Part shown: positions 1 through 20,000 of the stretch, in pieces
Layout of the letters: each line of letters begins with the position of its first letter
How positions within the stretch are numbered: position 1 is the stretch's first letter
From: an uncultured virus (IMG/VR IMGVR_UViG_3300028833_006000)
Taxonomy: Duplodnaviria; Heunggongvirae; Uroviricota; Caudoviricetes
Strand: one strand, 5' to 3'
Length of the DNA stretch: 20,000 nucleotides
Virus record (IMG/VR): IMGVR_UViG_3300028833_006000
Translations under genes and position numbers: made by a program
The notes under the pieces: model-generated
Seen by the model: only the letters and a program-made list of their open reading frames with translations
Databases searched by the model: none
What the model was told of the DNA's origin: nothing

Positions 1-2
1 AT

Positions 3-653
3 GCAGCGCCGGCAGGGCCTAATCAAAATGCTGTATTCGATCCAAATATATATGCGTCTCAAGGTGACAAGGATTCTGACCTCATGGCAGTCATCGCTTA
101 CAATAATCCTCAGGTCAAAACTGACATGAGTAATATCGATTTTGATCTTGAAAACCTCAGTGCAGAGTCCCCTAACCTATACGCATACATCGGTGATCAG
201 GGCACAGACTTGTGTGGTTTTCATACGTTGTCCAACGGCCTCACATTCTGTGGAGCTGTCGCCGGCGGAGATTGGGAATATCCTCTCTTTTTCATCATAT
301 ATCATGACGGAGCAAATCTGAGAGCATACATTCCCATCAAGGGCAATATGGTGAACTGCGATACCCTGTCTGCTTTTGGATCGGAGGTAAATTTGCATAA
401 TCCAAATGCACCTTATAATCTCCCACAGCTATATGATCTGTACAAGCAGCACGGTTTCCTGACACCTGCGAATGCGACGCTTGATGAATTTATCGACGAC
501 GCTGACATAATTGGAAACAGCTACCTTGCGCAGTATGATCATCTTGCAATAGTTGCTGCAAACTCAAATCCCGGCGCATCCGGACAGTCCTATGCAGGGT
601 TCAACTGGGATGCAATCGCCGATGAACTGATGCAGACCATTCAGGTAATGTAA
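3..653 (+). CDS. Hypothetical protein, probably 5'-truncated by the window edge
   Basis: The ORF track starts at ATG 84, but the frame is open back to position 3 and there is no strong SD at normal spacing before 84. Conserved-looking block GGDWEYPLFFIIYHDG..LRAYIP.KGN; no family recognised. Confidence 0.75.
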   Translation, partial: AAPAGPNQNAVFDPNIYASQGDKDSDLMAVIAYNNPQVKTDMSNIDFDLENLSAESPNLYAYIGDQGTDLCGFHTLSNGLTFCGAVAGGDWEYPLFFIIYHDGANLRAYIPIKGNMVNCDTLSAFGSEVNLHNPNAPYNLPQLYDLYKQHGFLTPANATLDEFIDDADIIGNSYLAQYDHLAIVAANSNPGASGQSYAGFNWDAIADELMQTIQVM

Positions 654-678
654 ACCATAGCAAACACACGAAAGGAAT

Positions 679-735
679 ATGAAAATGATCATCTTCTATC
701 TCATTTGGATGCTTCTCAGAATGCTTCCATGGTAA
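679..735 (+). CDS. Small hydrophobic peptide MKMIIFYLIWMLLRMLPW (18 aa; 16 aa from ATG 685)
   Basis: SD GAAAGGA at 670-676, ATG at 679 and 685, TAA at 733-735. Below the ORF-track length cutoff; translated by hand. Confidence 0.45.
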   Translation: MKMIIFYLIWMLLRMLPW

Positions 736-785
736 TCCCTAAATGAATATGGACCAAAATTCCTGATAAATTCAGCATTCTCTGA

Positions 786-814
786 TTGAAATCTCTTTTG
801 ATTTATGGTAAAAT
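786..814 (+). promoter_or_regulatory. Sigma-70/SigA-like promoter with extended -10
   Basis: TTGAAA (786-791), 17-nt spacer ending TGG, TAAAAT (809-814), upstream of the ORF starting at 857. Confidence 0.65.
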
Positions 815-856
815 AACTCATATATGAGGAGAATATCAATCAAGAGGTGTCAGCGT

Positions 857-1249
857 ATGTATGTTGAGATAAGAAAAATATCAGCGAAAAATGAACAATT
901 GATGGACATGCTGAAGTACAATGTCATGAAAATGGTGAGTCTGCTCAACGCACACGGCATCACTCTCACTGACGATTGCGTAAAGATCTGGATCAAACAA
1001 TTTTCAGATGATGTATTCTATCCGAAAATTGAATTTGACACGGACAGACAGGAAGTTCAATATGACATGACCGCTGATGGAGAAATCAGGGAAATTCACT
1101 ACAAGTGTTTCACAGGATCCCGTGGTAATTCCAGACGAATCGATATTGCCCGCAATGAGTTGAAACCAAAACTCGTCATCATAGACAATATCATCCGCAA
1201 AGGATATGGATTTGTCGATTACTACACGCCGCAGATAAAGGAGGAATGA
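857..1249 (+). CDS. Hypothetical protein (~130 aa)
   Basis: ORF 824..1249; start revised to ATG 857 because of SD GAGGTG at 844-849. Confidence 0.75.
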   Translation: MYVEIRKISAKNEQLMDMLKYNVMKMVSLLNAHGITLTDDCVKIWIKQFSDDVFYPKIEFDTDRQEVQYDMTADGEIREIHYKCFTGSRGNSRRIDIARNELKPKLVIIDNIIRKGYGFVDYYTPQIKEE

Positions 1250-1302
1250 ATAATGAAGCGCAAAGATATTTATCACTAAAAGCATAAACGTAGTCTACAG
1301 AG

Positions 1303-1335
1303 AGCCACTTCAATCTTTATTGGAGTGGTTTTTTG
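1303..1335 (+). terminator. Rho-independent terminator
   Basis: 12-bp stem AGCCACTTCAAT/ATTGGAGTGGTT (two GU pairs), CTTT loop, followed by a T run. Confidence 0.75.
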
Positions 1336-1366
1336 TATGCTCACAAATCAAAAGAAAGGTCATCTT

Positions 1367-1747
1367 ATGGACAACGATTCATTTTGGATCACGTATGCCA
1401 TCGGATTCATATCCGGCATAGTCATTACCATAATCATCGGAAACATCATACCCAGAATACGTTCTCGGATTCTGGCTGCTCAGAAAGAAAAAATAAAGCG
1501 GCGGAACATTGAAAATGACATAGCCCTCTGCTCTTCCAAGGCCGTTGTACGAGCTGACTACAGCGGAGCGGTCTATAAACTATGTGTTCCCGAAGCAGCT
1601 CTCGTCAAAGAAGGCGATGTTGTCCTTGTTTTTGAGACAATGAAACTGGAAATAGAAGTCAAGGCACCTGTTACCGGATTCATCACATTCTATCGTGAAG
1701 TTGGCGAAGTGTGTGACGCAAATGATCCGCTCTTTGCCATAATTTGA
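1367..1747 (+). CDS. Membrane-anchored biotin/lipoyl-attachment domain protein
   Basis: SD GAAAGG before ATG 1367. N-terminal TM helix (FWITYAIGFISGIVITIIIG). C-terminal biotinyl-domain pattern VRADYSGAV..VKEGDVVLVFETMKLEIEVKAPVTG..PLFAI, with ETMKL in place of canonical EAMKM. Confidence 0.8.
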   Translation: MDNDSFWITYAIGFISGIVITIIIGNIIPRIRSRILAAQKEKIKRRNIENDIALCSSKAVVRADYSGAVYKLCVPEAALVKEGDVVLVFETMKLEIEVKAPVTGFITFYREVGEVCDANDPLFAII

Positions 1748-1778
1748 TCACGAACAAATCTGATGAAAGGAGATCACA

Positions 1779-2150
1779 TTGAGAAGAAAACGCAAGACGA
1801 AAATTGAAAAGAAACCTGTCTTCGCTCCATTTGATAATGCAGCGGAGAAACACATGATTCCTTTTGATGAGGAATTTCACTGCGTGCAGGACGCAGATGA
1901 AGAAGATATCGACAACATGGATCTTGACGACCTCGAAGTCCTTCAGGATTCCCTTGTGGATGATATCGCAGACTATGACACCATCATCGATATGCAGCTT
2001 GATAAAACCAAGACTTGTATCGGCTTCGACCAGGAATCGTTGAAGATGGACCGTCAGAGACGACAGAAATGCGTCGTAGAACTTCGTAGAGTTCGCGACA
2101 GGATTAAGATGCTTAAATACGGAAATAAGGAGGCAGCAATCGCCGTATAG
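1779..2150 (+). CDS. Hypothetical protein (basic N-terminus, acidic core, helical C-terminus)
   Basis: TTG start with SD AAAGGAG just upstream; 123 aa. Confidence 0.75.
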   Translation: MRRKRKTKIEKKPVFAPFDNAAEKHMIPFDEEFHCVQDADEEDIDNMDLDDLEVLQDSLVDDIADYDTIIDMQLDKTKTCIGFDQESLKMDRQRRQKCVVELRRVRDRIKMLKYGNKEAAIAV

Positions 2151-2251
2151 GAAAGATTGCATAAGGTGAGGAATAATAAGCATTAAGAACGTAAGAACTT
2201 GTTGAGTAGCCTGGCGTTCGCGCTTCTATATATGCGATTGAATGATGCCTC

Positions 2252-3106
2252 ATGTCCGGCACATTCAATATTGCTACCACAAATCCGCATCTTAATCCAA
2301 ATCATACAAACCATGTCATATCATGGTCCGGCGGTAAAGATTCAACCGCCACTGTCATCCTGTTCCATGAGCATGAAAATGAACTGTTAAAACAGGGTGA
2401 CACAGTTACCATATTATTTGCCGAAGTCATGTTTGACCTGAAAAGAAACATCTCAGGTCACAATCCCCAGATCATCAAGTTCATATATGAAAAAAAACAG
2501 ATTTTTGAATCATGGGGTTACACCGTTCAGATACTCCGCGCAGACACAGATTATCTGGATAATTTCTGGCATAAATTAAGCCGTTCGCCAAAACCAGAAC
2601 GTGTCGGCAAGACATGGGGCTTCGTGCCGGGCGGCATATGTGCAATCAAACGTGACTGCAAATTGAAACCTATCAACCAATGGAATGAACAGCACGCAAG
2701 GGATAATCGCATACAATATATAGGTATTGCCATCGATGAACCCTCTCGTTTAGAAGCTGTTCATAAACAGCCTGATCAAATATCCCTTCTGGAAAAATAT
2801 GGTTATACAGAAAATGATGCCATGAACCTATGCAGGAAATATAACATGGTATCACCCCAATATTCTATGGAAGGCTTGAAGCGAGATGGCTGCTGGTTCT
2901 GTCCAAATGCAAAACTGTGTGAACACAAAGCGATATACAAAGAAATGCCAGCTGTCTGGCAGGAATATGTAGCTTTGGAACAAACGCCTAATCTGGCGTA
3001 TCCTAAATGGAATCCATACACCACGCAGACACTGAAGGACCGTGATGAACTCATCCGAAAAGAAGTTCTGGCAGAACAACAAAATGCTATGGATAAACCA
3101 TCGTAA
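2252..3106 (+). CDS. PAPS/APS reductase-family (PP-loop adenine nucleotide alpha-hydrolase) protein with Fe-S-type Cys motifs
   Basis: SWSGGKDS PP-loop, GICAIKRDCKLKP, YIGIAIDEPSR, C-terminal RDGCWFCP. Confidence 0.85.
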   Translation: MSGTFNIATTNPHLNPNHTNHVISWSGGKDSTATVILFHEHENELLKQGDTVTILFAEVMFDLKRNISGHNPQIIKFIYEKKQIFESWGYTVQILRADTDYLDNFWHKLSRSPKPERVGKTWGFVPGGICAIKRDCKLKPINQWNEQHARDNRIQYIGIAIDEPSRLEAVHKQPDQISLLEKYGYTENDAMNLCRKYNMVSPQYSMEGLKRDGCWFCPNAKLCEHKAIYKEMPAVWQEYVALEQTPNLAYPKWNPYTTQTLKDRDELIRKEVLAEQQNAMDKPS

Positions 3107-3161
3107 CTGAAAGGAGCAATAAAAACATGCGACCTTTATCTATCAAACAAACAGGAAAGGA

Positions 3162-3405
3162 ATAACACGAATCCTGGTAGACCAGGTTGAGCCCCGGAGA
3201 TAACGATGGGGGTTTATAAAATTATTCACTGTTCAGACTCTAACTGTTTTCCGGTGCAGGTGAAAAGACTGAGAACACTGGGCTACAGCTGAATGCTCAA
3301 TAGTGCATCGTGGCCATAAGGACGGAAATCCGGAAACGGCTCCGTTCGTATAAGGGCAATCTCAAAAATATCCGCTCCGCAAGGACTTGTGTAGCGGTGT
3401 GTTAT
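3162..3405 (+). ncRNA. Candidate structured RNA or cis-element of unknown class
   Basis: At least six stems in an intergenic stretch, including GAAA and GCAA tetraloop hairpins, closed by ATAACAC (3162-3168)/GTGTTAT (3399-3405). Confidence 0.55.
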
Positions 3406-4153
3406 GACAAACAGAAAAATCATATGGTATAGCTGTGGAGTATCATCAACAATTGCAGGGCTTCTCGCAGACAGAAATGGTGCTGCAGAATGGATCAGAA
3501 TCTTCCTTCCCAACGAAGACACAGACTCTGAACGCTATTTAGATGACTGTATAAAAAGATTCAACATCAATGTACAGACTATCACAGCCAACAAAAACGT
3601 TGACGAAGTTATCTTGAAGAGGAAATTCATCAACTCTCCTTTTGGTGCTCCCTGCACTTCTGTGCTTAAGAAAGAAGTCAGATTCGCCTGGGAGAAAGAA
3701 AACATCAAAGATGATGATCACATCACATACGTCTGGGGTTTCGATGTCAACGAAGCTCACAGAGCGAAAAGGATGATTGAGAGTTATCCACAGTTTGACC
3801 ATGAGTTTCCTCTCATTGATAACGGACTCACAAAAGCCGATTGCCACGGCATCATCAAAGCACTTGGCGTAAAAAGACCAAGAATGTATGATATGGGCTT
3901 TCCTAACAATAACTGCATTATGTGCGTTAAAGGCGGAATGGGATCTTTCAACCTGTTCAGACAGTACTTCCCCGAACAGTTTGACAAAAGAGCGCAGACT
4001 GAACGCCAGATAGGACATTCATGCCTCAAAAAGTGCTTTCTTGATGAACTCCCGGAAGACGCCGGAAGAAAACCGAAAACAATACCGCAGGATCTTACCG
4101 TGACAGGCGAAGCGGCTTTGCAAATCATAAACAGCAATCTGGAACAAAAATAG
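3404..4153 (+). CDS. Second PAPS-reductase-family protein (mobile-element type, degenerate PP-loop)
   Basis: WYSCGVSS PP-loop variant, APCTSVLKK, VWGFDVNEAHR, FPLID, GFPNNNCIMCVKGG. Confidence 0.8.
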   Translation: MTNRKIIWYSCGVSSTIAGLLADRNGAAEWIRIFLPNEDTDSERYLDDCIKRFNINVQTITANKNVDEVILKRKFINSPFGAPCTSVLKKEVRFAWEKENIKDDDHITYVWGFDVNEAHRAKRMIESYPQFDHEFPLIDNGLTKADCHGIIKALGVKRPRMYDMGFPNNNCIMCVKGGMGSFNLFRQYFPEQFDKRAQTERQIGHSCLKKCFLDELPEDAGRKPKTIPQDLTVTGEAALQIINSNLEQK

Positions 4154-4166
4154 AAAGGAATAGACT

Positions 4167-4748
4167 ATGGGAACATTTATCTCAATGAACGCATCGCTTA
4201 CGCTGCCTGATATTGAACCTGTGAGAAAAATTCTCTGTGACACGGTACTCTCTTACTGGTGCGGTGAAAAAGCACAGGTCATGCAGGCAGTCGGTGCAAC
4301 AACTGATGCTGAACTCATCAAGAAAGCCAGCATTGAAAAGATACTGGAAAAGGATTTCGAGATCGAGAACATCACTGAAGACGATGATACCAACACATAC
4401 GAAATCAGCTTCAACAGTGATTGTGGATATGGCTGGTCTGATGAGCTTCGAAGAATGTTCACCTCGCTCGCCGAGCATTTGTCAGACGGTTCAAACATGA
4501 CTATGGAATCCGATGACGACGGTGGCTGGTATGAGTCATATGAAATAAAGGACGGCAAACTCATCTCAGGAGAAAGTCATGACTTCTTTACAGATGACGG
4601 TGGCTGCCCTTCTGATGATGAAATTGCTGACGCTATCATCAAAGCCGCCGGCATCCTTGTGGCTAATCCTTCAGCCAGAACAGGACTCGCTGAAGCGTTC
4701 AGCAACGTATCATCTGTTCAGGACATCGTTGACACTTTGCCATCATAA
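4167..4748 (+). CDS. Hypothetical acidic protein
   Basis: SD GAAAGGA before ATG 4167; 193 aa. Confidence 0.8.
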   Translation: MGTFISMNASLTLPDIEPVRKILCDTVLSYWCGEKAQVMQAVGATTDAELIKKASIEKILEKDFEIENITEDDDTNTYEISFNSDCGYGWSDELRRMFTSLAEHLSDGSNMTMESDDDGGWYESYEIKDGKLISGESHDFFTDDGGCPSDDEIADAIIKAAGILVANPSARTGLAEAFSNVSSVQDIVDTLPS

Positions 4749-4755
4749 ATGTAAA

Positions 4756-4784
4756 AGCGGCGCTGGAAACACACTGGCGCCGCT
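4756..4784. other. GC-rich intergenic hairpin
   Basis: AGCGGCGC (4756-4763)/GCGCCGCT (4777-4784). No + strand U tract; the A run on the left would give a short U tract on the - strand. Confidence 0.55.
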
Positions 4785-4815
4785 GAACATAAAAAAAACA
4801 AAAGGAGAAAACGAA

Positions 4816-5328
4816 ATGAAAAGTAACTGTAACAAATGTTCACACAAGGAGCTGTGCAAATACAGGGACAACATCAACTCTGAAGAAATGCTGGCGAAAA
4901 TACAGACAGACTACCCTTTCGTAGCAGATCTTGATTTCTCATGCAAATTCTTTGAGAAGAAAGAAAAGCCTGCTGTGAGCACCGAACCATCAAAGCCTGC
5001 CAAAACAGTAAAGGCAGCAAAGACTGAAAAAGCTGAGAAGACACCTGCTCCTGCGAAATCTGAAAAGACTGACAGCAAGACCAACAAGGACACTGTCGAT
5101 ACAAAGAACATTGACGACCAGCCTGTTGACGCAGGCGATGAACCAATGGAATTTGAAGATATCAGGATCATCGACTTTGGATTAAGCGATGACACTACAT
5201 CAGAACTCCTGCGTATCGGCGGCAAAGAGATGAAAATCAAAGATCTGAAAGATCACGCAAATCGCATGTCGCCTAAATGCAAGAGTGAGATTAACGCCAA
5301 GCTTGCAGCATTCCATAGAAGTCTGTAA
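4816..5328 (+). CDS. Hypothetical protein: N-terminal CxxCxHxxxC motif, Lys/Thr/Ala-rich linker, small C-terminal helical domain
   Basis: ORF 4579..5328; start revised to ATG 4816 because of SD AAAGGAG at 4801-4807 and to avoid overlap with the upstream gene. Confidence 0.8.
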   Translation: MKSNCNKCSHKELCKYRDNINSEEMLAKIQTDYPFVADLDFSCKFFEKKEKPAVSTEPSKPAKTVKAAKTEKAEKTPAPAKSEKTDSKTNKDTVDTKNIDDQPVDAGDEPMEFEDIRIIDFGLSDDTTSELLRIGGKEMKIKDLKDHANRMSPKCKSEINAKLAAFHRSL

Positions 5329-5358
5329 ACAGACAATATCATTTCAGGAGAAAAAAAT

Positions 5359-5727
5359 ATGGATAAAATGCCTTGTAAAAGACCTGAGCTTCGCATCATT
5401 GCTATGACAATGGACGAATACGATGCTGCAATGCACCAGTTCCTCGGGAAAGATTATGACGAAGACATTGGTAGTTATTGGGATTATGCAATGGGCGAGT
5501 TTGATCAGGTTTACGAGAAGAACCTGGAAATCGTCAATATGGATGATCTCGGAACACAGTATTTCGCAGTCATCACAGATGCCAAGACCGGTCAGTATGA
5601 TCAGCGTCTATATGAACTTCCCGAATCATTTGATCCGGATAAGTTTCAATTCACGGAAGACTTACTGAATCATCCGTATTATGATACGGATGACGAAAAT
5701 GCCGGTGATGAGCAGGACGACGCTTAA
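5359..5727 (+). CDS. Hypothetical acidic protein
   Basis: SD AGGAG before ATG 5359; 122 aa. Confidence 0.8.
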   Translation: MDKMPCKRPELRIIAMTMDEYDAAMHQFLGKDYDEDIGSYWDYAMGEFDQVYEKNLEIVNMDDLGTQYFAVITDAKTGQYDQRLYELPESFDPDKFQFTEDLLNHPYYDTDDENAGDEQDDA

Positions 5728-5742
5728 ATAATCAGTGCAAAC

Positions 5743-5794
5743 AAATACCCCCTTCAGATAGCCCATGGCAGCATATCTGTAAGGGGGTATTTTT
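5743..5794. terminator. Bidirectional terminator between convergent gene blocks
   Basis: AAATACCCCCTTCAGATA (5743-5760)/TATCTGTAAGGGGGTATTT (5774-5792), one bulge, flanked by A and T runs. Confidence 0.8.
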
Positions 5795-5843
5795 ATATGA
5801 TAACGGCTTTGGCCGTGCCGGACACGTAGCACGTGGCCGATTA

Positions 5844-6455
5844 TCAACCTCCTGGATATTCTATTGTATCACTTGATTCCGGTGTTGTCTGCAAATCATT
5901 AACTAATTCATCTGCCGTGCGATTTGTATCTCCGGATGGCTGTGATACTGCTTCACTTTCCGGTGCAGCGGTCTGCGTATCAGTAGTCGTAGTTTCAGTA
6001 GGTGTAGCCTCAGTAACTGTGGCTGTAGGATCAACAACGCCATGCAGATACTCATTTCCACTTCGTTCATGCAGATTATTCTCGGCTGCCTGTTTATCAT
6101 TATACCAGTGAACGCCCTGTGAAACGCCATATGCCATAGTTGCAAATATAGTAACACGCTTGCATATAGTCTTCCAAGGTGAATCCGTATCGACGTCATC
6201 ATCGACGCCACGAATATGATTGATGATTCCCGGTGCCGTACTTACACCAAAAGCGCCTATGAGACCAGCAAGCCCAGGCTGTAAACTTTTTCCTGTACCT
6301 GCTTCTACGGCATTATTGATCATTGTGCCGACGCCATATCCGATGCCAGCTTTCAGACCAAACTTTGCCATAGAACCAATACCTGATCCGATGCCGGAAA
6401 ATGTCTCGCCGGCGTATTGTGTAATTTTCGCACCTATATTGCTAAATGCTCCCAT
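5844..6455 (-). CDS. Putative membrane protein with Gly-rich hydrophobic helices and a Thr/Ser/Glu-rich tail
   Basis: GxxxG-rich segments (GIGSGIGS, GIGYGVG, GLAGLIGAFG), TPTETTTTDTQT tail, SD AGAAAGGA upstream. Confidence 0.8.
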   Translation of the reverse strand: MGAFSNIGAKITQYAGETFSGIGSGIGSMAKFGLKAGIGYGVGTMINNAVEAGTGKSLQPGLAGLIGAFGVSTAPGIINHIRGVDDDVDTDSPWKTICKRVTIFATMAYGVSQGVHWYNDKQAAENNLHERSGNEYLHGVVDPTATVTEATPTETTTTDTQTAAPESEAVSQPSGDTNRTADELVNDLQTTPESSDTIEYPGG

Positions 6456-6477
6456 GTGCGATAATCCTTTCTATCAA

Positions 6478-6897
6478 TTATACAAAAGGCAAATCATCCG
6501 GATTTTCGACATCAACCGGTACAGCAGGAACTTCCCGCTGTGCATTTGTTTGTGAATCCAGATCAAGATTGTTCGCCTTATCATTCTTGACTAACTGTCT
6601 TGACTGATTATAGAGTTCCTTAAACTTTCTGATGCCCATTTCCTCAGTGTGAAAATGTACCTCATCATCATAAAAACGTACATGAGCCTTTATATTTTCC
6701 TGAATAACAAATGTAGTCAGCTTTGGATTAGTCGGAACGGACTTCTGCTGAACACCATATCCCTGAGGAATAAATGCTTTTGCCCATCCCGTCGCAGAAT
6801 TCTCACTACGGAAACGTATACCGTATTGATTCTTATATGTATCCACGCCCCAGACATTTGAAATCGTCACCATTTGTGACTGTGGTTTCTTAGGCAT
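6478..6897 (-). CDS. Hypothetical protein with SSB-like acidic C-terminal tip (DDLPFV)
   Basis: SD GGAGG; beta-rich-looking N-terminal region; ends ENPDDLPFV. Canonical SSB OB-fold motifs are not recognisable. Confidence 0.75.
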   Translation of the reverse strand: MPKKPQSQMVTISNVWGVDTYKNQYGIRFRSENSATGWAKAFIPQGYGVQQKSVPTNPKLTTFVIQENIKAHVRFYDDEVHFHTEEMGIRKFKELYNQSRQLVKNDKANNLDLDSQTNAQREVPAVPVDVENPDDLPFV

Positions 6898-6911
6898 ATC
6901 ACAAACCCTCC

Positions 6912-7859
6912 TTATGCTTCTAATCCGTTCTGTGGTTCGGTGCTACCTGCCTCAGCGATCACGGGTAATTCTCTATCTGAATAAAGCGCTTCCGTCGGAA
7001 AACCTTCGACATTCTTCAAAGATTCGATAAACTTCTTTTCGCTCGGCTTGAGAGGCACATCACATGCAATCTTGGCAAGTTTATCAACATATTCATTGCC
7101 TTCGATACCTGTGTGGCCTTTTGTGTGGACAAAATCTACAGCCAAGCCTGTCATGCGCACAGACTTGACAAAATCGAGATAGTCCTTCGTGTACGGTGTG
7201 CCGGGCTTATACACTCCGGAAGGAATGTCGCCGATATGTCTCAAGTCATACCCAATTGTAACAGAGTCATATTTACCCTGTCTATATCCCTCAAGAGCAT
7301 AATTCAAAGCGACTTTTGCGCCCAGGATCTCGCTCTCAATATTACGACCGCCATACTCGCATTTAATCTTTCCGGTAAAAATACGAGGATTCTTTTCATC
7401 GGCTACATATACACCATAGCCGGCTTCGTTCGTATTCTGATTATAACTTCCATCGGTAAAGATCCACACATGATTACCCGCATATTCTTTCAAAAGTGGG
7501 TTATCCGCAGACTCTTGCTCGGAAACTTCAGTCTTTGTCGGAACAACGCCTGTCTCGACATATTTTTCGGCTTCAGACTTATACTCAAAGCTCTTATACT
7601 GAGCACCAGGAAAACCGTTTACCTGCTCCTTGCATGTATCCCAGTCAAGATAGACTCCGGGTACACGGCCTTTATGTACGGCATAAAACTTGCCCTTTGC
7701 TTCGGTTGCGCCTAAATATTCCTGTGCTGATGCTTCATCGGGAAAACCCTTGTACTGGGCACCGGCGAAGCCATCGACCTGAGCTTTACAATCATCCCAC
7801 GATGTGTATAATCCCGGTGTGCGCCCTTTCAAGACCGCATAAAACTTATTCTTTGCCAT
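6912..7859 (-). CDS. rnhA: Ribonuclease HI with two N-terminal hybrid-binding (caulimovirus viroplasmin-like) domains
   Basis: Two copies of KFYAV.KGR.PG.Y..WD.CK.QV.GF.GAQYK.F. Catalytic residues in FTDGS, ESEILG, GYDL, KGHTG..GNEYVDKLAK. Start revised to ATG 7859 (SD AGGAGAG). Confidence 0.92.
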   Translation of the reverse strand: MAKNKFYAVLKGRTPGLYTSWDDCKAQVDGFAGAQYKGFPDEASAQEYLGATEAKGKFYAVHKGRVPGVYLDWDTCKEQVNGFPGAQYKSFEYKSEAEKYVETGVVPTKTEVSEQESADNPLLKEYAGNHVWIFTDGSYNQNTNEAGYGVYVADEKNPRIFTGKIKCEYGGRNIESEILGAKVALNYALEGYRQGKYDSVTIGYDLRHIGDIPSGVYKPGTPYTKDYLDFVKSVRMTGLAVDFVHTKGHTGIEGNEYVDKLAKIACDVPLKPSEKKFIESLKNVEGFPTEALYSDRELPVIAEAGSTEPQNGLEA

Positions 7860-7990
7860 AAAACTCTCCTCTATACAAAACAAAGGATCACCGGAGGCTA
7901 TGTCTCGGCAATCCCCTGTTTATCATATCGAATAAAAATTTCTATCAGTGATATTTTATTCAGCTGATCACCACACGGTATTGATCTGTA

Positions 7991-8767
7991 TTAAGACAAT
8001 TCTGTCTGTGCAGAGATGCCATCAGTTCCGTCCATCTGGATATCAGCTGTGAGTTCAGCTGCGGCTGCATAACGAGCATCACCTGTCATTGCATCAGGTG
8101 TTGCAGGTGCGGCATAACGAGGATCACCTGCCATTGCATTAGGTGCTGCCGGAGCCTCATAACGAGGATCACCAGCCATTGCATTAGATGTCTGCGCAGC
8201 CTGTCTGCCCTCGTAAACTTCCTCTCTCACAGAAGAAGGTGTATTTTCCGGCAAATCAGCTGTTGCTGCCATAACCTGTTCCTGATATGTAGGACCTTCA
8301 GCAGCTTCTGTTTCCTCGTGCTGAACATCACCCATCTCAGCAGCCATTGCCTTGATCTCAGCAAACTTCTGACCAAGACTTGTCTTGGCGAAAGCATCCT
8401 TGATGCTGGCTGTCACATCATGCACACTGTCTTCGATCTTATCGATACCGTGAGCTTCCTTCCAGTCAGCCACAGCTTCAAATTTATTTGCGATAGCCAA
8501 CTTCTTTGTATCTTCACCGAATGCATTGGTCTGAAGAGTCTGAACTTCCTCATTGTACTTCTCCTCAGTAATAGCACCGTTCTCCAGCGCATGGTCAAGA
8601 TCGTTCTTGCTGTCCACGTATTCATTGATAGCGCGAATAGGCGCCATTATATGATCATACGCTGCAGTAGCCTTGCTATATGCAGATGCGATCGTTGTGG
8701 TAACGCCACCAGCCTTTGGTGCTTCTGCTTCTGTAGTTTCAGTTGTCTGATTAGTATTGTCAGCCAT
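7991..8767 (-). CDS. Hypothetical acidic Ala/Glu/Thr-rich helical protein with C-terminal 15-aa repeats
   Basis: SD AGGAGG, its own promoter, 258 aa. Confidence 0.85.
   Translation of the reverse strand: MADNTNQTTETTEAEAPKAGGVTTTIASAYSKATAAYDHIMAPIRAINEYVDSKNDLDHALENGAITEEKYNEEVQTLQTNAFGEDTKKLAIANKFEAVADWKEAHGIDKIEDSVHDVTASIKDAFAKTSLGQKFAEIKAMAAEMGDVQHEETEAAEGPTYQEQVMAATADLPENTPSSVREEVYEGRQAAQTSNAMAGDPRYEAPAAPNAMAGDPRYAAPATPDAMTGDARYAAAAELTADIQMDGTDGISAQTELS
8061..8187 (-). repeat. Three tandem 45-bp (15-aa) coding repeats
   Basis: CATAACGAG recurs at 8068, 8113 and 8158; peptide NAMAGDPRYEAPAAP / NAMAGDPRYAAPATP / DAMTGDARYAAAA. Confidence 0.9.
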
Positions 8768-8847
8768 TGTATATTACCTCCTATGGATTATCTACTCATC
8801 TTAAAAAATCATAACACAAATATGTGTGGTCATTTTTGACTGTCTAT

Positions 8848-8876
8848 ATAATATATAATATGGCGTGGCTTGTCAA
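8848..8876 (-). promoter_or_regulatory. SigA-like promoter
   Basis: TTGACA (8876-8871), 17 nt, TATTAT (8853-8848). Confidence 0.7.
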
Positions 8877-8916
8877 GAGATTTTCCAAAAAAAGTTGAAA
8901 AAAATTCAAATCATTA

Positions 8917-8968
8917 TAAAAAATAACACCGCTCATATCTCATTTCATCGAGAAAAGTGGTGTTATTT
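8917..8968 (-). terminator. Rho-independent terminator after the 8972..9667 gene
   Basis: AATAACACCGCT ... AGTGGTGTTATT outer stem with inner TCTC/GAGA; the A run on the left gives a - strand U tract. Confidence 0.6.
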
Positions 8969-8971
8969 GTT

Positions 8972-9667
8972 TTAAGATTCGATCTGTTTTTGTATGTTCT
9001 CTGACCTCAAATCATATATCTTTTGCCTAAAATCCTGCGGCAATACCACACTCACCAGAACCTGTTCCCGGTTAGATATACGTTTATATCGAAGCTCAAA
9101 ATCTGATCCAAATTCCAATCGGTCATCAGTTGGTTTGATATACTCTATCCGTAAGCCATTGATGGCAACTTCAATCGCATCACGCTTCTCATCATAATGT
9201 GTTTCAAATGTTCGCGTGGTCAATGTTTCCGCATTTGCGACCAAAGCCTTATGCTTCCTCGCTTTATATGCTTCCATCGCCCACAATATCAACATGAATA
9301 CGCCATATAATACATAAAATACCACAAGAAATAATATGACTATGACCAGCGCTATAACTGGTATGGCCGGTTCTACAGCTGACATGATCTTTGTCATCGC
9401 AGGCGGCAGATTTGGTGAAGAATATATCAATCCTATGCCTGATAGCATGCACAGGCTTCCCAGAATCAATTTAACCAGTGGAATACATCGTGATACATAT
9501 CCATATGATAAAAATGCTCGCAATATTCGAAATACTGCAAGCATAATCAGGATTGCTCCTATAGATATCAACAATGCACCGCCGAATACAGTTGGCTGTT
9601 GAAACAATGAATATGCATCTCCATGCAATAACTCATCCGAAGGAACAATAGTCTGTGTCAATAACAT
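8972..9667 (-). CDS. Membrane protein (about three TM helices plus a soluble C-terminal domain)
   Basis: Three long hydrophobic segments; 231 aa; start uncertain because the SD is weak. Confidence 0.75.
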   Translation of the reverse strand: MLLTQTIVPSDELLHGDAYSLFQQPTVFGGALLISIGAILIMLAVFRILRAFLSYGYVSRCIPLVKLILGSLCMLSGIGLIYSSPNLPPAMTKIMSAVEPAIPVIALVIVILFLVVFYVLYGVFMLILWAMEAYKARKHKALVANAETLTTRTFETHYDEKRDAIEVAINGLRIEYIKPTDDRLEFGSDFELRYKRISNREQVLVSVVLPQDFRQKIYDLRSENIQKQIES

Positions 9668-9678
9668 ATCAGGGTATA

Positions 9679-9927
9679 TTACACAGACTCCATCTTCGCC
9701 TTCAACTTGCCAAGCATCTGGTCTTTCTTTGCAGGATCGCCAACGGTCTCATCGACAACAGTTGCTGCTTCTGCATAAGCTACCACATTCGACATGAGCT
9801 TGCTCATCGCAGGATTCTTCTGAGCTGCTGCTTCATCAGCCATCCTCTCGAAAGCCTGTCCCAAAGGCGTAGATCTGTCAATCTGCATATTCTCCTTATC
9901 AATAACGATATTATCTGTTCCTGGCAT
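9679..9927 (-). CDS. Small hypothetical helical protein (82 aa)
   Basis: Start revised to ATG 9927 (SD GAAAGGAG at 9942-9935). Confidence 0.75.
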   Translation of the reverse strand: MPGTDNIVIDKENMQIDRSTPLGQAFERMADEAAAQKNPAMSKLMSNVVAYAEAATVVDETVGDPAKKDQMLGKLKAKMESV

Positions 9928-9967
9928 ATTAGTCGCTCCTTTCAGAATAAATTGTTCCAACACTCAA

Positions 9968-9996
9968 AATATAGCAAAAATCTCCTCATTTGTCAA
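9968..9996 (-). promoter_or_regulatory. SigA-like promoter with extended -10
   Basis: TTGACA (9996-9991), 17 nt ending TGC, TATATT (9973-9968). Confidence 0.7.
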
Positions 9997-10019
9997 CAGA
10001 TTTGGCATAGATCCAAGCT

Positions 10020-10283
10020 TTACAAATCAGAAATTTCCACAACAGGCTCTGACCTGCTGACATCTGCCATCTGCTCCAAATGTGCTTTCGTCTGAACCAA
10101 AGCCAAAATCGTACGCACAACGTCATCATCCTGAGGCTGATATGATTTCAAATATGATATGGCATCTGACACAGCTTTGATATCACGCTCAAATGCCATT
10201 GCACCAGATAATTCCCTCGGTGCTGCATCATGTATGATCAATGGCTCATCTAAATTTATCACAGGTTCTGTCATCGAACTCAC
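10020..10283 (-). CDS. Hypothetical protein, translationally coupled to the upstream protease gene
   Basis: GTGA start/stop overlap at 10283-10280; 87 aa. Confidence 0.7.
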   Translation of the reverse strand: MSSMTEPVINLDEPLIIHDAAPRELSGAMAFERDIKAVSDAISYLKSYQPQDDDVVRTILALVQTKAHLEQMADVSRSEPVVEISDL

Positions 10284-11104
10284 CCCTTCAAAAATGAAAA
10301 TGTTATTTCCGAATATTCAGGTTTCTCGCTAAGCAATTTGATCACGTTCTCAGCATGTTCTGCCTGAAGCTTCATCCGCCATGTCTTGCTATCCTTATGG
10401 AAAAAGAAGCCGTCAGCTTTCAACAAATCTTTCTGGTCATATGTCCGACCCGTGGCCTGGATATATGTAATAGCCGAAACATGCATCTCAGATGCCGACT
10501 GTTTATAATATTCCCGGCAGCCGATGGACGCCAGAAATGAAACTTCCGCCGATTCATCATCTATCTGCTTCTCCCAAACCTGCTCAATGGAATTCCACCT
10601 ATAACCAGCAGCTTTCAGATGCTCACGCTGTTCATAACAATTCTTAACGCAGATAATCTCATCTGACGGCAATGTATAATCAATCGCGTGTGGTACATAT
10701 GCGTCCATGATCCTGCGGACTTTATTCTGGTCCGATGACCATGTGTCATGGTAAAAATCATCGACCGTAAGAATACCCATATCGATAGCCGCATATGCCA
10801 AACGAGCATATGCCTCATAGAAAGGAGCCTGATGTCCTGTATTTCCGTGAAGCATCTGATCAATATGGTGTGAAAGCTCATGGATGCAGCATTTTGCCAT
10901 ATGCCTCTGCCCCAGACGAGCATTGTACACCTGTATATGTTTTGTCTGGGAATTATACATTCCGGAGCTGGACTTGACTTCCTTTGGCATTATCTCAATC
11001 GTATAGGTATGCAACGGAAGTCTCATCGGTCCTTCAACATCAGCATATGCAACATCAATGATATCATCCATGATACGCTTAATCCGCTTATCCAACGTGT
11101 TCAT
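10280..11104 (-). CDS. SprT/zincin-like HExxH metalloprotease with two small C-terminal LK..G[YF]...W repeats
   Basis: CCIHELSHH..GHQAPF motif; repeats YEQREHLKAAGYRWNSIEQVWEK and YDQKDLLKADGFFFHKDSKTWRM; SD AGGAGG. Confidence 0.75.
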   Translation of the reverse strand: MNTLDKRIKRIMDDIIDVAYADVEGPMRLPLHTYTIEIMPKEVKSSSGMYNSQTKHIQVYNARLGQRHMAKCCIHELSHHIDQMLHGNTGHQAPFYEAYARLAYAAIDMGILTVDDFYHDTWSSDQNKVRRIMDAYVPHAIDYTLPSDEIICVKNCYEQREHLKAAGYRWNSIEQVWEKQIDDESAEVSFLASIGCREYYKQSASEMHVSAITYIQATGRTYDQKDLLKADGFFFHKDSKTWRMKLQAEHAENVIKLLSEKPEYSEITFSFLKG

Positions 11105-11161
11105 ACAAAAAACAACACCTCCTGCTCATTCATAACGGAGGGCAATCAAACATCCCGAACC

Positions 11162-11344
11162 TTATGGTTCAAGAAAAAGATCAGGATCAACCATTTCATC
11201 AATGTTGTCCCAGTCATCATATTCATCTTCCTGCTCTGCTGCTTTCAGGTCGCCGGCATGGCCATCACTCAAAAACTTATAAAACAGATATGCGACCATT
11301 CCAATAAAAGAAATAACCAAACAACATTTGAAAAAATTCTTCAT
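11162..11344 (-). CDS. Small single-TM protein with acidic tail
   Basis: SD GGAGGA 7 nt before ATG 11344; MKNFFKCCLVISFIGMVAYLFYKF followed by a D/E-rich tail. Confidence 0.7.
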   Translation of the reverse strand: MKNFFKCCLVISFIGMVAYLFYKFLSDGHAGDLKAAEQEDEYDDWDNIDEMVDPDLFLEP

Positions 11345-11395
11345 GAAATCATCCTCCATCGATATGCTGACATGATATGGTATCGTACACTCTTT

Positions 11396-11424
11396 AATAT
11401 ATCATAAAACATCTCATAAATCAA
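11396..11424 (-). promoter_or_regulatory. SigA-like promoter with extended -10
   Basis: TTGATT (11424-11419), 17 nt ending TGA, TATATT (11401-11396). Confidence 0.55.
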
Positions 11425-11435
11425 CATATTTCAAC

Positions 11436-11477
11436 AAAAAGCGGAGAGGCCCGTCACGCTGATAACGAAGCCTCTCC
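11436..11477 (-). terminator. Rho-independent terminator
   Basis: GGAGAGGC (11443-11450)/GCCTCTCC (11470-11477) stem followed on the - strand by GCTTTTT. Confidence 0.75.
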
Positions 11478-11503
11478 AGAAAGGAACACATATTGGAACC
11501 CGT
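11436..11503 (-). ncRNA. Candidate ~68-nt sRNA with an anti-Shine-Dalgarno segment
   Basis: Lies between a near-consensus promoter and a terminator; contains AUAUGUGUUCCUUUCU immediately 5' of the terminator stem. Confidence 0.6.
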
Positions 11504-11509
11504 GAAAGA

Positions 11510-11538
11510 ATTATACCACAATATCCTGTGTTTCTCAA
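11510..11538 (-). promoter_or_regulatory. Near-consensus SigA promoter driving the candidate sRNA
   Basis: TTGAGA (11538-11533), 17 nt ending TGTGG, TATAAT (11515-11510). Confidence 0.75.
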
Positions 11539-11545
11539 ATAGTTT

Positions 11546-14203
11546 TTAAGGTTTTGTATAAGAATATTTTCCCCATTCACTCTTCGTGCCGTCAGACATT
11601 ACAGACTGAACACGGAAATAATATGTCCTGCCGGATTTCATACCACTAATGATAACCGAAGTACCGGAAATTGACATCGATGCCATCTTGGAAGAATATG
11701 ATGCGTTGCTATAAATCTCGACATTGTATGACGATGCCGATACAACAGCGTCCCACATCAAACGCATCTTACCATCATTCGCACTCTTCACAACAATATT
11801 CTGTGGAACCTTAGATGTCACAACAGGCTGTGTCGAACCACCTGATCCTGAGGATCCATATTTATACGAGCATGTAGTCCAAGGACTCTGAAGGCCTGTT
11901 GCACTAATGGCTCTCACACGAACATAATATGTTGTGCCGGACTTGATACCATTGATACGAAGAACAGTGCCTGTTACAGATGTCTTTGCGATCGTTGACG
12001 CGAAGTTTGAATCCTTACTGATCTCAATTGCATATGATGATGCATTAGGTACGCTTGACCATGTAGCCCTTGCAATCGTACTGTCAACGCTCTCTACAGA
12101 CACCTTCGCCGGAGCGGATATAGTTGTTGTGCTTGCGCTGTCAGGCAGATTCTCTGAAGAAGAATCTGACACAAACTGGATGCGCAGATAAGTCCAATCA
12201 CTTAAAGCACCATCGGCACCGACTGACTGCAAGCAGACATAATAAGTTCTGTTCGCTTTAATGCCGGTAAGGTTAAATACCGTACCGCTTGTGTTCAAAT
12301 TGCCTGCAACAGTACCGTTCTCAGAATCGATACGCACATAGACATTGGTAGATTTAGCTGCAGAGCCTGCTGTCCATGTAATGCGTGCTGATGAGTCTGA
12401 AGACTTCGTATATGCTGCATTTGTAGGAGCACCAAGCGTTACGGTCTGATCACCATTATCCTCTTCCGTATTTGTCGGATTTATTACAAGCGATGTCCAA
12501 TCCGAATACGTAGTCTTACCGCTCACATATCGATATGCGCGCACATATGCATACAATGTCATATCACGGCTATATCCTGTGATATGGACCTTTGTTGTGT
12601 TGGCATTCATTGCCACAAGCTGATCAGTCTTATTTGCATCCCTATACAGATAAATTGCATATCCGGACGCATTAGACACCGTATTCCATGCCAGATCAAT
12701 AGTGGAATCGGTCACATCAGTTATCTTAAAGCCTGTGGGCGCATCCAATGCAGTTTCACTGGTATCATTACGAATCGTGAAATTGCCATTCACATAAGTA
12801 ACCTGGGCCCACTCTGAATAATAGGTTGTGCCATTGTCTGTACCAACTGTACGAATCTTAATCTTCAGATTTCGCCCGTTCACATTCGTGATCTTGATAT
12901 GATTCAAAACAACAGACATGGAACCGATCAGATTACCGGTATTATAGTTATATGCCTGGATCTCATAATTAGCTGCACCGGGAACATCTGACCAAACAAG
13001 TTTTACACTATCTTCTACTGCATCATACATTCCGTACAGATTATATGGTGCATCAAGGGCGATGGCACCTGCCGGATGTGTACCTGTTGAGTCATAATAT
13101 GTAGGCACATAGTCCGTTGTTGACACGGTAGGAACCCAAGAAGATGACCATGTGGACGCAACTACATGTTCTCTGGATGAAGTATCAAATCTCTTCAAAT
13201 TCGCATTGGATACATTGAAGAAATAATAGTCACCAAGGGAATCATCCCATGTTGCATCTACAGCATAATATTTATTGTCATCAAGCCTTACGACATTCCA
13301 TGCATGGCTATCAGATAACACCGTCATTGTGTCAATACCCATAGCATTGCACATCATCGTCATAACTTCGGAATATCCCGCACATACTGTCTTGTGCTGG
13401 ATCAAAGTGGAATATATGGACTGATCATATGCCCCAGTCACATACTCCGTGTAATCACGCAGCATATTATGTGCGGCACGTTCCATCATATACGTGGTGG
13501 CGCCGGCAGAAGAACATGTTGCGATCCAACTATCTAATTCAGCAAAAAGGGCGTCAGTGGTAGCTGCTCTGGCTGAACCAGAAGCAAAAGCATCATAAAT
13601 GGTAAACCAGATATTCGTAGATGTTGTTAAGAATACCGATGATGCGAAATAATACTGTGGATTGTTATACAGGAACAACTGTGCCACAGCAAAAGCCTGC
13701 TGTTTCGTCAAACCGTACTCTGAGAAATTGATACTGCTTGTCACATAATAAGAGTAGCTTGTTGTGGAATACTTCGTGGCATCCACGTTTGAGCTATTCA
13801 GATATACAGATAAAACACTATCATAAGCGTCATACAACGCTCTTTCGTTTGCTGATAATCTTGATCTTAATGTCGGGGACACATAAGCGGAATAATCATG
13901 CGATCCATAAAAATCACCGCTAATGGCTCCTGCATATGATTCGTTGATAATTGCCTGGTCATCAATACCCTGGCCTGCTGCCACGGAGATACTGACAATT
14001 TCAGGCTCCAACGCTCCTTCCTCCAATGTTGCATCACTTACAATACCTGATGCTTCCTCAAATGAAAATTCACCTGAGATACCTGCGTCGTCATCGCCTG
14101 CCGCGTATACGGGCATTGACCCGAAAGACATCGAACAGGCCATGAGCGCTGCCAAAGCGCCGCTGGACAATCTCGCCCAAAATTTGTGCAGTTTCATAGA
14201 CAT
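11546..14203 (-). CDS. Secreted transglutaminase-like (Cys-His-Asp) protein with about five fibronectin type III domains
   Basis: Signal peptide ending ..PVYA; VCAGYS / SHAWNVV / AVDATWDD triad; repeated AP..W..V..A..Y.I..Y..RVRA..S.W Fn3 units. Confidence 0.88.
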   Translation of the reverse strand: MSMKLHKFWARLSSGALAALMACSMSFGSMPVYAAGDDDAGISGEFSFEEASGIVSDATLEEGALEPEIVSISVAAGQGIDDQAIINESYAGAISGDFYGSHDYSAYVSPTLRSRLSANERALYDAYDSVLSVYLNSSNVDATKYSTTSYSYYVTSSINFSEYGLTKQQAFAVAQLFLYNNPQYYFASSVFLTTSTNIWFTIYDAFASGSARAATTDALFAELDSWIATCSSAGATTYMMERAAHNMLRDYTEYVTGAYDQSIYSTLIQHKTVCAGYSEVMTMMCNAMGIDTMTVLSDSHAWNVVRLDDNKYYAVDATWDDSLGDYYFFNVSNANLKRFDTSSREHVVASTWSSSWVPTVSTTDYVPTYYDSTGTHPAGAIALDAPYNLYGMYDAVEDSVKLVWSDVPGAANYEIQAYNYNTGNLIGSMSVVLNHIKITNVNGRNLKIKIRTVGTDNGTTYYSEWAQVTYVNGNFTIRNDTSETALDAPTGFKITDVTDSTIDLAWNTVSNASGYAIYLYRDANKTDQLVAMNANTTKVHITGYSRDMTLYAYVRAYRYVSGKTTYSDWTSLVINPTNTEEDNGDQTVTLGAPTNAAYTKSSDSSARITWTAGSAAKSTNVYVRIDSENGTVAGNLNTSGTVFNLTGIKANRTYYVCLQSVGADGALSDWTYLRIQFVSDSSSENLPDSASTTTISAPAKVSVESVDSTIARATWSSVPNASSYAIEISKDSNFASTIAKTSVTGTVLRINGIKSGTTYYVRVRAISATGLQSPWTTCSYKYGSSGSGGSTQPVVTSKVPQNIVVKSANDGKMRLMWDAVVSASSYNVEIYSNASYSSKMASMSISGTSVIISGMKSGRTYYFRVQSVMSDGTKSEWGKYSYTKP

Positions 14204-14269
14204 GACCCCTTTCTGCTAAAATATTTTGTTAAAATTGCGTAAAAAACACCACTGTCGCAGTTTATATAT

Positions 14270-14299
14270 AATATATAAGCAAAAAATGAAACTTGTCAA
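14270..14299 (-). promoter_or_regulatory. SigA-like promoter for the Fn3 gene
   Basis: TTGACA (14299-14294), 18 nt, TATATT (14275-14270). Confidence 0.6.
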
Positions 14300-14314
14300 G
14301 ATGGTAAAACGCCG

Positions 14315-14340
14315 AAAATCGCCGGGAAACCCCGACGATT
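14315..14340 (-). terminator. Terminator-like hairpin downstream of the 14426..15241 gene
   Basis: On the - strand, AATCGTCGGG-GTTT-CCCGGCGATT (10 bp, one GU) followed by a short T run. Confidence 0.5.
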
Positions 14341-14425
14341 CACGGAATTCTATCTCATTTATGAGATGAAACATTGTGTGCAATTTTTTCAAACAAAATT
14401 CGATCAAAAAAAGCAATTTTTGCTA

Positions 14426-15241
14426 TTAGAAAGGCAAATCGGTATGATCTGCCGATCTGGCATCATCTGTCGGAACATCAGGAAGCGGACGATCAGACTG
14501 TACTTTTTCTCTGATTTCGTTCTCACATTCAGTGCATCTCTGATATGTAGCCTCTTCAAACACCTTCCACGCATCAGCTGCAACCTCATTCACATAAACA
14601 CTCACGAAAGAATGGCCGCCTGAAAGACAACCTCTAATGGCATATGGATCAAAATTCGCATAATAGTCTTTCCTGTCAATCTCATCAGTGATGATAAATC
14701 TGTCGTCGTCATCCCACCTTACGTTCGCATTCTTGTCCTGTAATTTCTTGGTCAAATCCTTCAGCACAGCGTTCGGATCCTGAAATCTGACAGCATCAGA
14801 CTCAGTTTCAGCAATTGCAGTCATCGCCTGATCAGGCGTACACTGATAATTCGTTCCCAAAACAGGATACATATTATCACCTTGTTTTACATAAAGCACA
14901 GAATGTCCAAATTTGTTCGGCTCAATAATATGCTCGTGCAAAGACTTTGTCCAATCAGCATAATGAAATGCGCCGTCCTTGGTCTGATGTGTTGCATCAT
15001 AAGTACCGGCCGCAGTTGCGCCTGGCTTAAAACGCCTGAGAGCTTCTTCTTCCGTTATCAAACCTGAGAAACACTCGCCAAAACTATTACGCTTGCCGAA
15101 CTGATACAATTGCTTGGCTACTTCCACATCGCTACACTCTACGCGCGCATGCGGGAAATCGCCATAGATTCCATCGTCTTTGAGCAAGATCCAAGTCTGT
15201 GAACCAGATTGTGATACTCTTTTGCCATCAAGTTTTCCCAT
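14426..15241 (-). CDS. Hypothetical protein ending in an SSB-like DLPF tip
   Basis: SD GAGGTGA; 271 aa; ends SDRPLPDVPTDDARSADHTDLPF. Confidence 0.85.
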   Translation of the reverse strand: MGKLDGKRVSQSGSQTWILLKDDGIYGDFPHARVECSDVEVAKQLYQFGKRNSFGECFSGLITEEEALRRFKPGATAAGTYDATHQTKDGAFHYADWTKSLHEHIIEPNKFGHSVLYVKQGDNMYPVLGTNYQCTPDQAMTAIAETESDAVRFQDPNAVLKDLTKKLQDKNANVRWDDDDRFIITDEIDRKDYYANFDPYAIRGCLSGGHSFVSVYVNEVAADAWKVFEEATYQRCTECENEIREKVQSDRPLPDVPTDDARSADHTDLPF

Positions 15242-15286
15242 AAAATCACCTCATCTTTTTATTTTAACCCACGGGTTGTATATGCA

Positions 15287-16891
15287 TTAAATGCCGCCAG
15301 GATCCACATCACCCTCTGCCGGAGGCAAACCGGGTTCTTCGATTCCGAGATCCATATTGAGCATACGGCGCTCCTTTGAAATGTTGATGTCCGTACGCAC
15401 GAACTCCACGTTCATATCTTCATCGTACAGGCCAGCGCAGTCCTTCAATTTGCCTCGGATCGTGGTCTCCATATCCATCTTCGTAATAAACTTTTCCACC
15501 ACGAGTTCTTCGCCTGACAACAATCTGCGACACTCGTCCGGCGTGAAGGTGTGCGAGCCATAAACCCTGTGGAAACTGATACCATTTATGACATTCTTGG
15601 ACTCCAATCCTGAATAATACCAGTTACCGATAACAATCTCTTCGTCCTCATCATCATTATCAAATTTCATTTCGGGATGCTTCATCCTGACAGCAATAGT
15701 CGCCTCAAGGTATTTCCTCTCCCACTGCTGTATCTCATCTTCGTCAGGGAACGAATCCACGAATAGCTCCGGATGAAATTCCCTCAGAGAATACAATGTA
15801 TCGTTCTCATTCCTCTGGAACTTGCCATAATAAGGATTTCCCTTTGCGCCTTCCCAATCATTGATGGCGTAGCACTCAGGATACCACTGCAGCTCACCGC
15901 TTCTGCTCGCCAAGATAAAACCTGTCTCAGGATTAGCATTATAGATATCATCTGTCAATGCTCCGACACGATACTCATTGTGCCCGAGAATCTTATGGAT
16001 TTTTTCAAATGTTGCTTGATCTTCTGCATTTGCAAGCGCAAGGATGATTGCCTGGTCAGCCAAAGACTCAATCGTCTTGGCGTCCGATGACTCCAAATCC
16101 TCGTCCATGAACGGAATATCGTCTTCAGGCAGATAATTGCGCAATGACTGATAAATGCTTTTATTGATGCTGATCTGATCTTCAACAGAAATGGAATCAT
16201 ACGCATCAGCCTTTATTGCCACGAAAATGTCCGCCGTATCCGACATATATCTGTAATCTTCGGCACTCAGATTATATTCCTTAATCTGCCTTGCGATTTC
16301 CAGATTATCCTTATACCACTTGGATTTCTGCATATCCTCGGAATTAACTACAAATACACGAAATCCGCTGTTTGACAAACCATGTGCTACTGAATAATCA
16401 TCTTGCTTAATTTTCCAATAACGGTCTGCTTTGTGGCGGTCCATAAAGCAAGAATGATAGCACCTTTCGATAAGGCTCACGCCCTTTTCCGGGTTCATGA
16501 TATGCTCTGCTACAAGATATCTGACATCCTTATCGTCAATCTCTGATACATAATACGTCTGTCTGATTGGTTCCCTTCCACGCACCTCATAATAATACCT
16601 GCGTTTCTTGGTATTCACGCCGAACAGAATAACAGGCAGTGGGTTCATATTGAGATCCGAAGGCACACGTAGCCTGTACTTGCCATCTTTCTGCAGTAAA
16701 GCATAAATCGAACCCTGTGTGTACTGTGTATCGATAAGATGTTCAATGGCAGCGAAAATATCATATGCAATCAATGCTTCAGGCTTATCGATTACATATG
16801 ACTGGTGTTCCTTCATCTGGCGCATATCAATTTGAACTTCGCCATCCGGAGAAGTTTTTACGAATTTCGATAAAACATAATTGCGTACCAT
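15287..16891 (-). CDS. Large hypothetical protein with a C-terminal topoisomerase-C-terminal-repeat-like segment
   Basis: SD AGAGGA; 534 aa; ISFHRVYGSHTFTPDECRRLLSGEELVVEKFITK...IRGKL near the C-terminus. Confidence 0.8.
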   Translation of the reverse strand: MVRNYVLSKFVKTSPDGEVQIDMRQMKEHQSYVIDKPEALIAYDIFAAIEHLIDTQYTQGSIYALLQKDGKYRLRVPSDLNMNPLPVILFGVNTKKRRYYYEVRGREPIRQTYYVSEIDDKDVRYLVAEHIMNPEKGVSLIERCYHSCFMDRHKADRYWKIKQDDYSVAHGLSNSGFRVFVVNSEDMQKSKWYKDNLEIARQIKEYNLSAEDYRYMSDTADIFVAIKADAYDSISVEDQISINKSIYQSLRNYLPEDDIPFMDEDLESSDAKTIESLADQAIILALANAEDQATFEKIHKILGHNEYRVGALTDDIYNANPETGFILASRSGELQWYPECYAINDWEGAKGNPYYGKFQRNENDTLYSLREFHPELFVDSFPDEDEIQQWERKYLEATIAVRMKHPEMKFDNDDEDEEIVIGNWYYSGLESKNVINGISFHRVYGSHTFTPDECRRLLSGEELVVEKFITKMDMETTIRGKLKDCAGLYDEDMNVEFVRTDINISKERRMLNMDLGIEEPGLPPAEGDVDPGGI

Positions 16892-16918
16892 GTGTGTCCT
16901 CTGCGTGCTCCTGTTTCG

Positions 16919-17488
16919 TCAATTCCCTGCGTAATATTCAGGCCAATACTCGGCATTTTCCTGCTTCGAGTATTCATAATGATTGATCGATTTCGGAAAT
17001 ACATTCTTATTCGGCATAATAATTGCTCTTTTATAAAGCCATGCCTGGTGAACAGCCTCATCAAGGCATGTCTGTAATCTCGGCATGATCTTTGCGTCAT
17101 TAGGGAACTCTACGCTGAAAACATTCATACCATTTTTCCCTAAATCACTCAAAGTGGTATGCCCGACATAACTGGCCTCGTACCCTGCTCTTTCCATAAT
17201 CGCTGTCGGAGCAATAACTTCAACAACAGTCTGATTACTGAAAGACGCATGAAAGCGTTCGCCTGCATCATCAAGCAACTGCTTAAAGGCTCCGGTCTTA
17301 TAACCGTCTGTTGCAGCTCTATGGCTTACACCTGCAGGATCTACAAAATCTATCACATATGGATACGTACCTTGCTTCACAAGCCCAGGATCATCTGATA
17401 TCCAACCAGTCATATCTATCGTCACTTTAGTAATTTTGGCATCTTCCCGATCCCTGACTGTTTTCTTTGCTGAATCATAATAAATCAT
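16919..17488 (-). CDS. Hypothetical protein
   Basis: Start revised from GTG 17497 to ATG 17488 (SD GAAAGGTGA). Confidence 0.8.
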   Translation of the reverse strand: MIYYDSAKKTVRDREDAKITKVTIDMTGWISDDPGLVKQGTYPYVIDFVDPAGVSHRAATDGYKTGAFKQLLDDAGERFHASFSNQTVVEVIAPTAIMERAGYEASYVGHTTLSDLGKNGMNVFSVEFPNDAKIMPRLQTCLDEAVHQAWLYKRAIIMPNKNVFPKSINHYEYSKQENAEYWPEYYAGN

Positions 17489-17629
17489 ATCGATCACCTT
17501 TCCCGTATGAGAATTTTATCAAGTACGTTGCGGCAATAAATGCTCCAACATGGCTAATATAAGGCCGCGCCATAGGCGCCGACCTAAACAAACCAGAATA
17601 ACCATGATAAAACAAATAACATTGCAAAA

Positions 17630-17669
17630 TAACCCTATATATTATAATATATAGGGTTAATCGAGTCAA
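17630..17669 (-). promoter_or_regulatory. Consensus promoter overlapped by a 30-bp perfect palindrome (putative operator)
   Basis: TTGACT (17669-17664), 17 nt, TATAAT (17646-17641); palindrome TAACCCTATATATTATAATATATAGGGTTA at 17630-17659. Confidence 0.75.
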
Positions 17670-18394
17670 CAATCGACGTGAATAAATAAGCTTTGAAAAA
17701 TAAGTCTGAGTACCTTAATGCCGTCTCGAATCGTGGATAATTTCGAATAACTGCCTTCCGGGCGATCCCTGTACGGAACAGGCATTGTGCCGATATGTAG
17801 CCCCTTCTTCAGTGCCAAAATTGTCATTTCGGTTTCCACTTCGAAGCCGTCTTTTGTCAAACCGATATTCTTCACGAATTTGCGGTCAAACGCCCGATAG
17901 CCTGTCATGACATCTGTGATGTTCGTGGGCTTCTCTTGGATCACATCTATCGCACGTCCACGAAAAAGATGATTCACCAGCCACTTAACTGTACTGTTAC
18001 CGATACCGTGAAACCTGCGGGTGTTATCCTCATAATAATTCACCGATAGTCGGTCTCCGATGACCATATTGCAAGCCATATTATCCAAATAATAAAGCAT
18101 CTGTTGCGCCAGTTCCGGCGGATAAGTATCATCAGCATCGACCATCAGATACTTATCAGCGTCGATCTCTTCGAACATCTGCTTAACGACAGCGCCCTTA
18201 CCCTGTATTGGGCACTCTCTCACAATGGCTCCGCATTTCCTCGCAATCTCTGCTGACAAGTCCGTTGAATTATTATCATACACATAAATATCTGCCTGGG
18301 GAACGGCATTTCTAAAATCATCAATCACCTTACCTATCGTAAGTTCCTCATTATAACAGGGAATGAGGATTGCCACTGTCTTACCATCACTCAT
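17666..18394 (-). CDS. Family 2 glycosyltransferase (polyprenol-phosphate glycosyltransferase, DPM1/GtrB-like)
   Basis: ILIPCYNEE, VYDNNSTD, QGKG, MVDADDTY (DxD), DVMTGYRAF, FEVETEMT, YRDRPEGSYSKL. Start revised to ATG 18394 (SD GAAAGG), overlapping the end of the upstream gene. Confidence 0.92.
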   Translation of the reverse strand: MSDGKTVAILIPCYNEELTIGKVIDDFRNAVPQADIYVYDNNSTDLSAEIARKCGAIVRECPIQGKGAVVKQMFEEIDADKYLMVDADDTYPPELAQQMLYYLDNMACNMVIGDRLSVNYYEDNTRRFHGIGNSTVKWLVNHLFRGRAIDVIQEKPTNITDVMTGYRAFDRKFVKNIGLTKDGFEVETEMTILALKKGLHIGTMPVPYRDRPEGSYSKLSTIRDGIKVLRLIFQSLFIHVDC

Positions 18395-20000
18395 GCAAAT
18401 CTGCCTTTCTGTACAGAATATGATAATCATCGCTGACGGATTCAATCATTTCGTAATCGTCCCTCTGAAGCATATATGCTGCCAAAAATGTCTCTGCCAT
18501 AGGACTGACGATCACATAGTCAAAATCATAACTATCAAACCATGTTGTCAGCTCCTCAGCAGATACAGGCTGACCGGTCTTGATCGACGACTTCGACGTA
18601 GGCGACACGAGATGAACATCATACCCATAAACACAATATTTACTGTAATCTATCAAAATATCTTTATCGCCGGTAAATGCTGACATATACAATTCCGGAC
18701 GAGCATCGATATAAAGATTCTTAAAGCCCATATATTCAAAATAGGCTCCATCGTTAAAACCTGTGAAGATATGCATATCCTCGTTATAATCCTGCTTGAT
18801 CACTTCGACTATAGCAGGTAGATTTGTCTCCGTGCCGTTCTTTCCAGCAAATACATCCTCACAGGATGACAGAAAGTTGGTCACGAATATCAAGTCTGCA
18901 AACAACATCACAGGCACGATATATACCTTCAAATCCTTTTTCCAGTCAATCGAAATAGTCTTTTTGCCCAATGCTGCGAGAATATCCCTTGCCGTAAATG
19001 CCATTACAAAGATGCAACAGGTATTGTTGCGAATGGCCATCATCATCATAAAGCAAAATCCTACGACCATATTTATTGTAGTAGACCTGAGACAACCCAG
19101 TTTCCATGCTGCCAAGAACAGTGCGATGCACAGGAAAATGGTTGCGCCCTGTGGTGAAATAAATGTGGTCGGATTGACTTCCAAAACAGGAACATAATCA
19201 AACGTATGCGATCTGAACGAATTGATCAGATACATCGCTCCACCAACGCCGTAAGGATTGATGAACAATGTTCCAAGCATTGCTATCATAGCTACTATCA
19301 ATTCGATGATTGTCTTAAAATGCTTCTTTGGATGAATGAGCAACGAATCATCTTCAATCGTCTTATCGAATGGCTTAAAATAAAACGCCGGTACGGCATA
19401 AGCCAGAATTATTGCAAAATGTATGATCCACATCGAAAGATGAAGCTGCATCTCCAGGCACATCGCAATCGGCAATCCTATAAGCCATGCACCCTTAAAT
19501 GTCTGCCTGAACTTCTCCATACAAATACATGATGCAAGGATCAGAATCATTGTCACAAGCTGCGGCCTTGTTGAAAACAGATAGTCCTGGGCTGGCATAC
19601 TGAGCATGACAAGCGCAAGTAGTGACAATTTCTTCGGTACGCCTCTGAGCGAGAAGAAATACAGCCACAAACACGTAAAAATTACAAACTGCAATGCAAT
19701 GAACGCAGAAAAACCTGCATACCCGGCTTTATCCACAAGCGCCAAAATAACAGCATACAGCCATTGCTGTACCACAATACCCTGCTCCGGATCTATCGTC
19801 CATATATTCGTATGGGGAATACCGTTCTCCAGAATCTCACGGCCCGTGGCAATGATAAAATACATATCCGAATCATAAACGGAACAGACAATTCGTTCCA
19901 GAAGATAAAACAATGGAATCAGCAAGAACAATACATAAAACAGCTTCTCACTAATAGGTTTCTCGCCAAAAGATTTGATTTTTGTAATTGTAGAACTCAT
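18387..20000 (-). CDS. Polytopic membrane protein, probable GT-C-fold glycosyltransferase
   Basis: About 10-12 TM segments; acidic DSD motif after TM1 followed by ATGREIL; RPQL, INPYG and IDARPELY motifs; coupled to a GT2 gene. The start lies at the window edge. Confidence 0.7.
   Translation of the reverse strand: MSSTITKIKSFGEKPISEKLFYVLFLLIPLFYLLERIVCSVYDSDMYFIIATGREILENGIPHTNIWTIDPEQGIVVQQWLYAVILALVDKAGYAGFSAFIALQFVIFTCLWLYFFSLRGVPKKLSLLALVMLSMPAQDYLFSTRPQLVTMILILASCICMEKFRQTFKGAWLIGLPIAMCLEMQLHLSMWIIHFAIILAYAVPAFYFKPFDKTIEDDSLLIHPKKHFKTIIELIVAMIAMLGTLFINPYGVGGAMYLINSFRSHTFDYVPVLEVNPTTFISPQGATIFLCIALFLAAWKLGCLRSTTINMVVGFCFMMMMAIRNNTCCIFVMAFTARDILAALGKKTISIDWKKDLKVYIVPVMLFADLIFVTNFLSSCEDVFAGKNGTETNLPAIVEVIKQDYNEDMHIFTGFNDGAYFEYMGFKNLYIDARPELYMSAFTGDKDILIDYSKYCVYGYDVHLVSPTSKSSIKTGQPVSAEELTTWFDSYDFDYVIVSPMAETFLAAYMLQRDDYEMIESVSDDYHILYRKADLHE

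Follow-up and report, generated by a model that had tools for sequence, protein, structure and literature searches.

The second of two PAPS-reductase-like genes in the DNA analysed here, a stretch of 20,000 nt from an uncultured virus (IMG/VR IMGVR_UViG_3300028833_006000; called the window below), raises the question of how its translation is started. The gene (3404-4153, plus strand, 249 aa; phrog_424, E 8e-38; PP-loop and C-terminal CxxC) begins at ATG 3404, which has no local SD, and an in-frame TAG (3392-3394) rules out an upstream start; the first gene (2252-3106, plus strand, 284 aa; phrog_424, E 7e-31) lies upstream in the same gene run. The original prediction placed a multi-stem RNA between a strong distal SD (3154-3161) and the start codon, and proposed that its folding joins the two into a split ribosome-binding site. 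We find that this RNA belongs to a leader family that is real, widespread and apparently undescribed as a whole, and that one part of the arrangement had been overlooked: a short upstream ORF (uORF) that ends at the 5′ arm of the closing stem.

Judging from its gene content and from the closest named homologue, the window may derive from a large extrachromosomal element of a rumen clostridium, and the sequencing runs that contain the whole stretch are sheep gut samples. Elsewhere in the window are two minus-strand genes, for an RNase H with two N-terminal hybrid-binding domains (6912-7883) and for an 885-aa transglutaminase-like/fibronectin-III protein (11546-14203), and a terminator-like inverted repeat of 20 nt (8914-8975) around the start of the end region of the minus-strand gene 8972-9667. 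No local SD is present at the first PAPS-like gene either (2151-2254); an SD-like stretch lies about 80 nt upstream of it, with predicted pairing to its start-codon bases, and this arrangement is not conserved in the two closest homologues of the window, L216 and L232.

In silico, the region 3150-3410 folds at -81.3 kcal/mol (z -2.75), better than most shuffled sequences (1 of 200 was as good), and all of the stem arms originally listed are present where they had been placed. The fold, with all parts on the plus strand, is closed by P1, whose 5′ arm (3162-3169) is predicted from pairing and from comparison of copies to pair with a 3′ arm (3398-3405) that includes the first two bases of the start codon; seven pairs have a pair probability of 0.98 and the eighth 0.55. 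Both the A and the U of AUG 3404 are paired in the predicted fold, the A with the U of the stop codon at 3163-3165, and the distal SD is open there, one chance pair excepted. P2 (3173-3186), recognized by covariation, is a CC-NN-R stem with a loop of the UAGA/UAAA/UGAAA type, followed by a conserved UU; it had been drawn with 6 bp and a 2-nt loop, and the hairpin is indeed present, but its real form has 5 bp and a 4-nt UAGA loop. P3 (3188-3216), recognized by pairing counts against permutations, is a stem of variable sequence whose first pair is U.G or U-A, and is followed by an A-rich linker, J3/4 (3217-3220), which reads UAAA in 66 of the 100 copies described below. P5 (3372-3397), recognized by comparison of copies, has a CC/GG base and abuts P1 via the single U 3398.

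Between J3/4 and P5 lies P4, with a core (3307-3365) of the GUG-GCY ... RGC-AA type that covaries and bears a GAAA-capped stem (3320-3347), and with an extra, lineage-specific sub-domain (3227-3305) of uncertain exact fold that is found in L216 and mostly absent from L232. Compared with L232, about 63 nt in the middle of the window element are an insertion specific to its lineage (257 versus 194 nt). Two of the stems proposed for this region are changed by the comparison. The GGCTAC/GTGGCC stem is probably non-native: bases of its 3′ arm (3313-3315) pair instead with 3355-3357, with covariation in 21/21 homologues of the window's P4 type (13 GCU/AGC, 8 GCC/GGC and 0 mixed), and the GGCTAC side is missing in L232. 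The stem proposed as TGTTC..TTTTC survives in part, with TGTTC/GAAC kept in L216 and TTTTC/GAAAA not kept there. A terminator scan found no plus-strand terminator inside the element, and a promoter scan gave matches at chance level.

The window, searched for the further copies whose presence had been suggested as a check, has only one copy of the element, with no long repeat of it in the 20 kb. A blastn search found 74 bases of it on the megaplasmid pCY360 of Butyrivibrio proteoclasticus, directly 5′ of a gene annotated as PAPS reductase family; the pCY360 copy is only about 160 nt long and shares the SD, the closing stem and the first hairpin with the window. In cultured phages, blastn gave no match for the window element or for two other element types. 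Further copies were collected by pattern scans of viral, genome and metagenome contigs and by a locus scan seeded with a protein alignment, which yielded copies where single-protein locus searches gave none. The first round gave 130 distinct hairpin matches, of which 58 had no P1/start call (mostly chance matches in unrelated taxa, some of them cut short; 4 were restored by hand) and 7 were discarded as chance matches on visual inspection. The second round, with relaxed hairpin patterns, gave at least 90 new matches, of which 41 had no P1/start call (19 of these have a paired P2, and the rule overlooked some real elements among them); another 5 were rejected as chance matches or because the start was mis-called. 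The working set of at least 100 non-redundant copies (56 from the first round and 44 from the second, the latter among the matches listed; L141, which has no start codon, is excluded) comes from phages, prophages and plasmids and forms 43 clusters at 75% similarity. The named hosts of the element-bearing genome matches are mostly Lachnospiraceae, Oscillospiraceae and Clostridium (Clostridia).

A covariance model built from 33 copies recovers held-out copies and the window, and in that search gave nothing significant at the starts of 20 element-less loci. In three samples of about 150 Clostridia genomes, a model search that scored 19 candidates per genome, and so gives no measure of rarity, returned one new match beyond the seeds. 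Rfam 15 has no match near its gathering score at the element, either in the window or at 11, 13 and 18 homologue loci, in keeping with the original description of the RNA as unclassified; resemblances to twister, pistol, SAM and T-box RNAs were considered and had no Rfam support. Rfam is said to include the motifs of Weinberg 2017. No account of the motif was found in the full-text literature searched, a body in which subscription journals are largely absent and the supplements of Weinberg 2017 and Fremin 2021/2023 are represented in part. Fremin et al. 2023 (PMC10690425) list the candidates DNAVirus_7602, _4113 and _2123, which lie within 25 nt of PAPS reductase genes in Clostridia gut phages, are 51-64 nt long and have 2-4 covarying bases; PAPS occurs 0 times in the main text. 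Compared by description, this catalogue may already include a short fragment of the family, perhaps P5, or else the second motif described below. The Fremin 2021 table has 16 mentions of PAPS, among them a 102-nt Clostridiales candidate, HMP2_13584, with 3 instances.

Comparison of the copies gives a five-way junction, and every copy can be divided, in order, into SD, P1 5′ arm, J1/2 (ending in AU in 76/100), P2, U, P3, a UAAA-like linker, P4, P5, U and a P1 3′ arm with the start codon. The covariation among homologues that had been called for is found for P2, P3 and the P4 core. In P2, 97.6% of cells are paired, two-sided changes occur at 4 of the 5 pairs, and pairing exceeds that in all 500 shuffles and in every slid register, over 19 stem-loop types. 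These changes extend to the inner bases, and a reading of P2 as a DNA-level pair of CCWGG sites was dropped because the inner bases covary. In P3, 594 of 651 cells are paired compared to at most 368 in 2000 permutations, a difference somewhat inflated because the register was picked for best pairing. P4 is variable and modular and reaches about 200 nt, and P5 pairs 3-4 are paired in 99/100 copies with several pair types, its CC/GG base being invariant by virtue of the search anchor. For P1, arms pair with their own partner in 12 of 19 cases and with those of other copies in 53 of 342 (0 of 10000 permutations as good; 18/19 versus 116/342 under a looser rule). The P1 statistics are partly circular, in that starts were called partly by best P1 pairing, and the self/cross control lessens this without removing it; we take the result as supportive, non-independent evidence for the closing stem. 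The G.U pairs and tetraloops point to a plus-strand RNA, as had been argued from the window.

The element is dispensable, since 24 of 75 related genes in the protein-seeded set lack it and truncated alleles are still joined to intact-looking genes; in that set it is present at 51/75 loci with sufficient upstream DNA (18/36 after clustering). The truncated alleles are L471 (1334, minus strand), L490 (334, minus) and L442 (1301, plus), deletions without most of P3-P5 or without P4. In L368 and L381, what appears to be left of the P5/P1 3′ strand lies 30 nt before the start; it now contains a local SD together with the stop of the upstream gene, 7 nt from the start, which makes an ordinary coupled junction. 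On one viral contig (L053 and L362), two PAPS-like genes in tandem belong to different subfamilies, and each has its own, distinct copy of the element. An RNA-library contig of low depth (run X1, record 2) that aligns at window 3306-3373 is a different family member.

The distances around the start codon are those expected of a split ribosome-binding site. The distal SD has a median duplex energy of -12 kcal/mol with an assumed 16S tail and is at -6 or better in 100/100 copies, partly by search design. A start codon lies 6-13 nt 3′ of it in only 7/100; the true start is 121-302 nt away and is ATG in 67, GTG in 23 and TTG in 10, a choice of codons like that of true initiation. A local SD is found at the true start in 12/100 copies, compared to 14/18 element-less relatives. 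With P1 closed, the collapsed spacing between SD and start is 3-11 nt in 96/98 copies, while ordinary genes at the same loci have 7-13 nt in 47/55. In the predicted fold, then, an SD that is too far off is returned by structure to a usable spacing. The window is at the short end, with 3 nt; 17/98 copies are alike and 2 are shorter. For the family, the difference of about 3-5 nt from ordinary genes may correspond to about one helix width. P1, however, also pairs 2-3 nt of the start codon in 95/98 copies. The proposal of a split site holds for the strong distal SD and the rarity of local ones, and is incomplete in that the same stem sequesters the start codon.

It is incomplete in a further respect: the arrangement depends on an upstream frame ending at P1, which makes it a translational-coupling device and not a plain split site. 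In the window, this frame is a uORF of 12 codons (3127-3165, plus strand; MRPLSIKQTGKE) with its own SD (3109-3116, plus strand; 10 nt before ATG 3127; duplex -11.9 kcal/mol, assumed 16S tail). Its stop, TAA 3163-3165, lies within the P1 5′ arm and its last codons contain the distal SD, which has no start codon of its own. Different uORFs, of 8 codons, end at the same place in L216 and L232, as does an annotated 70-codon gene in pCY360. In a relative of the window with about 91% identity, the two insertions listed both precede the start of the uORF; the uORF itself and the element are free of insertions.

This position of the stop is general. An upstream ORF ends within 18 nt 3′ of the SD in 87/98 copies (49 long genes and 38 SD-led uORFs), and the remaining 11/98 have a weak-SD uORF ending there, so that no copy is without one. 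Among ordinary SD-led genes, 20/68 have such an upstream end (Fisher P 2e-15 versus 87/98); with one copy per 75% cluster, the count is 38/43 (P 5e-10). The second-round copies, collected after the prediction had been made, replicate this result, with 43/47 true elements compared to 5/23 chance pattern matches (among the matches listed), and shifted windows of the same width contain an ORF end in only 0-9 of 52-57. The stops at P1 in the first-round set are TAA in 43, TAG in 4 and TGA in 3. The distal SD is read in all three frames (56/22/20), which argues that it is kept as nucleotides. The upstream frames are overall unrelated genes of 6 to more than 300 codons, and the uORFs, of 6-39 codons, are unrelated in sequence. 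With P1 closed, the stop lies within -4 to +4 nt of the start in 92/98 copies; the stop-start adjacency of termination-reinitiation is thus present in the folded RNA, but not in the linear sequence. Two other ideas about reading frames were dropped: a uORF starting inside the element, for lack of a consistent start, and an in-frame back-up stop in the P2 loop, where the frames differ and the UAG, UGA or UAA present in 99/100 is mostly forced by the search patterns.

The genes downstream of the element are of a single kind. A PP-loop motif is present in 95/100 and a further 2 match phrog_424, while the locus ends inside the other 3, so that all 97 readable genes of the working set are PAPS-reductase-like, with at least seven divergent subfamilies among them; element copies before other genes (L141 and L402, among the matches listed) are broken ones, followed by a fresh SD. 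The 54 full downstream proteins of the first-round set form seven clusters, and leaders that are 85-91% alike precede proteins with 19-34% identity or without a significant BLAST match; the window and L216 are such a pair, with similar leaders and divergent proteins. The proteins of the window's genes 2252-3106 and 3404-4153 have no significant BLAST similarity to each other. For the second, 712 homologues were found; its AlphaFold model (pLDDT 93) is a PP-loop adenylation fold with weak and even matches to LarE, GMP synthase, MnmA and CysH, and the atlas puts it in largely viral PAPS-reductase clusters. Phage PAPS reductases have been tied to DndC/SspD, DNA sulfur modification and defence evasion, and not to sulfate assimilation. 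The loyalty of the element to one enzyme class across unalignable proteins would suggest a shared ligand. From sequence comparison, the element appears to be a riboswitch candidate, since its structure is conserved, covaries and is placed 5′ of a single functional class of genes.

Other leaders were seen at these loci. A second, unrelated-looking motif has a strong SD and, after about 40 nt, a run of pyrimidines complementary to it, then AAA and a start codon; this motif could be a switch between SD-paired and SD-free folds. It is found at L320:1473-1525, L348:1485-1537, L387:101-153, L329:1272-1325 and L369:878-933, with no Rfam match at these five loci, and in L402 downstream of the broken element; it sits immediately before PAPS-like genes, before the main element's uORF (in tandem, in L329 and L369) or before a methyltransferase-like gene (L402). 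A structured-looking segment 5′ of the first PAPS-like gene is common to L216:118-300 and L232:171-350 and is a possible third motif; in L216, a uORF of 6 codons comes after it. Another conserved, foldable leader occurs at L338:1055-1180 and L344:1370-1500, where the PAPS-like genes have a normal local SD.

The structure, the SD, the position of the stop and the link to one kind of gene are established as far as comparison of copies can establish them, and the reading that we would on balance back is long-range termination-reinitiation through a folded, probably ligand-gated domain of 120-300 nt. In the predicted resting state, closed P1 would hide 2-3 bases of the start codon, and no local SD would be at hand. 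A ribosome on the upstream gene or uORF would reach the stop at the P1 5′ arm and open P1, as expected from known ribosome footprints. After termination it would be retained by the strong SD beside the stop; P1, stacked on P5, would re-form with P2-P5 looped out, and the start would then be at SD distance and about 4 nt or less from the stop. The initiator tRNA would take the frayed terminal pairs of P1, and the same ribosome would re-initiate. The conserved junction core would most likely make this step depend on a ligand shared by the whole enzyme family. Within this model, a reaction-linked small molecule is our tentative choice of ligand; the enzyme itself is possible but doubtful, and a version with no ligand seems somewhat unlikely.

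We favour re-initiation because the element resembles an ordinary coupled junction whose halves are held together by a folded domain, and because of what is reported for simpler systems: re-initiation requires stop and start to lie very close together and fails past about 20-38 nt of linear distance (PMC10666635), it is helped by SDs located within the upstream gene (PMC6728339), and in T4 genes 25 and 38 a hairpin between SD and AUG is tolerated (PMC3014915). Against it stand the pairing of the start codon itself by P1, a feature that would fit an OFF state better than it fits the T4 split sites, and the very short collapsed spacing in the window's subtype; in the literature searched, we also found no precedent for a ribosome that accommodates a domain of 120-300 nt between the SD and the P site. 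The partly circular P1 statistics and the dispensability of the element count against it too, as does the outcome of blocking 3150-3176 in silico, after which the start region is not freed and re-pairs elsewhere. A variant that we regard as rather unlikely is an IRES-like switch, in which the junction, plausibly tRNA-like and lodged in the E-site/platform space, would stay bound to the post-termination ribosome and would, only when ligand-bound, move the mRNA in the channel from the stop to a start up to 300 nt away. The ligand would in this case belong to the phage PAPS-reductase-like enzymes, DndC/SspD-related and possibly anti-defence.

If P1 were simply inhibitory, the terminating ribosome would need only to open it, and a second ribosome could start de novo without a normal SD; the distal SD would then serve to prolong the dwell of the terminating ribosome. 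The cover of 2-3 nt of the start in 95/98 copies and a stop that is always where a ribosome would melt P1 are what this account predicts, and an upstream-translation-dependent mechanism (UTNI) has been described (PMC6728339). We nevertheless consider it unlikely. When the 5′ region is blocked in silico, P5 is still paired 4-7 nt before the start; the lack of a local SD in 88/100 copies is unfavourable in a group with high SD use (PMC6728339); and the match of collapsed spacing and stop-start offset to ordinary junctions is left unexplained. It is less probable again that the element acts as a stand-alone RNA, whether enzyme substrate, guide, cofactor or tRNA-like decoy, with SD, stop and P1 only permitting translation of the gene. 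The strict tie to an enzyme superfamily with relatives that act on tRNA or nucleotides (weak fold matches to MnmA, TtuA and LarE) is suggestive, as are a P4 that varies so freely in size and five arms that, with P5 abutting P1, may recall a cloverleaf with a long variable arm. The element, however, has no CCA end, ARAGORN reports 0 tRNA or tmRNA genes in the window, copies are always at a start codon and never free-standing among the matches listed, and the same genes use ordinary ribosome-binding sites at 24/75 loci.

The original prediction had also considered an intron-like, ribozyme or mobile RNA, and a self-splicing or self-cleaving RNA that joins SD and start, or a non-autonomous mobile one, would account for a compact conserved core, for a domain that alone separates the SD from the start and for near-identical leaders on unrelated gene subfamilies. 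This now appears quite improbable. Rfam gives no intron or ribozyme model match, and, because stops occur as late as P2, a cut that spares them would leave at least 9-19 nt between SD and start. Contigs of two RNA libraries from one sheep gut sample span the whole stretch with no joint, although this is weak evidence, as contigs lose rare forms, show neither level nor strand and may reflect DNA carry-over. As for mobility, the window has a single copy, a mobile RNA would not be expected to stay within one gene family, and the empty-site alleles that had been sought did not appear, none of the 19 element-less junctions being a precise one. Programmed bypass as in T4 gene 60, which would fuse the upstream peptide to the enzyme, shares with our element a hairpin and a non-coding gap straight after a stop (PMC3014915), but a take-off codon in frame occurs within 10 codons of the start in only 3/98 copies, the start position alternates only among ATG, GTG and TTG, and the upstream frames have nothing in common; we give it almost no credence. 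By the tests run, the element is outside every Rfam family, intron, known ribozyme and bypass system.

If re-initiation by a long detour is correct, about 100 natural junction variants seemingly break the reported rule that bacterial re-initiation is local, and the concept of a split ribosome-binding site would grow from hairpins of 20-30 nt to entire RNA domains. The mutable parts (uORF, stop, SD and P1) make the ribosome's post-termination behaviour directly testable, and the L471, L490 and L442 alleles are ready-made natural mutants. Since the RNA accompanies PAPS-reductase-like genes whose subfamilies have diverged too far for alignment, the identity of a ligand would indicate the role of these widespread phage enzymes. 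If the IRES-like reading is true, the element would represent a new class of riboswitch, one whose target is re-initiation instead of transcription or access to the SD, and it would disclose the chemistry behind one of the most common 'auxiliary metabolic' genes of phages.

Among known systems, the best Rfam score belongs to the RT-2 motif (RF03077), which resembles the element in having AAAGGAG and, after it, a short hairpin whose loop is GUAA-like; it reaches 20.5 bits on L232 for the SD and hairpin only, compared to a gathering score of 40, and its alignment leaves 105 model positions, the central domain, unmatched. The defining feature of RT-2 is the presence of reverse transcriptase genes close by (PMC5737381). 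A crude motif test of 1-2 kb flanks of 57 copies gave two YxDD-like matches and no gene of reverse-transcriptase size. Upstream translation and long-range pairing together control a downstream start in plasmid rep genes of the repY/repZ type and in the r-protein operons infC-rpmI and rplJL; compared by description, these systems differ from our element in having a local SD and antisense RNA or r-protein repressors.

Termination-reinitiation provides a closer parallel, with an SD in the last codons of the upstream ORF and, once P1 is closed, a stop and start a few nt apart, but in our element the linear distance is more than 110 nt and closeness exists only in the fold. The split sites of T4 genes 25 and 38 are alike in that an SD and AUG too distant in sequence are joined by the intervening RNA structure; there, a single hairpin spans 22-27 nt and the spacing is simply shortened (PMC3014915), whereas here a five-way junction spans 121-302 nt, the start codon is itself paired in the closing stem, and that stem is where the upstream ORF has to end. 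With translational riboswitches, the element has in common a conserved multi-way junction at the start codon of one functional gene class with divergent proteins. Unlike in those, its SD lies 5′ of the domain and is unsequestered, and an upstream stop is obligatory.

What the first reader, a model, noticed from the sequence alone, without database searches (positions are those of the whole stretch)
6478..14491. Shared C-terminal tag R-x-[LV]-P-x-[VI] plus acidic tail on three unrelated proteins: candidate sorting or translocation signal
Seen: the SSB-tail protein ends REVPAVPVDVENPDDLPFV (6478-6537), RNase HI ends RELPVIAEAGSTEPQNGLEA (6912-6974) and the 271-aa orphan ends RPLPDVPTDDARSADHTDLPF (14426-14491). 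The Arg sits 19, 20 and 21 residues from the C-terminus. Each is followed by an acidic disordered spacer and a Leu 3-4 residues from the end, and two are preceded by SD. The proteins otherwise look unrelated, and the RNase H tail lies outside the catalytic fold. Known: type IV secretion substrates often carry unstructured C-terminal signals, and conjugation systems can co-transfer proteins. Inference: this element may tag a set of proteins, including nucleic-acid-acting ones, for delivery into a recipient cell, for virion packaging, or for docking on a common hub protein.
Basis: partly seen in the sequence, partly recalled or inferred. Interest (0 to 1): 0.8.

Follow-up and report, generated by a model that had tools for sequence, protein, structure and literature searches.

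The report
Shared tail tag on plasmid proteins
Several unrelated proteins of a giant, probably self-transmissible plasmid from ruminant gut bacteria end in the same short peptide tag, which evolution keeps at a fixed distance from the protein end and which most likely labels them for delivery into the recipient cell during mating, though that is untested.

Summary
The three tails are as described. On the window alone they could be chance: 9 of 120 shuffles give as good a triple. Relatives show they are real. Of 20 RNase H homologues found with the catalytic domain only, 11 carry R-x-[LIVM]-P-x-[VILM] 18-22 residues from the end while the linker turns over; one carries a second form, R-x-A-x-E-L, at the same place. 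That second form also ends two more genes of the same four-gene unit. A syntenic relative links the window to giant MobL/coupling-protein plasmids that encode an RNA-polymerase-like protein. One complete 251-kb member carries the motif on 5 of 262 unrelated ORFs (0.7-0.8 expected); six other members are not enriched. Best reading (0.5): a lineage-specific label for conjugative protein transfer. Against: 4 of 5 relaxases lack it, the window's own transfer genes were not seen, no receptor was found. A Clp-degradation tag is the main rival. 'SSB' is unsupported for the 139-aa protein. The scan reported a like tag on other DNA before (e1-8009976).

The parts
6520..6537 (-). Form A motif REVPAV, Arg at -19, on the 139-aa protein (gene 6478-6897); followed by acidic linker and DDLPFV end
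   Evidence: kept in 4 of 5 homologues (P0005, L026, L030, L028), degenerate in L032; tail pLDDT under 50
6957..6974 (-). Form A motif RELPVI, Arg at -20, on RNase HI (gene 6912-7859), outside the catalytic domain
   Evidence: 11 of 20 homologues form A, 1 of 20 form B
14474..14491 (-). Form A motif RPLPDV, Arg at -21, on the 271-aa protein (gene 14426-15241); DLPF end
   Evidence: DRPLPDVP kept in 2 of 3 homologues including a 179-aa form that lost about 90 residues; third has HQSPNIPV
5904..5921 (-). Form B motif RTADEL, Arg at -25, on the 203-aa glycine-rich protein (gene 5844-6455)
   Evidence: RTADEL kept in L029, L026, L030 at 27-60% overall identity
8051..8074 (-). Form B-like motif RYAAAAEL, Arg at -27, on the 258-aa acidic protein (gene 7991-8767)
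   Evidence: looser counterparts in L029, L028, L026; weaker than the others
6912..7859 (-). RNase HI with two N-terminal hybrid-binding (Cauli_VI) domains, tagged cargo candidate
   Evidence: Pfam PF01693 E 6e-42, PF00075 E 9e-10
6478..6897 (-). 139-aa beta-rich protein with a long helix and a disordered tail; fold unassigned
   Evidence: model mean pLDDT 79.6; no Foldseek match at E<=0.001; best VIA Z 4.7
14426..15241 (-). 271-aa protein of unknown function
   Evidence: 3 homologues besides itself; no Pfam/NCBIfam hit; no usable Atlas hit
8848..8876 (-). Near-consensus sigma-70-type promoter-like site heading the four tagged genes 8767->5844
   Evidence: TTGACA-17-TATTAT, 11 of 12; consensus match only, 35 sites found against 26 in shuffles

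Best explanation
The tail is a short linear address label: an Arg-led six-residue motif (form A R-x-hydrophobic-P-x-hydrophobic; form B R-x-A-x-E-L), an acidic/polar disordered spacer of about 12-16 residues and a hydrophobic residue near position -3. It is appended to otherwise unrelated proteins of a giant MobL-type conjugative plasmid (shown: motif, position, selection, family link by transitivity). [quoted passage not shown] Different lineages of the family appear to use different tail versions.
For: (1) Selection and position: 11 of 20 RNase H homologues found with residues 125-288 only carry form A at 47-98% domain identity; with the window and the form-B row, Arg lies 18-22 from the C-terminus (sd 1.3) but 5-10 from the domain end (sd 2.2); linker columns have about 0.1-0.2 pairwise identity; -3 is hydrophobic in 11 of 12. 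(2) Interchange: form B replaces form A at the same place in L028/P0157, nested in a 100/99 clade with four form-A rows (one event). (3) Four consecutive co-oriented genes all carry A or B. (4) Independent replicon G792: 5 of 262 ORFs vs 0.7-0.8 expected, P about 0.001; loose form in 7 of 48 ORFs of one minus-strand block (limits chosen after viewing) vs 1 of 214 elsewhere. (5) Family: L029 shares five orthologues with the window (60-80%) and carries a three-gene block whose best hits are G792 (48, 52, 38%) and other members; G792 encodes MobL (E 2e-53), a weak VirB4-like pair, a peptidoglycan hydrolase and a coupling protein; L033 has a coupling protein 1.6 kb from an RNase H of this subfamily. 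(6) In G797 A-like and B-like tails sit on five proteins just downstream of the coupling protein, starting with the DFDGD-bearing polymerase-like protein. (7) C-terminal signals on conjugation substrates are established (PMC3297438 section 16; PMC11288057 passages).
Against: The window's own contig (103 kb) could not be read, so its transfer genes are unseen; the link is through L029. Relaxases of G792, G797, G793 and pGKT2 lack the motif; only G796 matches the pattern and its G795 counterpart lacks the Arg. Six of seven complete family members show no enrichment of form A (0 of 199, 1 of 114, 1 of 146, 1 of 125, 1 of 94, 1 of 175; pGS01 4 of 271 vs 1.3-1.5; counting G792 as the one enriched). 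Chromosomal controls are slightly above expectation (3 of 332 vs 0.8-1.0, P 0.05-0.08). Eight of 20 RNase H homologues have neither form, so the tag is dispensable or variable. Tails are net negative (-1 to -5), unlike VirB/D4 signals. The 203-aa protein may be membrane-associated (hydropathy peak 1.41).
Confidence: 0.5

Rival explanations
1. The tail is a degradation or unfolding tag read by the plasmid's own Clp-like ATPases and ClpP, setting the lifetime of potentially harmful proteins such as RNase H inside the host, with no transfer.
For: Family members encode two Clp-like ATPases and G792 a ClpP (E 5e-91); a fixed distance from the C-terminus with a free spacer suits a tether-plus-degron design (recalled from ssrA/SspB, no call).
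Against: The last residues are not conserved (pairwise identity 0.08-0.27 at -1 to -3), whereas known C-terminal degrons fix the very end (recalled); tagged genes sit next to transfer and polymerase genes in G797 and G792.
Confidence: 0.2
2. The motif docks several proteins on one intracellular hub (the plasmid's polymerase-like protein, a replisome part or a PxxP-binding module) to build a replication/transcription complex in the resident cell.
For: Form A often reads R-x-hydrophobic-P-x-hydrophobic-P, like a class I SH3 ligand (consensus recalled, no call); tagged proteins include RNase H and an exonuclease-like protein in G792.
Against: The second Pro is present in only 4 of 12 RNase H rows; form B has no Pro yet substitutes; a docking motif need not keep a fixed distance from the C-terminus; in E. 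coli SSB the PxxP motifs proved dispensable (PMC10164576, passages).
Confidence: 0.15
3. Two of the tails are SSB-tail mimics (acidic, ending L-P-F) that bind host SSB-interacting enzymes; the shared Arg motif is incidental.
For: All 4 members of the 271-aa family end LPF or LPFH and all 6 of the 139-aa family keep P-F/W at the end.
Against: The window's 139-aa protein and 3 of its 5 homologues have a residue after the aromatic one, whereas the terminal Phe carboxylate is what SSB partners bind (PMC10164576, passages); RNase H tails lack PF yet keep the Arg motif; acidic tails ending in F/L are common on transfer-region proteins of the family.
Confidence: 0.07
4. Coincidence: independent low-complexity acidic tails with no common reader, conserved only by descent.
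For: Window-only test not significant; most family members not enriched.
Against: Motif kept while the spacer turns over in three protein families; A-to-B swap in register; enrichment on non-orthologous proteins in G792.
Confidence: 0.05
5. Virion packaging signal of a phage.
For: Family members are filed in IMG/VR.
Against: Those records carry coupling proteins and MobL relaxases; window proteins found no relative in viral contigs.
Confidence: 0.03

Closest known systems
C-terminal translocation signals of type IV secretion substrates (Agrobacterium VirB/D4 positive tails; Legionella Dot/Icm hydrophobic tails; F-system substrates)
   Same: Short, unstructured, C-terminal, on unrelated proteins; conjugation systems co-transfer proteins (PMC3297438 section 16; PMC11288057 passages).
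   Different: Here a defined Arg-x-hydrophobic-Pro motif at a fixed distance, net negative charge, two exchangeable forms, Gram-positive-type MobL plasmid family; no transfer data.
Giant MobL conjugative plasmids typified by Gordonia pGKT2, Rhodococcus pGS01 and Streptomyces NZ_CP109461
   Same: Share the coupling protein (58% with L033), Clp-like ATPase (41-49% with L029), UvrD block and a 1,500-2,000-aa DFDGD protein.
   Different: Their tails differ (pGKT2 transfer-region proteins end GP-x-L-G/A; one has RDLPEG); form A is not enriched there. Whether pMP7017 or NCgl1702-type elements belong here was not tested.
SSB C-terminal tip (DDDIPF)
   Same: Acidic end with Pro-Phe on two of the three proteins.
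   Different: Extra residue after Phe in the 139-aa protein; no SSB domain found; RNase H tail lacks PF.
Polyvalent proteins delivered during invasion (PMC5512222)
   Same: Idea of nucleic-acid-acting proteins delivered with the element's DNA.
   Different: Separate small proteins with a short tail rather than multidomain fusions; the paper has no hit for 'C-terminal motif' or 'MobL'.

Membership tests
T4SS C-terminal translocation signal | Unstructured element at the C-terminus, outside the folded domain | tested here: met
   RNase H Pfam domain ends at 265 of 315; model tail pLDDT 46-49; Arg 18-22 from the end
T4SS C-terminal translocation signal | Cluster of positive charge (VirB/D4 type) | tested here: not met
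   Net charge after the motif -1 to -5 in 13 of 13 rows
T4SS C-terminal translocation signal | Hydrophobic residue close to the C-terminus (Dot/Icm type; the -3 rule is recalled) | tested here: met
   Hydrophobic at -3 in 11 of 12 form-A RNase H rows
T4SS C-terminal translocation signal | Cognate coupling protein and secretion genes on the same replicon | tested here: inconclusive
   No genome held; present in relatives L033, G792, G797, linked through L029
T4SS C-terminal translocation signal | Same signal on the relaxase (not required: relaxases often use internal signals, PMC3297438) | tested here: not met
   Absent in 4 of 5 relaxases examined
T4SS C-terminal translocation signal | Necessary and sufficient for transfer of a reporter | not testable with these tools
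   Needs a Cre or beta-lactamase transfer assay
SSB with SSB-Ct | OB-fold DNA-binding domain in the 139-aa protein | tested here: inconclusive
   No Pfam/NCBIfam hit; best structural Z 4.7, rmsd 5.8, 82 aligned; alignment only 6 deep
SSB with SSB-Ct | Phe as the very last residue | tested here: not met
   139-aa protein ends PFV; 2 of 6 family members end in F. The 271-aa protein does meet it (3 of 4)
Clp degron | Clp ATPase and ClpP available on the replicon | tested here: inconclusive
   Present in relatives, window's replicon unseen
Clp degron | Tail-dependent degradation | not testable with these tools
   Needs half-life assays
Class I SH3 ligand (consensus recalled) | Invariant PxxP core | tested here: not met
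   Second Pro in 4 of 12 RNase H rows; form B has none

The most novel reading that the evidence does not exclude
Giant MobL plasmids of rumen Firmicutes use a two-form, sequence-defined C-terminal code, read by the coupling protein or a dedicated Clp-like unfoldase in the transfer operon, to send a whole establishment kit (RNase HI, polymerase-like protein and unknown proteins) into recipients; the tag would predict the transferred proteome and serve as a portable protein-delivery signal in gut Gram-positive bacteria.
Probability: 0.3. Interest if true: 0.8.

Novelty: new variant of a known kind. Interest (0 to 1): 0.55.

Why it matters
How conjugation machines of Gram-positive bacteria choose protein cargo is poorly defined, and the known signals are diffuse. 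A six-residue motif at a fixed distance, with a natural swap between two forms, gives exact residues to test and a way to list candidate cargo on an uncultured plasmid family common in ruminant guts. If it is a degron instead, it points to a plasmid-encoded proteolysis circuit. No description of this motif came up in my paper searches (listings only, library incomplete). The scan has already reported a like tag, so this adds a second lineage, conservation data and the A/B swap more than a first sighting.

Tried and rejected
No own genome. Plasmid, viral and genome searches with window proteins gave no close relative; marker and coupling-protein searches in samples of genomes found 0 of 401, 0 of 401 and 0 of 399 (two genomes not scored). 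pCY360, the best plasmid hit of the RNase H, has 0 of 380 ORFs with form A and was used as a control. Unbiased triple test on the window alone: not significant. 'SD' before the Arg: not conserved, dropped. DNA-repeat origin: rejected. SSB fold for the 139-aa protein: no OB-fold entry among the 50 rows shown, none at E<=0.001; not excluded. ESM Atlas gave no usable hit for either orphan. Co-folding of the C-terminal piece of the G792 coupling protein with a G792 tail returned 'no answer', score 0.00 in two runs; it is no evidence either way. A Clp N-domain was considered as receptor, but the transfer-region ATPase starts directly with its AAA module. Papers: PMC3297438 passages and section 16; PMC11288057, PMC5512222, PMC10164576, PMC10832533, PMC7824862 passages only; all others search listings only; no supplements read.
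Full report
OBSERVATION. The three tails lie exactly where stated, all on the minus strand. Arg is at -19, -20, -21 and Leu at -4, -3, -3. The RNase HI has two hybrid-binding domains and a catalytic domain ending at residue 265 of 315, so the tail is outside the fold. The motif codons differ between genes and none of the 20 repeat families shown joins the tails: the likeness is at protein level.

IS IT CHANCE? With the pattern fixed after the fact, 3 of 21 ORFs match against 0.03-0.10 expected. A fairer test that searches for the best triple of seven-residue words at like distance from the end picks the same three tails, but 9 of 120 shuffles, 18 of 120 pCY360 draws and 38 of 120 chromosomal draws do as well. 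The window alone therefore does not establish the motif.

HOMOLOGUES ESTABLISH IT. A search with the RNase H domain only (residues 125-288) returned 20 proteins; 11 carry R-x-[LIVM]-P-x-[VILM], 1 carries R-D-A-S-E-L, 8 neither. In the 13 motif-bearing rows (window included) Arg is 18-22 residues from the end and 5-10 from the domain end; spacer columns have about 0.1-0.2 pairwise identity; the spacer is acidic (net -1 to -5); -3 is hydrophobic in 11 of 12 form-A rows (invariance of R and P there is circular, the 11 of 20 is not). Within three 90% clusters the motif changed 0-0.06 per site, the spacer 0.08-0.24 and the domain 0.02-0.04. In a tree of 32 domains, 14 rows have form A, 2 form B, 16 none; the two B rows are one event nested in a 100/99 clade with four A rows. 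The 271-aa family keeps DRPLPDVP in 2 of 3 homologues, one of which lost about 90 residues. The 139-aa family keeps form A in 4 of 5 homologues at 29-91% identity. The four chromosomal RNase H loci printed end without such a tail, and none of the 22 genome loci has the motif on its RNase H.

MORE TAGGED GENES. The RNase H and the 139-aa gene sit in a four-gene minus-strand unit (8767 to 5844) behind a near-consensus promoter-like site. The outer two genes end in form B or a looser version (RTADEL at -25; RYAAAAEL at -27), and RTADEL is kept in L029, L026 and L030. Forms A and B align in register (R-D-L-P-D-V against R-D-A-S-E-L).

WHAT REPLICON? No genome is held; the contig is 103 kb. One metagenome scan gave 10 loci, five of them syntenic (L026, L028, L029, L030, L032). 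Contigs from four other studies cover 28-30 of 30 bins, one 134-kb contig spanning the region apart from one variable gene; three of the four runs are labelled sheep or cattle gut. Close RNase H relatives lie on contigs of up to 363 kb. L029 shares five orthologues with the window and carries a block (unknown, Clp-like ATPase, UvrD) whose best hits are G792 and other members of one plasmid family. The L029 ATPase and the coupling protein of L033 hit the same three cultured plasmids best. A coupling-protein alignment found 22 IMG/VR contigs; five were fetched whole with G797, pGKT2 and pGS01. G792 (251 kb, terminal repeats) encodes MobL, a weak VirB4-like pair, a wall hydrolase, two Clp-like ATPases, ClpP, two RNase H and dockerin proteins (48 and 11 further of its proteins scanned, not all). 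Five members examined share a 1,500-2,000-aa protein with DFDGD, read as a single-chain RNA polymerase (motif meaning recalled). The window's membership is inferred through L029, not seen.

INDEPENDENT TEST. Form A at -12 to -35: G792 5 of 262 (0.7-0.8 expected, P about 0.001), on proteins not orthologous to the window's; G797 0 of 199, G793 1 of 114, G794 1 of 146, G796 1 of 125, G795 1 of 94, pGKT2 1 of 175, pGS01 4 of 271 (1.3-1.5 expected); controls pCY360 0 of 380, chromosomal loci 3 of 332 (0.8-1.0), phage loci 4 of 1304 (1.5-2.7) (ORFs called mechanically). In G792 the loose form falls on 7 of 48 ORFs of one block that holds the polymerase-like gene and 1 of 214 elsewhere (block drawn after viewing). 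G797 has A-like and B-like tails on five proteins downstream of its coupling protein that the strict patterns mostly miss. Other lineages end transfer-region proteins in acidic tails with F/L, or GP-x-L-G. The tag is thus lineage-specific in sequence.

MECHANISM. Shown: a selected short motif held at a fixed distance from the C-terminus on unrelated proteins, with two exchangeable forms. Inferred: a reader that engages free C-termini. The conjugation machine is the best candidate because C-terminal signals on such substrates are established (PMC3297438 section 16; PMC11288057 passages), the carriers include nucleic-acid enzymes useful on arrival (compare PMC5512222 passages), and tagged genes cluster near transfer and polymerase genes. 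Against: 4 of 5 relaxases lack it, charge is negative, most members are not enriched, no receptor is identified. A Clp-dependent turnover tag and an intracellular docking motif remain open.

THE 'SSB'. The 139-aa model is confident in its core but matches nothing at E<=0.001 and has best Z 4.7; its last residue is not Phe. It should not be called SSB on present evidence.

NOVELTY. A new variant of a known kind if it is a transfer signal. My ten paper searches showed no description of the motif in their listings. Its relaxase-tail argument was not reproduced. Interest 0.55.

Noticed in passing
L029 7950-8296: The 139-aa gene is missing in this close relative; only its last few codons remain right after the RNase H stop.
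   Followed up: partly
window 10280-11104: HExxH-bearing 274-aa gene is absent in three of four laid runs, replaced by 11-12 letters; homologues on Clostridium, Priestia, Enterococcus and Listeria plasmids.
   Followed up: partly
window 14410-14736: In run X3 the 3' 325 bases of the 271-aa gene are replaced by 342 other letters; P0003 shows a different C-terminal half that still ends in an acidic LPF tail.
   Followed up: partly
window 8064-8198: Three 45-nt tandem copies inside the 258-aa gene, just before its tail; one copy fewer in run X5.
   Followed up: no
window 2252-3106 and 3404-4153: Two adjacent proteins with weak NCBIfam hits (PRK13795, PRK08557), PAPS-reductase-like by recall; possible DNA modification role.
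   Followed up: no
G792 61020-64553 (L087:4020-7553): Clp-like ATPase between relaxase and coupling protein, without an N-domain and with intein-like insertions, conserved across the family; candidate transfer unfoldase.
   Followed up: partly
G792 33594-58623: The coupling-protein gene is spread in pieces over about 25 kb with other genes, including an RNase H and a tagged gene, between them.
   Followed up: no
L062-L083, L130: At least 23 IMG/VR 'viral' contigs are members of this conjugative plasmid family, probably misfiled.
   Followed up: partly
window 15287-16891: The 534-aa protein shares a roughly 70-residue C-terminal region with an exonuclease of G792 (E 9e-8) and proteins of G797 and pGKT2.
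   Followed up: no
window 17666-20000: Family 2 glycosyltransferase next to a multi-pass membrane protein; possible surface modification pair.
   Followed up: no

Follow-up and report, generated by a model that had tools for sequence, protein, structure and literature searches.

FinP of the FinP/traJ fertility-inhibition pair and the RNAs of type I antitoxins are short antisense RNAs, encoded in cis opposite their targets, that occlude a ribosome-binding site (RBS) by extended pairing. Few trans-acting small RNAs (sRNAs) that act on the transfer genes of their own plasmid have been described. The nearest found in the literature is QfsR of the Agrobacterium Ti plasmid, which pairs in trans with the polycistronic transfer-operon mRNA (trbK) of that plasmid; Hfq is needed in a reporter assay, chromosomal targets are described as well, and overproduction raises transfer (10.1101/533729). 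XrrA and XrrB of the Bacillus anthracis plasmid pXO1 are trans-acting sRNAs that have mainly chromosomal targets and are controlled by AtxA (PMC7843513). DapZ and MicL belong to a class of 3'-end sRNAs that have promoters of their own (PMC7038943).

The results presented here concern a cassette in a 20,000-nucleotide stretch of DNA (the window). It is somewhat probable that this cassette specifies an approximately 68-nt trans-acting sRNA, predicted to block translation of the gene of a 129-aa membrane protein in the transfer region. The cassette, its conservation and a 17-nt complementarity in a relative, the 3.1-Mb MAG of an uncultured Lachnospiraceae (G001), are present in the DNA itself. 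The cassette is real and conserved; the target prediction is statistically strong but comes from a single lineage. The best reading is a new family of plasmid-encoded trans-acting sRNA, of a known kind, that represses a transfer-region gene. The literature searched, in which subscription papers were thinly covered, held no description of the cassette RNA or of the plasmid family.

Like QfsR, the cassette RNA is plasmid-encoded and would act in trans on a transfer-operon mRNA of its own plasmid. Unlike QfsR, it has a predicted perfect pairing of 17 nt from the Shine-Dalgarno (SD) sequence to the AUG, it is predicted to repress, and the sample examined revealed no strong target in the host. The host in the present case, assigned by binning alone, is probably a Firmicute, and the sequences were compared solely via a blank Rfam scan. 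The RNA shares with XrrA and XrrB a large Firmicute plasmid, trans action and predicted pairing at translation starts, whereas it is shorter, has one seed and is aimed at the element's own transfer region. Like DapZ and MicL, it has a promoter of its own where a gene on the same strand ends, and its terminator probably also serves the mRNA of that gene, but its promoter lies just past the stop codon rather than inside the ORF and is plasmid-borne. The likeness to FinP and the type I antitoxins is that of a short RNA predicted to occlude the RBS of one gene by extended pairing; unlike those RNAs, the cassette RNA and its target lie in separate regions, and the ORF on the opposite strand is not conserved.

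Anatomy and conservation of the cassette

The features of the cassette and its neighbours are collected in Table 1. A near-perfect promoter directly after the stop codon of the fibronectin type III (Fn3) gene, reported in the earlier note, was confirmed by direct reading, as was the lack of any SD-led sense ORF between promoter and terminator. The -35 element lies 8 nt past the Fn3/transglutaminase stop (11546). A score of 11/12 was reached at 6 of the 64 sites detected in the promoter scan; shuffled sequences yield 51.1 sites, so little can be concluded from the consensus by itself. The terminator proposed about 70 nt downstream also stands, as a 68-nt unit with hairpin and U tail, except that the hairpin is longer than had been written: it has about 15-16 bp with one bulge, and a simple terminator scan did not list it. 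The U tract probably serves the Fn3 mRNA as well.

Table 1. Features of the cassette and adjoining genes (window coordinates)
Feature	Position	Strand	Remark
Upstream gene, 885-aa transglutaminase-like + Fn3 protein	11546..14203	-	Pfam PF01841, PF00041
Promoter, sigma70-type TTGAGA-17-TATAAT with extended TG	11510..11538	-	11/12 score
Predicted 68-nt small RNA	11436..11503	-	5' start inferred from -10 spacing
Seed AUAUGUGUUCCUUUCU, largely single-stranded, anti-SD and anti-spacer	11478..11493	-	
Long hairpin (terminator stem), conserved upper stem and loop GUUA-n-CAGCG-URAC	11442..11478	-	
U tract of intrinsic terminator	11436..11440	-	five U
Separate promoter of downstream gene, TTGATT-17-TATATT with TG	11396..11424	-	
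Downstream 60-aa ORF, hydrophobic N-terminal segment and acidic tail	11162..11344	-	not predicted target

The 68-nt RNA folds at -24.9 kcal/mol (z -2.95), and 2 of 200 shuffles fold equally well. Its 5' part, 26 nt, is open, opening the seed costs 0.2-3.0 kcal/mol in three alleles, and all three (window, G001 and the metagenome locus L003) adopt the terminator stem when folded. Rfam 15 covariance models gave no match in the window at E<=1; at E<=5 across four homologous loci, there were two weak matches, neither located at the cassette. An RNA sequencing run (X3) yielded a single contig, 9071-14248, with its start close to the Fn3 promoter and no break at the terminator. Transcription of the region is suggested, together with some contribution of read-through or of DNA; a contig of this kind cannot resolve a discrete RNA.

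The cassette occupies the 3' end of the Fn3 gene in the window, and this adjacency is repeated in L002, L004 and G001. The gene that follows has an equivalent promoter of its own in L002 (TTGATA-17-TATTAT), and a counterpart of the 60-aa ORF is present in L002 and G001. In L003, the 3' half of the Fn3 gene is lost and a TnpB gene stands in place of the 60-aa ORF, yet the cassette is retained, which unties it from the downstream gene. The rearranged segment (L003:63-2775) carries an Fn3 gene cut to 370 aa and an IS605-type TnpB. A riboswitch or leader attenuator of the downstream ORF was rejected, given the separate promoter, the replacement of the ORF in L003 and the terminator stem folded by all alleles. 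A leader peptide was likewise rejected, as the sense frame stops after 8 codons in L002 and L004. Further downstream in the window (10280-11104, - strand), a 274-aa HExxH (SprT-like) gene is an accessory insertion: in contigs from X5 and X6, just 11 letters separate 10293/10294 from 11160, and the gene is absent there in L002 and G001.

Among 16 metagenome loci with an Fn3 relative, the cassette was found in three, L002, L004 and L003, which are the three closest (Fn3 identity of at least 52%). A pattern scan of 185,579 genomes gave five matches, of which one, G001, is real; the other four GTDB matches, without the promoter-hairpin-U context, are chance. L002, L004 and G001 are one lineage, and three lineages are known in total, including the window and L003. 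The promoter is at an equal position in the relatives, TTGATA-17-TATACT in L002 and L004 and TTGATA-17-TATAAT in L003. UGUUCCUUUC is invariant in all four aligned sequences and is preceded in each by a TTGAnA-17-TATAnT promoter. A stem of 14-16 bp and the loop word CAGCG recur in all lineages, a U-rich tail occurs in all relatives, and the upper stem and loop are invariant across lineages except at two positions.

Between the window and its distant relative L002, the RNA core is 46/52 identical (88%), versus 55-66% for the flanks (Fn3 3' end 183/300, promoter 19/29, downstream spacer 50/91, downstream ORF 103/186); against L003, the core is 40/53 identical. Stem changes between lineages preserve pairing, and two pairs are altered on both sides; covariation in the stem was not above shuffles (59/500, from four sequences with the window row misaligned by one base). 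In close strains, the seed is unchanged in 4/4, the promoter hexamers are unchanged (the -35 being covered in three) and the lowest stem pair is lost. The U tail is longer by 1-2 U in X5 and X8.

The cassette is single-copy in both the window's record (G000) and G001. Wider searches added no relative. DNA similarity search gave weak partial matches alone, to four plasmid and ten phage records (E 0.08-0.9); pattern scans of IMG/VR turned up 1, 0, 0 and 2 matches, all of which lack the cassette anatomy, and IMG/VR protein scans no relative. A model of the RNA run across 151 family genomes scored above 33 bits in G001 alone, and 13 weaker matches proved on inspection to be generic terminators or antisense RBSs. 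G001 was also alone among 401 family genomes in having full Fn3 and VWA-like orthologues.

Predicted targets

The earlier note had sought the targets of the anti-SD segment in the window itself and in host genes. The complementary sites are there, GAAAGGAA at 670 and 3155 and GAAAGGA at 3109, while those placed at 4154 and 9942 are at 4153 and 9943. There is no start codon within the 18 nt that follow the match at 3155. AGAAAGGA is the ordinary, contig-wide SD of the element (18 on the + strand, 2 on the - strand), and the sites therefore carry little weight. Among 85 start regions of the window's contig, the best (-23.7 kcal/mol) was equalled by 60% of 300 shuffles that preserved the anti-SD; no target on this contig beats shuffles, and the named sites are not supported. 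The case for host genes is weak: across 266 start regions sampled from 315 kb of host-like contigs, the RNA matches at most 10-11 nt. A match of 11 nt between the RNA 5' end and genome position 22080 was rejected, as its order relative to the SD is wrong and its size is that expected by chance. A peptide encoded in cis was rejected too: an SD-TTG ORF (EPVKEL...) does exist on the opposite strand of the window, but it has no start codon in 3/3 relatives. What holds of the stand-alone trans-acting silencer originally proposed is a conserved promoter, seed and stem, a next gene with its own promoter (window and L002) and a specific predicted target in a relative, in place of the SD sites first named.

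In all of G001, the best non-self match of the RNA model is antisense to the RBS of a 129-aa gene on contig C73 (C72 is a reverse-complement duplicate of C73, 99.97%, and was left out of counts). The G001 allele can form 17 contiguous pairs over the SD, the spacer and the A of the AUG. The window allele has a 16-nt perfect match to the same site, and the L003 allele 11 contiguous pairs and a second helix, with a lead of 0.2 kcal/mol. Extra pairing of the 5' end of the window allele with codons 2-3 was not significant (1668/5000 shuffles). By statistics computed after the site had been spotted, shuffling the segment 5' of the anti-SD 5000 times never produced a 17-nt match in any start region of the element, and a positional model expects 0.0012 such sites. 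The G001 element has 43 GAAAGGAA RBSs; any two of them have at most 6 further nt in common, versus 9 for the RNA and its target.

By duplex energy, the 129-aa gene is rank 2 of 351 element start regions; on that measure alone other genes come first, a P4-type primase in the case of the G001 allele. With opening energies, it is rank 1 of 351 for the window, G001 and L003 alleles, ranks that are not independent because the alleles share the core. Secondary sites are the RBS of pilT, 14 nt (77/3000 shuffles on contig C57, 96/5000 on a larger set), and that of a DUF4317 gene among the clustered pilus genes, which comes second for the G001 allele when accessibility is included.

Three co-oriented genes follow a TTGATA-17-TATAAT promoter, and the target is the third of them; it starts 30 nt after a 236-aa gene and lies two genes before mobL. 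The three genes are predicted to form an operon, with a VirB1-like lysozyme gene on one side and the MobL relaxase cluster on the other. The 129-aa protein combines a basic N-terminal helix with two hydrophobic stretches. Its homologues comprise 31 clusters at 55-96% and 30 representatives in a wider library. The protein has no Pfam or NCBIfam family match, and no Foldseek match for its AlphaFold model (pLDDT 64.5); the best ESM Atlas result, 0.80, is a lead only. It has no significant match to a syntenic 174-aa Streptomyces protein.

The target RBS is known from one lineage, G001, as the window's contig does not include the transfer region; the window's lineage would be expected to carry the same site. 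Orthologue DNA beyond G001 was not found in viral contigs, plasmids, 24 genus genomes or 401 order genomes. Several orthologous proteins have a called in-frame extension, MVKS- (P0109-P0111, 57-80% identical to the orthologue P0113), MEI- (P0108) and MFIVAVMNR- (P0338), so the sequence preceding MGTF departs from that of the G001 site. Such differences may reflect either loss of the site or its co-variation with a start further upstream.

Several features expected of a trans-acting sRNA were found: a promoter and terminator of its own without a conserved ORF, a conserved and accessible seed and, in G001 only, a distant mRNA site beyond chance. The RNA would be transcribed from its own strong promoter, end at the terminator of the Fn3 gene in the manner of DapZ and MicL, and pair in trans over the SD, spacer and start codon of the 129-aa gene mRNA. 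The paired RBS would be occluded and translation of the membrane protein blocked. Because the target is the last gene of the predicted three-gene operon, the RNA may tune one transfer component apart from its operon. Weaker action at the pilT and DUF4317 RBSs is conceivable, and these sites suggest a small transfer and pilus regulon. The cassette offers a concrete system, in which a predicted 68-nt RNA and a 17-nt site would be linked to a conserved but uncharacterised membrane protein encoded within a MobL transfer region.

Alternative readings

The seed is the complement of a consensus SD and an A/C-rich spacer, and the RNA might instead dampen translation broadly, with many genes modestly repressed and the 129-aa gene merely the best of them. 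The number of GAAAGGAA RBSs on the G001 element (43) and the further good sites at pilT (14 nt) and the DUF4317 gene fit such an action, as does the mean duplex energy over the 85 start regions of the window's contig, which beats fully shuffled seeds (1% of 300). When the anti-SD is kept, however, the mean is unexceptional (18% of shuffles). One site, moreover, is ahead by 2.5 kcal/mol for two of the three alleles and exceeds the RBS-versus-RBS null. Broad dampening is considered unlikely.

It is improbable, though conceivable, that the RNA is a trans-encoded antitoxin. The 129-aa protein would then be toxic if unchecked, and its distant RNA would give addiction or kill recipients of a partial element. 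The target is small and has the two hydrophobic stretches and basic N-terminal helix already described, and near-perfect pairing with an RBS is antitoxin-like in the type I sense. The target, however, is co-operonic with transfer-region genes and lacks a Pfam or NCBIfam family match, typical type I toxins are smaller, and the genes of the RNA and the target do not overlap. The classical cis form of a type I antitoxin, which had been suggested, is not supported, as the TTG ORF is not conserved and has no start codon in any of the three relatives.

It is very improbable that there is no functional sRNA at all, the hairpin being the Fn3 terminator or a read-through attenuator, the promoter incidental and the anti-SD due to chance or to an inverted RBS-like stretch. 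Promoter-like sites are indeed common (64 versus 51 expected), the X3 contig crosses the terminator and there are just three independent lineages. On the other side, the position of the promoter is maintained even though its spacer has diverged (19/29), conservation is higher in the unpaired 5' part than in the coding flanks, the downstream gene has its own promoter, and L003 has kept the cassette despite having lost the downstream gene and the 3' half of Fn3.

Least probable is a protein-binding or decoy hairpin with a secondary seed match. In its favour, the upper stem and loop, invariant bar two positions, may exceed the needs of termination; against it, the seed, though unpaired, is no less invariant and finds a specific site of complementarity, and no candidate binding protein was identified. 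The conservation of the loop sequence is not accounted for by pairing with the target. A CRISPR-repeat (crRNA-like) origin was rejected, the element's repeat sharing just the word GGGAGAG with the G001 allele; by eye, the repeat hairpin and the ATTGAAAT end are absent from the window and L003 alleles.

The element carrying the cassette

The window lies at the end of a record of 72,270 bases, which is classified in IMG/VR as a provirus and is present in sheep-gut runs. Of the 82 ORFs called on this record, 53 match the 199-kb contig C57 of G001, largely collinearly, and C57 carries type IV pilus genes. A core 551-aa VWA-like protein has matches on three plasmids of actinobacteria (182-639 kb) and in no phage record. 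Contig C73 of G001 encodes the MobL relaxase, a lysozyme-domain protein, a VirB4-like fragment, a topoisomerase and a TQ adhesin; its relaxase and the VWA-like protein of the window's contig have the same three plasmids as best matches.

By tetranucleotide profile, C73, C28 and C110 cluster with C57, away from 17 other sampled contigs that include host-like ones. Protein clusters of C57 and C73 list contigs of identical sizes, up to 363,457 bases (for example 363457, 351136, 337141, 289113, 279479 and 247391), and a 231,921-base contig is listed both for P0113 and for a protein 91.8% identical to the VWA-like protein of the window's contig. Judged from sequence, the element looks like one conjugative megaplasmid of about 350 kb and not a phage, the G001 contigs appearing to form a single replicon. 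The IMG/VR record is then probably a misclassified megaplasmid fragment, in that its relatives have MobL, transfer and pilus genes and match large plasmids, not phages.

Tentatively, in this rumen megaplasmid family an RNA encoded far from the transfer region may provide RNA-only fertility inhibition or a post-transfer timer, silencing the 129-aa component (and the PilT ATPase) in established hosts and being absent from fresh recipients, or it may double as a trans antitoxin. The cassette would give access to regulation in what seems to be an undescribed family of very large plasmids of the gut, with tRNA arrays, tmRNA, cas genes and pili.

Several other loci of the element were observed. C57 has two tRNA arrays (42 tRNAs) and a tmRNA (G001:C57:16612-20111 and 165465-170963). 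A cas3-cas4-cas1-cas2 cluster, its Cas1 nearest type I-C, lies beside a few degenerate repeats at a contig end (G001:C28:1-4644). A block 76-88% identical to G001 (G000:C1:35603-43736) encodes an AAA ATPase, the 551-aa VWA-like protein, a Clp-like ATPase and a helicase-like protein; the VWA-like protein is also found on plasmids of Streptomyces, Rhodococcus and Gordonia. A stand-alone 418-aa reverse transcriptase (PF00078), 71% identical between lineages (G000:C1:16259-17515 and G001:C57:61309-62565), is followed in both by about 850 nt without a called long ORF, and could be a retron-like or unclassified reverse transcriptase unit of the plasmid core. Finally, a repeat of about 121 nt occurs three times, about 3 kb apart, with further repeats among endonuclease-like ORFs, at G001:C73:43412-49586.
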